Shown piece after piece: positions 1-64,000 of a stretch of 64,000 nt of DNA; position 1 is the first letter of the stretch, and each line of letters starts with the position of its first letter. Location: contig OY969586.1 in the NCBI GenBank assembly GCA_963701305.1, forward strand, positions 345,360-409,359, in the 5' to 3' direction. The translations under genes were made by a program, and so were the position numbers. A model generated the notes under the pieces. It searched no databases, had not been told where the DNA came from, and was given only the letters and a program-made list of their open reading frames with translations. This stretch comes from Candidatus Aminicenantes bacterium. Its GTDB lineage: Bacteria > Acidobacteriota > Aminicenantia > Aminicenantales > CAVYOD01.

Positions 1-362
1 TTTTCGTAGTCCGTTGCCGACAGGAGTTTCCCCAGGTCGGCTTTATCTTTCATTTTGATCCGGACGATCCAGCCTTTGCCGTGAGGATCCTTGTTCAGCA
101 AATCAGCCGCCGCGTTCAACTCCTCGTTAACCTGCACGACCTCGCCGGAGACCGGAGAGAAGACATCGGACACCGATTTCACCGATTCGATGACGCCGAG
201 TGTCTGATGAAATTCAAGCCGTTTTCCGGGGGCCGGGAGTTCCACATAGATCACATCGCCCAGCTGCTTCTGGGCAAAATCGGTAATCCCGACCGTGGCT
301 TGATCCCCGTTAACCTGGACCCACTCATGGTCTCTCGTGAAGTAGAAATCATTCGGATACAT
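1..362 (-). CDS. gcvH: Glycine cleavage system H protein (3' end runs off the window)
   Basis: My translation from the ATG at 362 gives MYPNDFYFTRDHEWV...VGITDFAQKQLGDVIYVELP...ESVKSVSD (lipoyl-lysine motif). It lies directly downstream of gcvT. Confidence 0.95.
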   Translation of the reverse strand, partial: MYPNDFYFTRDHEWVQVNGDQATVGITDFAQKQLGDVIYVELPAPGKRLEFHQTLGVIESVKSVSDVFSPVSGEVVQVNEELNAAADLLNKDPHGKGWIVRIKMKDKADLGKLLSATDYE

Positions 363-390
363 TTTCCCTCCAATCAAAATACAGGACCCC

Positions 391-1482
391 TCACTGTTTT
401 TTTCTTTTATAGAAAGGCGTCGGGACGACTTTGGCCTTGGCCCGCCTATCCCGGATGCCGATTTCCAGTTCCGTCCCATAGCCGGTCGATTCAGCAGGCA
501 GGTAGGTCAAACCGATACTCTTCTTGAGGAAGGGAGAGAATGAGCCGGAGCACACGGTCGAGACCTCTTGTCCTTTGATGAAGACAGGGTAATGAGGCCG
601 GGCAATGCCCTTGTCCACGAGCTCGAACCCGGCGATCTTCCGCCAGGGGCCCCTGGCCATTTGTTCCTCCAGCGGTTTCCTCCCAAGAAAATCGCCTTTG
701 TCAAGCTTGATGATCCACTTGAGATCCGCCTCGAGGACGGTCGTCGTCTCGTCGATGTCGTTGCCGTAGAGCATGAGCTTGGCTTCGAGTCGAAGGGTAT
801 CCCTGGCGCCGAGCCCCACCGGGAGGAGGCCGAAGCCCCGACCAAGTTCCAGGATGGCTTCCCAGATGACTCCCGGATTCGGAGAAAGGGTGTAGATTTC
901 AAACCCGTCTTCACCAGTGTATCCCGTCCTGGAAACGAGTGTCTCGATTCCGGCCACCTTGCCCCGCCTCGATCTGAACGACTTCAGGTCCACGAGGTTG
1001 ATATCGGTGAGCGGCTGGAGGATTTTCTCCGCCTCGGGCCCCTGCAGGGCCAACTGGCTGTAGGCATCACTCAGGTTATCGACCTGCACCGCGAAGGGAG
1101 CTTCCTGGTGGAGAACCCAGAGATAATCCTTATCCGCATTTGAGGCGTTGACGACCAGAAGAAACTTCTGCGCGGCCAGGCGGTAGACAAGCATATCGTC
1201 AACGAATGTCCCCTTGGCTGTTGTCAGGGCGGTGTACTGGACCTGGCCGATGTCCAGCCGCGAAGCGTCGTTGGGGGTCAGGAACTGGACGAAGGCCAGG
1301 GCGTCCCGGCCTGATATCTGGATCTCTCCCATGTGGCTGACATCGAAGAGCCCGGCCTGCCGCCGGACGGCGAGGTGCTCGTCGATGATGCCCTTGAATT
1401 CGAGCGGCATCTCCCAATCAAAGAACTCAATCATCTTGGCGCCGAGTTTTTTGTGGTAAGCATTGAGCCGCGTTTGCTTCAT
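391..1482 (-). CDS. gcvT: Glycine cleavage system aminomethyltransferase T
   Basis: LFDVSHMGEI, SRTGYTGEDGFEI and GLGARDTLRLEA motifs. Confidence 0.97.
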   Translation of the reverse strand: MKQTRLNAYHKKLGAKMIEFFDWEMPLEFKGIIDEHLAVRRQAGLFDVSHMGEIQISGRDALAFVQFLTPNDASRLDIGQVQYTALTTAKGTFVDDMLVYRLAAQKFLLVVNASNADKDYLWVLHQEAPFAVQVDNLSDAYSQLALQGPEAEKILQPLTDINLVDLKSFRSRRGKVAGIETLVSRTGYTGEDGFEIYTLSPNPGVIWEAILELGRGFGLLPVGLGARDTLRLEAKLMLYGNDIDETTTVLEADLKWIIKLDKGDFLGRKPLEEQMARGPWRKIAGFELVDKGIARPHYPVFIKGQEVSTVCSGSFSPFLKKSIGLTYLPAESTGYGTELEIGIRDRRAKAKVVPTPFYKRKKQ

Positions 1483-1574
1483 GATTCTTCCCTATGATTT
1501 TTCCGGTTTTACGACGAACCAATATCATACAATTTCGTTTTTCCAAGTTCAAGAAAAATCAGCGCTAAAAGAAT

Positions 1575-1671
1575 GTGAGCAGTGAGCACAGAGCCGTCGA
1601 AAGAAAACCACTTCCAGCGAATTAAATTATTTGGTTTGTAAACGGCTCACGGCTCACTGCTCACGGCTCAC
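1575..1671. repeat. Inverted pair of 7-mer tandem arrays
   Basis: GTGAGCA GTGAGCA CAGAGCC (1575-1595), then CGGCTCA CGGCTCA CTGCTCA CGGCTCA (1643-1670). Confidence 0.8.
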
Positions 1672-1700
1672 TTCTTGGTGGCTTGCTCAAAGTTCAGATT

Positions 1701-1710
1701 TTGCTATAAT
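1701..1710 (+). promoter_or_regulatory. Extended -10 sigma70 promoter of argS
   Basis: TGCTATAAT ends 12 nt before the ATG; no SD sequence. Confidence 0.6.
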
Positions 1711-1722
1711 AGCTAGCTATAA

Positions 1723-3663
1723 ATGATCAAGTTTAAGGAAACTTTAAAGGATGAGATTGCTCGAAAACTCCAGGGAAAGTACCCTCTTTCCCCGGCCGAG
1801 ATCGAGTTCAACTATGCGCCCCAGCATCAGATGGGGGATCTGGCCTTGACCTTCACCTTTCAGCTGGCGAAGAAAATGCAGGCCAACCCGCGCCAGATCG
1901 CGCTTGAGATTGTGAAGCTCCTCTCCCCTCTGCCTGGGGTCGAGAGGATTGAAATTGCGGGCGGCGGCTACATCAATCTTTTTCTGGACAAGAAGAGCTT
2001 CTTCCTGAGCCGGCTCCGATCGCTCGGCAAGAGTTCCCTATCGAGCGAGGAAGAAAAGGTCGTGATTGAGCACACCAACATCAATCCCAACAAAGCGGCC
2101 CATATCGGGCACCTCCGTAACGCCTGCTTGGGAGACACGCTCGGAAGGTGCCTCAAATACAAAGGGGAAAAGGTCGAGGTCCAGAACTACATCGATGACA
2201 CGGGCGTCCAGGTTGTGGATGTCGTCTTCGGTTTCATGGAGCTCGAGGGAAAAAGCCTGCCCGACATGGAACGGATTCCGGGCAAATTCGACTATTACTG
2301 CTGGGATCTCTATGCCCGCACCGCGCTCTACCTGGAAAGCCACCCCGAGTCTCAAGAAAGAAAAGCCGAGATCCTGAAAAAGATCGAACGCCGGACAAAT
2401 CCGGAATCGGAAATGGCCGATTACATATCCAGGCGCATCCTGCGGGCCCATCTGGCCACGATGCGTCGAATCGGCGTGAGCTATGATGTCCTCCCCTGCG
2501 AGAGCACGATCCTCGCCCTGAAGTTCTGGGACAAGGCCTTCGAAACGCTCCAGGAAAAGAGGGGAATCTATTATGTGGAAGAGGGGGCGAACAAGGGTTG
2601 CTGGGTGATGAAGCTCGAGGAGGAAGAGGAGAAGGAAAAGATCATCGTCCGCTCCGACGGCACCGTCACGTATGTCGGAAAAGACATCGCCTACCAGCTT
2701 TGGAAATTCGGGCTTCTGGGAAAGGATTTCTGCTACGAGCCTTTCGAGGAAGAAGACGGGAGGACGCTCTGGATTACGACGGCCCGGCCTTATCCTGGTC
2801 CGGCGCCCCAATTCGGGAAGGCGAGCCGGGTTTACAACGTCATCGATTCTCGCCAGGCCTATCTCCAGAAAGTCGTTGTGCAAGGCCTCAGGGCCCTGAA
2901 GTTCCCGGTCCAGGCCGCAAAATCGATCCACTTTTCCTACGAGATGGTCGCCCTATCGCCCAAGAGCCTCAAGGAGCTCAAAGTCGACCTCTCCGAAGGG
3001 GACAAGGAAAGGGCTTTCCTGGAGGTCTCCGGCCGGAAGGGCCTCGGCGTCAAGGCCGATGACCTCCTCGACAGACTCGAGGAGAAAGCGCTCCTGGAGG
3101 TCGAGAAGCGGAACCCGGAACTCGCTCCGGATCCGAAGGAGACAATCGCCCGGCAGATCGCGGCCGGAGCCTTGCGCTATTTCATGCTCAAGTTCGCCCG
3201 CAATTCGTTGATCATTTTCGACTTCGACGAGGCCCTGAATTTCGAGGGCGAGACCGGCCCTTATCTCCAATATGCGCTGGTCAGGCTGAACAGCATTTTC
3301 CGGAAACTGGAGGAGCGTGAGAACTTCGGCGCCGAAGAGCTCAGGCGGCTCCTTTTGGAGGCCGAGGTTTCGCTGGAGGGCCTGCCGGAGCGGGAGTTGG
3401 CCGATTTCTGGGGACTCCTCTTTTATGCCAGCCAGTTCGAAGAGGAGATCCTTCACTCGGCGAACTCGCTCGAATTCTCCCATCTGGCCAAGTTCGCCTT
3501 TCTCCTCTGCCAGAAGCTAAACGCTTATTACCATCTCTATCCCATCCTGGCCGAAGAGAAAGAGAGCTTGAAACGAATCCGCATCCTGACGATTTATTAT
3601 ATTAAGGAAATATTGCGCCATGCCTTGCTGCTCATGGGCATACCACAACCGGAGAAAATGTAA
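1723..3663 (+). CDS. argS: Arginine--tRNA ligase
   Basis: NPNKAAHIGHLRN (HIGH motif), SGRKG, and FEGETGPYLQY in the DALR anticodon-binding domain. Confidence 0.96.
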   Translation: MIKFKETLKDEIARKLQGKYPLSPAEIEFNYAPQHQMGDLALTFTFQLAKKMQANPRQIALEIVKLLSPLPGVERIEIAGGGYINLFLDKKSFFLSRLRSLGKSSLSSEEEKVVIEHTNINPNKAAHIGHLRNACLGDTLGRCLKYKGEKVEVQNYIDDTGVQVVDVVFGFMELEGKSLPDMERIPGKFDYYCWDLYARTALYLESHPESQERKAEILKKIERRTNPESEMADYISRRILRAHLATMRRIGVSYDVLPCESTILALKFWDKAFETLQEKRGIYYVEEGANKGCWVMKLEEEEEKEKIIVRSDGTVTYVGKDIAYQLWKFGLLGKDFCYEPFEEEDGRTLWITTARPYPGPAPQFGKASRVYNVIDSRQAYLQKVVVQGLRALKFPVQAAKSIHFSYEMVALSPKSLKELKVDLSEGDKERAFLEVSGRKGLGVKADDLLDRLEEKALLEVEKRNPELAPDPKETIARQIAAGALRYFMLKFARNSLIIFDFDEALNFEGETGPYLQYALVRLNSIFRKLEERENFGAEELRRLLLEAEVSLEGLPERELADFWGLLFYASQFEEEILHSANSLEFSHLAKFAFLLCQKLNAYYHLYPILAEEKESLKRIRILTIYYIKEILRHALLLMGIPQPEKM

Positions 3664-3670
3664 GTCAGAT

Positions 3671-3909
3671 TGGTAAGGAGTAAGTGGTAAGGAGTAAGGA
3701 GTAAATGAATATCAGCGGGTTGCCGGAAACCCCTGGGCAAAAACAAGAAAAAGGGCATTTAACGTTGATCAGACGCGACCCGGCCCTTCTAAGAATATTC
3801 ATGTAACAGAGAAGGCAAAGATGTTTCTAGGGGTTAACAAATTCGAGGAGGCTCATAGATTAAAATAATTATGACCCCTTACCCCTCACTCCTTACTATT
3901 TACCGTTTA
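3671..3909. repeat. Inverted pair of 7-mer tandem arrays flanking a ~170 bp spacer
   Basis: TGGTAAG GAGTAAG TGGTAAG GAGTAAG GAGTAAA (3671-3705), then CCCCTTA CCCCTCA CTCCTTA CTATTTA CCGTTTA (3875-3909). Confidence 0.85.
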
Positions 3910-3931
3910 GAGCTATTGATAGGAGGTTTAG

Positions 3932-4861
3932 ATGATCGAGGTTGCCGAACTCACCAAGAAATACGGTGAGCTGGTGGCGGTCCAAAGCCTGAGCTTCAAA
4001 GTCGAGCCGGGCAAGATCTGGGGGCTCCTGGGCCCGAACGCCGCCGGCAAAACAACGACGATGCGAATCTTGACCGGATTTCTCCCGGCCACCGAAGGCA
4101 GGGCGACGGTCGCCGGTTTCGACATCTTTGAACAGCCCAACGAAGCCAAAAGGGTGATCGGTTATCTCCCGGAGATTGTCCCACTCTATCCGGACATGAC
4201 GGTTACGTCCTACCTGTCTTTCGTCGCGGAAATCAAGCAGGTGCCTGCGCCGAAGCGGAAAGAGGCGCTGGCCCGGGGGCTCAAAATCAGCGGCCTGGAG
4301 GGCGTCAAATCCCGGTTGATCAAAAACATATCTCGAGGCTACAAGCAGCGCGTGGGCATCGCCCAGGCGCTGATCCATGACCCCAAGGTCCTGATCCTCG
4401 ACGAGCCGACGATCGGCCTCGACCCGGCCCAGATCATCGAGATCAGGGAGCTCATCAAATCGCTCCGCGGGGAGCACACGATCATGCTCTCAACCCACAT
4501 CCTGGCCGAGGTCACTCAGACCTGCGACGGTGTCGTCATCATCAACGAAGGAAAGCTCATGGCCTCCGGTTCGCTGGCCGAGCTAACCGCCTCTTTCAAA
4601 CAGAAGGACGGCATCATCCTCAAGCTCCGCAAATCCGGCCCCGAGTCCGCCGCGGAGCTAAGGAAGATCTCGGGGGTCGAGAGGGTCACGCAGAAAGATT
4701 CCGAATTCACCGTCGAGTGGAGCCCGGCGAAAGACCTCCGGGATGCGCTCACTCGTTTCGTGGTCGATCGAGACCTGGGACTGGTCGAGATGAGGCCCTT
4801 TGCCATGAGCATCGAGGACCTCTACCTCAAAATCGTCTCGGGAGGAGGGCCGGAACAATGA
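3932..4861 (+). CDS. ABC-2 type transporter ATP-binding protein (GldA-like)
   Basis: Walker A GPNAAGKTT, SRGYKQR signature, ILDEPT; SD AGGAGG. Confidence 0.93.
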   Translation: MIEVAELTKKYGELVAVQSLSFKVEPGKIWGLLGPNAAGKTTTMRILTGFLPATEGRATVAGFDIFEQPNEAKRVIGYLPEIVPLYPDMTVTSYLSFVAEIKQVPAPKRKEALARGLKISGLEGVKSRLIKNISRGYKQRVGIAQALIHDPKVLILDEPTIGLDPAQIIEIRELIKSLRGEHTIMLSTHILAEVTQTCDGVVIINEGKLMASGSLAELTASFKQKDGIILKLRKSGPESAAELRKISGVERVTQKDSEFTVEWSPAKDLRDALTRFVVDRDLGLVEMRPFAMSIEDLYLKIVSGGGPEQ

Positions 4862-5625
4862 AAAACATCTGGACAATTACCCGCAAAGAGCTGAAATCCT
4901 ACTTCAGCTCGCCGATCGCCTACGCGATCATTGCCGTTTTCCTGGTGCTGGTGGGATTCTTCTTTTACAGCCTGATCTGGTGGTTCAACTCTCAATCGAT
5001 GCAGATGGCCCAGAATCCTTATTACTATCAGCAGATCAACATCAACCAGATGGTCTATTCGCCTCTCTTCCACAACATCAGCATCATCCTCCTGCTGGTG
5101 CTCCCCATCCTGACCATGCGCCTTTTCTCCGAAGAAAAGAAGATCGGAACGGATGAGCTTCTCTACACCTCGCCGATCACGATCAACCAGATCATCCTGG
5201 GAAAATACCTGGCCTCGCTCATCGTCCTGGCCCTGATGCTGGCCCTGACGGGCATCCTGTCGCTGTTCACCTTCTTTTACGGCAATCCCGAGGTTGTGCC
5301 CCTCCTCAACGGCTACTTGGGCCTGTTCCTCATCGGCGCCGCCTTCATAGCCGTCGGCATTTTCTTCTCCTCTCTCACCGAGAACCAGATCGTCTCCGCG
5401 GTCCTCACCTTCGGCGCCCTGCTCTTGTTCTGGATACTTTCCTGGGCTTCCTACTCGGCCGGAGGGATGTGGAAGGGCGTCCTCAACTACCTCTCATTCT
5501 TCCAACACTTCGACAACATGACCCAGGGGATCCTCGACACGACCGATGTGGTTTATTACGCGAGTTTCGCTTTCTTCGGGCTCTTTCTCACGCACTCGGT
5601 CATCCAATCCCGGCGGTGGAGGTGA
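4858..5625 (+). CDS. ABC-2 permease (GldF-like)
   Basis: ATGA overlap with the upstream gene; KELKSYFSSPIAY, TMRLFSEEKK.GT.ELL; six hydrophobic segments. Confidence 0.9.
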   Translation: MKNIWTITRKELKSYFSSPIAYAIIAVFLVLVGFFFYSLIWWFNSQSMQMAQNPYYYQQININQMVYSPLFHNISIILLLVLPILTMRLFSEEKKIGTDELLYTSPITINQIILGKYLASLIVLALMLALTGILSLFTFFYGNPEVVPLLNGYLGLFLIGAAFIAVGIFFSSLTENQIVSAVLTFGALLLFWILSWASYSAGGMWKGVLNYLSFFQHFDNMTQGILDTTDVVYYASFAFFGLFLTHSVIQSRRWR

Positions 5626-5628
5626 GCG

Positions 5629-7212
5629 ATGAAAAAGATCAAAGATTATCTCAACTATATCGGCCTGGGCCTGATCTTCCTGGCGCTGGTCGCGATCAGG
5701 ATCTGGCCTTATAGAAAAGCCGTCGCCTTCGTTCTGGCCCTGCTGGGCATCGCGGCCTTGGCGGTCTACATCCTCTCCAACCTGGCCATCCTCAAGAAAA
5801 GCCTCAAGCGAAAATCTTTCCTTTATTCTAGCAACCTCTTCTTGATCATCATCCTCGTACTCGCGATCATCGTCCTGGCCAACTACGTCCTCTCCAGACA
5901 TCACTACCGGATCGATTTCACCCAATCCAAATCCCACTCCCTGTCCAATCAGACGATCACGGTCCTCAAGAACCTGAAAAATGATGTGACCATCAAGTGT
6001 TTCTACCGGGAGGGGAACATGAGCCGGGCGACCATGGAAAACCTCCTGAAGATCTACGCTTATCATTCCGGCAGGATCAAATTCGAGTTTATCGATCCGG
6101 ATAAGAACCCCGGGCTGGTCAAGCGTTACGATGTCACCCAGGACGGAACCTCCATCCTGGAATGCGGCGACAAGGAAAACAGGATCACCGCCTCGACCGA
6201 AGAAGAGATCACCAACGCCGTCATCAAGGTCACCCGGGCGAAGAAGAAGACGATCTATTTCCTGGAGGGACACGGCGAGGCGTCGACCGAGCAGAGCGAG
6301 GACCGAGGTTATTCCCAGACCAAAACGGAGCTCGAGAAGATGGGTTACGAGGTCAAGAAGCAGACTCTCGCCCTGACCGATACGTTCCCCAAAGACATCG
6401 CTCTTCTCGTCATCGCGGGCCCGCAAAAGGACCTGCTGCCGAACGAGCTCGAAACGATCAAGAAATATGTCGAGGGGGGAGGACGGGTGTTCTTCATGGT
6501 CGACCCGGAAACAGAGCCCGGGCTCATCCCCTACCTCAGGGAGTTCGGCATCAAGCTGGAAAACGACCTGATCGTGGACACGGTCTCGCGTCTCTTCGGC
6601 GGGGATTATTTTATGCCCGTGGTCAGCGATTATGAATCCCACGAAATTACCAAGAACTTCCGTTACGCCATATTCTTCCCCTTTGCCCGGTCGGTCGACG
6701 CGATCGAAACCAAGCCCGAGGGGACGAGCGTTACCATCCTGGCGAAGACAAGCCCCAATTCCTGGTCGGAGCGGGACCTGAACGAGAAGAAGGTGAAGTT
6801 CGACAAAGACAAGGACAAGCAAGGCCCTATCCCACTGGCCGCGGTTGTCACGATCAAGGCCAAGACGCAAGAGCCTTCAAAAACGCCGGGATCTCCCGAG
6901 GCTCAGAAGCAGTCACCCATTCAGGCCGCCCCAAAGACTCAAGAGGGCCGGATAGCCGTCTTCGGTGACTCGGACTTCGCCTCGAACCGCTATTTCAACC
7001 TCTCGGGCAACGGGAATTTCTTCCTGAACACGGTCAACTGGTTGACCGAGGAGTCCGACCTGATTTCGATCCAACCCAAAACCTCCTCGCCGCGGACGAT
7101 TCAACTCTCTCCCTCTCAGGGCCGGATCATCTTTTTCGTCTCGGTCATCATCCTGCCCTTGATGGTGCTTCTCCTCGGGATCTCGATCTGGGTCAGGAGG
7201 CGGTCACTATGA
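5629..7212 (+). CDS. GldG-family ABC auxiliary component
   Basis: N-terminal TM segments, DFTQSKSHSLS, YFLEGHGE, FGDSDF, N..FFLNTVNWL, C-terminal TM segment. Confidence 0.88.
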   Translation: MKKIKDYLNYIGLGLIFLALVAIRIWPYRKAVAFVLALLGIAALAVYILSNLAILKKSLKRKSFLYSSNLFLIIILVLAIIVLANYVLSRHHYRIDFTQSKSHSLSNQTITVLKNLKNDVTIKCFYREGNMSRATMENLLKIYAYHSGRIKFEFIDPDKNPGLVKRYDVTQDGTSILECGDKENRITASTEEEITNAVIKVTRAKKKTIYFLEGHGEASTEQSEDRGYSQTKTELEKMGYEVKKQTLALTDTFPKDIALLVIAGPQKDLLPNELETIKKYVEGGGRVFFMVDPETEPGLIPYLREFGIKLENDLIVDTVSRLFGGDYFMPVVSDYESHEITKNFRYAIFFPFARSVDAIETKPEGTSVTILAKTSPNSWSERDLNEKKVKFDKDKDKQGPIPLAAVVTIKAKTQEPSKTPGSPEAQKQSPIQAAPKTQEGRIAVFGDSDFASNRYFNLSGNGNFFLNTVNWLTEESDLISIQPKTSSPRTIQLSPSQGRIIFFVSVIILPLMVLLLGISIWVRRRSL

Positions 7213-8594
7213 AATTCAAGACAACGGCCATTCTCCTGGGCGTCCTTATCGCTTTGCTCGTCTTCGTATATTTTGCGGAGTTCAAGGGAAAGGCGGAAAA
7301 GGAAAAAGCCACCGAGGCCAAGGAGAAGCTCGTGTCCCTGACTTCCGGGGACGTGCAGAAGATCAATTTCAAAACAGAAAACGGAAGCTTCGCATTCAAG
7401 AAAGACGATAAGGGCGAGTGGCTGGTCACCGAGCCGATCGAAGTCAAAGCCGATAACGACGAAGTCAACCGTCTGGCCGAGAACTTTTCCGACCTTAAAC
7501 TCGAACGAGTCGTCGAGGCGGAGCCCAAAGATCTGACCAGGTACGAAATCCCCAGGCGCGAGATCAGCCTCTGGTCCAAGGGCCAGGAAAAGCCGGTCAA
7601 AATCCTCGTCGGCATGGAGAATCCCCTCGATAAAACCTTTTTCGCCAAGAGGGACGACGAAAAAAAGGTCGTCCTGATCCCGAGCTCCCTCAAGACCGAT
7701 CTCGATAAAAAACTCCTGGACTTCCGGCAGAAGGACATCTTCAAGTTCGAGACCGGCGATATCAAGACGGTCAGGCTGAAGGCGAAGCAGATAGAATGGC
7801 AGGCCTCGGAGAAAGACAAAGATTGGTTCCTGGAGCGGCCGATCGAGGCCCTCTCGAGCAAGAGCAAGATCGAAAGTGTCCTGAGCTCACTCTCCGGACT
7901 CAAGGCCAAGGAATTCGTGAGCGAGGCCAAGACACCGGAAGAGGTGAAGAAATACGGCCTCGATAAGCCCGAGTACGAGGTCGCGCTGTCGATGCCTCTG
8001 ACCAACAAAGAGGTTGTCTTTTCGCTCCACAAGGTGGATGACAAGATCTATGGTACGACTTCCCAATCCACCAAAATTGTGCTGGTCGAAAATCAGATCC
8101 TCAACGACCTCGAGAAAAAGGCCGATGACTTGAGGGAAAAGAAAGTCGCCGATTTTTACAGCTGGGACGCCCAAAAGCTCTCCCTGAAAAAAGGCGGGCT
8201 GGAGCTGTCGGTCACCAAAGACAAGGAATCCAAGTGGCATTTTGCACCTCCCCTCAAGGATGAAGCGGACGGCTCAAAAGTCGATGCCTTGATCAGGAAA
8301 CTGGAGGGCCTCGAAGCGGCCGCTTTTATCGACCCTCCGTTCAAACTCTCCGACTACGGCCTGGACAAGCCCCAGGCGGTGGTGAAGATCGGGGTCAAAG
8401 AAGGAGATGAAAAGACGGGAAAGCTCAAGGAAACAAGTCTGCTCATCGGCAAAGAGGACAGCGACAAAAAACAGGTCGCGGTTCAGAACACCAAGTTGAA
8501 TTACCTCTTCCGGGTCGATTCGAGCTTTTTGACCGAGTTCCCCAAGGAAGCCAAAGACTGGAAAATAGAAAAGAAAGAAGCTGAAAAAAAGTAG
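7209..8594 (+). CDS. DUF4340 domain protein (repeated YGLDKP units)
   Basis: N-terminal membrane anchor and YGLDKP repeats; usual fourth gene of Gld-like ABC operons. Confidence 0.8.
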   Translation: MKFKTTAILLGVLIALLVFVYFAEFKGKAEKEKATEAKEKLVSLTSGDVQKINFKTENGSFAFKKDDKGEWLVTEPIEVKADNDEVNRLAENFSDLKLERVVEAEPKDLTRYEIPRREISLWSKGQEKPVKILVGMENPLDKTFFAKRDDEKKVVLIPSSLKTDLDKKLLDFRQKDIFKFETGDIKTVRLKAKQIEWQASEKDKDWFLERPIEALSSKSKIESVLSSLSGLKAKEFVSEAKTPEEVKKYGLDKPEYEVALSMPLTNKEVVFSLHKVDDKIYGTTSQSTKIVLVENQILNDLEKKADDLREKKVADFYSWDAQKLSLKKGGLELSVTKDKESKWHFAPPLKDEADGSKVDALIRKLEGLEAAAFIDPPFKLSDYGLDKPQAVVKIGVKEGDEKTGKLKETSLLIGKEDSDKKQVAVQNTKLNYLFRVDSSFLTEFPKEAKDWKIEKKEAEKK

Positions 8595-8691
8595 GCCGCA
8601 GGCTGGCGGCCGGCTGAGAGCCGTGGGCACAGTTGGGGCAAACCGCGCATCCCGCGGCCCTTTTTTGCGCTCCTCTCAGACCATTCGGACT

Positions 8692-9759
8692 GTGAAATCG
8701 GAATTCAGACATAAATTACTGTCCTGGTATGGACGGAGTCATCGCCGGTTACCCTGGCGAGAGACACGTGATCCCTACAGGATCTGGGTCTCGGAAGTCA
8801 TGCTCCAGCAGACGACCGTCGCTGCCGTCGTGCCCTATTACGAGAAGTGGCTCAAGCTTTTTCCGGATTTGAGGAGTTTGGCGAAAGCTCCGCTGCGTAA
8901 AGTGCTCAAGGCTTGGCAGGGTCTGGGATATTATGCCCGGGCGAGGCACCTCCATCAGGCGGCCAAGATCGTGGTCAAAACCTACGGCTGCCAAATCCCC
9001 AGAGATTATCATAGCCTGCGCCGCCTTCCGGGATTCGGCCCTTACACGACCGCGGCTCTCCTCAGCCTCGCCTTTGACGAACCGGTCCCGCTCGTCGACG
9101 CTAACGTGAGGCGCGTCGTGATGCGTCTGCTCGGAATTCAAGGGGAAGCCGAAGCCAGGCATGACCGCAGGCTGGAAGGTTTTCTCTTGGTTCATATGGC
9201 TCAAAAAGATCCGGGGCTTTTTAATCAAGCCTGGATGGAGCTGGGCGCCCTCGTCTGCCGTCCCCAAAACCCTCTCTGCCTGCTCTGCCCCTTTCCTGAC
9301 CTTTGTCTAGCTTATCTATCGGGCCAACAGGAAGTCATCCCCCGGCCCAAAAAAAGGGAATACCGGACGATCGAAGCCGTTGTGGCCGTTATTTCAAAAA
9401 GAGGAAAGTACCTGATCCAGAAGAGACCACCCCAGGGGATGTTCGCCGAACTCTGGGAGTTTCCAGGCGGAAAACAGATGCCGGGCGAAAAGCCAGAGGC
9501 AGCTCTTCGCCGGGAGATTAGAGAGGAGCTGGGTCCGGAGATCCGGGACGTAAAGTTCCTGCTCCGATTACGTCATGCCTACACCCGCTTCCAGGTTAAC
9601 CTTTCAGCCTTCGCGTGTACGCTCAAGACCGATCCGCCCATCGACCGTCTCACCCGGCGCTGGGTCACCCTCTCCGCCCTTCGGCATTATCCCTTCCCCA
9701 CGGGCAGCGCCCGAATCGTGAAATACCTGGAGGAAAGGGCTAGAATGGAAAAGCGGTGA
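8692..9759 (+). CDS. mutY: A/G-specific adenine glycosylase with C-terminal Nudix domain (start uncertain; ORF open from 8623)
   Basis: LPWRETRDPYRIWVSEVMLQQT, GLGYYARAR, HhH LPGFGPYT, and Fe-S motif C-X6-C-X2-C-X5-C. Confidence 0.95.
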   Translation: MKSEFRHKLLSWYGRSHRRLPWRETRDPYRIWVSEVMLQQTTVAAVVPYYEKWLKLFPDLRSLAKAPLRKVLKAWQGLGYYARARHLHQAAKIVVKTYGCQIPRDYHSLRRLPGFGPYTTAALLSLAFDEPVPLVDANVRRVVMRLLGIQGEAEARHDRRLEGFLLVHMAQKDPGLFNQAWMELGALVCRPQNPLCLLCPFPDLCLAYLSGQQEVIPRPKKREYRTIEAVVAVISKRGKYLIQKRPPQGMFAELWEFPGGKQMPGEKPEAALRREIREELGPEIRDVKFLLRLRHAYTRFQVNLSAFACTLKTDPPIDRLTRRWVTLSALRHYPFPTGSARIVKYLEERARMEKR

Positions 9760-10820
9760 GGCCGAAAATGGAGATCCATTATGGGTTCGTCAATTATGGC
9801 GAGGAAAGAGAGCCCGAGCCGGGAGTCATCGTCCTGGATGTCGGGAAGAAAACCGTGCCCGGGGTCATTGACCACCACCACCCCAAGGCGGAGCCTGAAT
9901 GCACGGCCTCGCTCGTCGTCAAACATCCCTTCCTCGTCCTTGACCATCTGCGGACCTGGGTCACAGAGACCGAGGAACGGGGGGCTATCACCCTAAAAAT
10001 CATCACTCACCGCCTTCCGGACTTCGACTCGGTCGCCTCGATCTTCCTGGTCCTCAGGCTCATCGAGACCGGGACGATCGACGCGTCGATGGAAAAATTG
10101 GCCGCTTACACCAAGAAGGTGGATTCCGCATCCCTGCCCAAAGAAATTGACTTGACCTCCACGCCCTATTCCATCCTCCGCGCCCTCTTCGCCCGGATCA
10201 AGGGCGGAGAAGAAGAGGTTAATCGGGACAGGGTTGAGGAAGGCTTGAGGTTCATGAGATTTCTCCACTCAAAATCCGCCGAGGGCTATGACATCGTCCA
10301 AAACAAACCTCTTTTCTCAGGAGTGGAGAGGTTCGAGCGGGCGATCAGGAGGATCGAGGGTGACTACTTTTATTATCTCTCGGACCTCAGCCGGGCCGGG
10401 AGGACGGTCCTGGATCTGCCCCTCACTTCGGGGATAGGGATAAAAAAAGTGGATGCCCTCATCGTCAAAAACCCAAAAAGCCTGTTGCTCAAAGAATGGG
10501 CCAAGCGTGATCATGAAGCCTCATCGCTGGGCGATGGGTTCACGCTGATCGTCACCAACTTCGGGAACAGGCGCTATATCCTGGGGGTTGACCCAGAGAA
10601 GGGCGTCAACCTCAAGGGACTCGGAGATCTTTTGAACCAGGAAGAAGCCAAAAAAAGAACGGCCCAGCAGAGGCCCTTTCCCCTCTCCTGGTATGATGGC
10701 AATTGCCCCTTCTTTGATTTCAGGATCATAGATTCCCCTCAAGATGAAACCTCCCTCAGCCACGAAGAGATCGTCAGCGTTATCGTGGCCTTCGGCCGAG
10801 GAGTGCGCGGGACTTCCTGA
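9756..10820 (+). CDS. Hypothetical protein with DHH/Myg1-like motifs in rearranged order
   Basis: GTGA overlap with mutY; LDVG...IDHHH precedes THRLPDFDSVAS. Confidence 0.7.
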   Translation: MRPKMEIHYGFVNYGEEREPEPGVIVLDVGKKTVPGVIDHHHPKAEPECTASLVVKHPFLVLDHLRTWVTETEERGAITLKIITHRLPDFDSVASIFLVLRLIETGTIDASMEKLAAYTKKVDSASLPKEIDLTSTPYSILRALFARIKGGEEEVNRDRVEEGLRFMRFLHSKSAEGYDIVQNKPLFSGVERFERAIRRIEGDYFYYLSDLSRAGRTVLDLPLTSGIGIKKVDALIVKNPKSLLLKEWAKRDHEASSLGDGFTLIVTNFGNRRYILGVDPEKGVNLKGLGDLLNQEEAKKRTAQQRPFPLSWYDGNCPFFDFRIIDSPQDETSLSHEEIVSVIVAFGRGVRGTS

Positions 10821-10845
10821 GGCACAATCCGCTCCCGCGCCCGGT

Positions 10846-12024
10846 TCAAGTCAAATTGAGCGCTCTGTGCTTGGCGACAATCGTGTCGGCCAGTTTTTCC
10901 AGGGCCAGAAAGTCGTTCTCCCGAGGGTACCCCTTGCAGATGACGGGGGGCAGAATTTCCACTTTCAGGCCGGGGATCATTCCTGCGATTTGATCCACCG
11001 CCTTGCTGGCCCAACCATAGGAGCCGATGACCGAGGCAAACTTGATCTTCGGCCGGAGGGCGTTGGCCAGGTAGACGGCCGATACGACATGCGGGTGAGG
11101 TCCGACGTGAACGGTGGGACTTCCCAAGACGATGGTTGCCGCATCGACCAGGGCGATCGCCAACTTGCCGATATCAGCTCCGGCGAGGTTGAACTGTTCG
11201 ACGTTAACTCCTTTGGAGGCAAGAGAACTCACCAAGAACTGGACCATCTTGGCCGTGCTGCCGTGCATGGAAATATAGGGGATGACGGCGATATTTTTCG
11301 GCGCGTCGGAGACCCAATCTGCATACGCGTCGAGGATGAAGCTGGGCTTTGGGTAGATCGGGCCATGACTCGGCGCGATTATTTTGATATCCCGGCTTTT
11401 GACTTTCTCCAGGTTTTTCTGGATGATCGTCCGGAAAGGCATCATGATCTCGGCATAGTAGCGCTTGGCCGCTTCGTAGACTCGTCCTTCGTCATTGACG
11501 TAGAGGCTCGAGGTGGCCAGATGGGAACCGAAAAAGTCGCAACTGAAGAGGATGTTATCTTCTTTGAGGTAGGTCACCATCGTCTCCGGCCAGTGAACCC
11601 AGGGCGTATGAATAAACTCCAGGGTTTTGTTGCCCAGGGAGAGTGTGTCACCGTCTTCCACGGTTTTGAATTTCCCCTCGGGGATGAGGAGGTGGTCCAT
11701 GAGCATCCCTTTGGCTTTGGGAGAGCAGACCACCTGGGCTTTCGGATACTTTTCGAGCACGGTGGGTATCGATCCGGAGTGATCCTGCTCGGCATGATGA
11801 GAAATGACAAAGTCGACCTTGGGAATTCCTTCGAGCTGGGCCATCAGGACATCGGTCATGGTCGGGTCCACAGAATCCACCAAAACCATTTTCTCGCTGC
11901 CCCTGATCAAGTAGGCATTGTAGCTCGTTCCATCGGGGAGCGGAATGAGGGAATCGAACAGACGCCTGTCCCAGTCCACGGCGCCGGCTTTGATCACGTC
12001 TTTGTTGATTTCCAGAAGCTTCAT
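10846..12024 (-). CDS. fprA: Flavodiiron protein (FprA family)
   Basis: GTSYNAYL, HAEQDHSG, VHWPE, SCDFFG, PSHGP, and a C-terminal flavodoxin domain. Confidence 0.93.
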   Translation of the reverse strand: MKLLEINKDVIKAGAVDWDRRLFDSLIPLPDGTSYNAYLIRGSEKMVLVDSVDPTMTDVLMAQLEGIPKVDFVISHHAEQDHSGSIPTVLEKYPKAQVVCSPKAKGMLMDHLLIPEGKFKTVEDGDTLSLGNKTLEFIHTPWVHWPETMVTYLKEDNILFSCDFFGSHLATSSLYVNDEGRVYEAAKRYYAEIMMPFRTIIQKNLEKVKSRDIKIIAPSHGPIYPKPSFILDAYADWVSDAPKNIAVIPYISMHGSTAKMVQFLVSSLASKGVNVEQFNLAGADIGKLAIALVDAATIVLGSPTVHVGPHPHVVSAVYLANALRPKIKFASVIGSYGWASKAVDQIAGMIPGLKVEILPPVICKGYPRENDFLALEKLADTIVAKHRALNLT

Positions 12025-12181
12025 GTTGAGCCCTCCAAACATTTTGATGATTACCCTTTTATGATATCACAACTGTCCCGACGATCGAAGACAAAGGCCC
12101 CGGGCGGCGATCGAGGCAAAGATCCCCGTCGTGATCGGGCAACCGATCGAGGCTTGCTTCCGAGCTAGAGTGGTCCGGAAC

Positions 12182-12205
12182 GAGATGATGAGACGACGAG
12201 ATAGA
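12182..12205. repeat. 8-mer tandem array (GAGATGAC-type)
   Basis: GAGATGAT GAGACGAC GAGATAGA; related arrays occur elsewhere in the window. Confidence 0.65.
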
Positions 12206-12209
12206 CGTT

Positions 12210-12692
12210 TTAGTGTCCTCCCTTGCCGCTGATCTCTTGGATTTCGAGTCTCAATAAGCACACATTCTGATAGGCTTCATCGTTCGGAAAATTCCTTTTT
12301 CTGATGGGGTCGGGACACTCTTCGAGATGGCAGAGCAGCACGTCCAGGCCGTGTTTCTTTTCCTCCAGATCGTTCACGATCGAGATCTTTCCCCAGAAGA
12401 CGACCGACCGGTAAGCATGGGCACATTCATTCTTGAGATACCCCCTGTCCTCGATCACCGTAGCGCAAACCGAAGAATTGGAGCGGATGAATTCCAGTTT
12501 CAGGCCCTTGAAGGCGGTATGGAAGTAGAGGACATTCGCCGCCTGGTCATAGCCGTAGCTGAGAGTGACGACATAGGGTTCATTCAGGCGGCAGAGGGAA
12601 AGCACGGCGTATTTTCCTTGTTTTAGAATCCTCCGTATCTCCGCCGAGTCGCTGATTTCTCGCTCGAGTTTGTTCATGTGGTATCTGGGCAT
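12210..12692 (-). CDS. Pyridoxamine 5'-phosphate oxidase/NimA-like flavin-binding protein
   Basis: PYVVTLSYGY, LYFHTA..G.K, YRSVVFWG, ISGK. Confidence 0.88.
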   Translation of the reverse strand: MPRYHMNKLEREISDSAEIRRILKQGKYAVLSLCRLNEPYVVTLSYGYDQAANVLYFHTAFKGLKLEFIRSNSSVCATVIEDRGYLKNECAHAYRSVVFWGKISIVNDLEEKKHGLDVLLCHLEECPDPIRKRNFPNDEAYQNVCLLRLEIQEISGKGGH

Positions 12693-12715
12693 GGTGATCC
12701 TCCGGTCCGTCTTTT

Positions 12716-13174
12716 TCAGGTCTCTTCGCTTTTCCTCTTGGTGAAATAAATAATCCCTGGATGGCGTATGTAGCCGAGGTTTTCAAAGACGTCCATTGAA
12801 ACCGAATTGTTTTCTTCGATGAGGCAGGCCAAGATCTCGATGCCAAGCCGCCCCAGGCTCCCCTCGACCTCTTCGACCAATCTCCGGGCGAGGCCTCGCC
12901 TGCGATGATCCGTGGCGACAGCCAAGCGGTTGATCCAGCCTTTGCGGCTGTCATGGGTTCCGACGACTGTTCCGATCAGTTTGCCCTCGCTCTCGGCGAC
13001 AAGAAAACAGACCTGGGGCTGCCGGCTCTGATTTTCGAGGTTCGCGCGGCTGTCCCGTCCCGCAGGCTTGGAGGGTAGTTTAGCCTCCGCCCAAAGAGAA
13101 AGAACCTCAGGATAGTCTTTATCCTGGTACCTTCTCAAGATGATCTTGCCTGTCTTAAGCGGTTTTTTTGGCAT
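12716..13174 (-). CDS. GNAT acetyltransferase (YpeA-like)
   Basis: HDSRKGWINRLAV..HRRRGLA acetyl-CoA motif. Confidence 0.88.
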   Translation of the reverse strand: MPKKPLKTGKIILRRYQDKDYPEVLSLWAEAKLPSKPAGRDSRANLENQSRQPQVCFLVAESEGKLIGTVVGTHDSRKGWINRLAVATDHRRRGLARRLVEEVEGSLGRLGIEILACLIEENNSVSMDVFENLGYIRHPGIIYFTKRKSEET

Positions 13175-13211
13175 CAAACTGAATTCCTCCTCCCGGGGCT
13201 CGGAAAAATAT

Positions 13212-13856
13212 CTAGCGGACAACAGCCGCCACGGCGGCAACGATGACGGCCACCGTGACGAGACTGGACAGCAGAGCTCTCAATAAACCCGCCTTTTGGA
13301 CAGACGAGGCTGCCGCGGCGAAGAGGAGGAACATCCAGAAGACGGCCAAGATTGGACAGAACAGGGCGAAAGACTGCCAGAATCCCGGAGTGGAGAGAGT
13401 GTCGACCAACTCGGCCTGGCTCATTCCCAGAAGCATCAAGAATGCCGCCGCCGTCGCGGGGAGCCAGATCATAAAGAGAGGCAACGTGATCGCGAACCCC
13501 GCCGCGGCGAGGTTCTTTGCAAAACCGGGCCTGGCCTCGGCTCTAGGACTGTGTCCAAGCAAGTGGGACGTTGCGGCTGACAGAATCCAGGCCAAGAGGA
13601 GAGTTGGGAGGATAAAGAAGATCTCCCAGAAATAGAAATTCTGCGCGGAAATCGGGATCCAGGACGGGATCATGGGCACGGCTCCGGAGACGGCAAATCC
13701 GGCAACGGTCAGTGTGTAAAGCAGGGCGATCAGGAGGACGGATTTGAAACCCTGGGCCGGCGACCGTGGCTGCTCCGTGAGCTTCCGAAAAGCCCGATGG
13801 GGAAAAAAGATGGTTCCGAAAAAGTAATACCAAAAAGATTTCGCGCTTCCTTCCAT
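13212..13856 (-). CDS. Yip1-like multi-pass membrane protein
   Basis: Five hydrophobic helices; N-terminal P.RAFRKL motif. Confidence 0.6.
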   Translation of the reverse strand: MEGSAKSFWYYFFGTIFFPHRAFRKLTEQPRSPAQGFKSVLLIALLYTLTVAGFAVSGAVPMIPSWIPISAQNFYFWEIFFILPTLLLAWILSAATSHLLGHSPRAEARPGFAKNLAAAGFAITLPLFMIWLPATAAAFLMLLGMSQAELVDTLSTPGFWQSFALFCPILAVFWMFLLFAAAASSVQKAGLLRALLSSLVTVAVIVAAVAAVVR

Positions 13857-14366
13857 CTCTTCACCTCAAGGCAGCACCTGGATGCCAAAATCGAAGGAAA
13901 TCTTATATCTCAGGTTAAACAGGCCTGTCAACATCCAGTAGGCTCTATAACGAATAGTGTGGTTGCGGGCTGGGCGAAGGCGTGAAAGGGCTCAATCGGC
14001 CGAAGCGACCATTGAAAGTTTAGCCATCCGGAGGCGCTTTTCGAGGGGACCTTTTTCTTGGCGGGCGGCGAGGATGTTTGAGCGGCACATGATGAACGTC
14101 CCCTGGGGGCGGAGGATGACTCGGACATCTTCGAGCCAGAGAGATCTGTAGGAGCGAGTTCCGCAGCCGCCGAGAAAGGGTCGACGGAGCGGCGTTAAAA
14201 ACCTGAATGGGAGAGAGGTCGATTGCGCCTGATAAAGTCACCGTCGTTCTTAGCGCACTTTTCGTCACAGAGCCCATCCAGCAGCGAGCCGTGAGCACGC
14301 TGCAAGCCAAATGGAGTTGTGATGGAGAGATGGCAAGAAAGACCAGAAGGACGAATTTTATGACGT

Positions 14367-16601
14367 CTATTCGCGGGCGACAACGACCCGGCCGCGACCG
14401 GACTTCTTCGCCCGAAACAGGGCGGCGTCGGCGGACTGGAGCACATCGACGGCCGACTCTCCGTCGTCCGGAAAAACAGCCACCCCCATCGAAAGGGAGA
14501 TCGGGCCGAGTGTCTTCTGATGATACTCTGCTTTGAGCGTAGGGGATGTCTCAACCAGGTCAAAGGCCCTTTTCCTGGTGATCCCGAGGGAAGCGCCCGG
14601 CAGGATGACCAGCACCTCATCCCCCCCGAAGCGGCAAACCACGTCCTCTTTCCGAACGTTAGTCAGAAGGAACTGGCCCAGCACCTTGAGCATCAGGTCA
14701 CCCGCTTCATGCCCGAAGTTATCATTGAACTCCTTGAAATGGTCGATATCCAGCATGATCATCCCCACCGATTCCCCCGTCCGAGAGGCCCGGGAAATCT
14801 CCCGGTCCAGGGTCTCTTCCATATAGCGCCGGTTGAATAATCCTGTTAATGGATCACGGATGGACTGCTGCCGCAGCTTTTCGCTCAGCCTGAGGTTGTT
14901 GAGGGCCATCGCGATCCGCTGACCGAAGTTGAGAGCGAGCTGTTTTTTGAGTCTTCTGACTTGTCCGCTGTCCATGGAGTTGATTTTTTGACCCTGGATG
15001 TCCCCCCCGGCATCGAGTTGAATGTGCAAAAGCCCGAGGGTCTCGTCATGCGAAAACAGGGGGAGACAGATGTAAGGCGAAAAAGGCTGGCCGTTGGTCT
15101 TAACATGCCGGCAGACAAGGCCCAAATCGGGTCCCTCGACATAATAGGGTTTGGTCTTGCGGAGCGCCCAACAGTCGTCGGGCATCATCGCCTCTGTCTT
15201 GGGGGCGAATTTGCCCCAGGTGCGGGCCGGCTCAAGAGTATTTCTGGAGTTCTTGAAGATATAAAGAGCCCCAGACTCTCCGGGAAAGAGCCTCAGCGCA
15301 TAAAAACCGACGAAATCGTCAAGTTCCTTTTCGTTTTTGCAGGTCTGGAAGGAGTCATAAAGCTCGCTCAGCAGGACCATCTCCGTGTTTCGCTGCTCGA
15401 GCTCCTCGATGGATAGGCGGAACCTCTCGTTGGCCTCCTTCAATGACTTTTCAGATTTCTTGCGCTCGGTAATATCATAAAAAACACCAAGGGACCCGGA
15501 GTAATTCCTGTCCTTGTCTAGTCTTGGAATGGCGGCGACCAGGATGATGCGCTCTTCTCCGGTCGGCCGAACAATCTTGATTTCATAGGCATTTCTTTCA
15601 CCTCGCCGGCGCCTTTCTGTTTGGACCCGGATGAGCGCAAACTGCCCCGGAGTGGTGAACTCCTGGAGCGTGCGTCCGACCAGGCCGATCGTCTCCGCTC
15701 CGAAAATCTTTTCCGCCGCCGGATTGGCAAAGATGAATTTTTCTTGGGGATCGGCAATACAGATTCCCTCGCTCAGACTCTCCACGATGCTCCGGACAAA
15801 TTCTTCGCTTTGCTTGAGCGCCTCTTCAGCATTCTGGCGCTCAAGATTTTCCGACAGGAGTTCTTTCGTCCTCTCTTCGACTTTTTTCTCGAGGGTCAGA
15901 TGAGCCTCCCGGAGGTGGTCGACCATCGTGTTGAAGGCGGCGCCGAGTCTCCCGACTTCATCCTGCCCGACCACGGAAGCCCTCCGGGTCAAATCCCCCT
16001 TGGCAATCTGATTCGCGGCCTCAGCGACCCGGCGCAGGGGCCTGGTGATAAGGCTGCTCATGATGAAAATGGCCGATACGCCCAACAAGAAAATGATGAG
16101 GCTGAAAAAGATGATCTTACGGCGGACCGCTTCAATTCCCTGGAAGACTTTTGCCAGAGAAAGAGCCAGGTAGAGATGTCCGATCGTTTTGCCGTTATAA
16201 AAGATGGGGCTGTCGGCGCGGATGATCAAACCCTCGGCCGGGCCGCCGGGTACGGCCTCTTTAGGGTTAAAACCTTCCGGCCTGACGCTTGGATAAGAGG
16301 CTAAGAGCTTGCCGTCTTCATCAACCACGGCGATCGCAGCAAGATCCTTGTTCCGTCGAACGCTGAGAAGAATCTCGTTGATTGTTTGAAAATCGTTGAA
16401 GTACAAGACCGGGCTCAAGCTGTAGGCGGTCATGAGAGTGATGCTCTGGGCCTTGTCCTGAGCCGCAGCCAGGGCTTGTTGCTTATGGCTCTGAAGCTCC
16501 ATGATCGAGGTCACAAAGCTGAAGCCCATGATGACAGGAAGCAAAACAAGCAAGAGCTTGGTGCTGATCTTCTGGGCCCTGAACAATTGCACTATCTTCA
16601 T
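14367..16601 (-). CDS. Membrane diguanylate cyclase (periplasmic sensor-HAMP-PAS-GAF-like-GGDEF), YfiN-like
   Basis: Two TM segments, HAMP DEVGRL, PAS, DPLTGLFNRR, DIDHFK, I-site RKED, active site GGDEV. Confidence 0.9.
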   Translation of the reverse strand: MKIVQLFRAQKISTKLLLVLLPVIMGFSFVTSIMELQSHKQQALAAAQDKAQSITLMTAYSLSPVLYFNDFQTINEILLSVRRNKDLAAIAVVDEDGKLLASYPSVRPEGFNPKEAVPGGPAEGLIIRADSPIFYNGKTIGHLYLALSLAKVFQGIEAVRRKIIFFSLIIFLLGVSAIFIMSSLITRPLRRVAEAANQIAKGDLTRRASVVGQDEVGRLGAAFNTMVDHLREAHLTLEKKVEERTKELLSENLERQNAEEALKQSEEFVRSIVESLSEGICIADPQEKFIFANPAAEKIFGAETIGLVGRTLQEFTTPGQFALIRVQTERRRRGERNAYEIKIVRPTGEERIILVAAIPRLDKDRNYSGSLGVFYDITERKKSEKSLKEANERFRLSIEELEQRNTEMVLLSELYDSFQTCKNEKELDDFVGFYALRLFPGESGALYIFKNSRNTLEPARTWGKFAPKTEAMMPDDCWALRKTKPYYVEGPDLGLVCRHVKTNGQPFSPYICLPLFSHDETLGLLHIQLDAGGDIQGQKINSMDSGQVRRLKKQLALNFGQRIAMALNNLRLSEKLRQQSIRDPLTGLFNRRYMEETLDREISRASRTGESVGMIMLDIDHFKEFNDNFGHEAGDLMLKVLGQFLLTNVRKEDVVCRFGGDEVLVILPGASLGITRKRAFDLVETSPTLKAEYHQKTLGPISLSMGVAVFPDDGESAVDVLQSADAALFRAKKSGRGRVVVARE

Positions 16602-16605
16602 AGTC

Positions 16606-17232
16606 CTATCTTGATTTCCCCTCAACGACCCGCACCAGGCGAAGAAGTTTCGAGCTGAAATCAGTTCCTTCGGCCTTGGCGCTGGGGAGGTTGACGATAA
16701 TGCCCAATTTTCCTCCTTGGAGGTCAAACCCGAAGGAGATTCCCCTTTCGATATAACTCGGAACGCCCGTCAAACTCATAATTCTCATTGCCTGACACAC
16801 GGAGGCAATCACTCCGACATCTAAATTTCCCATCGGGGCTACGTAGAGAATGTTGACATGCTCTTTCTGAAGTTGGGCGGCCAGTCCTCCTTCTTCCTTG
16901 ACTCCGATCGGGACAAACCGGACCGGCAGATCGCCGACTTTTTGATTGCCGAGTTCGGAGGCGGCCTTCAGGAGCGCGTCCTTGGTTTTCAGTGATTCCT
17001 GGTATCCGCTCTCGTAGGCGATGCCCAGGACGATCTCGTTCCCTGCCCTTTTTTTCAGGTTCCGGTCAAAAGTCAGAATCTTGAGGAGGAGTTGATATTG
17101 AAGATCGAGAGGTACCGTGATTCCCTCGACGCTTTCCTCGTTTTTTGCGTAGAGAGGCCGTGGACGTCCAACAATCCCAGCCGCCAAGCTGAGCACGAGC
17201 AAACAGGTTAAACCTTCCCTTGCCAATTTCAT
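16606..17232 (-). CDS. YfiR family (DUF4154) periplasmic protein (start uncertain)
   Basis: Signal peptide; C-terminal VNL..AKAEG.DFSSKLLRL; directly upstream of the cyclase gene. Confidence 0.78.
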   Translation of the reverse strand: MKLAREGLTCLLVLSLAAGIVGRPRPLYAKNEESVEGITVPLDLQYQLLLKILTFDRNLKKRAGNEIVLGIAYESGYQESLKTKDALLKAASELGNQKVGDLPVRFVPIGVKEEGGLAAQLQKEHVNILYVAPMGNLDVGVIASVCQAMRIMSLTGVPSYIERGISFGFDLQGGKLGIIVNLPSAKAEGTDFSSKLLRLVRVVEGKSR

Positions 17233-17469
17233 TCTTGCTTCAGCAAAAGACTCCTTCATCGCAGGGTGAATCGCGCCATTTTGAGACGCATGCTCCAGGT
17301 CTCTGATCATATTATGGAGAGTCACTTTGACTTTGACTATGCCCCCTGCCGGTGAATCCGGGGGTGATTTTTGCCGGCTATTTTTCACCTTTCGGGAGGA
17401 AGGGACCAGGGCAGAGTCGACGAATCAGGGGCGGACCCCAATACTGAATGTGTCTTCGGAATAAAGGAA

Positions 17470-17560
17470 CGGAGAGGGTGGGATTCGAACCCACGGTCCC
17501 AGCATTCACTAGGACAATCGCTTAGCAGGCGATCCTGATCGACCACTCCAGCACCTCTCC
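17470..17560 (-). tRNA. tRNA-Ser(GCT)
   Basis: GGAGAGG acceptor stem, anticodon arm ATCGC-CT-GCT-AA-GCGAT, long variable arm, GGTTCGAATCC; CCA not encoded. Confidence 0.96.
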
Positions 17561-17769
17561 GTGCTTGGGTGATGGCGGTATTCTAGCATTTTTCCCCGCG
17601 GAAAAAAACCGGGGAATCTTCCGCGCTTCTAAATGTGCGGCCTCGGAGGTTAAGTAAGAGTTGTTCGGAGACACGTACCCAGAAATAATCTTATGATTAT
17701 TAATCCCCCCTTCCCACCTGGGTCAATCAAGGGGGCCATGAATAGCGTACGTCTCTCCGACGGCAGGTA

Positions 17770-17856
17770 CGGAGGGAGAGGGATTCGAACCCCCGTTCCG
17801 GTGAACCGGAAAGCGGTTTTCAAGACCGCCGCCTTAAACCACTCGGCCATCCCTCC
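17770..17856 (-). tRNA. tRNA-Ser(TGA)
   Basis: GGAGGGATGGCCGAGTGGTTTAAGGC, anticodon arm GCGGT-CT-TGA-AA-ACCGC, long variable arm, GGTTCGAATCC; CCA not encoded. Confidence 0.96.
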
Positions 17857-17879
17857 AGTTATTTATGAGTTTTCGCATC

Positions 17880-19163
17880 TCACGGCTCACGCCGCACTAT
17901 CTTCTCTTGACCGTCCATATAGGGACGCAGGGCGCCGGGGACAATGACCGAGCCGTCCTTCTGCTGAAAACTCTCCAGGATGGCGCTGACCGTCCTCCCC
18001 AGAGCCAGCCCGGAGCCGTTGAGCGTATGAGCAAACTCGATTTTCCCCTTAGGCTCGCGCTTGAACCGGATGTTAGCGCGCCGGGCCTGAAAGTCAAGGC
18101 AGTTGGAACAAGAGGAAATTTCCATGAACTTGTTCCGGGAGGCCATCCAGACTTCGAGGTCATAGGTTTTGGCGCTGGCAAAGCCCAGATCCGCGGTGCA
18201 AAGAATTACGACCCGGTAGTGGAGACCCAGCCTTTTGAGGACTTCCTCGGCGGCAGCGGTCATCCTCTCCAATTCCTCAAAAGAGGCCTCGGGCAAGGTG
18301 AAGGACATCAACTCGACCTTGTTGAACTGATGCTGGCGGATGAGCCCCCGAATGTCTTTGCCGTAGGAGCCTGCCTCACTCCGGAAGCATGGAGTATAGG
18401 CGACAAACCTCTGGGGCAGCAAGGCCGCTTCCAGGATCTCCTCTCGGTAGATGTTGGTGAGCGGGACCTCGGCCGTGGGGATCAAATACCAGTGACGGCC
18501 CCGGAGTTTGAAAAGATCCTTCTCGAATTTGGGCAGATTTCCGGTGCCGGTCAGGCTCTCCGCGTTGGCGATGAACGGGGGAATCACTTCCGTGTACCCC
18601 CTCTCTCTGGTGTGGAGGTCAAGCATGAAGTTGATCAGGGCCCGCTCGAGCCTGGCACCCGCCCCGAAATAGACGGCAAACCGGGACCCGGCGATTTTCG
18701 CCGCTCGCTCGAAATCGAGGATGGCCAGCCTGCGGCCGATTTCCCAGTGAGGTTCGGGCGGAAAAGAGAACTCGGGTTTCTCCCCGAACCGCCGCACCTC
18801 GACGTTGTCCTCGGATCCCCTGCCTTCCGGAACCGATTCATGGGGGATGTTGGGAAGGCCGAGGAGGACCTTTTTTAGCTTCTCGTCGACGAGCTTGAGC
18901 TCATCCTCACGGAGTTTGATTTCCTCCGAGACTTTCCTCATCTCGGCGATCAGAGGGGAGGCGTCTTTTCCCTCCTTTTTCCATTGAGAAATCAGCTCAG
19001 AGTTCTTGTTCCGCTCAAACCGAAGTTCCTCGGTTTTGCGAAGCTTCTCTTTCTTTTCCCGGGCCTGCCGGACGAACTCGTCCAGGTTTAGCTTCTGTCC
19101 CCGCAGCGAGAGCCTCTGAATGACAAAATCCAGATTTTCCAGGACGAATTTTTGGTCTAACAT
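17880..19163 (-). CDS. serS: Serine--tRNA ligase
   Basis: [43 protein letters not shown]. Confidence 0.98.
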
Positions 19164-19170
19164 GCTGGCA

Positions 19171-19179
19171 ATTATAACA
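19171..19179 (-). promoter_or_regulatory. Extended -10 promoter predicting leaderless serS mRNA
   Basis: TGTTATAAT, 7 nt, then ATG on the minus strand; no SD sequence. Confidence 0.7.
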
Positions 19180-19336
19180 CAAAAAAGGGCGGTCGGTTAC
19201 CGCATCTGCGTTTATCTCATCATCTGGTCCTTCTCGCCACAAGAAAACTGGAGATCTTAATCAGCGCCTCCTGTTTCGGTTGTTTTTGACGAAATAGGTG
19301 AGATGGACGAGAAGACAAAAATCAACGGTAAGCAAA

Positions 19337-19687
19337 TCCAATCATGTCATGATAGAGGAGGGGCTTTGGATAGGGCTGCGTCTTTCGTCCCGGATTCCCC
19401 GTTCTAAATCAAGTCTGTTTAAAGATGGGGGGCAGGCGTGGGGGCCCCCCACCCGCAGCGCAAAATTCTAGGCGTGTCTGTCCTGTTCAAGATAGTTGGG
19501 GCACGTGTCCCTGAATTTTGCCGAGGATGGGGGAGCGCCGTCGCGGGGCCCCATCTCCCTCAAGCGTGGCTGATCTGGAGCCTTGGCCCGGAAGAGCCGA
19601 GAAAGACGGGACTCTCTGGCGCCGTTCCGAGCTTTGGGAGCAAAGCCCTCTGCAAAACTCCTTTATCACAGAAAAAGAAATGCTTCC
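19337..19687 (+). repeat. Dispersed ~350 bp structured element, copy 1 (candidate ncRNA or non-autonomous mobile element)
   Basis: Colinear homology with the reverse complement of 42147-42534; imperfect terminal inverted arms at 19351-19377 and 19644-19667; internal hairpins. Confidence 0.88.
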
Positions 19688-19739
19688 AAATCGCCGTCTT
19701 TTTTTGACAAAGCCCTCCTTTTGTACAAAAATATCTCCA

Positions 19740-20288
19740 ATGGCCAAGAAAAGCCGGATTCCCGCATTCAAGGGCTATATCCAAGTCTATACCGGAAACG
19801 GGAAAGGAAAAACTTCGTCCGCTCTGGGCCTCGCCCTGAGGGCGGCGGGCCACGAACTAAGAATCTATATAGGTCAGTTCCTCAAGGGCCAGAAGTACGG
19901 AGAGCTCTTGTCGCTCAAGTGCCTCTCCCCTTATATTACCCTCGAACAATTCGGCCGGAGGGGCTTTTTCCATGTGACCGAGAACCCTGCCGACGAGGAC
20001 ATTGAGAGAGCCCGGAAGGGATTAAAAAAGTGCCTCAGGGCTATGCTCTCTCAAAAATACAGGATCATCATCCTGGACGAAGTGAACGTGGCCGTTTACT
20101 TTCACGTCCTGACCGAACGGGAAGTTCTGGACTTCCTGAATCAAAAGCCTCAGGATGTCGAAATCGTGCTCACCGGACGGTATGCGCCGGCCTCCTTTAT
20201 CAAGCGCGCCGACCTGGTCACTGAGATGAAGGAAATCAGGCATTATTATCAAAAGGGCGTGAAAGCGAGGCAAGGGATCGAACGATAA
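19740..20288 (+). CDS. cobO: Cob(I)alamin adenosyltransferase (CobO/BtuR)
   Basis: YTGNGKGKT, ILDEVN, LTGR, ADLVTEM..I.H, ARQGIE. Confidence 0.93.
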   Translation: MAKKSRIPAFKGYIQVYTGNGKGKTSSALGLALRAAGHELRIYIGQFLKGQKYGELLSLKCLSPYITLEQFGRRGFFHVTENPADEDIERARKGLKKCLRAMLSQKYRIIILDEVNVAVYFHVLTEREVLDFLNQKPQDVEIVLTGRYAPASFIKRADLVTEMKEIRHYYQKGVKARQGIER

Positions 20289-20653
20289 TGGAACGCGAAA
20301 AATTCGAAGCCCTGGTTGAGGAGGCCCTGGCCAAGATCCCCAAGGATTTCAAAAAGTACCTCGATAACATCGCGGTCATTGTCGAAGACAAGCCGTCCCG
20401 AGGAGCTTTAACCCGTTCCGGCGCTTCTCCCTATGGCTCTCTTCTGGGGCTTTATCACGGCGTACCGTTCAAGCACCGCGGCCCTTATTACGGAAACCTC
20501 CCCCCCGACGTTATTGTGATTTATCAACAAACGATCGAGAGGATCTGCCGGACGGATGAAGAGATCAGGGCAAAGATCAAAGAAGTCGTCCTGCACGAAG
20601 TCGGACACTACTTCGGGCTGAGCGAACGGGAGTTAAGAGATATCGAGGACTGA
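20288..20653 (+). CDS. Zincin-like metallopeptidase family protein
   Basis: LLGLYHGVP and HEVGHYFG (HExxH). Confidence 0.88.
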   Translation: MEREKFEALVEEALAKIPKDFKKYLDNIAVIVEDKPSRGALTRSGASPYGSLLGLYHGVPFKHRGPYYGNLPPDVIVIYQQTIERICRTDEEIRAKIKEVVLHEVGHYFGLSERELRDIED

Positions 20654-20663
20654 GGAGACGAAG

Positions 20664-21554
20664 ATGCTTCATCATTTTGAGGGTGTGTTCGCCCCCCTGA
20701 CAACGCCTTTTTCAGGGGAAGATGTCGTCTACCAGAAGCTTGAAGAAAATATCCGGAAATACGATCTCTTTGAACTGGCCGGATACGTTATCCTCGGCTC
20801 CACGGGAGAGAACGTCTACCTCTCCGATGACGAATCCCTGAAGCTCGTGAAAACGGCGCGAAAATCCGCGGGACGAAAGAAAAAGATCATCGTCGGCACC
20901 GGCCGTGAGTCGACCAAGATGACTCTCGACTTCACGAACAAAGTTGCGGACATGGGGGTAGACGCCGCTCTGGTCCGGACACCTTCCTATTATAAGGCCC
21001 ATATGACCCGCGAGGCTTTGAGGAGGCATTATCTGACACTGTCCGAACAGTCCCGCCTGCCTATTATTATTTATAACTTTCCCCAGCTGACAGGCATCAG
21101 CATCGAAGCCGATCTGGTCGTGGAGCTGGCGGCCCATGCCAACATTGCCGGGATAAAAGACAGCACCGACGACCTGGTTCTCTTGAAGGAGGTTGTCCCT
21201 CGGGTGAAGCCTCCTTTCAGTTTTCTCGTGGGGACGGCGAGTCTTTTCCTGCCGGGGCTCGAGCTGGGCGCGAGCGGAGGCATCCTCGCTCTCGCCGACG
21301 CGGCGCCTGACCCGTGCGCCGGGCTCTACCGATTGTTCTTAAAAGGAAAGGCACAAGAAGCTCTTGAGCTTCAAAATGATTTGATCCCTATCAATAGAGC
21401 ACTCACCCGGACATTCGGAATTCCGGCCACAAAGTATGCGATGGATGTCCAGGGTTTTTATGGCGGTCCCGTTCGCTTGCCCCTCCTGCCTGCGGGTGAA
21501 AAGGCTAAGGCCGAGGTGGGCGCGCTCCTTCGAAAACTCGGCCTCCTGGTCTAG
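20664..21554 (+). CDS. DapA/NAL-family aldolase
   Basis: TTPF, GSTGE, IYNFPQLTG, GIKDS (Schiff-base lysine). Confidence 0.9.
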   Translation: MLHHFEGVFAPLTTPFSGEDVVYQKLEENIRKYDLFELAGYVILGSTGENVYLSDDESLKLVKTARKSAGRKKKIIVGTGRESTKMTLDFTNKVADMGVDAALVRTPSYYKAHMTREALRRHYLTLSEQSRLPIIIYNFPQLTGISIEADLVVELAAHANIAGIKDSTDDLVLLKEVVPRVKPPFSFLVGTASLFLPGLELGASGGILALADAAPDPCAGLYRLFLKGKAQEALELQNDLIPINRALTRTFGIPATKYAMDVQGFYGGPVRLPLLPAGEKAKAEVGALLRKLGLLV

Positions 21555-22385
21555 CTATTTCTTAACGATTTCAACCCGGCGATTCTTGGCCCGGCCATCC
21601 TCAGAACGGTTGTCAGCGACGGGTTTTTCCTGACCCCAGCCCACCGCTGTCAACCGTCCCGCGTCAATTCCCCCTCCGACGATAGCGCCGACCACGGATT
21701 TCGCCCTCTGTTCGGAAAGGACCTTGTTGCTCTGAGGCGTCCCGACGTTATCGGTGTGCCCCTCGACGCTCAGCCTGAGATCAGGGTTGTCTTTGAGCAG
21801 CGTTATGATCTGCCCGATGATGGGCTCTGATTCAGGCTTGATGGTGGCTTTGCCGGTGTCGAAATTGATGTAGAGAGCCATGAACCCGTTCTTATTCAGG
21901 GCATCGAGCATATCGTTGGCCGTCACCTCCTGGATCATCTCTCCCGCCTCGACCACGGTCAGGGTGTAGCCCGTTGCGCTGTTGAAAGTCTCCACGGCCA
22001 ACCAGATCTCTTTGCCGTTCTTGACCATTTTGAGAGTGATGGAGTTGGGCGATTCATGAAGGACCGACCCGCCTAAGGATTTCACCGCGTTGGCGTAATT
22101 TCGCTTAATCTGAAGGTCGCTTGGCGTGTTCGCTCCTCCCTGGATCATATAGGTTATGACCGTCTTCTGTCCCTCGATAGTCTTGGTCTGGTCTTCGCCG
22201 ACCGTGAACTCGACGGCATCAAAATTGGATTCACAGGAAGAGATATAAAAATTTTTCAGCCGCGAAAGCATCGGATAGTCCTTGCAGCCTTCATGATCTG
22301 CTTCCTGCGCCAAGCAGAACCCAGATAGGAAGAGCATAATAAGTCCCGACAAAAGGACCCATGGGCAGAGAATTTTCCGGATCAT
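21555..22385 (-). CDS. OmpA-family peptidoglycan-binding protein
   Basis: Signal peptide; VEGHTDNVG, LSEQRA, NRRVEI. Confidence 0.92.
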   Translation of the reverse strand: MIRKILCPWVLLSGLIMLFLSGFCLAQEADHEGCKDYPMLSRLKNFYISSCESNFDAVEFTVGEDQTKTIEGQKTVITYMIQGGANTPSDLQIKRNYANAVKSLGGSVLHESPNSITLKMVKNGKEIWLAVETFNSATGYTLTVVEAGEMIQEVTANDMLDALNKNGFMALYINFDTGKATIKPESEPIIGQIITLLKDNPDLRLSVEGHTDNVGTPQSNKVLSEQRAKSVVGAIVGGGIDAGRLTAVGWGQEKPVADNRSEDGRAKNRRVEIVKK

Positions 22386-22461
22386 AATATCCTCCTCGAA
22401 AGAGATGACTCAGGCGCGGGCCTGCCTTGGAGCAGTGAACCCCCGCCACGAAAACAAGAAC

Positions 22462-22733
22462 GACCGTGCACCTTGCTCCGACCCTTCCCTCCCCGCGTTA
22501 TTCCGGCAGTTAGCTCGGGCAAGGCTGACTGCAGCACAAGAAACCAACCGTCTACCGCTGCTACCTTCCGGTCCTGACGGGGTTCGGCGGAGGCTCTTTG
22601 CGCAGGGCCCTAACCGTCAACGCCACTTACCGGAACACTGAACAGAAAGAGAACAAGCCTCGGTAAGGAATTCGACCCCACTAGAGCGGATTGTGGGCGA
22701 CAGGGCACCGCTAGCTCCCCATCTAGCACGGTC
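22462..22733 (-). ncRNA. ffs: Large (Alu-domain-containing) signal recognition particle RNA
   Basis: Conserved S-domain GTCAGGACCGGAAGGTAGCAGC; 5' GACCGTGC pairs with 3' GCACGGTC; Alu-like 5' region; TATAAT 6 nt upstream (22740-22745). Confidence 0.93.
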
Positions 22734-22784
22734 AAGCGTATTATACCTTAAGTTCACGGCCAGGAGGCAAGGAGAATCGAGGGT

Positions 22785-24014
22785 TCAGAACCGGTAGGCA
22801 ACACCGCCCCTGAGGATAAATCCGTCCCAGATCCCCAGCTCGGCGAGGATGGTTAGGCCTTTGTAGACCTCGGCTTTCAAACCAAAGTTCAGTTGGAGGA
22901 TCAAAATGAGGTCGGGAATGTTGAAAGTGATATCTTCTTCCTGCTCCGCCTGGTCGAATGTTTCTACCTTGGAGCCGGTGACACTCTCCTGGAAGCCGGA
23001 AAAATTATAGGTCCCCGTATAGGTATATCCGACGTTCCCCGACAAAGAGCCGACTCCGAAGCCCAGGACAAAGTACGGGCAGAATCGATGCGCAGGAGTA
23101 AAATCCCAACGGAAATTCACGTTGGCCGTAAAAGGGCTTGTCTCGAGGTAGGCTTGTGAATCAACCGTGGCGTAAGAACCGTTGGTAAAATTTTGCCTCA
23201 CCGGCCCCGCGACCTGGAGCCTGATGTGCGTTTTCTCAAGTGAGAAGCCCAGGCTGAAAAAACCGGTCCGGCCGCGGGGATAGTATCTCGCTTCCAGGCC
23301 GTAATTTGACCCGCTCGAATCGAAAGCCAAACTTTCCTCATAGGTCGATTTCGTCAGCCTGGCGTGGGAGTTCTCGAGCTGGCTCGTGACCTCTTTCCGG
23401 ATCCCCTTGCCCAGTTCTTTGTTCACAGAGTTTTCAAAAATCGATTTGACGAGGTCGACCCCCCAGTCGGAAACGTGGACGCTGACCTCCCACTTTCCGG
23501 AGGATTCACTCCCGCCAAAAGAAACTGGAGGAGGTTCCTGGCTCTGGATGGAGGGCGGTTCATTTTTTATCGCTTGCGGAGGGGCTTCGGTGGCTTTGAT
23601 CTCCACGGCGGCACTTTCACCGGCCACTTCGGTTCTAACCTGGCCGTAGAGTTGGACAAAACTCTCGGGATAAAACAGATTGGATATCTCCCTATTGGGA
23701 TCGACCTGCAGGACCTTCCTGATCCAGCTCTTTGAACCGGGGATATCGCGCAGGTAAAAATCGGAGATGGCCAGGCCGAAATAGGCTCGAGATAAGTTAA
23801 TCTTGGTCTTGGCCAGCCGGGAGGCCTGGAGGTAATAATCGCCGGCAAGGCTGTAGTTTCCTTTCTGATAGGCCGATTCGGCTTGTCCGATCAGGGTCTC
23901 GACTTCGGTCTCTTTCTCGCCCTGCCCCGCCTGAACTGGACACGGTGAAAAGAGGCAGGCCATGAAAGCCGCCAGAAAGACGACCGGTATCCAGCGCGCC
24001 GAGATAAATTTCAT
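22785..24014 (-). CDS. Exported protein with TPR-like N-terminus and outer-membrane beta-barrel-like C-terminus
   Basis: Signal peptide, TPR-like helices, amphipathic beta strands, terminal GVAYRF. Confidence 0.65.
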   Translation of the reverse strand: MKFISARWIPVVFLAAFMACLFSPCPVQAGQGEKETEVETLIGQAESAYQKGNYSLAGDYYLQASRLAKTKINLSRAYFGLAISDFYLRDIPGSKSWIRKVLQVDPNREISNLFYPESFVQLYGQVRTEVAGESAAVEIKATEAPPQAIKNEPPSIQSQEPPPVSFGGSESSGKWEVSVHVSDWGVDLVKSIFENSVNKELGKGIRKEVTSQLENSHARLTKSTYEESLAFDSSGSNYGLEARYYPRGRTGFFSLGFSLEKTHIRLQVAGPVRQNFTNGSYATVDSQAYLETSPFTANVNFRWDFTPAHRFCPYFVLGFGVGSLSGNVGYTYTGTYNFSGFQESVTGSKVETFDQAEQEEDITFNIPDLILILQLNFGLKAEVYKGLTILAELGIWDGFILRGGVAYRF

Positions 24015-24138
24015 AGTCATTTCCTTTGTTAACTCTCTTATCAAGAGAGCCTTCGAATTCAGGCGTCTACTGTAGCCTGCTCCCCGGAGTTTTGTCAACG
24101 AAATATTGGTCGCGAGGAAAGAGCATAAATTGACAGCT

Positions 24139-24235
24139 CCCGTCGGTTCCCCCATCGGACAAGCCGACGGGCCCCCTCCGCTACGGGGTCCCAAGGGTGG
24201 CCTGCGGCGCAACCTCGACCGTATCAAGTCATTTA
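24139..24235. repeat. GC-rich palindromic dispersed element (family B, copy 1)
   Basis: CCCGTCGG..CCGACGGG stem, then GGGGTCC..AGGGTGGCCTGCGGCGCAAC; shared with 49642-49753. Confidence 0.65.
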
Positions 24236-24424
24236 TCGCTTTTACATTAGTGACATAAGTTAAGAAGAACAGTTCCTGCTTTAAGCTGCCCAGTCCTTAC
24301 GGCTCACTGCGCACTTTGGGCGAGTTGACCAGATAACGAGACGACGAGATGGACCGTTTTTTCTTGACAGCCGATAGTCCAAGTGATAGATAAGAATTCA
24401 TATCTTGTCGAGGAGGTTCTGATC

Positions 24425-27040
24425 ATGAGCAAGGGGAAATTCTCAAAAAGTATTTTTATCGCATCGTTCATTTTGGCTTGCCTTCCTTTATTTGCAGCCG
24501 CACAGACATCTCCGGATGCCTTTCTGGGCTTCAAAGTCGGAGCTGATAAGAAGCTGGCCGATTACAGCCAGATTCAAGCATACTTCCAAAAGCTCGACCA
24601 GGAATCTCCTCTCCTCACCGTCTATCCGATCGGCATCTCGACGATGAAAAAGCCGATGTTCATGGCCGTTATCACCTCGGAAGAGAACATGGCCAAGCTC
24701 GATTCTTACCGCGAGATCACCAAAAAATTGCGGGACCCCAGAACCCTCTCCCCCGAGGACGCGAGGAAGTTGGCCAAAGAGGGAAAGGTCATTCTGCTCA
24801 TTACAGCGAATATCCACGCCTCGGAAATCGCGGCTTCCCAGATGGCCATGGAGTTGGCCTTCAGACTGGTGACCGGAGACACGCCTTTTGACGCCAAGAA
24901 AGTGCTCAGCGACGTCATCGTTCTGCTCGTCCCGACGATCAACCCGGACGGCCAGCAGATGGAGTGTGACTGGTATAATAAATACCTGGGCACCAAATAC
25001 GAGGGGGGAAACTTGCCCTGGCTCTATCATCATTACGCCGGTCATGACAACAACCGGGATTTTTTCATGATGAACCTCAATGAGACGAAGGCTGTCACGA
25101 ATGTCCTCTACCATGATTGGCTCCCCCAGATCCATATCGATGAACACCAGATGGGGCCCAACGCGGCCAGGCTTTTCATTCCACCCTTCATGGATCCTCC
25201 CGTTCCCAATGTGCAGCCTCTTCTCTGGAGGACCGTCAACCTGTGCGGGACCAGCATGGCCTATGACCTTCAAAAGAACGGCTTCCGCGGCGTCGTCCAC
25301 GGAAGGAGCTTCACCGGCTGGTGGATCGGTGCCTGCGACGACACGAGCTGGCTCCACAATGTCGCCGGAATCCTGAGCGAGATGGCCTCGGTCAACCTGG
25401 CCAGCCCGATCTACGTTGAGCCTACCGAGATCCCCAAGGCTTACACCCAGAGGATGATAGAATTTCCCGACCCCTGGCCGGGTGGCTGGTGGCGGCTTAG
25501 GGATCTAGTCGACTACGAGATGACACTTTCCCTGAGCCTGATCAATACGGCCTGCAGGCACAAGGAGGATTTTCTCCTCAACTTTTACCAGATGTATAAG
25601 AACTCGGTCGAACAGAAGGATAAGAATCAGCCCTTCGCGTTCGTTATCCCGGCACGCCAGCATGATTATCCGACCATGCTGAGGATGCTGGAGAGGCTGC
25701 AGCTCGGCGGCGTTGAGATAAACCAGGCTAAGGAAGATTTTGTGGCCGACGGAAGGGCTTATCCGGCCGGGTCATTTGTCGTCCTCCTCGCCCAGCCCTA
25801 CAAGCCCTATGCCTGGGCTCTCCTCGAAAAGCAGAAATACCCCGACCTCCGTGAATACTCCGGCGGCCCGCCGATCCCGCCTTATGACAACGCCGGCTGG
25901 ACGCTGCCGCTCCAGATGGGCGTCTCCTGTGACCAGGTCAATGGCCCATTCACGGTCAAGCTCGAAAAACTGGAGAAAGTGCCTATGCCAGCGACGACGC
26001 CGGCGCCGGCGGGCACCTCGGGCTATGTCGTTCTTGATTCTCGGAACAACGCCTCTTATTCCACCGTCTTCGAGCTTCTCAAAGCGAAGGCTGAGATTTT
26101 CCGATCCAAGGACAAAATCACTGCGGCAGGGCATGACGCGGCGCCTGGGAGCTTCATCATCAAGAACAGCCCGGAAGTCCAAAAAGCACTCCCGGGGCTC
26201 CTCGAAAAATGGCACCTTTCGGCTTCGCTGCTTGACGACTCGGCTATTGCCGGGATCGCCAAGGCGGCGCTCAAAAACCCGCGCATTGGCCTCTATCAGT
26301 CCTGGCACGCAAACATGGACGAAGGCTGGACCCGCTACGTCTTTGATGATTTGGGCGTCCCCTTTGTCACCCTCCACAACAGCGATTTCAAAGCCACCAA
26401 AAAGGAGAAACTCAACCTTAAGGCCAAGTGTGACGTCATCATCTTTGCCGGCGAAAGCGCCGATATGATCAAGACCGGCAAGGCCGACCCAAACTCTCCC
26501 TATGCACGTTACATGACCCCGATGCCGACCGAATATGAAGGGGGCATCGAAAAAGATGGCGTCGAGGCGCTCAAGACTTTTGTCGAGGAGGGTGGGATCA
26601 TGGTCACTCTCAACGAGGCCTGCGAGCTGGCCTTCAAGGACTTTGAAGTCCCCGCCCGGAACGCCCTCGAAAAAGTCGAGCGGACCAAGTTCTTCTGCCC
26701 GACCTCCATCCTCAAGATCAATGTCGACAGCTCATCGCCAATCGGCTACGGTCTGCAGGAAGAGACTCCGGCGGTTTTCTCAGACAGCCTGGCGATCGAC
26801 ACTTGGCTGCCCCGGAATGAATGGAACAGAAAAGTCGTCGCCAGCTATCCGGAAGACGAGATTCTCCTGAGCGGCTGGCTCCTCGGCGAGGATATCATTG
26901 CCCGAAAAGCGGCTGTTGTCGATACCCAGCACAAAAAAGGGCACATCATCCTCATCGGCTTTCCCTGTCAGATGAGGGCCCAGTCCCACGGCACATACAA
27001 GTTCCTGCTCAACGCGCTCCTGTATCCGGAGAGCTTTTAG
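24425..27040 (+). CDS. Secreted M14-family zinc carboxypeptidase-like protein
   Basis: Signal peptide; IHASE (HxxE), NPDG, DNNRD, DEHQMG; SD AGGAGG. Confidence 0.9.
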   Translation: MSKGKFSKSIFIASFILACLPLFAAAQTSPDAFLGFKVGADKKLADYSQIQAYFQKLDQESPLLTVYPIGISTMKKPMFMAVITSEENMAKLDSYREITKKLRDPRTLSPEDARKLAKEGKVILLITANIHASEIAASQMAMELAFRLVTGDTPFDAKKVLSDVIVLLVPTINPDGQQMECDWYNKYLGTKYEGGNLPWLYHHYAGHDNNRDFFMMNLNETKAVTNVLYHDWLPQIHIDEHQMGPNAARLFIPPFMDPPVPNVQPLLWRTVNLCGTSMAYDLQKNGFRGVVHGRSFTGWWIGACDDTSWLHNVAGILSEMASVNLASPIYVEPTEIPKAYTQRMIEFPDPWPGGWWRLRDLVDYEMTLSLSLINTACRHKEDFLLNFYQMYKNSVEQKDKNQPFAFVIPARQHDYPTMLRMLERLQLGGVEINQAKEDFVADGRAYPAGSFVVLLAQPYKPYAWALLEKQKYPDLREYSGGPPIPPYDNAGWTLPLQMGVSCDQVNGPFTVKLEKLEKVPMPATTPAPAGTSGYVVLDSRNNASYSTVFELLKAKAEIFRSKDKITAAGHDAAPGSFIIKNSPEVQKALPGLLEKWHLSASLLDDSAIAGIAKAALKNPRIGLYQSWHANMDEGWTRYVFDDLGVPFVTLHNSDFKATKKEKLNLKAKCDVIIFAGESADMIKTGKADPNSPYARYMTPMPTEYEGGIEKDGVEALKTFVEEGGIMVTLNEACELAFKDFEVPARNALEKVERTKFFCPTSILKINVDSSSPIGYGLQEETPAVFSDSLAIDTWLPRNEWNRKVVASYPEDEILLSGWLLGEDIIARKAAVVDTQHKKGHIILIGFPCQMRAQSHGTYKFLLNALLYPESF

Positions 27041-27080
27041 CCGGGTTTAGCGGAGGGATTCATCGCGCGTAATTGATTGC

Positions 27081-27941
27081 TCACGACTGAGGTGGCCCTA
27101 AGAGGTTAAATCGTAGAAACTCCAACGTCTTTTTAATGATCTCTCGTGAGGTGTCGTTATCATCATAGATGTCGAAAGCGTGGTGACCTTCCGCGTAGTT
27201 AAATAATGTTAGGGGAACGTTGCTAGCGAGGGCCTGCGCAACGAAATAATCAACTCCCGTATTGAAGTCCTCCCTATCCTTCCCCGCCCGAACGATAAAC
27301 AGGGGCAGGTCACTATGCAGGAAGCCGATTTTCTCCAATCCCTCGACTGAAAACTTGACTTGCTTGGCGACGGCTTTAATGGTGTCAGCATATTTTTGGT
27401 CCGGCGTCAGCATGAGGCCGTAATACAACACGGCGCAGCGGATGAAATTCCTTCTTTCTGCCGACAAGACAGTTAAGGCCGTAGGCACATTCCCCGAGCA
27501 GGACCAGATTCCTATCTTGTCGGCATCGATCCCAAGAGTCGAAGCGTTCTTGACGACATAGGACATGAGGTCTTCGATGTCCGGTTGCGGCTGGCTCGTT
27601 TCATAGCTGATGGCGATCATCCCGGAAGCAGCGATGAGTTTTGCCCACGATTTGTAGACCTCCCAATCCTTCATTTTCGTCGGGAGTGAGATATCGGGAA
27701 AACCCAAGACCAAAATGACGGCCGGAAGATTCTTCGAGGCCTTGACATCTGGAGGAGAATAAACATCCATGGTCAAGTTCATTGCCCCAACCGTCTTGTA
27801 AACTATCCCTCGCCACACCTGGACCTTATCCATGTCCGATATTTTGTAAACAATCCCGAGTTTCGTTATGTCCTGGGCTGCGGCAAACATGATAAAAAGC
27901 ATCGATAAAAGAGTTGGTACCAGAGTGATTGTCGCTTTCAT
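27081..27941 (-). CDS. Exported alpha/beta hydrolase
   Basis: Signal peptide; IGIWSCSGN nucleophile elbow; GHHAFD. Confidence 0.78.
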   Translation of the reverse strand: MKATITLVPTLLSMLFIMFAAAQDITKLGIVYKISDMDKVQVWRGIVYKTVGAMNLTMDVYSPPDVKASKNLPAVILVLGFPDISLPTKMKDWEVYKSWAKLIAASGMIAISYETSQPQPDIEDLMSYVVKNASTLGIDADKIGIWSCSGNVPTALTVLSAERRNFIRCAVLYYGLMLTPDQKYADTIKAVAKQVKFSVEGLEKIGFLHSDLPLFIVRAGKDREDFNTGVDYFVAQALASNVPLTLFNYAEGHHAFDIYDDNDTSREIIKKTLEFLRFNLLGPPQS

Positions 27942-27957
27942 CGAAACCCCTCTCATT

Positions 27958-28118
27958 CTATTTTGACAGCCGCTCCTGGATTGCCTGCCATATCTCTTCC
28001 AGGCTAAGTTTCTTCGCCCATAGTGAAATATATTTTTGGTCAATCAATTCGCCAGAGATCTTTAGCATGCTGATGATATCTCTGATATGTTTTTCGGAAG
28101 GAGTTCAGACTGCTCCAT
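27958..28118 (-). pseudogene. Internally deleted, frameshifted gene, probably a nucleotidyltransferase-like protein
   Basis: MEQSELL is joined out of frame to SEKHIRDIISMLKISGELIDQKYISLWAKKLSLEEIWQAIQERLSK*. Confidence 0.65.
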
Positions 28119-28320
28119 GAGAAATCCTCTTGGCAACCTCACGATCAAGGCGTTTTGCATCCCACTCGGGATGTAATGTCTGGAGACTATTGAAGAGCAG
28201 GACTTTCGCTGATCGCCACAGACCGAATGCAATTTGCAGACGTTCCGGGGGAGTCTTCTTTTTATAGATTTCAACCATGGCTTCATCAACAGATTCTATC
28301 CGCAACTTATCCAATCGCAC
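28105..28320 (-). CDS. Small hypothetical protein (antitoxin-like partner)
   Basis: DEAMVEIYKKKTPPERL...HPEW; SD GGGAG; overlaps the start of the downstream remnant. Confidence 0.7.
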   Translation of the reverse strand: MRLDKLRIESVDEAMVEIYKKKTPPERLQIAFGLWRSAKVLLFNSLQTLHPEWDAKRLDREVAKRISHGAV

Positions 28321-28385
28321 GACGTCTCCCTTTTTTCTAGTCTATAGCACAGGCGAGAACAGAGATCAATTTTCTCTGCTCTCCT

Positions 28386-28460
28386 TCACACCTCAAAATG
28401 CTCCCACTCGTATTTCACCCGCTCCATGAGCTTCTTGAAGCGCGGCTCGCCGCGGATAGG
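28386..28460 (-). pseudogene. C-terminal remnant of a larger protein, resembling the tail of TPR-containing Ser/Thr kinases
   Basis: PIRGEPRFKKLMERVKYEWEHFEV* with host-like codons, no start codon, cut off upstream by AT-rich DNA. Confidence 0.55.
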
Positions 28461-28548
28461 CGCTTGACTAAGTTAATTAGTTTATGTTAGTGTTTAGATG
28501 GCTTTAATTGACTATATTAGAAATATCGACAAGATAATTGAGGCAACC

Positions 28549-29025
28549 ATGAGTGACCGTTGGCTTTCCGTCGAAGATACAGCCGAGTATCTGGGGATCG
28601 CCCGCCACACGGTGTATAAGTGGGTCGGACGCTTAGGATTGCCCAGCCACAAAATCGGACGGCTGTTGAAGTTCAGCAAATCGGAAATCGATGATTGGGT
28701 AAGAGGACATGTCCTCAAAATGACAAAGGCAAAGACCTCTGAACGTCTTCTCCAACTCTTGAGACGTTCTTCCCCGGAGATTCGTAAATTTGGAGTCAAA
28801 CGCATCGGCCTCTTCGGCTCCTGCGTGAGGGGAGAAGCCGGCCGCGGAAGCGACATTGACGTGCTCGTGGAGTTTAACCTGCCGAGTTTTGATAACTACA
28901 TGGAGCTCAAGTTCTTTCTGGAACACTTGTTCGACCATGAGGTCGACCTTGTCCTGGCCGAATCCGTCAAAGAACAAATCAAGCCTGCCGTGATGGGCGA
29001 GGTAGTCTATGCCGAGGGATTCTAA
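28549..29025 (+). CDS. Excisionase-like HTH fused to a minimal nucleotidyltransferase (MNT) antitoxin
   Basis: WLSVEDTAEYLGI..TVYKW...KIGRL.KF..SEIDDW followed by FGSCVRGEAGRGSDIDV (GSx10DxD). Confidence 0.85.
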   Translation: MSDRWLSVEDTAEYLGIARHTVYKWVGRLGLPSHKIGRLLKFSKSEIDDWVRGHVLKMTKAKTSERLLQLLRRSSPEIRKFGVKRIGLFGSCVRGEAGRGSDIDVLVEFNLPSFDNYMELKFFLEHLFDHEVDLVLAESVKEQIKPAVMGEVVYAEGF

Positions 29026-29347
29026 GCTTTATCTCAGAGATCTCATCGAGGCTTCGGAACGAATCCTGGAGTACACAAAGAATATGAGCCTCGCTGATTT
29101 CGAACGCAGCCGGATCACGATCGATGCGGTTGTCCACAATCTTGAAGTGATCGGCGAGGCAGCCCGCAAGCTGCCTCCGGAAATCAAGGCCCGGTCGTCC
29201 GAGATTGAATGGCCGAAGATCGTAGCCCTGCGGAATATTCTCGCCCACGAGTATTGTGGGGTGAACACACGGATCGTCTGGGACGTCGTGCAGCACAAGC
29301 TCGGGCCTATTCGCAAGGCCTGCCGAAAACTCCTCGAAAGCGTTTGA
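29009..29347 (+). CDS. HEPN/DUF86 ribonuclease toxin (HepT-like)
   Basis: LEVIGEAA and RNILAHEY (Rx4HxY); overlaps the MNT gene. Confidence 0.9.
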   Translation: MPRDSKLYLRDLIEASERILEYTKNMSLADFERSRITIDAVVHNLEVIGEAARKLPPEIKARSSEIEWPKIVALRNILAHEYCGVNTRIVWDVVQHKLGPIRKACRKLLESV

Positions 29348-29365
29348 TTAAATTCATGAGAGAGG

Positions 29366-29854
29366 ATGAATATGACCGAAGAAAAAAAGAAAAAACTGTC
29401 GATGATTGTTTTTAGCGGCGACATGGACAAACTCTTTGCCGCATTCACTCTCGCCACGGGCGCCGCAGCCGGGGGAATGGACGTCGTGATGTTCTTCACC
29501 TTCTGGGGCCTGCGGGCGCTCAAGAAAAAAGTGCCGACCGGGAAGAGCCTTTTCGGGAGACTGCTCGGCTTGATGTACGGAGGCGACATCAACCGGGCCA
29601 CGCCGAGCAAGATGAGCTTTGGCGGGATCGGCCGCTGGATGTTCAAGAAGATGATGAAGGCCAAGAAGGTCCCTTCCCTGCCCGAGCTTCGTCAGACGGC
29701 CGTCGAACTCGGAGTCAAGCTCTACGGCTGCCAGATGTCCATGGAGGTCATGGAGATACCGCGGGAAAAAATGCTCGACGAGGTCCAGGCTTGCGTCGGT
29801 GTCGCTTATTTCATCGAACAGGCCCAGCAGTCGGACGTCACTCTCTTTGTTTAG
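29366..29854 (+). CDS. DsrE/DrsH-like family protein
   Basis: FSGDMDK, FFTFWGL, YGCQMSM. Confidence 0.88.
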   Translation: MNMTEEKKKKLSMIVFSGDMDKLFAAFTLATGAAAGGMDVVMFFTFWGLRALKKKVPTGKSLFGRLLGLMYGGDINRATPSKMSFGGIGRWMFKKMMKAKKVPSLPELRQTAVELGVKLYGCQMSMEVMEIPREKMLDEVQACVGVAYFIEQAQQSDVTLFV

Positions 29855-29881
29855 CGATTGGGGGCTCTTTTTTGGAGAGGT

Positions 29882-30262
29882 TTATTCCTCCAGAACTTTC
29901 GTCGCCGTCTCGATGTCCGAAACATCCAGGAGGATCGATGTCGCATTTCCCTTGTGGCACAGCGTGCCGTAACAGTATTCGATGTTGATTCCGTTGTCGC
30001 CGAGCTTGGAAGTTACCTCGGCTAGCGCTCCCGGTCTGTTCTCAAGGTCGACCTTGAGGACGTCCCTGAGCTCGGTCGTATAATTCAATTTGGACAGGAG
30101 CTTCACCGCCTTATTGACGTTCAAAACATAAAGCTTGGCCGTGTCCTGAAAAACCCCGATGGCCTCGATGTTGATTCCGTTTTCGGCCAGATAACTGCAC
30201 ATCTCGCCGAGTTTCGATGGTTTGTTTTCCAGGATGACAAAAATCTCGGTTATCCTTTCCAT
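29882..30262 (-). CDS. Tandem ACT domain protein
   Basis: Two ENKP/ENRPG.L...L..NGINIE repeats. Confidence 0.88.
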   Translation of the reverse strand: MERITEIFVILENKPSKLGEMCSYLAENGINIEAIGVFQDTAKLYVLNVNKAVKLLSKLNYTTELRDVLKVDLENRPGALAEVTSKLGDNGINIEYCYGTLCHKGNATSILLDVSDIETATKVLEE

Positions 30263-30398
30263 ACTAACCCCCATATTGGATTGTTGGATTGAAGAGACAA
30301 TTTTTTGGATGAGCCGTTTTTCCCTCTAAGCAAGGCCATTCTAACACGAAAAAAAATTCCAAGCAAAACCGGTTCGCTCCAAGCCGGCAGTGTTCTTC

Positions 30399-31415
30399 TT
30401 ATTTGATGTTTCTGACCGCCTCTCGAAACTGCCTGGCCACGGCGAGCTCTTTTTCCCTGAGACTGTAGTTTACTGGGGGCCCTCCTTCGTAATCATGCTT
30501 GTACCACAGGATGGTTTTGCCCAACCACGTTTCAAAGGGAGTCGAAGAGTAACCAAGGATTCTTCTGGCCCTGTCCACCGACAGAATGAACGGCCGGCGT
30601 TTTGAGTAGGGAGAAAAATCCGTTCCCAGGATCGTCCTCTCCAGGACATCGGTCGGGATGTCCACCAGGTCCACCTTTTTCTTGATGATTCTGGCGGCCT
30701 GCAGAACAAATCCCCTCACCGTCAGGATTTCCTCTTGGGCCAGGTTGAAGGCTTGGCCGAAGGAGGCCCTCTTGAGAAGGTTCGACGAAATGGTCCGGAC
30801 GATATCATCCTGGTAGATATGAGTGAAAGCATTTAAGCCGCCATCGGGAAGGATGAGCGGGCTCCCGTCCTCGATCCGGACGAAGTAAGAATAAGCCCGG
30901 AGCGTATAATCTCTCTCCCCGATAACGATCGGGAGGCGAAGGATCATCACCGGAAAGCCCGATTTCTGGTGGGCTTCGTTGAGCACCTCTTCACACTTTC
31001 TTTTGTTATAGCCATAGAGCCAATCCTCATCGTGCTCTTTGGATTGGGAAAGGAGCTCACGTTCGAAGTCCTCTTCACGGATGGGGCAGGGAAATTCCTT
31101 GGTCACGCCGTAGACCGCGCCGGTGCTGATGTGGACGAACTGGCCGATCCTCCCCTGGAAGGCGCGCACGGCGGCCCGACTGTCCTCCGCTTTGTAAGCC
31201 AACATATCGATAACCACGTCGAACGACTTGCCCGTGAGCTCCCGGCAAAAGCCCTCATAATCATGGCGGTCGCCTTTGATTCGTTTGACCCTGTCGCCGA
31301 AGTCATCAGGCGAGATTCCCCGATTGAAGAGGGTCAGGTCATGCCCGTCGGCCAGAAGCTTCCGCGTCAAGTGATAGCCCATAAAACGGCTGCCACCAAT
31401 AACTAAGATCTTCAT
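30399..31415 (-). CDS. NAD-dependent epimerase/dehydratase family protein
   Basis: IGGSRFMG, LFNRG, YGYNK (YxxxK). Confidence 0.88.
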   Translation of the reverse strand: MKILVIGGSRFMGYHLTRKLLADGHDLTLFNRGISPDDFGDRVKRIKGDRHDYEGFCRELTGKSFDVVIDMLAYKAEDSRAAVRAFQGRIGQFVHISTGAVYGVTKEFPCPIREEDFERELLSQSKEHDEDWLYGYNKRKCEEVLNEAHQKSGFPVMILRLPIVIGERDYTLRAYSYFVRIEDGSPLILPDGGLNAFTHIYQDDIVRTISSNLLKRASFGQAFNLAQEEILTVRGFVLQAARIIKKKVDLVDIPTDVLERTILGTDFSPYSKRRPFILSVDRARRILGYSSTPFETWLGKTILWYKHDYEGGPPVNYSLREKELAVARQFREAVRNIK

Positions 31416-31468
31416 GCACGATCCCCCTCTGAAGCTCGCTCAGTTCTCCTCTTCATGTATTGCCTGAA

Positions 31469-31601
31469 TTGTAAGTGGTAAGGGGCAAGGAGCAAGCGGT
31501 AAGCAGTAAACAGCAAGGGTACAAATAAGCTCGAAATTTAAGATTCTGGACATTAGTGATTGTTTACCGCTTACCATTTACTATTTACTATTCACTGTTC
31601 T
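31469..31601. repeat. Inverted pair of 7-mer tandem arrays
   Basis: Seven units such as TGGTAAG/CGGTAAG/CAGTAAA (31469-31517) and six complementary units such as CCGCTTA/CCATTTA/CTATTTA (31560-31601). Confidence 0.85.
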
Positions 31602-33019
31602 CAATCGAATATTTTTCCCGGGTTCAGAATGTTATCGGGATCAAACACTTTTTTGATTCCCCTCATCAGGTCGATCTGAGTTTTGTCCAGGACGTATGAG
31701 AGATACGGCTTCCTGACCAGGCCGATGCCGTGCTCCCCGGAGACGACCCCTCCCCGTCCGCGGCAATCCTCGTAGAGTTCTTCCCGCACCTTATCGAACT
31801 TTGGCCTCCATTCTTCTTCTTCAAGGGGAATCATTTTCCCCTCCTCCAGGCGGGCCTTCATGATGTGAGTGTGGACGTTCCCATCCGCCGCGTGGCCAAA
31901 GGTGGGAAGCCAAATCCCATATTTCCGGGAGACTTCCTGGACCTTCTTCACGTGCCGCGCGATCTCAGCCCGGGGGACGGCGATATCCAGGATTTCGATG
32001 GTCTGGGCTTTGATCGCCTCGTAGATCTTGCTCCGAATCTCGAGCACCTCCTCCTGCCGCTTTTGAGTCTCGGCGATGAAGATATCGATCGCTCCCTTCT
32101 CCAGACAGACCTCGGCGACGACCTGGCAGAGCCGATCCATCTCCTCTTCGCTCGGAGCGTCGAGGATGATGAGGAGATGAGTTTTTCCCTCGCGGCAGGG
32201 CCATCGTTTCTTCAGAAGGGCCTCGGCGATCGCCAGGATGTCCCGTTCCACGAATTCCACGGCCATGGGAAGGATCTTTCTTTTAATGAGAAGCGGAACC
32301 GTCTCGATCGCGGAGTCGAGGTCGGCAAAGGGAATAACCAAGGATCTCGTCAGGACGAATGCCGGAAGGAGTTGAATCACAGCCCGAGTGATGACACCGA
32401 GGGTCCCCTCGGAGCCGATGAAAAGCTGGAGCAGGTTGTAGCCGGTGCTGCTCTTCATCAGCTTCCCGCCCAGATGAATAACCTGTCCCTGGGGCATGAC
32501 GATTTCCAGCCCCCGAACGTAATTCCTGATGACCCCGTATTTGACCGCCCGGCTTCCGCCGGCGTTGGTGGCGATGAGTCCCCCGATCATGGCACTCTCT
32601 TCCCCGGGATGGGGAGGAAAGCTCAAACCCGCGGCTTCGACATTCTTAATGAATTCCCTCAGGGTCACGCCGGCCTCGACCACGGCCATCTGGTTGTCGG
32701 GGTCGACCTCGATAACTCTGTTCATTTTTTCCAAAGAGAGGACGATCCCGCCTCGCACGGGAACGCAGCCGCCGCAGAGCCCGGTCGCCCCGCCGCGCGG
32801 CGTAACCGGGATGAGTTCTCGCGAGGCCAGCTTCAGGACCAACGAGACCTCCTCGGTATTTTTCGGCTTGACCACGACGTCCGGCATGTGGCCGATCTCG
32901 CGGAGGGAAAACTCGTCGTGGCTGTAGTCGAGCATCCGCTCGGGGTCAGTGATGAGATTCTCCGGTCCGACGATTCTTGATAGCTCTTCACAGGTTTCCG
33001 AGGTTATCGTCTTGTACAT
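31601..33019 (-). CDS. FAD-linked oxidase (GlcD/D-lactate dehydrogenase family)
   Basis: PRGGATGL, ATNAGG, GSEGTLG, GHAADGNVH, SGEHGIG, LNPGK. Confidence 0.93.
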   Translation of the reverse strand: MYKTITSETCEELSRIVGPENLITDPERMLDYSHDEFSLREIGHMPDVVVKPKNTEEVSLVLKLASRELIPVTPRGGATGLCGGCVPVRGGIVLSLEKMNRVIEVDPDNQMAVVEAGVTLREFIKNVEAAGLSFPPHPGEESAMIGGLIATNAGGSRAVKYGVIRNYVRGLEIVMPQGQVIHLGGKLMKSSTGYNLLQLFIGSEGTLGVITRAVIQLLPAFVLTRSLVIPFADLDSAIETVPLLIKRKILPMAVEFVERDILAIAEALLKKRWPCREGKTHLLIILDAPSEEEMDRLCQVVAEVCLEKGAIDIFIAETQKRQEEVLEIRSKIYEAIKAQTIEILDIAVPRAEIARHVKKVQEVSRKYGIWLPTFGHAADGNVHTHIMKARLEEGKMIPLEEEEWRPKFDKVREELYEDCRGRGGVVSGEHGIGLVRKPYLSYVLDKTQIDLMRGIKKVFDPDNILNPGKIFD

Positions 33020-33069
33020 TGCCCAGTCCCTTTCTTTGAGCTTAAGCCATTGAACGGCTCTTTGCTTTG

Positions 33070-33350
33070 CTGCTCACAGCTCACCGCTCACAGTTCTTGG
33101 GATATAAGAGATATATAAACCAGCAAGCATTTATTTTCAAACAAAATTCGTCTGTCTCGTCATCTCGTGCCCCGGAAAAAATCGTGAGCGGTGAGCACTG
33201 AGCAGTGAGATCCAGTGCTTCTTTACTATGCTGTGTGAAGCGATTGTCAGCACTGCCCCGACACCCATTTTTGCTCAAACATATTCTGCGATATAATTTT
33301 AATAACCCGATGATTTTACAGCTCACAGCTCACGGCTCGCTGATCACTGG
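33070..33350. repeat. Three 7-mer arrays in alternating orientation with an embedded 8-mer array
   Basis: CTGCTCA CAGCTCA CCGCTCA (33070-33090); GTGAGCG GTGAGCA CTGAGCA GTGAGAT (33184-33211); CAGCTCA CAGCTCA CGGCTCG CTGATCA (33319-33346); 8-mer array at 33151-33168. Confidence 0.8.
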
Positions 33351-33356
33351 CCTTTT

Positions 33357-33385
33357 TTGACTTGCCCATAGACCCATGCTAGAAT
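33357..33385 (+). promoter_or_regulatory. sigma70 promoter for the M16 peptidase pair
   Basis: TTGACT-17 bp-TAGAAT. Confidence 0.65.
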
Positions 33386-33451
33386 CACGCCCGGTGGAGT
33401 CGGGAACCGAGGCAGGCGGCGAATCCAAAATCTCCCGGGAGGTTAAAACCG

Positions 33452-34957
33452 ATGTCCGAAAAAAGGCTTATTCTCTTCAAGTCCGTGTCTTGTGCGTTTT
33501 CCCTCATTCTCATCAGTTTTCTGGCCAAGGCCCAGAGCTTTGAGGCCATAAAAGCCAAAGTCAAGGTCCATAGCCTTGCCAACGGCATGAAGTTCATCGT
33601 CCTCGAGCGTCACGAGGCTCCGGTCGCCGCCTTTCATGTTTACGCGGATGTGGGGAGCGCCGATGAGTCTTATGGCATCACCGGCATTTCCCACATTCTC
33701 GAGCACATGGCTTTCAAGGGGACAACAACCGTCGGCACCAAAGATTACTCTGCCGAGTCCAAGGTCCTGGACGAGATCGACTCCGTCTATGATGAGATGA
33801 AAAGAGAAGAGGGCAAGCCCCAGCCCGATTCGGCAAGAGTCGCCGAGCTCAAGACTAAATTCGAGGACCTGCAGAAAAAGGCCAAAGAATACGTTGTGAA
33901 TAATGAGTATTTCGACATGATGATGCGACAGGGTGATCGGGGAGTCAATGCCTACACGAACACGGATGCCACCCAATATATCAACAGCCTCCCCGCCAAT
34001 AAGCTTGAATTCTGGATGGCCATGACCTCCGACCGATTCCTGAATCCCGTTTTCCGCGAATTCTTCAAGGAGAGGGACGTGATCATGGAAGAGAGACGGT
34101 TAGGTCTGGAAACCAGGCCCCAGGGAAAACTCATGGAGGATTTCACGGCCGTCGCCTTCAAGGCTCACCCGTATCATCACGAAGTCGTCGGCCATATGTC
34201 GGATATCCAGTCGATCACCCGTCGCGATGTCGAAGAGTATTTCAAGAAATTCTACGGGCCGTCCAACTTGACCGTCGGCATCGTCGGCGATGTCATGCCT
34301 GAGGAAGTCTTCAAACTGGCCGAAGAATATTTCGCCCGCATTCCGAGCGGTCCGAAACCGGCGCCGGTGCGGACCGTGGAACCAGAGCAGTGGGGAGAAA
34401 GACGGGTGACCGTCGCCGCCCAAGCCCAGCCCATGGTCCTGGTGGGTTTTCACGTCCCAGACGCGCGGCACAAGGACAGCCCGCCTTGCGAAGCCCTGGC
34501 CAACATCCTGGCTCAGGGACGTTCCTCCCGCCTTTACCAGGTCTTGGTCAAAGACAAGAAGGCCGCCGTCGCCGCCCAGGGCTCCTACGGTTTTCCCGGC
34601 GATAAGTACCCGAATCTTGTCGCCTTCATTTTGGTCCCCGCCGCAGGCCGCAGCAGCGCCGAATGCCTGGATCTTTTTGAACAAGAGCTGGAAAAAATCA
34701 AGAAGGACTCGGTCAGCGAGGAGGAGCTTCAGAAATACAAGAGGAGCTCCATCAAGGGAATCCTCAATCAAATGAAGTCCAACTCGACGATGGCCGCCCA
34801 ACTGACCTACGCTGATGTGGTCTTGGGAGACTGGCAGAAGATCTTTGACCAGGTGAAAGAGATCAACGCCGTGACCGCGGACGACGTCAAGCGCGTCGCC
34901 TCCGCATACCTGATCAAGACAAACAGGACGATCGGCGAAATTGTCCTGGGGAAGTAA
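33452..34957 (+). CDS. M16 (pitrilysin-family) peptidase, catalytic subunit
   Basis: Signal peptide; SHILEHMAFKG (HxxEH), NAYT, EERR. Confidence 0.93.
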   Translation: MSEKRLILFKSVSCAFSLILISFLAKAQSFEAIKAKVKVHSLANGMKFIVLERHEAPVAAFHVYADVGSADESYGITGISHILEHMAFKGTTTVGTKDYSAESKVLDEIDSVYDEMKREEGKPQPDSARVAELKTKFEDLQKKAKEYVVNNEYFDMMMRQGDRGVNAYTNTDATQYINSLPANKLEFWMAMTSDRFLNPVFREFFKERDVIMEERRLGLETRPQGKLMEDFTAVAFKAHPYHHEVVGHMSDIQSITRRDVEEYFKKFYGPSNLTVGIVGDVMPEEVFKLAEEYFARIPSGPKPAPVRTVEPEQWGERRVTVAAQAQPMVLVGFHVPDARHKDSPPCEALANILAQGRSSRLYQVLVKDKKAAVAAQGSYGFPGDKYPNLVAFILVPAAGRSSAECLDLFEQELEKIKKDSVSEEELQKYKRSSIKGILNQMKSNSTMAAQLTYADVVLGDWQKIFDQVKEINAVTADDVKRVASAYLIKTNRTIGEIVLGK

Positions 34958-34978
34958 GACGCGGAGAAGGAGAAGCCA

Positions 34979-36415
34979 ATGAAAAAGCAAAGAAGGTCAT
35001 TCCGAATTTGGCTGGTCCTGGCGGTTGTCATCCTCGCTTCAGGTCTGACCTTGTGGGCCCAAAGAAATCCCAAAGACAAGTTCAGCTTCGGACCCTTGAA
35101 CCCGATCAAGATGCCCAAGGTGGAGCGGGTCGAGCTCGGGAACGGGCTCAAGCTCTTTCTGGTCGAAGATCACGAATATCCGACGGTCGACCTGCGGGCC
35201 ATGGTTAGGGTCGGATCGGTTTTTGAGCCCGCCGGAAAAACGGGATTGGCTTCGATCGCCGGGCAGGTGCTCAGGACCGGAGGGACGACCGCGAAAAAAG
35301 GTGATGAGATCGACAAAGAGCTGGAGACTCTCGCCGCTTCCGTTGAAACAGGCATAGGACAGTCTTCCGGCACCCTCTCGGTCTCCGTCCTAAGAGAAGA
35401 TATCGACCGGGCCCTCGGCATCCTCGCCGACCTTCTCATGAATCCGGCTTTTCCCGAGGACAAGATCGCCCTGGCCAAGATTCAGGCCAGGACCATGATC
35501 GTCCGCCGGAACGACGACATCGGGGGAATCGCCTTCCGGGAGTTCAGCAAGATCGTCTATGGCCGTTCCAGCCCCTACGCGAGCCAAACCGAATATGCCA
35601 CGATCGACGCCATCACTCGGGACGACATCGTGAACTTCTACAAGACCTATTTTTATCCCAACAACACGCTTCTCACCGTCTGGGGCGACTTCAAGAGCGC
35701 GGAGATGGTCAACAAGCTCAAGTCCACGCTCGGCAGGTGGCAGAAGGGAAAAGCCTCAACAGAACCCTGGCCGGCGGTGGCATATGAGGATAAGTCCACA
35801 GTCAATTTCGTCGACAAACCGGATGTCAACCAATCCAACATCATACTCGGCCACATCGGGGGGACGATGGACAACCCCGACTTTCCGGCCCTGAATGTCA
35901 TGAACAGCATCCTCTCGTTCGACCGGATGTTCAAGAAGATCAGGACCGACGAGGGGCTGGCCTACAGCGTTTGGGGAAGCTACGGCGCAGGGTACAGAGC
36001 CCCAGGTGTTTTCAGCTGCGGCGCTCAGACAAAGTCTCAATCCACGATCTATGCCATCGAGCTCATGCTCAAAGAACTCCGGCGCATGACCGAATCGGAA
36101 GTCACTGATGAGGAACTCGGCAAAGCCAAAGATGAATACCTGAACTCTTATGTCTTCAACTTCGACAGTCGCGCCAAGATCGTCAACGGCCTCATGACCT
36201 ACGCCTATTTCGGCTATCCACTGGATTTCACCGAGAAGTTGAAGGCGGGCGTTGAAAAAGTCACTAAGGCCGATATCTTGCGAGTCGCTAAAAAGTATCT
36301 CCACCCGGATAAGGTCCAGATTCTGGTCGTGGGCAGAAAAGAGGATTTTGACAAGCCCCTTTCGACGCTCGGTCCGGTGAATGTGATCGACATCAAGATC
36401 CCCCCGGCAAAGTAA
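34979..36415 (+). CDS. M16 peptidase, non-catalytic subunit
   Basis: Signal peptide; M16 fold lacking HxxEH; IRTDEGLAY (R/Y pair). Confidence 0.9.
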   Translation: MKKQRRSFRIWLVLAVVILASGLTLWAQRNPKDKFSFGPLNPIKMPKVERVELGNGLKLFLVEDHEYPTVDLRAMVRVGSVFEPAGKTGLASIAGQVLRTGGTTAKKGDEIDKELETLAASVETGIGQSSGTLSVSVLREDIDRALGILADLLMNPAFPEDKIALAKIQARTMIVRRNDDIGGIAFREFSKIVYGRSSPYASQTEYATIDAITRDDIVNFYKTYFYPNNTLLTVWGDFKSAEMVNKLKSTLGRWQKGKASTEPWPAVAYEDKSTVNFVDKPDVNQSNIILGHIGGTMDNPDFPALNVMNSILSFDRMFKKIRTDEGLAYSVWGSYGAGYRAPGVFSCGAQTKSQSTIYAIELMLKELRRMTESEVTDEELGKAKDEYLNSYVFNFDSRAKIVNGLMTYAYFGYPLDFTEKLKAGVEKVTKADILRVAKKYLHPDKVQILVVGRKEDFDKPLSTLGPVNVIDIKIPPAK

Positions 36416-36430
36416 ACTGGGGGACGTTCC

Positions 36431-37267
36431 CTATTTGACTTTGATCTGGTGAGGCGAGAAGAGCCTCATTTCGGTGCGGCCCCGGAAGTCTCCTATAAAT
36501 CCGGTCACGACGAGAGTTTTGTTCAAGAAAGACCGAAGGTCCGGAAAAAGTGCACACTTTTCCTTGGGGACAAGGACTTGGAATTCGCCGGCCGCGGAAA
36601 GAAGAAGAGAAAACCGCGTCCCTGTCTGGATTGAAGAACAAAGAAACTCCACGGCTGCGATTTTGCCCAAAGTTTCCCTGGCGCCCCATGCCGAAACGAC
36701 CGGATAGCCCCCCTGATGCCAGAGGCCGACGCCTTTGACCCTGGCCAAGGATTCGGCGGCCTTGAATCGGTCCTGGTAATCCTTGCGATAGGGGAACTTG
36801 AGATAGGCAAAGGCAAAGCCCTCGTTGACGATGAATTCGTTAAACAACTTTTGATCGTCTGCCCAAACATAAGCCAGGGTCCGGCCGTAACTGTCTTTGG
36901 GTTCCCAATCGTAAGTCAGCCGGACTTCGCGGCCAAAAAGTTGGTAAAAAGCAAACTCCTTGGCCATCTGGGCCAGGAATTGAACCTCTTCCCGCGGATC
37001 ATCGAGCTCGGGAGAATCGATCCCGATGAGACGGACTTTGATTTCCCCGCCATTCGTGAGTTTCACCTTGATCGTATCGCCGTCATAGACGGCGGTGACC
37101 CGCCCCGAGTCGAAATTTGTATTTTGGACAGCCGGCAGGAACCCAACCAATGACTGGAAAATTGCCAACAGGATAGTTGTTCTTTTCCAATTCGGGCAAC
37201 TCAAGTTAAAAAGAACTTCTTTATTGAAACGGGGAGCCTCCGCATTTTTCGGTCTGCTATGAGCCAT
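36431..37267 (-). CDS. Thermonuclease (SNase-family) with C-terminal extension (start uncertain)
   Basis: VYDGDT, VRLIGIDSPE, DSYGRTLAYV, GLW. Confidence 0.88.
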   Translation of the reverse strand: MAHSRPKNAEAPRFNKEVLFNLSCPNWKRTTILLAIFQSLVGFLPAVQNTNFDSGRVTAVYDGDTIKVKLTNGGEIKVRLIGIDSPELDDPREEVQFLAQMAKEFAFYQLFGREVRLTYDWEPKDSYGRTLAYVWADDQKLFNEFIVNEGFAFAYLKFPYRKDYQDRFKAAESLARVKGVGLWHQGGYPVVSAWGARETLGKIAAVEFLCSSIQTGTRFSLLLSAAGEFQVLVPKEKCALFPDLRSFLNKTLVVTGFIGDFRGRTEMRLFSPHQIKVK

Positions 37268-37291
37268 GAGCTGATTGCCGACCAGCTGATG

Positions 37292-39121
37292 TCAGGCTTT
37301 GAGCAATTCCAGAACGGCATCCTTGATATGTCGGGCGCTGATACCATAGGCGTCGAGGAGCTCGTCGGGCTTCCCCGACCGCGGAAGTTCCCTGATGCTG
37401 AGATGGATCATCCTGGCTTGCCCCCCCAGGGCACCGGCCACGGCGTCGCCCAGGCCTCCCCTCTCGAAATGGTCCTCGGCCACAACGGCCTTTCCCCCGC
37501 ACTCCTTCACTTCCCGAAGGATATTGATTTTATCCAGGGGCTCGACGGAATAGGCATCGATCACCCGGATATTGACGTTCCTTTTCTTGAGCTCCTCGTA
37601 AGCCTTCAAGGACTCATGGACTGTGATTCCGGCACCAATGACAGCCGCCACGTCTCCCATCTCCCGCCGCAGCACCTTGGAACCGCCGATGGGAAATTTT
37701 TCCCCCTTAGCGTAGATCAATGGGGTGGCGGGCCTGGTCGTTCGGATGTAGGCCATCCCGACATGTTCGGCCATGGATTGAACGCAGCCTTCGGCCGAAT
37801 GGGCGTCGCTCGGATAGAGAACGGCACATCCAGGAATCGGGCGGAAAATGGCCAGGTCTTCGAGCCCCATCTGCGAGGGACCGTCTTCGCCGATGCTTAC
37901 GCCGACATGAGAGCCGCAGAGTTTGAGGTTGGAGAAAGAATAAGCCGCCATCCGGATCTGGTCGTGGGCCCGGCTCAAAAAAGCGGCGAAGGTGGCCACG
38001 AAAGGAATCAATCCTTTGGCTGACATCCCGATCCCCATCCCGACCATATTCTGTTCGGAGATATAAGACTCAAAAGACCTCCGGGGAAAAGCGGCAAAGA
38101 ACTTATCGGCGTAAGTCGAATTCTTGACATCGCCGTCGATGGCGACGACCGCCTGATTGACTTTGCCCAGGCCCAGAAGGGCATTGCCGTAAGCGAATCG
38201 CGTGGCTGTCTTTTCCTTGTAGTCCGTCTTTTCGAAATCAGAATTCACGACCAAGTCGGGGCGCGAGGATTTCCGGCCGGGCCTGATATATTTCCTGGAA
38301 TCGATCACCGGCATCGGACCGATTTCCCCGAGGGCCTTGCCCAGCTCCTCTTCCTTCAAGGGCCTGCCGTGCCAGCCGTTCAGGTTTTCAATGAAGGAGA
38401 CCCCCTTCCCCTTGATCGTCTTGGCCAGGATGACTGTCGGCAATCTCTTCTTCCCCGCTTGCGACAGGGCCTCCAGGATCTCGGCCACCTTGTGCCCGTT
38501 AACTGTATGAACATCCCAGCCGAAAGCGCCGAACTTGCGCGCATAGGCCCGGAGGTTGTGTCCGTGCATGGTCTCGTCGGATTGACCGAGTCTGTTGACG
38601 TCCACGATCGCACACACATTCGAGAGACCGAAATTGACGGCCGCGTTCGCCGCTTCCCAAACCGAGCCTTCGGCGCATTCTCCGTCTCCCATCATCACAA
38701 AAACTCGACCCGGCGATTTTCCCAGTTTCATGGCCAGGGCCATGCCCACTCCGACCGAGAGTCCCTGCCCCAGGCTTCCCGTCGCCGCCTTGACCCACTT
38801 TTCCCGCGGCGTAGGATGGCCTTCGAGATCGCTGCCGTACTTGCGGAGGTTCATGAGTTCGGATGGAGGGATGATCCCCGCCTCAGCATAAGCGGCCCAG
38901 AGGATGGGAGCCGCGTGCCCCTTGGAGAGGATAAACTCGTCGTTTCCCCAATCCTCGGCGTCTTTTGGATTGTATCTCATCACGTCAAAAAAGAGACAGG
39001 CCATAAGCTCGGCCATGGAAAGGCAGGTGCTGGGGTGGCCCGAGCCGGCTCTGGTCGTCATCTCCAGCGAATGAATACGCAGCCTCTTGGCGATTCTCTC
39101 TAATGCCTCGATGCGGTTCAT
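37292..39121 (-). CDS. tkt: Transketolase
   Basis: GSGHP, LSKGHAAP, GSLGQG, GDGE...N (TPP motif), GEDGPSQM; SD GGAGG before the ATG at 39121. Confidence 0.95.
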   Translation of the reverse strand: MNRIEALERIAKRLRIHSLEMTTRAGSGHPSTCLSMAELMACLFFDVMRYNPKDAEDWGNDEFILSKGHAAPILWAAYAEAGIIPPSELMNLRKYGSDLEGHPTPREKWVKAATGSLGQGLSVGVGMALAMKLGKSPGRVFVMMGDGECAEGSVWEAANAAVNFGLSNVCAIVDVNRLGQSDETMHGHNLRAYARKFGAFGWDVHTVNGHKVAEILEALSQAGKKRLPTVILAKTIKGKGVSFIENLNGWHGRPLKEEELGKALGEIGPMPVIDSRKYIRPGRKSSRPDLVVNSDFEKTDYKEKTATRFAYGNALLGLGKVNQAVVAIDGDVKNSTYADKFFAAFPRRSFESYISEQNMVGMGIGMSAKGLIPFVATFAAFLSRAHDQIRMAAYSFSNLKLCGSHVGVSIGEDGPSQMGLEDLAIFRPIPGCAVLYPSDAHSAEGCVQSMAEHVGMAYIRTTRPATPLIYAKGEKFPIGGSKVLRREMGDVAAVIGAGITVHESLKAYEELKKRNVNIRVIDAYSVEPLDKINILREVKECGGKAVVAEDHFERGGLGDAVAGALGGQARMIHLSIRELPRSGKPDELLDAYGISARHIKDAVLELLKA

Positions 39122-39360
39122 CGTTCCCTCCTCCTTGGCCATCGAATCCGGAAGACGCGGTTCAGATTGCTGGGAGGGGACATTATATTATCTTGCCCCG
39201 GTCTAAACAACTGAATTTGTCAAGGAGAAGTTGACCATTCTCCTGTTGCACCGGGGCGCTCATGCATGTATGATAATCCGGCCCGAAGCTAAAAACCGAG
39301 TTCGATAATTTCCCTGAGCAGTCAAGCTGGCGATCATTCAAAAGACCGAAGAGGAGTCCC

Positions 39361-39828
39361 ATGAGTGTCATTCATGCTCTTTCCCTGGCCATTGAGCTGG
39401 AGCTCAAGGTCTCCGACGCCTACAGGAGATTGAGCGAATTGGTGGTCGATGGGGTTGTCAAAAAAAACCTCCTCACCCTCTCTCAGGACGAGGTCGTTCA
39501 TGCCAACACCCTGAGAACAGGAAAGAGCCACGCCGCCTCTCAACCCGAGGCCTTTGAATCCGAAAGAATTTCCGAGGAGCAACTGGCTGAAAACATCGCC
39601 CTCACCGATGGTCTCCTCAAGAACCTCGAAGATAAAGCGATCGGATTCGAAGATGCGCTCAGGCGGATCAAAGACTTGGAGGGCCGGTTTGAAAAGGCCC
39701 ACCTCAACACCCTTTTGGAAGTCAAGGATCCGTCCCTGAAGCAGCTCTTCAACGCCCTGAGTTCGGGAGACCGGGAGCACTCCAGGAGGCTGGAGGAGCT
39801 TGTCCGAACGCTCTATGGGCAAAGCTAG
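39361..39828 (+). CDS. Ferritin/rubrerythrin-like protein
   Basis: Two E...Y/H...L..(D/E)xxH helical repeats (DEVVH, DREH). Confidence 0.72.
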   Translation: MSVIHALSLAIELELKVSDAYRRLSELVVDGVVKKNLLTLSQDEVVHANTLRTGKSHAASQPEAFESERISEEQLAENIALTDGLLKNLEDKAIGFEDALRRIKDLEGRFEKAHLNTLLEVKDPSLKQLFNALSSGDREHSRRLEELVRTLYGQS

Positions 39829-39843
39829 GGCATGAACCCGATT

Positions 39844-40635
39844 TTATTCCCCGATCCGGACCAGTAGTCCCTTCCTCTTCACGATCTTAAAAACCCGGTC
39901 AAACACCGCCAGGGATATCGCGAGATAGATGGCGTTCAGACCGAAAGACCAGGCCAGCTCTCGGACGGGGATGGCATGAGTGTTGATAACCTCCCGCATC
40001 CCCTCAAAGACATAAGAGGCGGGGACGAACCGGGCGACGCTCCGGAGGACCTTAGGAAGTACCGAAACCGGATAAAACACAGCCGAGATGGGCTGAAAGA
40101 AAAAGGCGATACCCCAAGCGAGAATCTCCGCCTGCTGCCCGAACCTCAGGATGAGGGAGGTTGTGATGATGCCGACCGCCCAACCCATGAGCACGAGGCT
40201 CAGCACAAACGGAATAAGGGATAGGCCGATGAGAAAGATATCAAAAGAATAGAAGACCCAGGCCAGGAACGAGATAATGGTCGAGGTGATAACGATTTTG
40301 AAGCAGCTTACGAGCAGCAACGAAACGAGGTATTCGCCCGGAGTCAGCGGGCTGACGAAAAGATTGAGGAAGTTACGTGCCCAGACATCCTCGAGGAAAG
40401 AAACGGAGATCCCCTGCTGAGAGCGGAACAGGATGTCCCAGAGGATCAGAGCGCCGAGGAAAAAAGCGACAAAGTTCGGCAGACTCTTCGGGCTCTTGGC
40501 CAGGTAAAGTGTGATAAAGCCCCATAAAAGGAGATCGAGAAAGGGCCAATAGAAAATTTCCATCAGTCTGGGGAGGCTGCGTTTATAGAGGTACATGTGG
40601 CGAACAAACAGGGCCAAGATGCGGTGGCCGCTCAC
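39844..40635 (-). CDS. ABC-2 transporter permease
   Basis: Six TM segments; FYPVSVLP, PASYVFEGMR; ATGA coupling to the ATPase gene. Confidence 0.9.
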   Translation of the reverse strand: MSGHRILALFVRHMYLYKRSLPRLMEIFYWPFLDLLLWGFITLYLAKSPKSLPNFVAFFLGALILWDILFRSQQGISVSFLEDVWARNFLNLFVSPLTPGEYLVSLLLVSCFKIVITSTIISFLAWVFYSFDIFLIGLSLIPFVLSLVLMGWAVGIITTSLILRFGQQAEILAWGIAFFFQPISAVFYPVSVLPKVLRSVARFVPASYVFEGMREVINTHAIPVRELAWSFGLNAIYLAISLAVFDRVFKIVKRKGLLVRIGE

Positions 40636-41432
40636 TCCTGCGCCTCGCTTTTCTCCCTGGTCACTTTGAGGAAGACTTCCTCCAGCGATCTCCGGTTGAA
40701 GCGACTGATCACTTCTTGGGGGGTCCCCTGGGCGATGATCCGGCCCCTGTTCAGGAAAATAATCCGGTCCGAGATCTCCTCCATCTCTTTCATGTTATGG
40801 GAGGTGTAAAGGATCGAGATTCCCTGTTCGGCTTTGATCTTTCTCAACAACGATCTCGTTTTGTCGGCGATGTCCGGATCCAGGCTCGCCGTCGGCTCAT
40901 CGAGAAAAAGGACCCTGGGATCATTGATCAGGGACTTGGCCAGGTTGAGTCGCGTGAGCTGGCCCGAAGACAGGCTCCGAACCTGTTTATCTTTGACTTC
41001 TTCCATCTCAAACGTCGTCAGCACCTGAAGGATCTTTTGTTCTTTACCCTTGACGTTATAGAGCCGAGCGAACACCAGAAGGCTTTCCCGGACGGTTAAG
41101 GAAAAGGGCATGGAGACATAGGTTGAGGAAAAGTTGACGTTCTTGAGGATTTCTTCCCGCTCCCTGGACAGGTCTAGGCCGAAGACTCTGATGCTGCCGG
41201 AATTCGGGGTCGTCAGACCGAGAAGCATATGGATGATCGTCGTCTTCCCGGCACCGTTGGGTCCCAGAAGTCCCAAGATCTCCCCGGCCCGAACTTGGAA
41301 TGAAACATCGTCCACAGCTCGCAAGGTCTTGAAGAGCTTGGTCAGGCCAAGGACTTCGACGACCACATCAGACTGGGGGACGTTCCCCAAGGGGACACCC
41401 TGTCGATGTCCACGGTGCGCCGAAGAATACAT
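40632..41432 (-). CDS. ABC transporter ATP-binding protein (start uncertain)
   Basis: GPNGAGKTT, LSSGQ, FLDEPT. Confidence 0.92.
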   Translation of the reverse strand: MYSSAHRGHRQGVPLGNVPQSDVVVEVLGLTKLFKTLRAVDDVSFQVRAGEILGLLGPNGAGKTTIIHMLLGLTTPNSGSIRVFGLDLSREREEILKNVNFSSTYVSMPFSLTVRESLLVFARLYNVKGKEQKILQVLTTFEMEEVKDKQVRSLSSGQLTRLNLAKSLINDPRVLFLDEPTASLDPDIADKTRSLLRKIKAEQGISILYTSHNMKEMEEISDRIIFLNRGRIIAQGTPQEVISRFNRRSLEEVFLKVTREKSEAQE

Positions 41433-41690
41433 ATTTCCTCTCAGGATGATTTTTTCTTATCTTTCTTACTTCTGAACAATTGAAAAATCAAGAGAAAACT
41501 TAGAAAAATCGTGAAACTCCAAGACCGCGGCGGCGAATTCGAGCTGTCCCCCTTGGGAAAGTTCCGCCAACGGACAGGCGGTTGAATAAGGCTCATGGGG
41601 TCAAGTTTTCGACCTTCGCCAACGAGAATTCAGGGTTGCACTCCAAAATAGCGTGGTGTAATGTTAAGTCGGTTTTTCAAAGGAGGACAA

Positions 41691-42128
41691 GTGAAGAGAT
41701 TAACCCTTTTGATATTGATCGTTCTCTTGGCAGGGGAATTTTCTGGCGGCGAAAATACAGCCGGGGCGGGAAAAGAAATCGAGTCCCTGCTCGACGTTCA
41801 AAAAGCAACCTGGAACCGGGGCGATCTGGATACCTATATGAAATACTATTGGAATTCTGAGGCCCTCACTTTCCAATCAGGGGCCCAGCGGCTTCAGGGC
41901 TGGAAAGCGCTTCTCGCTCGGTATCAGAAAAACTATGGCGGAGATAATGGGGATATGGGAAGCCTCGATTTCACAGACCTGATGATTCGTGTTTTGTCGG
42001 GGGAGCATGCCTATGTCTTGGGTCGGTGGAAAGTGGTCCAGAAAGGGGTAGCCAGGGAGGGAGTTTTCACGCTCATCCTTAAAAGGATGCCCGATGGCTG
42101 GAGAATCATCCACGATCATACTTCATAA
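41691..42128 (+). CDS. NTF2-like/DUF4440 (YybH-like) exported protein
   Basis: SD AGGAGG plus GTG start; WNRGDLD.YM, GWRIIHDHTS. Confidence 0.85.
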   Translation: MKRLTLLILIVLLAGEFSGGENTAGAGKEIESLLDVQKATWNRGDLDTYMKYYWNSEALTFQSGAQRLQGWKALLARYQKNYGGDNGDMGSLDFTDLMIRVLSGEHAYVLGRWKVVQKGVAREGVFTLILKRMPDGWRIIHDHTS

Positions 42129-42146
42129 TATAAGTGAACAGTGAGC

Positions 42147-42534
42147 GGAGCCATTACTTTTCTGGGATAGAAGGGCTTTAGAAAGGACTTTGCTCCCCAA
42201 GCTCCGATCGGCGACCCGAGAGCCACGTCTTTATCGGCTCTTCCGGGTCAGGCTCCAGATCAACCACGATCGAGGGAGATGGGGCCCCGCGACGGCGCTC
42301 CCCCATCCTCGGCAAAATTCAGGGACATATGTCCCAACTCTCTTGAACAAGACAAGTACCCTCCAGAATTTTGCGCTGCGGGTGGGGGGTCCCCACGCCT
42401 GCCCCCCATCTCCCAATAAATTCGATTAAGCAACGGGGCACGGAGGACGGACCGTCGATTTGTCTAGGCTGATCTCCGCTTCATGGTCGCTCCAGCTCTT
42501 TCCAAAGCCCCTCCTCGATAATCAAATGATTGGA
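42147..42534 (-). repeat. Dispersed ~390 bp structured element, copy 2
   Basis: Reverse-complement homolog of 19337-19687 with a ~40 nt insertion; terminal arms at 42166-42189 and 42494-42519; flanked by 7-mer arrays at 42134-42147 and 42576-42589. Confidence 0.88.
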
Positions 42535-42586
42535 GGCGGCAACCCGGTGTGCAGTCTCAAAGAAAATAGTGGACGCTGCTCACAGC

Positions 42587-43915
42587 TCACTTGCCATAAG
42601 GTGCATCAGGAAAGACGATGAGCGGAGTCCTTCCCTGCTCGAAGTCGTCGAGTCGCAGCAAGAACATCCCGATCCCGGCCGCGCCCTGCATCAGGCCTGT
42701 CTGCGCGATGAGGAGGTCGGGCTTGACCCTGTGTTCGGCCTGGATCCATTTCATCTTATCGCCCTCGACAGTCGCCTTGGCCAGCAATTGAGCCGTGATC
42801 CTTCGGCAAAAATCCAGGTAAGTTTTCTCCTTGGTGAGCCGGTAGAGGTTGAGAAAAAAGTCTCCAACTCCGGCCGACCCACAGCAGATCCCGGCGTTGT
42901 TCCAGAAGCCTGGGGCCTGTTTTTCGGGGATCCCACTCTCCGTGATTCCCCGCGCCGATTTGCGCATCCACTCCATCCAAGTCTTGTCTTTGGTGACCTG
43001 ATACAATCGGCAGAACAACTGGGCCGTCCCCACCGGCCCATGGCACCAGCCGAGATAATAGAGGTTCTTGCTATCGGGCTCGTTATGGAAGATGAGACAA
43101 ACATCTCCTTCCGTCTTGGCAATCTGGGTCAGGTAACGAGCTCCGGCCAAGGCTGCATCGAGATATTCTTTTTTGCCGGTTTCTTCATAAAGACTGGCCA
43201 GAAAATAGGCGATCCCGGCCGTCCCGTGTGAAAAATTGGGCATCAGACGGGGAAAGCCGGGGTCCATCGCCCACTTCAGGCCCCCCTCCTCGGGCTTGCC
43301 CAACTCGATGAGCCTGGCCCCTGCTTTCTCAGCCAGAGCGAGCCAGGCAGGATCTTTGGTTTCATGACTGGAATAAATCAAGAACAGGCCGGTTCCGGCA
43401 TCCCCGGAGATGATGTCGGTGACCGTGCCCCATTCGATTCCTCGGCCGGCCTGAGCGGCGCCGGCCTTGATTTTTTCTAAACAGCTCAAAAAGCCGTCCC
43501 TGTATTTTGTCGCCTGGCTGGCCTTGTAAGTTTCCGCGAGGGCAAAGCCGATTCCGGAAAGGCCTTCGTACAGCCCGGCCCCCTTCTCTTCGGCCAGGGT
43601 CGAAAGCAAGTAGTCCGAGCCCGCGCAGGCGTCTTTGAGGAAGTCCTTGTCGGCCGTGGAATTGTAGGCCTCGAGGAAAAAGAGGACGATTCCCGGAGTC
43701 CCGGCATAAAGGCTGTTATTCACGGTCTTGGGGTCGTTCGGGTCGGCCGGCCAGGTGGTGCCCTGCGGTGTCTGGAGAGCCACGGACCTGATCCAATTGG
43801 CTGCTTTCAGCGCGGCTTCGAGATTAGGCCTTTGGATTCCAGCCGCCAGTGAAGTCAACCAGAAAATAACCGTCAGGACGACCGCAGCCCCAAATTTGCT
43901 TTTTTTTGATTTCAT
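42587..43915 (-). CDS. Stand-alone exported LanC-like (lanthionine synthetase C family) protein
   Basis: Signal peptide; repeated GxxG loops; FSHGTAG, GWCHG, ICCGSAG, GLMQGAAG. Confidence 0.85.
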   Translation of the reverse strand: MKSKKSKFGAAVVLTVIFWLTSLAAGIQRPNLEAALKAANWIRSVALQTPQGTTWPADPNDPKTVNNSLYAGTPGIVLFFLEAYNSTADKDFLKDACAGSDYLLSTLAEEKGAGLYEGLSGIGFALAETYKASQATKYRDGFLSCLEKIKAGAAQAGRGIEWGTVTDIISGDAGTGLFLIYSSHETKDPAWLALAEKAGARLIELGKPEEGGLKWAMDPGFPRLMPNFSHGTAGIAYFLASLYEETGKKEYLDAALAGARYLTQIAKTEGDVCLIFHNEPDSKNLYYLGWCHGPVGTAQLFCRLYQVTKDKTWMEWMRKSARGITESGIPEKQAPGFWNNAGICCGSAGVGDFFLNLYRLTKEKTYLDFCRRITAQLLAKATVEGDKMKWIQAEHRVKPDLLIAQTGLMQGAAGIGMFLLRLDDFEQGRTPLIVFPDAPYGK

Positions 43916-43962
43916 GATCACTCCTCGCGTTTTTTGAAGTCGGCAATAGAATTCAATGCTCC

Positions 43963-44991
43963 TCATGCCCGCCAAGGCTGGGGAATGAAGACCTTTTCAA
44001 AAAGAGCGATGATATAACTATCGGTCATGCCGGCGATAAAATCACCGACCCGCATCTCCAGCGGGTCGCCTTGAGGGTATTCTTTGATACAGTCGCCCGG
44101 GTTTTCCAGGAGATAGCGAAAGAGGTCGGTTATGATCTTTTCGGTCTTTCTGAGCTCGCCACAGGCGTAGGCTGAATAATATACTTTTTCCTGGAGAAAT
44201 TTCCTGAGCTCGAGAACCGCTTTCAGGATCGACGGGCTCATCACGATCCTTTCGAGCCGCGTCCCCAGGCTCGCTTCGACCACATCCATGACCATCTTGT
44301 CGATACGGGTGGCCGGCCACTTTCCCAGGATCCTAACCAGATGGGCCGGGATCTCTTCTTTGGTGAGCATTTCGGCCCGGAGCGCATCGTCAAGATCATG
44401 GTTGACATAGGCGATCACATCCGAGACGCGCACGACCTGGCCTTCGAGTGTCGCAGGCATGTCCTTTTCTTCCTCTTCGAAGATCTCGCCCATGCCTTTG
44501 GAGTGCTTAGAAATGCCGTCCCTCACTTCAAAAGTCAAGTTCAGTCCCTTGCCCTCGTGTTCGAGTTTGTCAACGACCCTGAGGCTCTGCTCGTAATGGC
44601 TGAATCCGCCGGGGAGCAGCTTGGCCAGGGTCTCTTCGCCGGCGTGCCCGAAGGGAGTGTGGCCGAGGTCATGGCCGAGGGCGATGGCTTCGGTCAAGTC
44701 CTCGTTGAGCCGCAGGGCTTTGGCGATCGTCCTGGCAATCTGGGAGACCTCGAGGGTATGGGTCAGGCGCGTCCGGTAGTGGTCGCCGAAGGGAGCCAAA
44801 AAGACCTGTGTCTTGTGCTTGAGACGCCGAAAGGATTTGCAGTGGATGATCCGGTCCCTGTCCCGCTGAAAGCCTGTCCGCAGAGAGTGGGGAGCTTCGG
44901 GCTTTAGCCGCCCCCGCGACTTGGCGCTTAGGCAGGCTTTGGGCGAGAGCATCTTGAGTTCGATGTCCTCGATATTTTCCCGGATGTTCAT
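43963..44991 (-). CDS. dgt: dGTP triphosphohydrolase (HD family)
   Basis: [36 protein letters not shown]. Confidence 0.94.
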
Positions 44992-44992
44992 C

Positions 44993-46213
44993 TCAACCTT
45001 CAGGATTTTCGATCGGCCAGGGAGCGTTCTTTCCGGCTTGGTCGATCAAGATTCCGGGAACGGGAAAATTGATCTCTCTCTGATGGGAGTATTCCATCTT
45101 TTCTGTGACCAGGGCGAGCGACTCGCTAACGCCGAGCCGGTTCATCAAGCCGAACGGACCGGCCGTCCAATGAAAGGCGGATCGGCAGAGGGCATCGGCG
45201 TCCTCGAGACGGATGATCCCGGAATCAACGACTTCGGAGGCGGTCATGAAGGCGACCGCCCAGAATTGTTTCTTGAGCCGGTCCAGGAGGATCGCATTCT
45301 TGGGCTCTTGAAGCAGATCCTCCTCCGCGACCCACTTGACGGCGCTCTTGTCAGCGGCGCGGCCAAATTTCTCAAAGATCTTCTGGGCGCTCGCGGGCAA
45401 ACTGAAAAAATTTTCATAGATCCGCAAGAAAGGGTCATCGGCGTCGGACGAATCGTTGAAAGAGCGCAGACACGAAATCGCCAGGGGAAGGCCGAGGGCG
45501 TTCATCATGCTCAGGAATCCGACTGGAGCGCCGAAGGCCTGCTTTGCGGCGGCCTCGATGCTCGCGGTGTCAAAGCCGTCGTCCACCATCCGGGCGGCCT
45601 CGACCAGGAGGGCGGCGAAGATCACATTGGCGGCTCCACCTCTTCGATATTTCAGGAGGGAAAAAGGAACCCGGCCGGCCCGACGCAGCGGCTCGACGGA
45701 AATCTCGGCACTTCCATTCGGTTCCAAGCCCAACCCGGCGAGTTCGACGGTGCGGTTTTTGTGAGGAGGAAAGAAGTGGTGAGCCCAGGCGACTTTTCCG
45801 GGCCGGCGCGTTTCCCCCGCCAGGAGCCGAGCGTCGAGGCAGGATGTATTGGTGGCCAGAACGGCCCGAGGAGGACAAAGCCTGTCCAGTGACCGGAAGA
45901 TCTCTTTTTTGACGGCCAAATCCTCGGTCGCAGTTTCGAGGACGATCTCGAGGTTCTTGCCGGAGCAGGCGACTTCGAGTTGAGTGGTGGCCAGGATCCT
46001 CGCTCTTGCTTCTTCAGCTCGGGAACGGGAAAAGATCTTCTCGGCAACCGCCGCCTCGAGCTCGCGGTCGATGATGAAAAGGGCCCGCTTGAGGCTTTCC
46101 TCACGACGCCCGACGAGCCCGACTCTGATCCCATTCAGGGCATATGCCGGAGCGAGAAGTGCCCCCATGATTCCGGAGCCCACGATCGTGAATTCAACGT
46201 CATCCCAGATCAT
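44993..46213 (-). CDS. 3-hydroxyacyl-CoA dehydrogenase family protein
   Basis: GSGIMG, E...EDL..K, ATNTS, HFFPP; duplicated C-terminal domain. Confidence 0.85.
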
Positions 46214-46420
46214 TCTCGCCTCCAGGAGGTTTCTCACCTCGCTTATAACAAATAGCATCCAACTCGTCAACAAACGAGCAAGTAGTGAGCCGTGAGCCGT
46301 GAGCAGACAAAAGCCAAAGGATTTTTCATTCTTTGATATCATGGCCGGGGAGGCTTGCATTTTCTTTCGGCAAGCTTTAATTTAGTTGAAGAAGAGAATT
46401 GACAGCTTGGAGCCAGATTG

Positions 46421-47074
46421 ATGACGATCAGAGAGAACGTAAAAAAGATCCTGGAAGAGCTCCCGAAGGGAGTCGAGCTCGTGGCGGCCGCCAAAGCCAA
46501 GACGCCGGATGAAATCAGAGAAGCCGTGGAGGCGGGCGTCAGGATCATCGGCGAGAATTATGTTCAGGAAGCGGTCGAGGCGTTTAAAGTCATAGGACAC
46601 GGCTCCCAGTGGCATTTTATCGGCCATTTGCAGAAGAACAAGGTCCGCAAAGCAATCGAGATCTTCGACCTAGTGGAGACCTTGGATTCGGTCGAGCTCG
46701 GTGATGAGATAGACAAACGATGTGCTTCCGCAGGAAAGATCATGCCCGTCTTCGTCGAGATCAACAGCGGACGCGAGCCTCAGAAGTTTGGCGTCCTGCC
46801 CGAAGAGGCTGAAACCTTGATCAGAGAGCTCGCAAACCTCAAGAATATAAGGGTCACCGGCCTGATGACCATGGGACCGTTCGAAGGTGATCCGGAGGAT
46901 GCCCGACCCTATTTTAAGGAAACAAAAAAGGTGTTCGATGAGATCAGGGTCCGAAACCTGCCCGGAGTGGAGATGAATTATCTCTCTATGGGAATGACCA
47001 ATTCCTACCGCGTGGCAATCGAGGAAGGCGCCAATATGGTCAGGATCGGGACCAAGATCTTCGGCCCTCGTTGA
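46421..47074 (+). CDS. yggS: PLP homeostasis protein YggS
   Basis: GENYVQE, WHFIGHLQKNK, GLMTM, LSMGMT, MVRIGT.IFG. Confidence 0.95.
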   Translation: MTIRENVKKILEELPKGVELVAAAKAKTPDEIREAVEAGVRIIGENYVQEAVEAFKVIGHGSQWHFIGHLQKNKVRKAIEIFDLVETLDSVELGDEIDKRCASAGKIMPVFVEINSGREPQKFGVLPEEAETLIRELANLKNIRVTGLMTMGPFEGDPEDARPYFKETKKVFDEIRVRNLPGVEMNYLSMGMTNSYRVAIEEGANMVRIGTKIFGPR

Positions 47075-47087
47075 AGGACCAGGAACC

Positions 47088-47465
47088 CTAGCGGGCTTGA
47101 TAGTATCTTATGATCCTTCCTCTATCTTCGTTTTCTTTATCCCCCTTAAAATGGATTTCGATGAGTTCAATCCTATCCTCTTGCTCGAGATAAGCATAGA
47201 TTATGCGCATTCCTGAATTGCCGCCCTTTCCTTTTAGAGACCGGCAGGCGAATTTTTTAGCCTTGTAGATTTTGGGGTACTCTATTTTTAACCCCGAGAT
47301 TTGGAAGATACCTTTATTATCGATCTTTAGCTTATGAAAAAGAGGAAGTTGGGTCTCGATAAAGGTTTCCACGTCGCCGTCTAAGGATTGAAATCTCTTG
47401 AGCAGCTTTTTTAGATCCTTATCGAACTCAGGAAGAGGCCGGACCTCATTGAATATCTCCATCAT
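47088..47465 (-). CDS. Putative RelE/ParE-fold toxin
   Basis: FDKDLKKLLKRF.SL..D and KGGNSGMRIIY...IELIEI.FK.DKEN; overlaps the upstream antitoxin gene. Confidence 0.72.
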   Translation of the reverse strand: MMEIFNEVRPLPEFDKDLKKLLKRFQSLDGDVETFIETQLPLFHKLKIDNKGIFQISGLKIEYPKIYKAKKFACRSLKGKGGNSGMRIIYAYLEQEDRIELIEIHFKGDKENEDRGRIIRYYQAR

Positions 47466-48222
47466 ACAACCTGACCGAATAGGCTGGGGTTCGGTAAAAA
47501 ACAGCCTCATATCCAATTATCTTCCCCTCCTCGGTCGTCAGCCAGGGAACATCATTATGAGAATAATCACTGATCTGTGCGGCGTTCATATCCGAAAGTC
47601 TCTCCAGAACTTTATCCACAACCTGAATTTCATTGCCCTTGAGTTTCGAAAGATCCGGTTTTCTCAAGGGTAGGTATTTCCGTTGGGGGTAGCCAAAGTA
47701 CTTATCCTTCACCTCCATAATCTCCTTCCCGAGCATCCTATCGACGATCTTTCTGAATTCAAGGGGGGTCGGCCCATAGTGGTTCTTTTTATACGTCGCT
47801 CCGATCAATTGTTCTTCATATTTCTCGTAATAATCAAAATCCATGAAATAGAGGAGCTTATAGAGGACCGTCTCGCCAATATTCGGCTTGGCCCCAACTT
47901 TATTCAGGATATAAAGGAGAACTTCCCTGAACTTATCGAGGTTCTTTTGCGGAACATCAATTCTCATCGCGGATTTGGTTTTATAAGGACGGGCGTTTTC
48001 TTTGATAACGACTAGCGCTTCCTTCTCCCGATTCAAAAGATTCTCCACCGAGGTATTAAAAATCCGAGCCAGTCTGCTCAATTCTTCTGCACATACCTTT
48101 CGGTCGCCGTTTTCAATCTGAGATATTGTAGGGCGCGAAACTCCAAGCATTTCAGCCAATGTTTCTTGGTTCATCCCCAGAATTTCCCTAAACTGCTTAA
48201 TTCTTTTACCCAGATTGACCAT
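47446..48222 (-). CDS. XRE HTH + DUF4065 (Panacea/SocA-like) antitoxin
   Basis: QETLAEMLGVSRPTISQIENG; LYKLLYFMDF, YGPTP, SH.D.PW. Confidence 0.85.
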   Translation of the reverse strand: MVNLGKRIKQFREILGMNQETLAEMLGVSRPTISQIENGDRKVCAEELSRLARIFNTSVENLLNREKEALVVIKENARPYKTKSAMRIDVPQKNLDKFREVLLYILNKVGAKPNIGETVLYKLLYFMDFDYYEKYEEQLIGATYKKNHYGPTPLEFRKIVDRMLGKEIMEVKDKYFGYPQRKYLPLRKPDLSKLKGNEIQVVDKVLERLSDMNAAQISDYSHNDVPWLTTEEGKIIGYEAVFYRTPAYSVRLYDGDIQ

Positions 48223-48242
48223 CTTGCGTCACCTCCTTTTCC

Positions 48243-48294
48243 ATTTTAGCTATGTTTGATTATTTGTCAATATGTTGTTATAATTTCCAACATA
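48243..48294 (-). promoter_or_regulatory. sigma70 promoter with adjacent palindromic operator for the toxin-antitoxin operon
   Basis: TTGACA-16 bp-TAAAAT (48270-48243); TATGTTG-N10-CAACATA (48271-48294). Confidence 0.7.
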
Positions 48295-48473
48295 AAATCG
48301 ACCCCAACGCTGAACAGAATTAACCGGGGGCCCGCCTGTCTCACCAAGGGGGGCACCGCCGGGGTCTTCGTTCAGCCGCGCCCGAAGTGATTTCCTAACA
48401 GGAATTCGGCTCCAGCCTTCCTTTCTCGTTAATAGGGTAGTATGCTATCTATTATTTGATAAACGGAGGAAGC

Positions 48474-48992
48474 ATGGATTCAATTATGGACCCTCTTCGG
48501 TTCCGTTGTGTCGGTTCTTTGAGCGTTCCGCCAGTTCCCCGGTTCGAGGCATTTCATGCGTTCCGCAGTGCGAGGAAGGTCATTCGGATGACGGAGCTAT
48601 TCCTCCGGGCCGTGCGGTCGGTCGTAGAAGAGCAGGTACCCGAAACCACCCTAGTGGCGTATGAGTCATTGACGAGACTCCGAAACGAGATTACCTCACA
48701 GATCGTGCCGGGAAAGGTCTTCCTCGCTCATTTCCTGCACCTCCTGGAGATGCCGCTAAACGAGGCTATTCTCTTGCGCAAGGACGGATGCAATGTCGGC
48801 TACATCTCCGGGGAGGGTGCCACTCGGTGCGCCGTCAGCGCCGAGTGGACAACCGGCAGGGGATTTCTCGACACAGGCTGGTTCCTGAACGCGGTTAGTT
48901 ACGAATCTGGGCTCGGGGACCGATACCATGACGACCCCCTGATGCGGCTTCCGAGCGAATGGCTGGCGGGAACGCGGTTCATCACGTCCTGA
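48474..48992 (+). CDS. Hypothetical protein
   Basis: SD GGAGGA; 172 aa ORF filling an otherwise empty gap. Confidence 0.65.
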   Translation: MDSIMDPLRFRCVGSLSVPPVPRFEAFHAFRSARKVIRMTELFLRAVRSVVEEQVPETTLVAYESLTRLRNEITSQIVPGKVFLAHFLHLLEMPLNEAILLRKDGCNVGYISGEGATRCAVSAEWTTGRGFLDTGWFLNAVSYESGLGDRYHDDPLMRLPSEWLAGTRFITS

Positions 48993-49052
48993 ACGCAAAA
49001 GGTCCCTTCAAAGGCCAAGTTCAGCCTTGGATTTCCGTAAAGGCGGACTTAT

Positions 49053-49427
49053 TTATTCGTCGGAGCCCCCGCCGTAGTTTCCGCCTTCTTCGGCATCTCC
49101 CTTTTCTTTTTCCGCTTCTTCCATCGCCTCGTCGACTTCCTGCTCGAAATCCTCGCCCGCGTCCTCGCCCATCTCCCTCCCCATTTTCTTCATCCAGCGG
49201 GCCATGCTCTTGGGATCATTTTCATCCAGACCGCCGAGATTCGAGGGATCGGCCAGACTCTCCATCCGGCTTTCCTCGGATCGGAGAAAGGCCACCCGGG
49301 AAACTAGTTTTTCAACTCGGGAGCTCCCACAATTCTTGCACTTCGGCTCGAAGGCTGACCCTATAGAGAGGGTGACAAAAGTGGATTTCCTGCCACAGTC
49401 AAGACACCGATATTCGTAAATCGGCAT
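49053..49427 (-). CDS. FmdB-family zinc ribbon protein
   Basis: MPIYEYRCLDCG...CKNCGS. Confidence 0.9.
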   Translation of the reverse strand: MPIYEYRCLDCGRKSTFVTLSIGSAFEPKCKNCGSSRVEKLVSRVAFLRSEESRMESLADPSNLGGLDENDPKSMARWMKKMGREMGEDAGEDFEQEVDEAMEEAEKEKGDAEEGGNYGGGSDE

Positions 49428-49641
49428 CGGCTCCTCTTGGTGGGATTTCCCATGCGCCTCGACTCTGGGAGCAGAACGGCTGTTTTGGTCAGCAGCGTCT
49501 GGACGCATGGCACACAGCCTCCCCCGAAATCAGATGAACGCCCATCGAGAATTCCGTCATCACGGGTACCTGAACATCGGCTTTGATAAAGCAGCCCCGC
49601 GGGCCGGGCACCCGTCAGCAGTCGGTTCTATGGAGGCCACC

Positions 49642-49753
49642 TGGACCCCGTCGGCAGGGGACCTTGGGTGTGCGGGGGAACCGACGGGCCTGGTTCCTCG
49701 GGGGTCCGGGGGCCGAGGGTGGCCTCCGGCGCAACTTGAACGGAAGTCCATTA
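49642..49753. repeat. GC-rich palindromic dispersed element (family B, copy 2)
   Basis: Nested stems GGAGGCCACC..GGTGGCCTCC, GGACCCC..GGGGTCC and CCCGTCGG..CCGACGGG. Confidence 0.65.
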
Positions 49754-49874
49754 GCTATTGCGTTTGCATTAGATGATGAGATGACGAGAGAGGCGATTTC
49801 CCTTGATTTGTTTGACCGCAGGGTTAATAATGGGTCCGCAATGGCGATATCCCCTGACAAGAGAGGAGGGTAAC

Positions 49875-51596
49875 TTGAGATCAAAGTCATTCCTCAAGAG
49901 CGCGATTATCTTCGCCGTCGCGGTCCTGAGCTTCATTTCCTGCTCCAACGTTCAAAAGGGCCGACAGACAGCCGACCTTATTCTCCAAGACGCAGCCATC
50001 TACACGATGGACGACGCCCGCAGCTGGGCCGATGCCGTGGCTGTCGGCGGAGGGAAGATCCTATATGTCGGGACCGAAGCCGGCGCCCAAAAACTCAAGG
50101 GCCCGGAAAGCAAGGTTATCGACCTCGGCGGTCGCATGGTCCTACCCGGGTTCCAGGATTCCCATGTCCATCTCATCAGCGGAGGAATTGAACTCGAACT
50201 ATGCAACCTCAACGGCCTTGTCACGAAAGAAGAGGTTTTTAAAAAAATCCAGGATTATGCCGCGCAAAACCCGAGCAAGTCCTGGGTCGTGGGAGGCGGC
50301 TGGGATTTGACAATCTTCCCGGATGCCAACCCGTTGAAGGAGGATCTCGACCGGCTGGTCCCGGACCGCCCGGCCTATATGACTTCCGCAGACGGCCACT
50401 CGTCCTGGGTCAACTCTAAAGCCCTGGAAATCGCCGGTCTCACGAAGATGACACCGGATCCTGAGGCGGGCCGGATTGAACGCAAAAAAGAGACCGGCGA
50501 ACCCTCGGGGACTCTTCGCGAAAGCGCCTCCGGGCTGGTGGGCAGTCATCTTCCGGCGACGAGCGACGCCGATTTTCGCCGGGGCCTGGAGGAGGGGCTG
50601 GCTCTTGCCAATCGGTTCGGCATCACCTCCATCCTGGAGGCCAGCGCCGACGATGACCTCATGAAGGCTTACTCGGAGTTCGACCGAAGCGGCAAGCTCA
50701 CGGTCAGAGTATTGGCTTCTCTCTATGTCGAGCCCAAAAAAGACGTCGCTCAGGTCGCCGACCTTATCAAGAAGCGGGAGCTTTACCGCGGTCACTTTCT
50801 GGAGGCGACGACGGCAAAAATCTTCGCCGATGGAGTCATCGAGTCCGGAACTGCGGCCTTGCTCGAGCCGTATCTCAATCGCCCCGGTTACCGGGGACTT
50901 CCCAACCTCGAGCCCGAGCTTCTCAACCGCCTCGCTGTCGCTTTGGACAAGGAGGGATTCCAAATCCATATCCACGCCATTGGAGACTTTGGGATCCGCA
51001 TGTCCCTCGATGCCTTGGAGCTGGCCGAGCGCACCAACGGTCGCCGGGACGCCCGGCATCACATCGCCCACCTCGAATTGATCAACCCCAAGGACATCCC
51101 CCGTTTCAGGCAACTGGGGGTCATCTCCAATTTCCAGGCGCTGTGGGCTTATCCTGACGCCTACATCACGAAATTCACGGAGCCGGTCCTCGGCCAGGAG
51201 CGTTCCCGTTGGCTTTACCCGATCGGAAGCATCGTCAAGAGCGGAGGGATGATCGTCGGCGGGAGCGATTGGTCTGTTTCATCGTTGAACCCGCTTGACG
51301 CCATTCAAATCGGGATAACCAGGCGAAGCTTGGAAGACACGTCCGGTCAAAGCTGGATTCCGGAAGAACTGGTGGATCTCCCGACTATGCTTGCGGCTTA
51401 CACCATCAACGGAGCTTTTATTTGCCACCAAGAAAAACTCAGGGGCTCCCTTGAGCCCGGAAAGGCGGCCGACCTCATCGTCCTGGAGAGGAATCTCTTC
51501 GAGATTCCGCCGAACCAGATTCACACCGTAAAAGTCTTGCTTGCCCTGCTTGAAGGCAGGGTCATCTACCGGGCATCAGAAATGCCAGCCCAGTAG
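49875..51596 (+). CDS. Amidohydrolase 3 family (YtcJ-like), possibly a lipoprotein
   Basis: SD GAGGAGG plus TTG start; PGFQDSHVH, KIFADG, HAIGD, HIAH, GSDW, GKAADL. Confidence 0.9.
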   Translation: MRSKSFLKSAIIFAVAVLSFISCSNVQKGRQTADLILQDAAIYTMDDARSWADAVAVGGGKILYVGTEAGAQKLKGPESKVIDLGGRMVLPGFQDSHVHLISGGIELELCNLNGLVTKEEVFKKIQDYAAQNPSKSWVVGGGWDLTIFPDANPLKEDLDRLVPDRPAYMTSADGHSSWVNSKALEIAGLTKMTPDPEAGRIERKKETGEPSGTLRESASGLVGSHLPATSDADFRRGLEEGLALANRFGITSILEASADDDLMKAYSEFDRSGKLTVRVLASLYVEPKKDVAQVADLIKKRELYRGHFLEATTAKIFADGVIESGTAALLEPYLNRPGYRGLPNLEPELLNRLAVALDKEGFQIHIHAIGDFGIRMSLDALELAERTNGRRDARHHIAHLELINPKDIPRFRQLGVISNFQALWAYPDAYITKFTEPVLGQERSRWLYPIGSIVKSGGMIVGGSDWSVSSLNPLDAIQIGITRRSLEDTSGQSWIPEELVDLPTMLAAYTINGAFICHQEKLRGSLEPGKAADLIVLERNLFEIPPNQIHTVKVLLALLEGRVIYRASEMPAQ

Positions 51597-53494
51597 GTTC
51601 CAAAAATTTAGGAACCAGAGGAAAGCCAGGCCCGCCAATAACACCAACGTATAGTGCAGGCGGTGACATCTCGTCCAATATCGTTTGGCCCAGGCCATCG
51701 CGGTAAAAATCAGCACACCGATCCCGAGCACCGCGGCCAGGAGAGGTAAAACAAGACTGAATTTGAGAATCGGTGGGACACCAGCCATCAACTCTTTGAC
51801 ATTGCTCACGGAGGCGAGCACGCCCAGAAGGGTCAGGACAAACAATCCGCTCATGACTCCGGCCAGCCAGCGGGCTGCCTTAGGAGCCTTCACACCCTCA
51901 CACTTGCGCCGGCACAGAATCCGGGACAGGGCCGCGATCGGCCAACCCAGCGCCGCCGTAAGGAACAGGAGGACACAGAGAGCCAGGACAAAATAGTGGA
52001 ACGTCGGCGTTTCATACCCGGCCAGTTTGACCAGGGCCATATGCGGCACCTGGCTTGAAAAGGCGTAGGAAATGCCGGAGGCGCCGTCTTCCCTGAAGAC
52101 GACTTTGTCCTGCCCGTTCAGCTGCTGGAAGAAAAGAGGTTCCACTTCGACATACTGCCGAGTCTCCCATTCCGCCGGGGAGCAAGAGGAGCAGGGTCCC
52201 TTCCTTGGTCGGTCTCGCCTTGATCGCCATCATGAGAGAGGACAATTTTTCATAGGTCTTATACGCGTGCCGGGTCACCCCGTAGGCTCCCGCAATACAG
52301 ACCCAGCGTTTTCTTCGCCTCTATCGAAGGCTTAGGCTCGGTGAGCGGAGGGTCAGGAGGAAAATAGCGGTCGAGGAAAGCTTTGAAGAGCTCATCCCTG
52401 GCGGGCCCGTTGGGGCTGTTGTAGGATACGAACCAACCCAGATTTTTCTCGGGAATGAGGGCAAGCTGAGAGTGAAATAGCATTGTGTCTCCGCCGTGTT
52501 CGATCAGATGGAGACGGTTAAAATCGTACTCCCAGAAGCCATGAGCGTTTCCGCAGATCCGGGGATCGTGTGAAAAAAGCCGGGAGTGCATGAGCTTGGC
52601 CGTGTCTTCCTTGAGAATTCTCTGGTCGCCGAATTGTCCGTTCTGAAGGTGGGCGATCATGAAATTGGCCATGTCGGTCGCGCAGGAGCTGAGGGAACCG
52701 GCCGGGGCCATCCCGTTGAGGAGCTCAAAGTCCTCGGCTTTGAACAATCCTTGCTTAAACGTGTAGCCCACTGACATGTCGGGAGCCAGAGCGGCCGGCA
52801 GAGGCTCGCGGAAGGTGCTGTGCTGCATCCCGAGGGGCTTAAAAATGTTCTGTTCGACGTAGTCTTCAAAAGGCGTTCCCGAAACGAGCTCGACGATGTG
52901 GCCGGCCAGGGCGGTTCCGTAATTCGAATAGGATGTGATCACTCCGGGTGGCCGGATTCTGGCCGGGATATGGGTGCCCAGGAACTTGCCCAAGGGCATC
53001 AGGTCCTTGGTGGTCCTGGCCCACATCCCAACTCCCAGATCTTCAAAGCCGGGGGTATGAGACATCAGGTTCTTTATGGTGATGGGCTGCGGATAGGTAG
53101 CCGGGATCTTGAAATCTTTGAGATAGGTGTTGACATCGGCATCCAGGTCGATCTTGCCCTGCTCGTAGAGCTGCATGATCGCCGTCCAGGTAAAGAGCTT
53201 GGTGACGGATCCGGGGCGGAACATGGTCCTGTCCGCGAGCACGGGCTTTTTGTTTTTGACATCCGCAAAGCCGTAGCCCTTGGCAAAAAAGAGTTTCCCA
53301 TCCTTGACTACGGCGATCGTGACTCCGGCGACATGGTTCGCCTCCATCTGGGTTGCCATGATCCCGTCCAGGAAGGCTTCCAGCTCGGCAGGGTTAGTCG
53401 GTCCCTGGGAAGCAGCCTTCTCCTGCGCCAACAGGAAGATGGGACAGAGGATAAGAAGGGAAACAAGAAAGGCCAGGGAAAGGTATCTTTTCAT
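51576..53494 (-). pseudogene. Membrane-anchored serine hydrolase (beta-lactamase family) broken by two single-base frameshifts
   Basis: SVTK, YSN and HGG motifs are intact. The protein continues across three ORFs, with frame changes near 52290 and 52163. Confidence 0.8.
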
Positions 53495-53605
53495 CGGCTC
53501 ACTCCTTTTTGCGATTATTGAGCCCCCCTCGGGGACTCGGGCAAAATAAGGCCCTCAGATATTTTATACGGGCATTCTACTGCAAAGTTCAATGGCGACT
53601 CGTGC

Positions 53606-55384
53606 TCACTGGGTTTTTTGGCGCTCCGAGATCCAGTGCTCGACGATCTCCCGGAGCATCGGGAGAGTCACCGAGCCGTGGATGAGAAGCTGGTCGTGGA
53701 AACTCCGGATATCAAACTTGGAACCGAGCGCCTTTTCAGCTTGATGCCTCAGATCGAAGTACTCAATGGCTCCGGTGTCATAGCACGTGAGTTGCGCCGG
53801 CCAGCCGATGATCCGGTCGACCAACGACTCCGCGTCGTGAGGCGTGAATCTTCCGGTCGACATCACGTAATCAACGGCCTTCTGTCGGGTCCAGCCCAAG
53901 ACGTGGATACCTGGGTCAACGACCATCCCATGGGCCGGCCAAACCCGGCGATTGATCCGGGCAAAGTCCGTGGCGTAGATCCCCATCTCCTCCGCGAGGG
54001 CCTCGGTGTATCTGGCCCAGCCTTCGACGTAGCTCGCGCTCCCGGCCAGGTGGGAGATCATGTGGGCCTTGGGAAGCTCCTGGGCCACGGAGATCTGGAA
54101 ATGATGGCCCGGGTAGGTTTCGTGAAAGGCCGTAACTTCCGCGCCCGCGCGGGTCTGGTTCTCGGGTTGATACAGATTGATCATGTAGACACCCGGACGG
54201 CTCCCGTCCTCAGCGGCCGGCTCATAGTGGTTCGAAGCCGTCTGTTCAAGGAAAGCGGGAATGGGCTCAATCACGACCTCGGCCTTGGGAATAATGTTGA
54301 ACCAGCCCGGGAGCGCCTGGCGTGCGCGGGCGACGGCTTCCTTAGAAAAATTGAGAAGCTCTTCCCTGCTCTTGAAGTGATTGCGTGGGTCGTTCTGCAT
54401 CTTGTCGCGGATCACCTTCAGATCACCCGTGCCAAAAATCTTTTGGCCGATCTCTGAAGCCTCCGCTTCGTATTTCGCGACGTACTGTTCTCCCAGCCGA
54501 AAGGTCTCTTCCGCTGATCGATCAAGGTTCGTATAAGAGCGCAGAAAAGCGCGATAACATTCTGGGCCGTTCGGGAAGGCCGAGATACCGATCGTCTCCC
54601 TCGCTTTGGCCAAGTATTCGTTCGCCAGGAAATCACGATAGCGTCGGATGGCGGGGTTGGCCTCTTGGACGAGAAGAATCTCCCAGGCCGTTTTGAATTC
54701 AGGCGTCCCGGCTCTCTGGGCGGGGCTGTAAAAAGGCGATTTCGTCACCGGCGCGGCCAGGATGGCGTCTAGCTGAGCAATCACGAGTTCGACGTTCCGC
54801 TTCGGGGTCGTGTATCCGAGCCGGATTCCCTCTTTGAGATTGGAAACCTCCGTGTCAAGGTACCGAGGCAGCTGCCGCCAGCGGGCCAGGGCCTGGCTCC
54901 TGAGCTCGGGAGTCCCGACGGGTTGGATGGCGGCCAGTTGGGTGGCACTCGCCTGCCAGCCGGATAGCTGATTGACCGTCCAGAGCTCCGTCCGGGCAAC
55001 TCGAAGTTGGCGCGAACTCTCGAGAGCCTCCTTAAGAAATCCGTAGGTCAGCCATTCTGGCCGCCCCCACAAAGACCGGCCGTCGATCCCGGCCAGCTCA
55101 GAAGCCCAAGAATCCTCTTTGGCCTGCCAGGCCTTGAGACCATCCAGCGAATTATCGCTGAGCTTATCGTGCGACACATTTGCGAGCCCCATGGCGGTCG
55201 CCTGCTCCGGGAATCTCGCCATAGACTCACGGACATACTCGTCGGCCAGCGAAGTCACCCGGGCAGCGGCCGTATCAACAGACGCCGCCGGTTGGGCCTT
55301 ATCTCCGCCGCCCTGAGGCGAGGAGCAGGCTCCCAAAATCAGGATCGCACATGATAATAGAACTGTAAAACATCGAATCTTCAT
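53606..55384 (-). CDS. DUF885 family metalloprotein (lipoprotein)
   Basis: Lipobox LGAC; HETYPGHH.Q, EGWA.Y.E, FDIRSFHD. Confidence 0.9.
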   Translation of the reverse strand: MKIRCFTVLLSCAILILGACSSPQGGGDKAQPAASVDTAAARVTSLADEYVRESMARFPEQATAMGLANVSHDKLSDNSLDGLKAWQAKEDSWASELAGIDGRSLWGRPEWLTYGFLKEALESSRQLRVARTELWTVNQLSGWQASATQLAAIQPVGTPELRSQALARWRQLPRYLDTEVSNLKEGIRLGYTTPKRNVELVIAQLDAILAAPVTKSPFYSPAQRAGTPEFKTAWEILLVQEANPAIRRYRDFLANEYLAKARETIGISAFPNGPECYRAFLRSYTNLDRSAEETFRLGEQYVAKYEAEASEIGQKIFGTGDLKVIRDKMQNDPRNHFKSREELLNFSKEAVARARQALPGWFNIIPKAEVVIEPIPAFLEQTASNHYEPAAEDGSRPGVYMINLYQPENQTRAGAEVTAFHETYPGHHFQISVAQELPKAHMISHLAGSASYVEGWARYTEALAEEMGIYATDFARINRRVWPAHGMVVDPGIHVLGWTRQKAVDYVMSTGRFTPHDAESLVDRIIGWPAQLTCYDTGAIEYFDLRHQAEKALGSKFDIRSFHDQLLIHGSVTLPMLREIVEHWISERQKTQ

Positions 55385-57741
55385 TCCCAACCTCCTCTTT
55401 TTTTGTCTTTCAGCCCGCGGTTGATAAACTCCCTCAAGAAGCGGACGGCGTCGTCGCAGCGCCTGAACGTGGGAACTCCCTCCCTCTCGAGATAATCCAC
55501 CATGGGATCATAAGCTGCGCCTCCGTCGACATTGACCACAAAAGGCTTATCGGTCTTACGGAAAAGGTCGATGAGTCTTGTCGGCGTGCTTCGGGGATCG
55601 AAGATGCTCTCGGATGATAAACCCGAAGGCCCCAGGGTCTGCATCGTCGGAGTCATGGGCACCGGAGAGACAACCGCGCAATCCACGCCATCATCCTCGA
55701 GCAGGAGCCGGGCGCAGTCGCAGAATACGGCGTCATCGCCGACCGGTGTAATATCGATAGGATTGCGGATATCTTGGAGTCGGTCGATTCCGAGCGGCGC
55801 CAGGATGGAACGTATTTTCCCGACGGTTCCGGGGCTGAGACGGGCCAGGGTTAGATCGGAATCATTCTTCAGGTTATCGGCCATAATGACGCATTCAAAG
55901 CCGGCGTTGCTGATGAGTCCGACCCGAGCCCCTCGAACTTTTTTATCCCCCAGAAAGACAAGCCCTTTTATGAAACCGGAGAAATCGGCGATCGTATCCA
56001 CGACGGTGGCACCCGCTGCCCCGAGTAGGGACCGGGCGATCTCGAAGTCTCCCGCCACAGAAGCGGTATGGCTCGTCGTCGCGGCCCGTCCCTCCGGCGT
56101 TCGCCCGGCTTTGTAAACTACGACCGCCTTTCCTGGCTGCCGAGTGACCCCCGAAATCGCCTTGGCCAGAGCAAGACCGTCGCCCGGATGAAATCCCTCG
56201 ATATAGAGGGCGAAGGTTTTCGCCTCCTCGTCATCTTTGAGATAGCGGAGGTAATCCGAGGCGGTCAGGTCGATCTGGTTACCCAGCGAGACGGCATAGA
56301 GGGGGACGATCGAAGGCAGGTTGCTCATCCTCGAGAGCATGAAGGCGCCGCTCTGGCTGAGATAGACGACACCAGCCTCGCGACCCTTGGGTCGGGGGAA
56401 CTTGTGCTCGGGGATGAAGGTCGTATCATAGTGGGCCGGACGTGAATAGATCCCCAGGCAGTTCGCACCGTTGACGACTGGTGTCAGCCTCCCCTGATTC
56501 CTGCTTGTCTTCAGCAGGGCCTTGATCTCGGCTTCCAGCTCTTGGGTGCCCTTTTTCTCGCCCAGCCCGCCGGCGATGAGGATGACCGAGCGCGCCTTTT
56601 CAGCCGCGACGAGCTCCTTCAACACCTCATAAGTCTGTTCTGCGTCGAGGGTGAGGACGAACAGGTCCACGGTCCGGGGCAGTTCGGAAACGGAAGGGAC
56701 GCAGAGGCAGCCCTCGATCTCCCGGAGGCCGGGTTTCACGACAAAGACGTTCGCGCGGGGAAAACCGGTCTTCAGAATATTGTTGAGAATCACGTGGCCG
56801 ATGTTCGACTTTTGCGAGACCCCGATGATGCCGATTGTCTCGGGATGGAGGATGCGTTGGATATTTTCGAAGGGTCGGCTTCTCTCCTCGAGGTGGTCCG
56901 AGGAAAATCGGAAGAGGCCATCGAGCGGCACGAGTTTCCCCCGGCGGACGACGAGAGGATTGACCTCCGCTTCTTCGAGGACAAATGGACTTCGCGCCGA
57001 AACGGGAGAAAAATGCGCGGCCAGCCTCCGGAAGCGGTCGAAGGCGTTGATGAGCTCCCCTTCCGGGATCAGGGGCGCCCGGCCGCGGAATTCAGCCGCC
57101 AGCTTGCCGTAGAAGACAAGAGGGGCCAAGAGAGAACGAATGTCATTCTTTTGAACAAGGTGGGCGGACGCCGAAGCCGAAGCCCGGCCCGGTTTGAGCT
57201 TCGGGCTCAGGTATTCCACGTCGACTCCTCCAATGCCCATGGTCACGACGGGACCGAACTCCCTCGAGTTTCTGGCTCCGAGGAGCATCTCCTCCCCAAG
57301 CCCCGCCTTCTCGAAGTCCACCCTCTCGCAGATCAGGAATCCACGGGTCTGGAGCTCGATTTCCTCGAGAGAGAGCCGTATTTCATCCCGGCTCGGGCCG
57401 TGTTTGCGTTCCCAAGACAAAAATTTTTTTGGGACCTCCGCCATCATCTCCTGCATGGCGCGGTTGATCCCCGCGATCTCTTTTTTGACGAAACGGACGC
57501 CGCCGACATCGGATTTGTGGGCGATCAACGGGGAGACGATTTTTAGGACGACCCGATCGCCCTTGACCTTGTCCAGATCCCGCCGACCGATCCTCCGGCC
57601 CTTCTTAATATATATGTATCGAGGCGGCTCTATCCCGAGGGACCGGAGTAACTGGTAGACTTCGGGCTCAAGAAGAGAAAACCGCCCCTCTCGAGCGGCC
57701 AGCTCGAGGATCCTCTCGGCCCGGTCAAAATCAATCTTCAT
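55381..57741 (-). CDS. ADP-forming acyl-CoA synthetase (ATP-grasp domain N-terminal)
   Basis: KIVSP.IAHKSDVGGV, EVNP, GANCLG, SQSGA, SHTAS (phospho-histidine), NPID. Confidence 0.9.
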   Translation of the reverse strand: MKIDFDRAERILELAAREGRFSLLEPEVYQLLRSLGIEPPRYIYIKKGRRIGRRDLDKVKGDRVVLKIVSPLIAHKSDVGGVRFVKKEIAGINRAMQEMMAEVPKKFLSWERKHGPSRDEIRLSLEEIELQTRGFLICERVDFEKAGLGEEMLLGARNSREFGPVVTMGIGGVDVEYLSPKLKPGRASASASAHLVQKNDIRSLLAPLVFYGKLAAEFRGRAPLIPEGELINAFDRFRRLAAHFSPVSARSPFVLEEAEVNPLVVRRGKLVPLDGLFRFSSDHLEERSRPFENIQRILHPETIGIIGVSQKSNIGHVILNNILKTGFPRANVFVVKPGLREIEGCLCVPSVSELPRTVDLFVLTLDAEQTYEVLKELVAAEKARSVILIAGGLGEKKGTQELEAEIKALLKTSRNQGRLTPVVNGANCLGIYSRPAHYDTTFIPEHKFPRPKGREAGVVYLSQSGAFMLSRMSNLPSIVPLYAVSLGNQIDLTASDYLRYLKDDEEAKTFALYIEGFHPGDGLALAKAISGVTRQPGKAVVVYKAGRTPEGRAATTSHTASVAGDFEIARSLLGAAGATVVDTIADFSGFIKGLVFLGDKKVRGARVGLISNAGFECVIMADNLKNDSDLTLARLSPGTVGKIRSILAPLGIDRLQDIRNPIDITPVGDDAVFCDCARLLLEDDGVDCAVVSPVPMTPTMQTLGPSGLSSESIFDPRSTPTRLIDLFRKTDKPFVVNVDGGAAYDPMVDYLEREGVPTFRRCDDAVRFLREFINRGLKDKKRGGWE

Positions 57742-58343
57742 TCTCGGATTACAGGGCCCGTGTCCCCGGATTCGACGCCCGATTTCCGCCCTAAGGTGAA
57801 GGCCTTCAGGTTGGTTTCAACCAGGCTCTCGCCCCGGCCCCTGAAAAGGGCTTCGATCGAGCCGCGCAGGTCCACCTCCTTGATGATCAGAAAATTGGAC
57901 GCCGCCCCGAGCATCACCATGTTCTGAGATTTCGAGGTGCCGGCTTCTCTCGCCAGTTTCTCGGAATCTACGATGATACTCCGCGGCAACTTCCGGAGCG
58001 CGGCGATCACATCTTCCAGAGGAGGATAGTCGGGGATGTTGACGAAAGGCGTCATGGAAGTGACGATCCGGCCGTCCGGCCGCAGATATTCGACATACCG
58101 AAGAGCCTCGAGCGGCTCAACGCTCAGGATCAGATCCCCTTCGCCCCTCGGGACAAGGTCGCTGTAGATAGGCCCGTCCGAGAGCCGGAGGTGAGACTGG
58201 ACGGCTCCGCCGCGCTGGGCCATCCCGTGAACTTCCGCCTGCTTGAAATGAAGTCCTTCTTTGAGCGCGGCGTTGTCAATCACAAAGGCGATCGAGAGGA
58301 TCCCCTGCCCTCCGACCCCGGCCAAGATGATGTCCTGTTTCAT
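57738..58343 (-). CDS. iorB: Indolepyruvate:ferredoxin oxidoreductase beta subunit
   Basis: GVGGQG, EVHGMAQRGGAV, NMVMLGA. Confidence 0.94.
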   Translation of the reverse strand: MKQDIILAGVGGQGILSIAFVIDNAALKEGLHFKQAEVHGMAQRGGAVQSHLRLSDGPIYSDLVPRGEGDLILSVEPLEALRYVEYLRPDGRIVTSMTPFVNIPDYPPLEDVIAALRKLPRSIIVDSEKLAREAGTSKSQNMVMLGAASNFLIIKEVDLRGSIEALFRGRGESLVETNLKAFTLGRKSGVESGDTGPVIRE

Positions 58344-58346
58344 GCC

Positions 58347-59942
58347 CTAGTTCCTTTTCTTTTTCCGGGCTTCCTGAATGCATTCGCGAAAAGAGACGAT
58401 CACGGAAAGGCCATGATAGGCGATCTCTTTCCCGAGGATCTCGACATTCGCGGCCAAGTTCTTGGGCAAAGGCTCGATAGTCCGGATGTGCTCCTTGGGG
58501 ACGCCGAGGCCTTCGATCATCCGGATGAGCTTTTGCCCGGATCCGTAACTCGCCTGGCCGCCGGTCATGGCCACGGTAGAATTATCCAGGATGAGGACCG
58601 TCATATCGGTGTTGGCCTCGGCCGCATCGAGGAGGGGCGTCAATCCGGAATGGGCAAAGGTTGAGTCGCCGATCGCCGCTACCGATGGATGGATACCCGC
58701 CTCGGCTCCCCCCTTGGCCATGCTGATGGACGCCCCCATGCAGACGCAGGTATCCACCGCGTTGTAGGGAGGGAAAGCGCCGAGAGTATAACAGCCGATG
58801 TCGCTGAAGACCCTGGCGCCAGGATGGTCCTCGAGCGCCTTGTTGAGCGCCTTGAAGGTGTCGGCATGAGGACATCCGACACAGAGCTGCGGCGGACGCG
58901 CGGCCAATTTGAGCTCACCGGCGGGGGCCGCTTCCCGGCGCGGTAAACCCAATGCCTTTCGAACGATCTCGGGCGAAAGCTCCCCGTCCGGAGGAATGTG
59001 ACCTGTCAATTTCCCCTTGACTGTCTTTTCGCACAGCCCGAACAGACCGCCGAGGTCCCTCTCGATCAGGGGGGATCCCTCCTCGACAACGAGGATGGAC
59101 TCGACATGGTCGACGAGCTTTTTGATCAAGCCTTTGGGCAAGGGGTAGGTTGAGATCTTGAGGATCGAGGGCCGCTGCGCTTCGCCCCTGAGGCTTTCGA
59201 GGACGTAATTGTGGGCGATCCCCGAGGCGATGATACCGAGCGACCGGCTGTCGTCGCTCAAGGTGAGCCGATTGAAAACGGATTCATCGGACTGGCGCGT
59301 CATCCCGTCCTGCTTCTCCAGAAGCAACCGATAGCGCCGCCGCGCGTTGACGGGAAGCAGGGTCCAATCAACGGGGGCGCCGAGGCGGAGCTCGTTCTGA
59401 GCACGCGGCTCATCGGGTAAGACAGAGGAGCGGCTGTGCGCCAGCCTGGTAACCATTCGGATCATGACCGGCAGTCCCGATTTTTCGGAGAGGTCGAAGG
59501 CCTGGCGGGTCATATCGTAAGCTTCCTGGTGATCGGAGGGCTCGAAGCAAAAGATCTGGGCGAACCGAGCGTAGAAACGGCTATCTTGCTCATTCTGGGA
59601 ACTATGCATGCCCGGGTCGTCTGCGCTCACCACGATGAGCCCTCCTCCGGCCCCGGTCATGGCAGAGTTCATGAACGGATCGGCGGCGACATTGAGCCCG
59701 ACGTGCTTCATCGAGACCAGCGTCCGTTTCCCGGCAAAAGACACGCCGAGCGCTTCCTCGTAGGCGACTTTTTCATTGACACACCAGGAAGCTTTGAACT
59801 TTTTCCCGTCATCCGAGGCCCGGATCAGGTATTCCATGACCTCCGAAGCCGGTGTCCCAGGGTAGGAATAGCCCGCCGTCAGTCCGGCGTGAATGGCTCC
59901 CAGAGCTACGGCCTCATCGCCCAGCAGGATTTCTGTTTTCAT
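58347..59942 (-). CDS. iorA: Indolepyruvate:ferredoxin oxidoreductase alpha subunit
   Basis: YPGTP, MKHVGLNVAAD, SSQNEQD, CVGCPH, DIGCY, GDSTF.HSG. Confidence 0.94.
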   Translation of the reverse strand: MKTEILLGDEAVALGAIHAGLTAGYSYPGTPASEVMEYLIRASDDGKKFKASWCVNEKVAYEEALGVSFAGKRTLVSMKHVGLNVAADPFMNSAMTGAGGGLIVVSADDPGMHSSQNEQDSRFYARFAQIFCFEPSDHQEAYDMTRQAFDLSEKSGLPVMIRMVTRLAHSRSSVLPDEPRAQNELRLGAPVDWTLLPVNARRRYRLLLEKQDGMTRQSDESVFNRLTLSDDSRSLGIIASGIAHNYVLESLRGEAQRPSILKISTYPLPKGLIKKLVDHVESILVVEEGSPLIERDLGGLFGLCEKTVKGKLTGHIPPDGELSPEIVRKALGLPRREAAPAGELKLAARPPQLCVGCPHADTFKALNKALEDHPGARVFSDIGCYTLGAFPPYNAVDTCVCMGASISMAKGGAEAGIHPSVAAIGDSTFAHSGLTPLLDAAEANTDMTVLILDNSTVAMTGGQASYGSGQKLIRMIEGLGVPKEHIRTIEPLPKNLAANVEILGKEIAYHGLSVIVSFRECIQEARKKKRN

Positions 59943-60025
59943 GGATTAGTCCTTCGCTTTCCGCAGTCTCAAAACATACAATCTCCGCGGGCGGGTGTCA
60001 AGCCGCAGGCAAGGACGGTCTTGGT

Positions 60026-60125
60026 CGTCGTTTCGTCCTATCGTCATCTCGCCAAAAAAAGAACAAACCAATATAAAAAAACCATCTCCACCGATGACGT
60101 GAGAGACGTGACGACGAGAGAGGCG
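60026..60125. repeat. Opposed 8-mer (GAGATGAC-type) arrays
   Basis: Minus strand GAGATGAC GATAGGAC GAAACGAC (60026-60050); plus strand ...GTGACGAC GAGAGAGG (60092-60125). Confidence 0.6.
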
Positions 60126-60246
60126 GTTTTTATTTCTCACCAAATAGATATAATTTATAGAATCTATAAATTTATGTTGAAATGGGCGTTCGCTTGGACT
60201 AGAATCGAAGCAGGTTATCGATCCTTTCGGTGATGAGGAGTCATCC

Positions 60247-60708
60247 ATGATCAAATTGTCGACCAAGGGCAGGTATGGGACCAGGCTAATGTTGAACCTG
60301 GCCCTCCACTATCAGACCGGCAACGAGGCCCTGATCCTGAGAAACATCGCCGGCGAGGAGGAAATCTCGATTCGCTATCTCGAACAGATCATCATCCCTC
60401 TCAAGATCAACCGACTGGTCAAGAGCGTCCGGGGAGCGGGGGGCGGCTACTCCCTGACCCGAAAGCCCTCCCAGATCAGAGTCGGCGAAATCCTCGAAGC
60501 TCTGGAGGGACCTATCTGTCTCGTGGATTGCATCAACGATCCTGATTTGTGCGGGCGACTCCCCCTCTGCGCGACCTTCGAAATCTGGAAGGCCGGCTCC
60601 GATTTGCTCAAGGGCTATTTCGACAAGATCACTCTGCAGGACCTTCTCGAAATCGCTCAGAAGAAAGAAAAAAAACCCAGAGAAAAACAAAAATCCAAGA
60701 GTCACTAG
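60247..60708 (+). CDS. Rrf2-family transcriptional regulator (IscR/CymR-like, Cys-containing)
   Basis: LSTKGRYG, YLEQI, SVRGAGGGY, C-X6-C-X5-C. Confidence 0.93.
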   Translation: MIKLSTKGRYGTRLMLNLALHYQTGNEALILRNIAGEEEISIRYLEQIIIPLKINRLVKSVRGAGGGYSLTRKPSQIRVGEILEALEGPICLVDCINDPDLCGRLPLCATFEIWKAGSDLLKGYFDKITLQDLLEIAQKKEKKPREKQKSKSH

Positions 60709-60830
60709 AACCGGCCCTCGGGCGCCGCGACCGCCCGTCGGCGCGCCCCTTCCCGGGTCTGTTGCCAACCGAGGTCGAATAACCGCTTGTTAACTATTCC
60801 GATAAATTTTACAATAATAATCGATTTGAT

Positions 60831-62315
60831 ATGGACGTCAGAATAAAGGCCTGGAGCCTCAAGCACAAGATCGTCCTCCACGTGGTCGTCATCGGGGCTC
60901 TCACAGCGCTTGTCCTGTCTTACCTCTTTATCAATACCCAGAGAAGTGTTGTCCGCACCATGAGTCAGCAGAAACTCGAGCTCATCTCCCCGTTGATCGA
61001 GAAGAGCCTCTATCTGTTCATGAAGGAGGGACGGATCACCAATCTGGAATCAACCCTGGAGGAGATTGCGGCCTCCCACGATATCCAGAAGATCAGGATC
61101 ATCAATCGGCAGGGAAGGATCCTCCATTCCTCCGAAATCAAGGAGGTCGGAGGATCGGAAGACAGCCGGCACGTCCGGCGCTGGAATGATTTTCTCCTCC
61201 AGCGGGAACGCTCCCGGATCTTTTTCGTCAAGTCACCGACCATGATTCAGGGCCTCTCCCTTATCGAAAACAAAGGCGCCTGCCTCGGCTGTCACTCTGA
61301 TCAAACGGCCGTCAGCGGAATCCTGGAAGTGGCCGTCGATTATTCAGCCACGGCAGCGCTTCTGAAGAGAAGCCAGTTCAAGGCCATCCTGCTGGCTTTT
61401 TTCTCCTTGGCCACCGTGACCTTTGTCATCCTGCGCCTTTTCGACAAGCTCATCAACCGGCCCATCTCTCAACTCAAAAACAAGATGAAGAAGGTCGAGG
61501 AGGGAGACCTGTCGATCCCGTTATCTTCCTCCGGCAGCGACGAAATCGGGGGTCTCTCCCGCTCTTTTGAGATCATGGTCCAAAAACTGAAAGACTCCAA
61601 TCGGCAGATCCACGAGCTCTTCGACAAGCAGATGGAGAAGGCGGAACACCTGGCCTCGATTGGGGAGCTCGCAGCCGGGCTGGCCCACGAGATCAGGAAC
61701 CCGATTGCCGGGATCATGGGCGCCTTGGAAATCATTACCGCCAAGACCGAGGCTTCCGACCCCCGGAAGGAGATCTTCTCCGAGATGCATCTTCAGATCG
61801 TGAAGATCAACAACATCATCCAGGACCTCCTGAGCTACGCCAAGCCCAGAGAGATAAGTCTCAGTCTGGTTGAACCGGATGAGTGCGTCCGCAACGCCAT
61901 CAGGCTGGCCGAGCCCCAGGTCAAGAACAAGGAAATTATCTTCCGATTTAAAGGACTGGGCAACGGCCATCTCGCCCGCCTCGACGCCGACAAGATCCAG
62001 GAGGTTTTGTTGAACCTGATGCTGAACAGCATCTCGGCCATCCCGGAGCGGGGGGGGATTTTCGTCGAGCTCCTCAAAAAGGACGAAAGAGACCTCCGGA
62101 TCGTCTTCACTGATGACGGAACAGGGATCAGAGAAGACGTTCTGCCTCATATCTTCACGCCCTTTTTCACGACCAAGAGCGGAGGAACCGGGCTGGGGCT
62201 CTCCATCTGCAAGAAGATCATCGAGGCCCATGCCGGTTCCATCCTGGTGAAGAGTGCCGTGGGGCACGGAACGACTTTTTTGATCAACCTTCCCGTTCTG
62301 CAATCCGGCGGGTGA
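60831..62315 (+). CDS. Membrane sensor histidine kinase with a periplasmic CxxCH motif
   Basis: Two TM segments, CLGCH, HAMP, AHEIRNP H-box, N/G1/F/G2 boxes. Confidence 0.93.
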   Translation: MDVRIKAWSLKHKIVLHVVVIGALTALVLSYLFINTQRSVVRTMSQQKLELISPLIEKSLYLFMKEGRITNLESTLEEIAASHDIQKIRIINRQGRILHSSEIKEVGGSEDSRHVRRWNDFLLQRERSRIFFVKSPTMIQGLSLIENKGACLGCHSDQTAVSGILEVAVDYSATAALLKRSQFKAILLAFFSLATVTFVILRLFDKLINRPISQLKNKMKKVEEGDLSIPLSSSGSDEIGGLSRSFEIMVQKLKDSNRQIHELFDKQMEKAEHLASIGELAAGLAHEIRNPIAGIMGALEIITAKTEASDPRKEIFSEMHLQIVKINNIIQDLLSYAKPREISLSLVEPDECVRNAIRLAEPQVKNKEIIFRFKGLGNGHLARLDADKIQEVLLNLMLNSISAIPERGGIFVELLKKDERDLRIVFTDDGTGIREDVLPHIFTPFFTTKSGGTGLGLSICKKIIEAHAGSILVKSAVGHGTTFLINLPVLQSGG

Positions 62316-63700
62316 TCATGACCAAAAAAAAGATTCTGATCGTCGACGACGAGAAATTGATCCGCTGGAGCCTGCGGCAGCGATTGTCCGAGTGGGGTTT
62401 GGAAGTCGCCGAAGCCGAGAACGCTCGGGACGCCCTCCGGATCGCTCAGGAAGAGCTGCCCGATATGGTCATGCTGGACATGAGGCTCCCGGACGCAAGC
62501 GGTCTGGATGTCCTGGAGGAACTCAAAAAAACCTGGCCTGAACTTCCGATCGTCATGATCACCGCCTACGGCGTCATCGACGATGCCGTGGCGGCCATGC
62601 GCAAGGGGGCGTACGATTTCATCACCAAGCCCATCGATTATGCTAAGTTGTCGAGCGCGGTCAAGAACGCCCTCGAGAGCGCTTCTCTTAAAAAAGAGAT
62701 CGCATACTACAAAGAGCGGGAAGAAAAAGAGTTCGCCCTGTCCCAAATTGTCGCCGTCTCCTTGGAGATGAAGAGTGTCCTGGAGATGGTCAAGAAAATC
62801 GCAGCCAGCGAGGTCTCGATCGTCCTGCTCCAGGGCGAAAGCGGCACAGGAAAAGACGTTTTGGCCCACGCCATCCATGGACTGAGCAGGCGCAAAGAGT
62901 TTCCCTTTCTCGCAGTCAATTGCTCGGCCATTCCGGAGAACCTTCTGGAGAGCGAACTCTTCGGCTTTGAGAAAGGGGCCTTCACCGACGCCAAACAGCA
63001 GAAAAAAGGCTTGGTCGAAACCGCCGAGGGAGGGACCGTGTTCTTTGACGAGATCAGCACGCTCGGCCTTCACCTTCAGGCAAAACTCCTGAGATTTCTG
63101 GAAACCCAATCCTTCAAGCGCGTCGGCGGCCTCAAGGACATCGAGGTTGATCTCCGCGTCCTCGCCGCCACAAACCAGGACCTCGAAGGATTGATGCGGG
63201 AAGGAAAGTTCCGGAGCGACCTTTTCTACCGACTGAACGTCTGCCCCATATCTCTTCCCCCGCTGCGGAAACGCAGGGAGGATATCCTGCCACTGGTCAA
63301 TCATTTTATCGGCCATTTCAATATCAAATTCCGGAAAAACATTTCCAGGCTCTCTCCCGAGGCGGAGAAGGCCCTGATCCTGCACGATTGGCCAGGAAAC
63401 GTTCGGGAGCTAAGGAATGCCGTGGAGAGGGCGATGATTTTCGAGGAAGGTCCGGTCATCCAACATAAGCACCTGCCCATTCCCCTCGGCAAGGCATCGG
63501 AGCCGGCTGCCCGGCCGATCGGCGGAGAGGTTCACGATAAAATCTTGTCTCTGCCCGAAACGGAGAAGACTCTTATCCTCAGGGCGCTCAAGGAATCCGG
63601 CAGGAATCAATCCCGGGCCGCCCGTCTTTTGGACATCAGCCGTGACACGCTAAGATACAAGATCAAAAAATTCAAGATCCAACCTGAAGACGTCGGCTGA
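62312..63700 (+). CDS. sigma54-dependent response regulator (NtrC family)
   Basis: Receiver domain; GESGTGK, GAFTDA (GAFTGA variant), WPGNVREL, Fis-type HTH. Confidence 0.95.
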   Translation: MIMTKKKILIVDDEKLIRWSLRQRLSEWGLEVAEAENARDALRIAQEELPDMVMLDMRLPDASGLDVLEELKKTWPELPIVMITAYGVIDDAVAAMRKGAYDFITKPIDYAKLSSAVKNALESASLKKEIAYYKEREEKEFALSQIVAVSLEMKSVLEMVKKIAASEVSIVLLQGESGTGKDVLAHAIHGLSRRKEFPFLAVNCSAIPENLLESELFGFEKGAFTDAKQQKKGLVETAEGGTVFFDEISTLGLHLQAKLLRFLETQSFKRVGGLKDIEVDLRVLAATNQDLEGLMREGKFRSDLFYRLNVCPISLPPLRKRREDILPLVNHFIGHFNIKFRKNISRLSPEAEKALILHDWPGNVRELRNAVERAMIFEEGPVIQHKHLPIPLGKASEPAARPIGGEVHDKILSLPETEKTLILRALKESGRNQSRAARLLDISRDTLRYKIKKFKIQPEDVG

Positions 63701-63827
63701 AAGCGTCTATTTCGTCATCTCGCTGTCTTGTGGTTTCGGCATCTTATCGTTATTCCCATATCCATTAGGAACTACCTGGATTTGCTCCGATTCCCGGCTC
63801 AGGTTTATAATTGTATTGAGGAGAAAT

Positions 63828-63862
63828 TGGGTGAGGCCACCCAGACTGGGCTAAATCCCCCA
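63828..63862. promoter_or_regulatory. Candidate enhancer-binding-protein sites (tandem palindromes)
   Basis: TGGG-N8-CCCA at 63828-63843 and 63847-63862, about 100 bp upstream of a sigma54 promoter. Confidence 0.55.
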
Positions 63863-63954
63863 AGTGTTGGCTAAGGTGGTTTGCGGGATGACTGAGAAGA
63901 AATTTATTTGATTTATAATCAATATGATACAAACAGAAGGAAAGCTAACTGAAT

Positions 63955-63970
63955 TGGCCCGAATCTTGCA
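63955..63970 (+). promoter_or_regulatory. sigma54 -24/-12 promoter
   Basis: TGGCCCGAATCTTGCA versus consensus TGGCACGnnnnTTGCW. Confidence 0.78.
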
Positions 63971-64000
63971 GCTTAATCCGTGGAGCCTTGGACCATTGGC

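What the first reader, a model, noticed from the sequence alone, without database searches (positions are those of the whole stretch)
19337..19687. Two-copy ~350-390 nt structured non-coding element with a strand-polarised closing stem and covariation
Seen: 19337-19687 (+) and 42147-42534 (-) align end to end. They share a long near-identical core (CCCTGAATTTTGCCGAGGATGGGGGAGCGCCGTCGCGGGGCCCCATCTCCCTC), and copy 2 has a ~40 nt insertion. In copy 2 the arms GGAGGGGCUUUGGAAAGAGCU and AGUCCUUUCUAAAGCCCUUCU pair at 20 of 21 positions. Four of these are G-U pairs that would be A-C mismatches on the other strand, which points to a single-stranded structure of defined polarity. Internal helices include GCAAAAUUC..GAAUUUUGC and GAUGGGG..CCCCAUC. 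The palindrome GGGGCAC/GUGUCCC versus GGGACAU/AUGUCCC shows compensatory change, as does GGCCCG..GCC versus GACCCG..CGGGUC. No reading frame is conserved. One copy lies between divergent genes and the other between convergent genes, which argues against a cis riboswitch. It matches no RNA family I recognise. Inference: an undescribed multicopy ncRNA, or a non-autonomous element mobilised through RNA or ssDNA.
Basis: partly seen in the sequence, partly recalled or inferred. Interest (0 to 1): 0.8.

Follow-up and report, generated by a model that had tools for sequence, protein, structure and literature searches.

The report
Composite MITE with conserved hairpin core
The two look-alike stretches are copies of a small non-coding jumping element found at dozens of sites in this Aminicenantes genome, built around a hairpin-forming core that relatives also carry; a familiar kind of genomic passenger rather than a new RNA gene.

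Summary
The two stretches are real and alike (84% identity), but they are not a two-copy RNA gene. They are two of 44 intergenic loci of one modular repeat family in this 4.07-Mb genome.

- imperfect terminal inverted repeats of about 50 bp (GTAAGCA...TGCTTCC);
- a 9-bp target duplication;
- an empty site at the same position in the sister species.

At its centre sits a 100-150-nt G/C-rich palindromic "rod". The rod also occurs alone, and diverged forms occur in 8 further genomes of the order. In another genus it sits in 152-nt MITEs with the same kind of ends.

The rod keeps its pairing through compensatory changes. It is far better conserved than the arms around it.

The claimed strand polarity is not reproduced: G-U and A-C counts are balanced. 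No Rfam family matches. No frame stays open in 4 of 5 full copies. No partner transposase and no RNA data were found.

Verdict: a new member of a known kind (ERIC/Correia-like composite MITE). The one open point is why the rod is so conserved.

The scan had earlier noted other repeat families in this genome, but not this one.

The parts
19319..19327 (+). Target-site duplication, left copy of element 1 (AAATCAACG)
   Evidence: Matches the right flank at 7 of 9 positions. The sister genome has a single AGATCGACG at the empty site.
19328..19687 (+). Element copy 1: 360-nt composite MITE with a ~40-nt internal deletion relative to the family
   Evidence: Termini GTAAGCA...TGCTTCC. Window 19317-19689 is absent from G001:C31, with only 3 nt between the flanks.
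19328..19378 (+). Left terminal inverted-repeat arm of copy 1
   Evidence: Aligns to the reverse complement of the right arm and to the left arms of 19 other elements.
19416..19563 (+). Central palindromic rod of copy 1
   Evidence: Covariance model R1, 112.6 bits, E 1.3e-17 (genome 364775-364922).
19629..19687 (+). Right terminal inverted-repeat arm of copy 1
19688..19696 (+). Target-site duplication, right copy of element 1 (AAATCGCCG)
42138..42146 (-). Target-site duplication at the 3' side of element 2 (GCTCACTGT on the minus strand)
   Evidence: Read. It matches the other flank (GCACACCGG) at 6 of 9 positions and the single GCGCACTGC of the sister genome's empty site at 7 of 9. The regex could not pair this copy because its left terminus has diverged.
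42147..42543 (-). Element copy 2: 397-nt composite MITE of full family length
   Evidence: Window 42147-42576 is absent from G001:C31. nhmmer 452 bits over profile positions 5-417.
42147..42204 (-). Right terminal inverted-repeat arm of copy 2
42270..42418 (-). Central palindromic rod of copy 2
   Evidence: Covariance model R1, 120.5 bits, E 4.2e-19 (genome 387629-387777).
42493..42543 (-). Left terminal inverted-repeat arm of copy 2; the outermost ~10 nt have diverged (GTTGCCGCCT where the family has GTAAGCATTT)
42544..42552 (-). Target-site duplication at the 5' side of element 2 (GCACACCGG on the minus strand)

Best explanation
Both stretches are copies of a non-autonomous DNA transposon (a MITE).

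The shell is about 270 nt. It has imperfect terminal inverted repeats of about 50 bp, whose ends read GTAAGCA...TGCTTCC. A transposase made elsewhere would bind these ends and insert the element into a staggered 9-bp cut, which leaves the 9-bp duplication seen on both sides. Both window copies entered after this species split from its sister species, or were lost cleanly from the sister.

The centre of the element is a 100-150-nt G/C-rich imperfect palindrome (the 'rod'). The rod is an older module found across the order. It occurs alone, inside this shell, and in another genus inside 152-nt MITEs with the same kind of ends.

Shown here: multicopy status, inverted ends, target duplications, empty sites, the rod's wider distribution, its covariation and its extra conservation.

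Inferred: the transposase class, and the reason the rod is conserved. My best guess is that the rod is a cis-acting hairpin the element family needs to persist, for example by binding a protein or by drawing the two ends together. It would also form a stable hairpin in any transcript that runs through it. Homogenisation by gene conversion among the roughly 25 rod-bearing loci may add to its uniformity.
For: Copy number and placement:
- 56 nhmmer matches merge into 44 loci, all between genes.

Ends:
- The left arm and the reverse complement of the right arm align in 10 of 10 full elements.
- The termini are shared by 20 left and 18 right ends from three genomes.

Target duplication:
- In a relative with young copies (G023), the 9-nt flanks match at a mean of 7.07 of 9. 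They match at 8 or more of 9 in 8 of 15 elements. Offset control flanks reach 6 or more in 0 of 60.
- In this genus the mean is 6.0 of 9 over 5 elements; controls reach 6 or more in 0 of 20.

Empty sites:
- G001 lacks window 19317-19689 and 42147-42576 while the flanks run on at 86-94% identity.
- Conversely, G001 has a 160-nt shell-only element where G000 is empty.

Shared ends across genera:
- The pattern AGCATYTCCAANCNTGTGAT (up to 3 mismatches) hits 72, 60, 19, 15 and 15 times in G023, G024, G016, G000 and G001. The reversed-pattern control hits 0 times in each.

Rod:
- Model R1 finds 18 full-length rods in G000 and 8 matches in G001, plus weaker matches in 8 of 149 other genomes of the order. 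These share blocks and architecture on inspection.
- On 24 rods and 20 pairs the covariation score is 0.169, against 0.089 +/- 0.010 in shuffles (0 of 500 reach it) and at most 0.064 when the partners are slid.
- Rod blocks are 94.5-96.4% identical among 8 copies, against 63-71% for the arms and the loop. In one orthologous pair the figures are 99 of 104 against 148 of 205 (Fisher p 3.7e-7).
Against: - No transposase with matching ends was found. IS66-type genes occur in 10 of 246 genomes of the order, none with these ends nearby. IS1-type genes occur in 0 of 246. 8 IS4/IS5-type loci in two relatives have no such ends. The one ISL3 gene found between such ends has its own different ends and is an insertion into the element.
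- In a plain MITE the ends should be the best-kept part. Here the centre is better kept than the ends, which a purely selfish reading does not predict.
- Many rods stand alone without these ends, so the rod may have a life of its own.
- Target duplications in this genus are decayed: 6-8 of 9 in 4 of 5 elements and 2 of 9 in one.
- Clean loss from the sister species cannot be formally told apart from gain.
Confidence: 0.78

Rival explanations
1. The rod is a functional multicopy non-coding RNA, or an RNA hairpin that acts on the transcripts carrying it (3'-end protection, processing or termination). It has been conserved by the host across the order. The MITE shell is only one of its vehicles.
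For: - Conserved sequence blocks with a variable closing stem and a variable tip across at least 8 genera.
- Compensatory changes.
- Rod blocks stay at 95% between orthologous copies while their surroundings fall to 70-77%.
- Rods without transposon ends persist at shared sites in both species of the genus.
- At one rod position, 17 of 24 sequences have C opposite A and 6 have U-A. On the complementary strand this reads as G-U or A-U, that is, always paired.
- That complementary strand is the one co-directional with flanking genes in 15 of 20 same-direction contexts (p 0.04).
Against: - No promoter or terminator signal was examined.
- Apart from the one site, G-U and A-C are balanced, and both strands fold about equally well.
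- Neighbouring genes are unrelated. Of 33 flanking ORFs, 22 had Pfam matches, and these spread over many unrelated families.
- Rods are often interrupted by other small elements or internally deleted without visible consequence.
- No Rfam match.
- The polarity hints rest on one inherited site and on 20 loci.
Confidence: 0.14
2. The rod is a REP-like hairpin moved as single-stranded DNA by a tyrosine (Y1/HUH, RAYT-type) transposase.
For: - It is a G/C-rich imperfect palindrome with a conserved mismatch, occurs singly or inside larger units, and lies between genes.
- Y1 transposase genes exist in 4 of 5 relatives that carry rods.
Against: - No Y1_Tnp match in this complete-looking genome (93% completeness).
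- No rod lies within about 1.5 kb of any of the 8 Y1 loci fetched (11 matches were listed).
- The elements carrying the rod have long inverted ends and 9-bp duplications. From established knowledge, single-strand Y1 transposition does not make these.
- Element strand does not switch between the two halves of the chromosome (positions).
Confidence: 0.05
3. A cis-regulatory leader (riboswitch or attenuator) of the adjacent genes.
For: Copy 1 lies 52 nt upstream of the cobO/btuR start on the same strand.
Against: - Copy 2 lies between two convergent gene ends.
- The 44 loci neighbour unrelated genes in every orientation.
- The sister species has the same genes without the element.
Confidence: 0.02

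Closest known systems
ERIC / IRU elements of Enterobacteriaceae and Vibrionaceae
   Same: - A non-coding, intergenic imperfect palindrome of about 100-130 nt, shared across genera.
- Copy number differs widely between lineages.
- No known transposase.
- Forms hairpins in transcripts.
   Basis: passages of the review PMC10969869. My recollection of Wilson and Sharp 2006, which I did not read here, is that ERIC copies are also better conserved than neutral DNA.
   Different: - A different sequence and a different phylum.
- Here the palindrome is often enclosed in a second shell that has its own long inverted ends and 9-bp duplications.
- No RNA-level effect has been tested.
Correia elements (CREE/NEMIS) of Neisseria
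   Same: A short MITE with inverted ends, between genes and at many sites. It is polymorphic between close relatives and has a hairpin-forming transcript (PMC10969869 passages).
   Different: - From memory, Correia elements duplicate TA. Here the duplication is 9 bp.
- No promoter, IHF site or RNase III cleavage has been tested here.
BOX / RUP / SPRITE clusters of Streptococcus pneumoniae and BIMEs of E. coli
   Same: Modular small repeats that occur alone or combined and insert into one another (PMC10969869 passage on BOX/RUP/SPRITE). Here there is a shell plus a rod, and a third small element sits inside rods.
   Different: Unrelated sequences. The modules here are nested palindromes rather than linear A-B-C boxes.
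IS66-family insertion sequences
   Same: The ends begin GTAAGCA, against the family's GTAAGCG. The target duplication is similar in size: 9 bp here, 8 bp in the passage of PMC11946415. An example end is quoted in PMC12888890.
   Different: - Beyond the first six bases the ends are unlike the two IS66 ends seen in this order.
- No IS66 transposase occurs in G000, G001 or G022.
- The duplication length differs by one base.

Membership tests
MITE (non-autonomous DNA transposon) | Terminal inverted repeats | tested here: met
   The left arm aligns to the reverse complement of the right arm in 10 of 10 full elements. The termini are shared by 38 ends.
MITE (non-autonomous DNA transposon) | Target-site duplication of fixed length | tested here: met
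   9 bp. In G023 the mean match is 7.07 of 9 over 15 elements, with 8 at 8 or more of 9. Offset controls reach 6 or more in 0 of 60. In this genus, 4 of 5 elements reach 6 or more of 9.
MITE (non-autonomous DNA transposon) | Small, non-coding, multicopy | tested here: met
   Elements are 93-405 nt. There are 44 loci. Stops occur in all six frames in 4 of 5 full copies.
MITE (non-autonomous DNA transposon) | Presence/absence between close relatives (empty sites) | tested here: met
   Both window copies are absent in G001. One G001 copy is absent in G000.
MITE (non-autonomous DNA transposon) | An autonomous element with the same ends that encodes the transposase | tested here: not met
   None found: IS66; IS1; IS4/IS5; ISL3, which has different ends. 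Only representative genomes of one order were searched, and many are fragmented.
IS66-derived MITE | Ends starting GTAAGCG and an 8-bp duplication (PMC11946415 passage) | tested here: inconclusive
   The ends start GTAAGCA or GGAAGCA, matching 6 of 7 bases. The duplication is 9 bp, not 8. The rest of the end is unlike local IS66 ends.
REP/RAYT system | A Y1 (RAYT) transposase gene in the genome, flanked by the repeats | tested here: not met
   PF01797 has 0 matches in G000. No rod lies near the 8 Y1 loci fetched from relatives.
Structured ncRNA family | Match to a curated RNA family | tested here: not met
   Rfam 15: nothing at the gathering threshold in the window apart from SRP RNA and two tRNAs, and only two chance-level hits at E<=10 on copy 1.
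Structured ncRNA family | Covariation that supports a conserved structure | tested here: met
   8 of 20 pairs change on both sides. Score 0.169 against 0.089 in shuffles (0 of 500 reach it). This is equally expected of a DNA palindrome.
Structured ncRNA family | Strand-specific signature (G-U on one strand only) | tested here: not met
Arms 38:38. Rods 22:41, with about 20 of the 41 at one inherited site.
Structured ncRNA family | A discrete transcript | not testable with these tools
   No RNA run is listed for this organism.

The most novel reading that the evidence does not exclude
The central rod is not junk cargo. It is a host-retained structured RNA (or single-strand DNA) module, conserved with compensatory changes across an order of Aminicenantes. 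It spreads to new transcription units by riding in MITEs.
Probability: 0.15. Interest if true: 0.6.

Novelty: new member of a known kind. Interest (0 to 1): 0.3.

Why it matters
As it stands this is housekeeping knowledge. It adds a MITE family, a palindromic repeat module and their nesting rules to a poorly studied, uncultured lineage. It also warns annotators that these stretches are neither genes nor riboswitches.

Two points go slightly beyond the ordinary. First, the centre of the element is kept far better than its ends, even between orthologous copies. Second, the same module recurs across genera with compensatory changes. If that conservation reflects a host-level RNA or protein-binding role, the family would be a clean case of a functional hairpin distributed by a transposon. 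The rods also appear to be a favoured landing site for an ISL3-type element, which could be useful for studying target choice.

Tried and rejected
- RNA evidence: no RNA holder is listed for the region. Only 10 DNA runs with small shares were listed.
- Rfam: no family matches.
- Conserved peptide: an ATG in the core opens a frame in both window copies, but 1-nt indels shift it between copies. All frames carry stops in 4 of 5 full copies.
- IS66 partner: none in G000, G001 or G022. Of 10 loci in the order, none has matching ends.
- IS1 partner (the ends share GG..CCAA..TGAT spacing with my recollection of IS1): 0 of 246 genomes.
- IS4/IS5 partner: 8 loci, no matching ends.
- A 1.75-kb pair of ends in G023 turned out to be an ISL3 element, with its own ends, inserted into a MITE.
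- Two other wide pairs of ends enclose ordinary genes.
- I first read the duplication as 8 bp from decayed copies in this genome. Young copies in G023 showed it is 9 bp.
- An exact 22-mer hit in a 'Deltaproteobacteria' record is a chance match without the flanking blocks.
- A 20-mer of the left arm scanned over all species gave true elements only in the two Aminicenantes-order assemblies.
- Rods upstream of DPP-IV-like genes in two families looked like a shared ancient site, but the proteins are not orthologues.
- Replication-strand bias: 28 of 44 loci lie on the minus strand (p 0.10), with no switch between chromosome halves.
- A fuzzy-regex genome scan timed out and was replaced by BLAST.

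Full report
**What is at the coordinates**

Window 19300-19720 (+) and 42110-42570 (-) align over their whole length at 84% mean column identity. Against seven further relatives from the same genome, the extra stretch is the family norm and copy 1 carries a deletion.

- Rfam gives nothing for either copy. At gathering thresholds the window holds only an SRP RNA and two tRNAs, and at E<=10 copy 1 has two chance-level hits.
- Copy 2 folds better than shuffled sequence on both strands, z -2.93 and -2.58.
- Copy 1 lies between serS (-) and a corrinoid adenosyltransferase gene (+). Copy 2 lies between a DUF4440/SnoaL-like gene (+) and a LanC-like gene (-).

**It is not a two-copy element**

The window is part of a 4.07-Mb single-contig genome. 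A profile built from five full copies finds 56 matches, which merge into 44 loci. All 44 lie between genes: 16 between divergent genes, 8 between convergent genes and 20 between co-directional genes. Genome-wide the corresponding shares are 18%, 18% and 64%, so the divergent excess has p 0.005.

The family is modular. Loci carry the left arm, the middle, the right arm, or combinations of these.

**It is a mobile element**

The sister species in the collection (G001, same genus) is collinear on both sides of each window copy at 86-94% identity. It lacks window 19317-19689 and window 42147-42576. Conversely, G001 carries a 160-nt arms-only element where this genome is empty. Other copies are shared by both species.

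The left arm is the reverse complement of the right arm over about 50 bp, with termini GTAAGCA...TGCTTCC.

In a relative with near-identical, evidently young copies (G023), the nine bases outside the two ends are direct repeats:
- mean 7.07 of 9 identical over 15 elements;
- 8 elements at 8 or more of 9, two of them perfect;
- offset control flanks reach 6 or more in 0 of 60.

In this genus 4 of 5 elements reach 6 or more of 9. For copy 1 the duplicates are AAATCAACG and AAATCGCCG, and the sister's empty site has one AGATCGACG. For copy 2 they are GCACACCGG and GCTCACTGT, against one GCGCACTGC.

The elements are therefore 19328-19687 (+) and 42147-42543 (-). From established knowledge of insertion sequences, long inverted ends plus a fixed 9-bp duplication are the mark of a DDE-type transposase acting on double-stranded DNA. 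They are not the mark of RNA or single-strand intermediates. That last step is inference.

**The centre is a separate, older module**

Positions 19416-19563 and 42270-42418 are a G/C-rich imperfect palindrome, which I call the rod. A closing stem encloses two highly conserved blocks and an A/T-rich stem with a variable tip.

A covariance model of the rod finds 18 full-length rods in this genome. Ten of them lack the shell's ends. The model gives 8 matches in G001 and weaker matches (38-44 bits) in 8 of the 149 other genomes of the order searched. On inspection those weak matches share the block order and much of the sequence, with their own closing stems and tips.

In genus g9 the rod fills a 152-nt MITE whose ends belong to the same family as the window's shell. 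That end pattern (up to 3 mismatches) occurs 72, 60, 19, 15 and 15 times in G023, G024, G016, G000 and G001, and the reversed-pattern control occurs 0 times in each. So the window copies are one lineage's enlarged version of a MITE superfamily found across the order, in which the rod is a recurrent core. The rod also exists on its own.

**Structure, covariation and polarity**

On 24 rods from 10 genomes, 8 of 20 tested pairs change on both sides while staying paired. The covariation score is 0.169, against 0.089 +/- 0.010 in shuffles (0 of 500 reach it) and at most 0.064 with slid partners. The sequences are related, so these numbers overstate independence.

The claim that G-U pairs mark one strand does not hold:
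- Arms of 10 elements give 38 G-U against 38 A-C.
- 21 rods give 22 against 41, with about 20 of the 41 at a single inherited position (my reading of the marks).
- That position is C opposite A in 17 of 24 rods and U-A in 6. It would be paired throughout only on the complementary strand.
- The complementary strand is also the one co-directional with flanking genes in 15 of 20 same-direction contexts (p 0.04).

**What does not fit a plain MITE**

Among 8 copies in this genome the two rod blocks are 94.5% and 96.4% identical, while the arms and the rod's loop are 63-71% identical. In the one shell-plus-rod copy shared with G001, the rod blocks differ at 5 of 104 sites and the rest at 57 of 205 (p 3.7e-7).

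Selection for transposability should protect the ends, and it does not act on a resident copy. So this pattern points to host-level constraint, to gene conversion among the roughly 25 rod-bearing loci, or to both. I cannot separate these. Rods also decay by internal deletion and are often split by another small element (see below), which argues against every copy being needed.

**Search for the partner**

| Transposase type | Where searched | Result |
|---|---|---|
| Y1 | This genome | None |
| Y1 | 8 loci fetched from relatives | No rod nearby |
| IS66 | G000, G001, G022 | None |
| IS66 | 246 genomes of the order | Present in 10, none with matching ends |
| IS1 | 246 genomes of the order | Present in 0 |
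| IS4/IS5 | 8 loci in two relatives | No such ends |

The ends begin like IS66 ends. Passages in PMC11946415 and PMC12888890 give GTAAGCG and an 8-bp duplication. The likeness stops after six bases and the duplication here is 9 bp, so I leave the IS family open.

**Comparison with known systems**

The nearest analogues are the following (passages of the review PMC10969869):
- ERIC elements: a family-wide imperfect palindrome, intergenic, variable in copy number, with no known transposase and effects on transcripts.
- Correia elements.
- The pneumococcal BOX/RUP/SPRITE repeats, which insert into one another.

A large MITE survey (PMC11602168; only term hits read) does not mention Aminicenantes or IS66. 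I did not search the literature further for this family, so I make no claim that it is absent from print.

Earlier notes of this scan describe other repeat families in the same genome, but none matches this sequence.

**Verdict**

The 'non-autonomous element' reading is right, but the proposed RNA or single-strand route is not supported. This is a new member of a known kind. The unusually conserved, covarying rod is the only part that could turn out to be more than that.

Noticed in passing
L133:365-2027 (G023); G000 genome 820630-820847 and 1265657-1265868; L146, L149, L150, L151 (G023): An ISL3-family transposase gene (420 aa; DDE_Tnp_ISL3 E 5e-72) with its own ends sits inside a rod-bearing MITE in G023. 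Short non-coding derivatives of that element sit inside rods at several loci in G023 and in this genome. The rod looks like a preferred landing site.
   Followed up: partly
window 41372-41401: A different repeat end (a 30-nt G/C-rich stretch with an internal palindrome) directly after a gene. It has 59 BLAST hits in this genome and dozens of exact copies in G001. In G001 an element with these ends has split a rod.
   Followed up: no
window 19290-19320 and 42120-42146 / 42553-42600: Both insertion sites lie in runs of 7-nt repeats (GACGAGA-like at copy 1, GTGAGCA-like inverted arms at copy 2). The copy-2 site differs from the sister genome by about 25 extra bases of such repeats. Earlier notes describe these heptad arrays elsewhere in the genome.
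   Followed up: partly
rod alignment A4, columns 41 and 140 (window 19456/19527 region of copy 1): One position inside the rod is C opposite A in 17 of 24 sequences and U-A in 6.
   Followed up: partly
   Followed up: partly
window 22464-22731 (-), 17470-17560 (-), 17770-17856 (-): A large-type bacterial SRP RNA (177.8 bits) and two long-variable-arm tRNAs lie near copy 1. These are ordinary genes.
   Followed up: no
G000 genome 3555013-3555417 (-): One full element copy has a frame open over all 135 codons, while the other four copies have stops in every frame. Taken as chance.
   Followed up: no
L153, L154, L155 (G024); L152 (G016): MITEs with the same kind of ends carry quite different palindromic cores in other genera. 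In one G016 copy only the rod's closing stem is left. The ends act as a shell for interchangeable centres.
   Followed up: no
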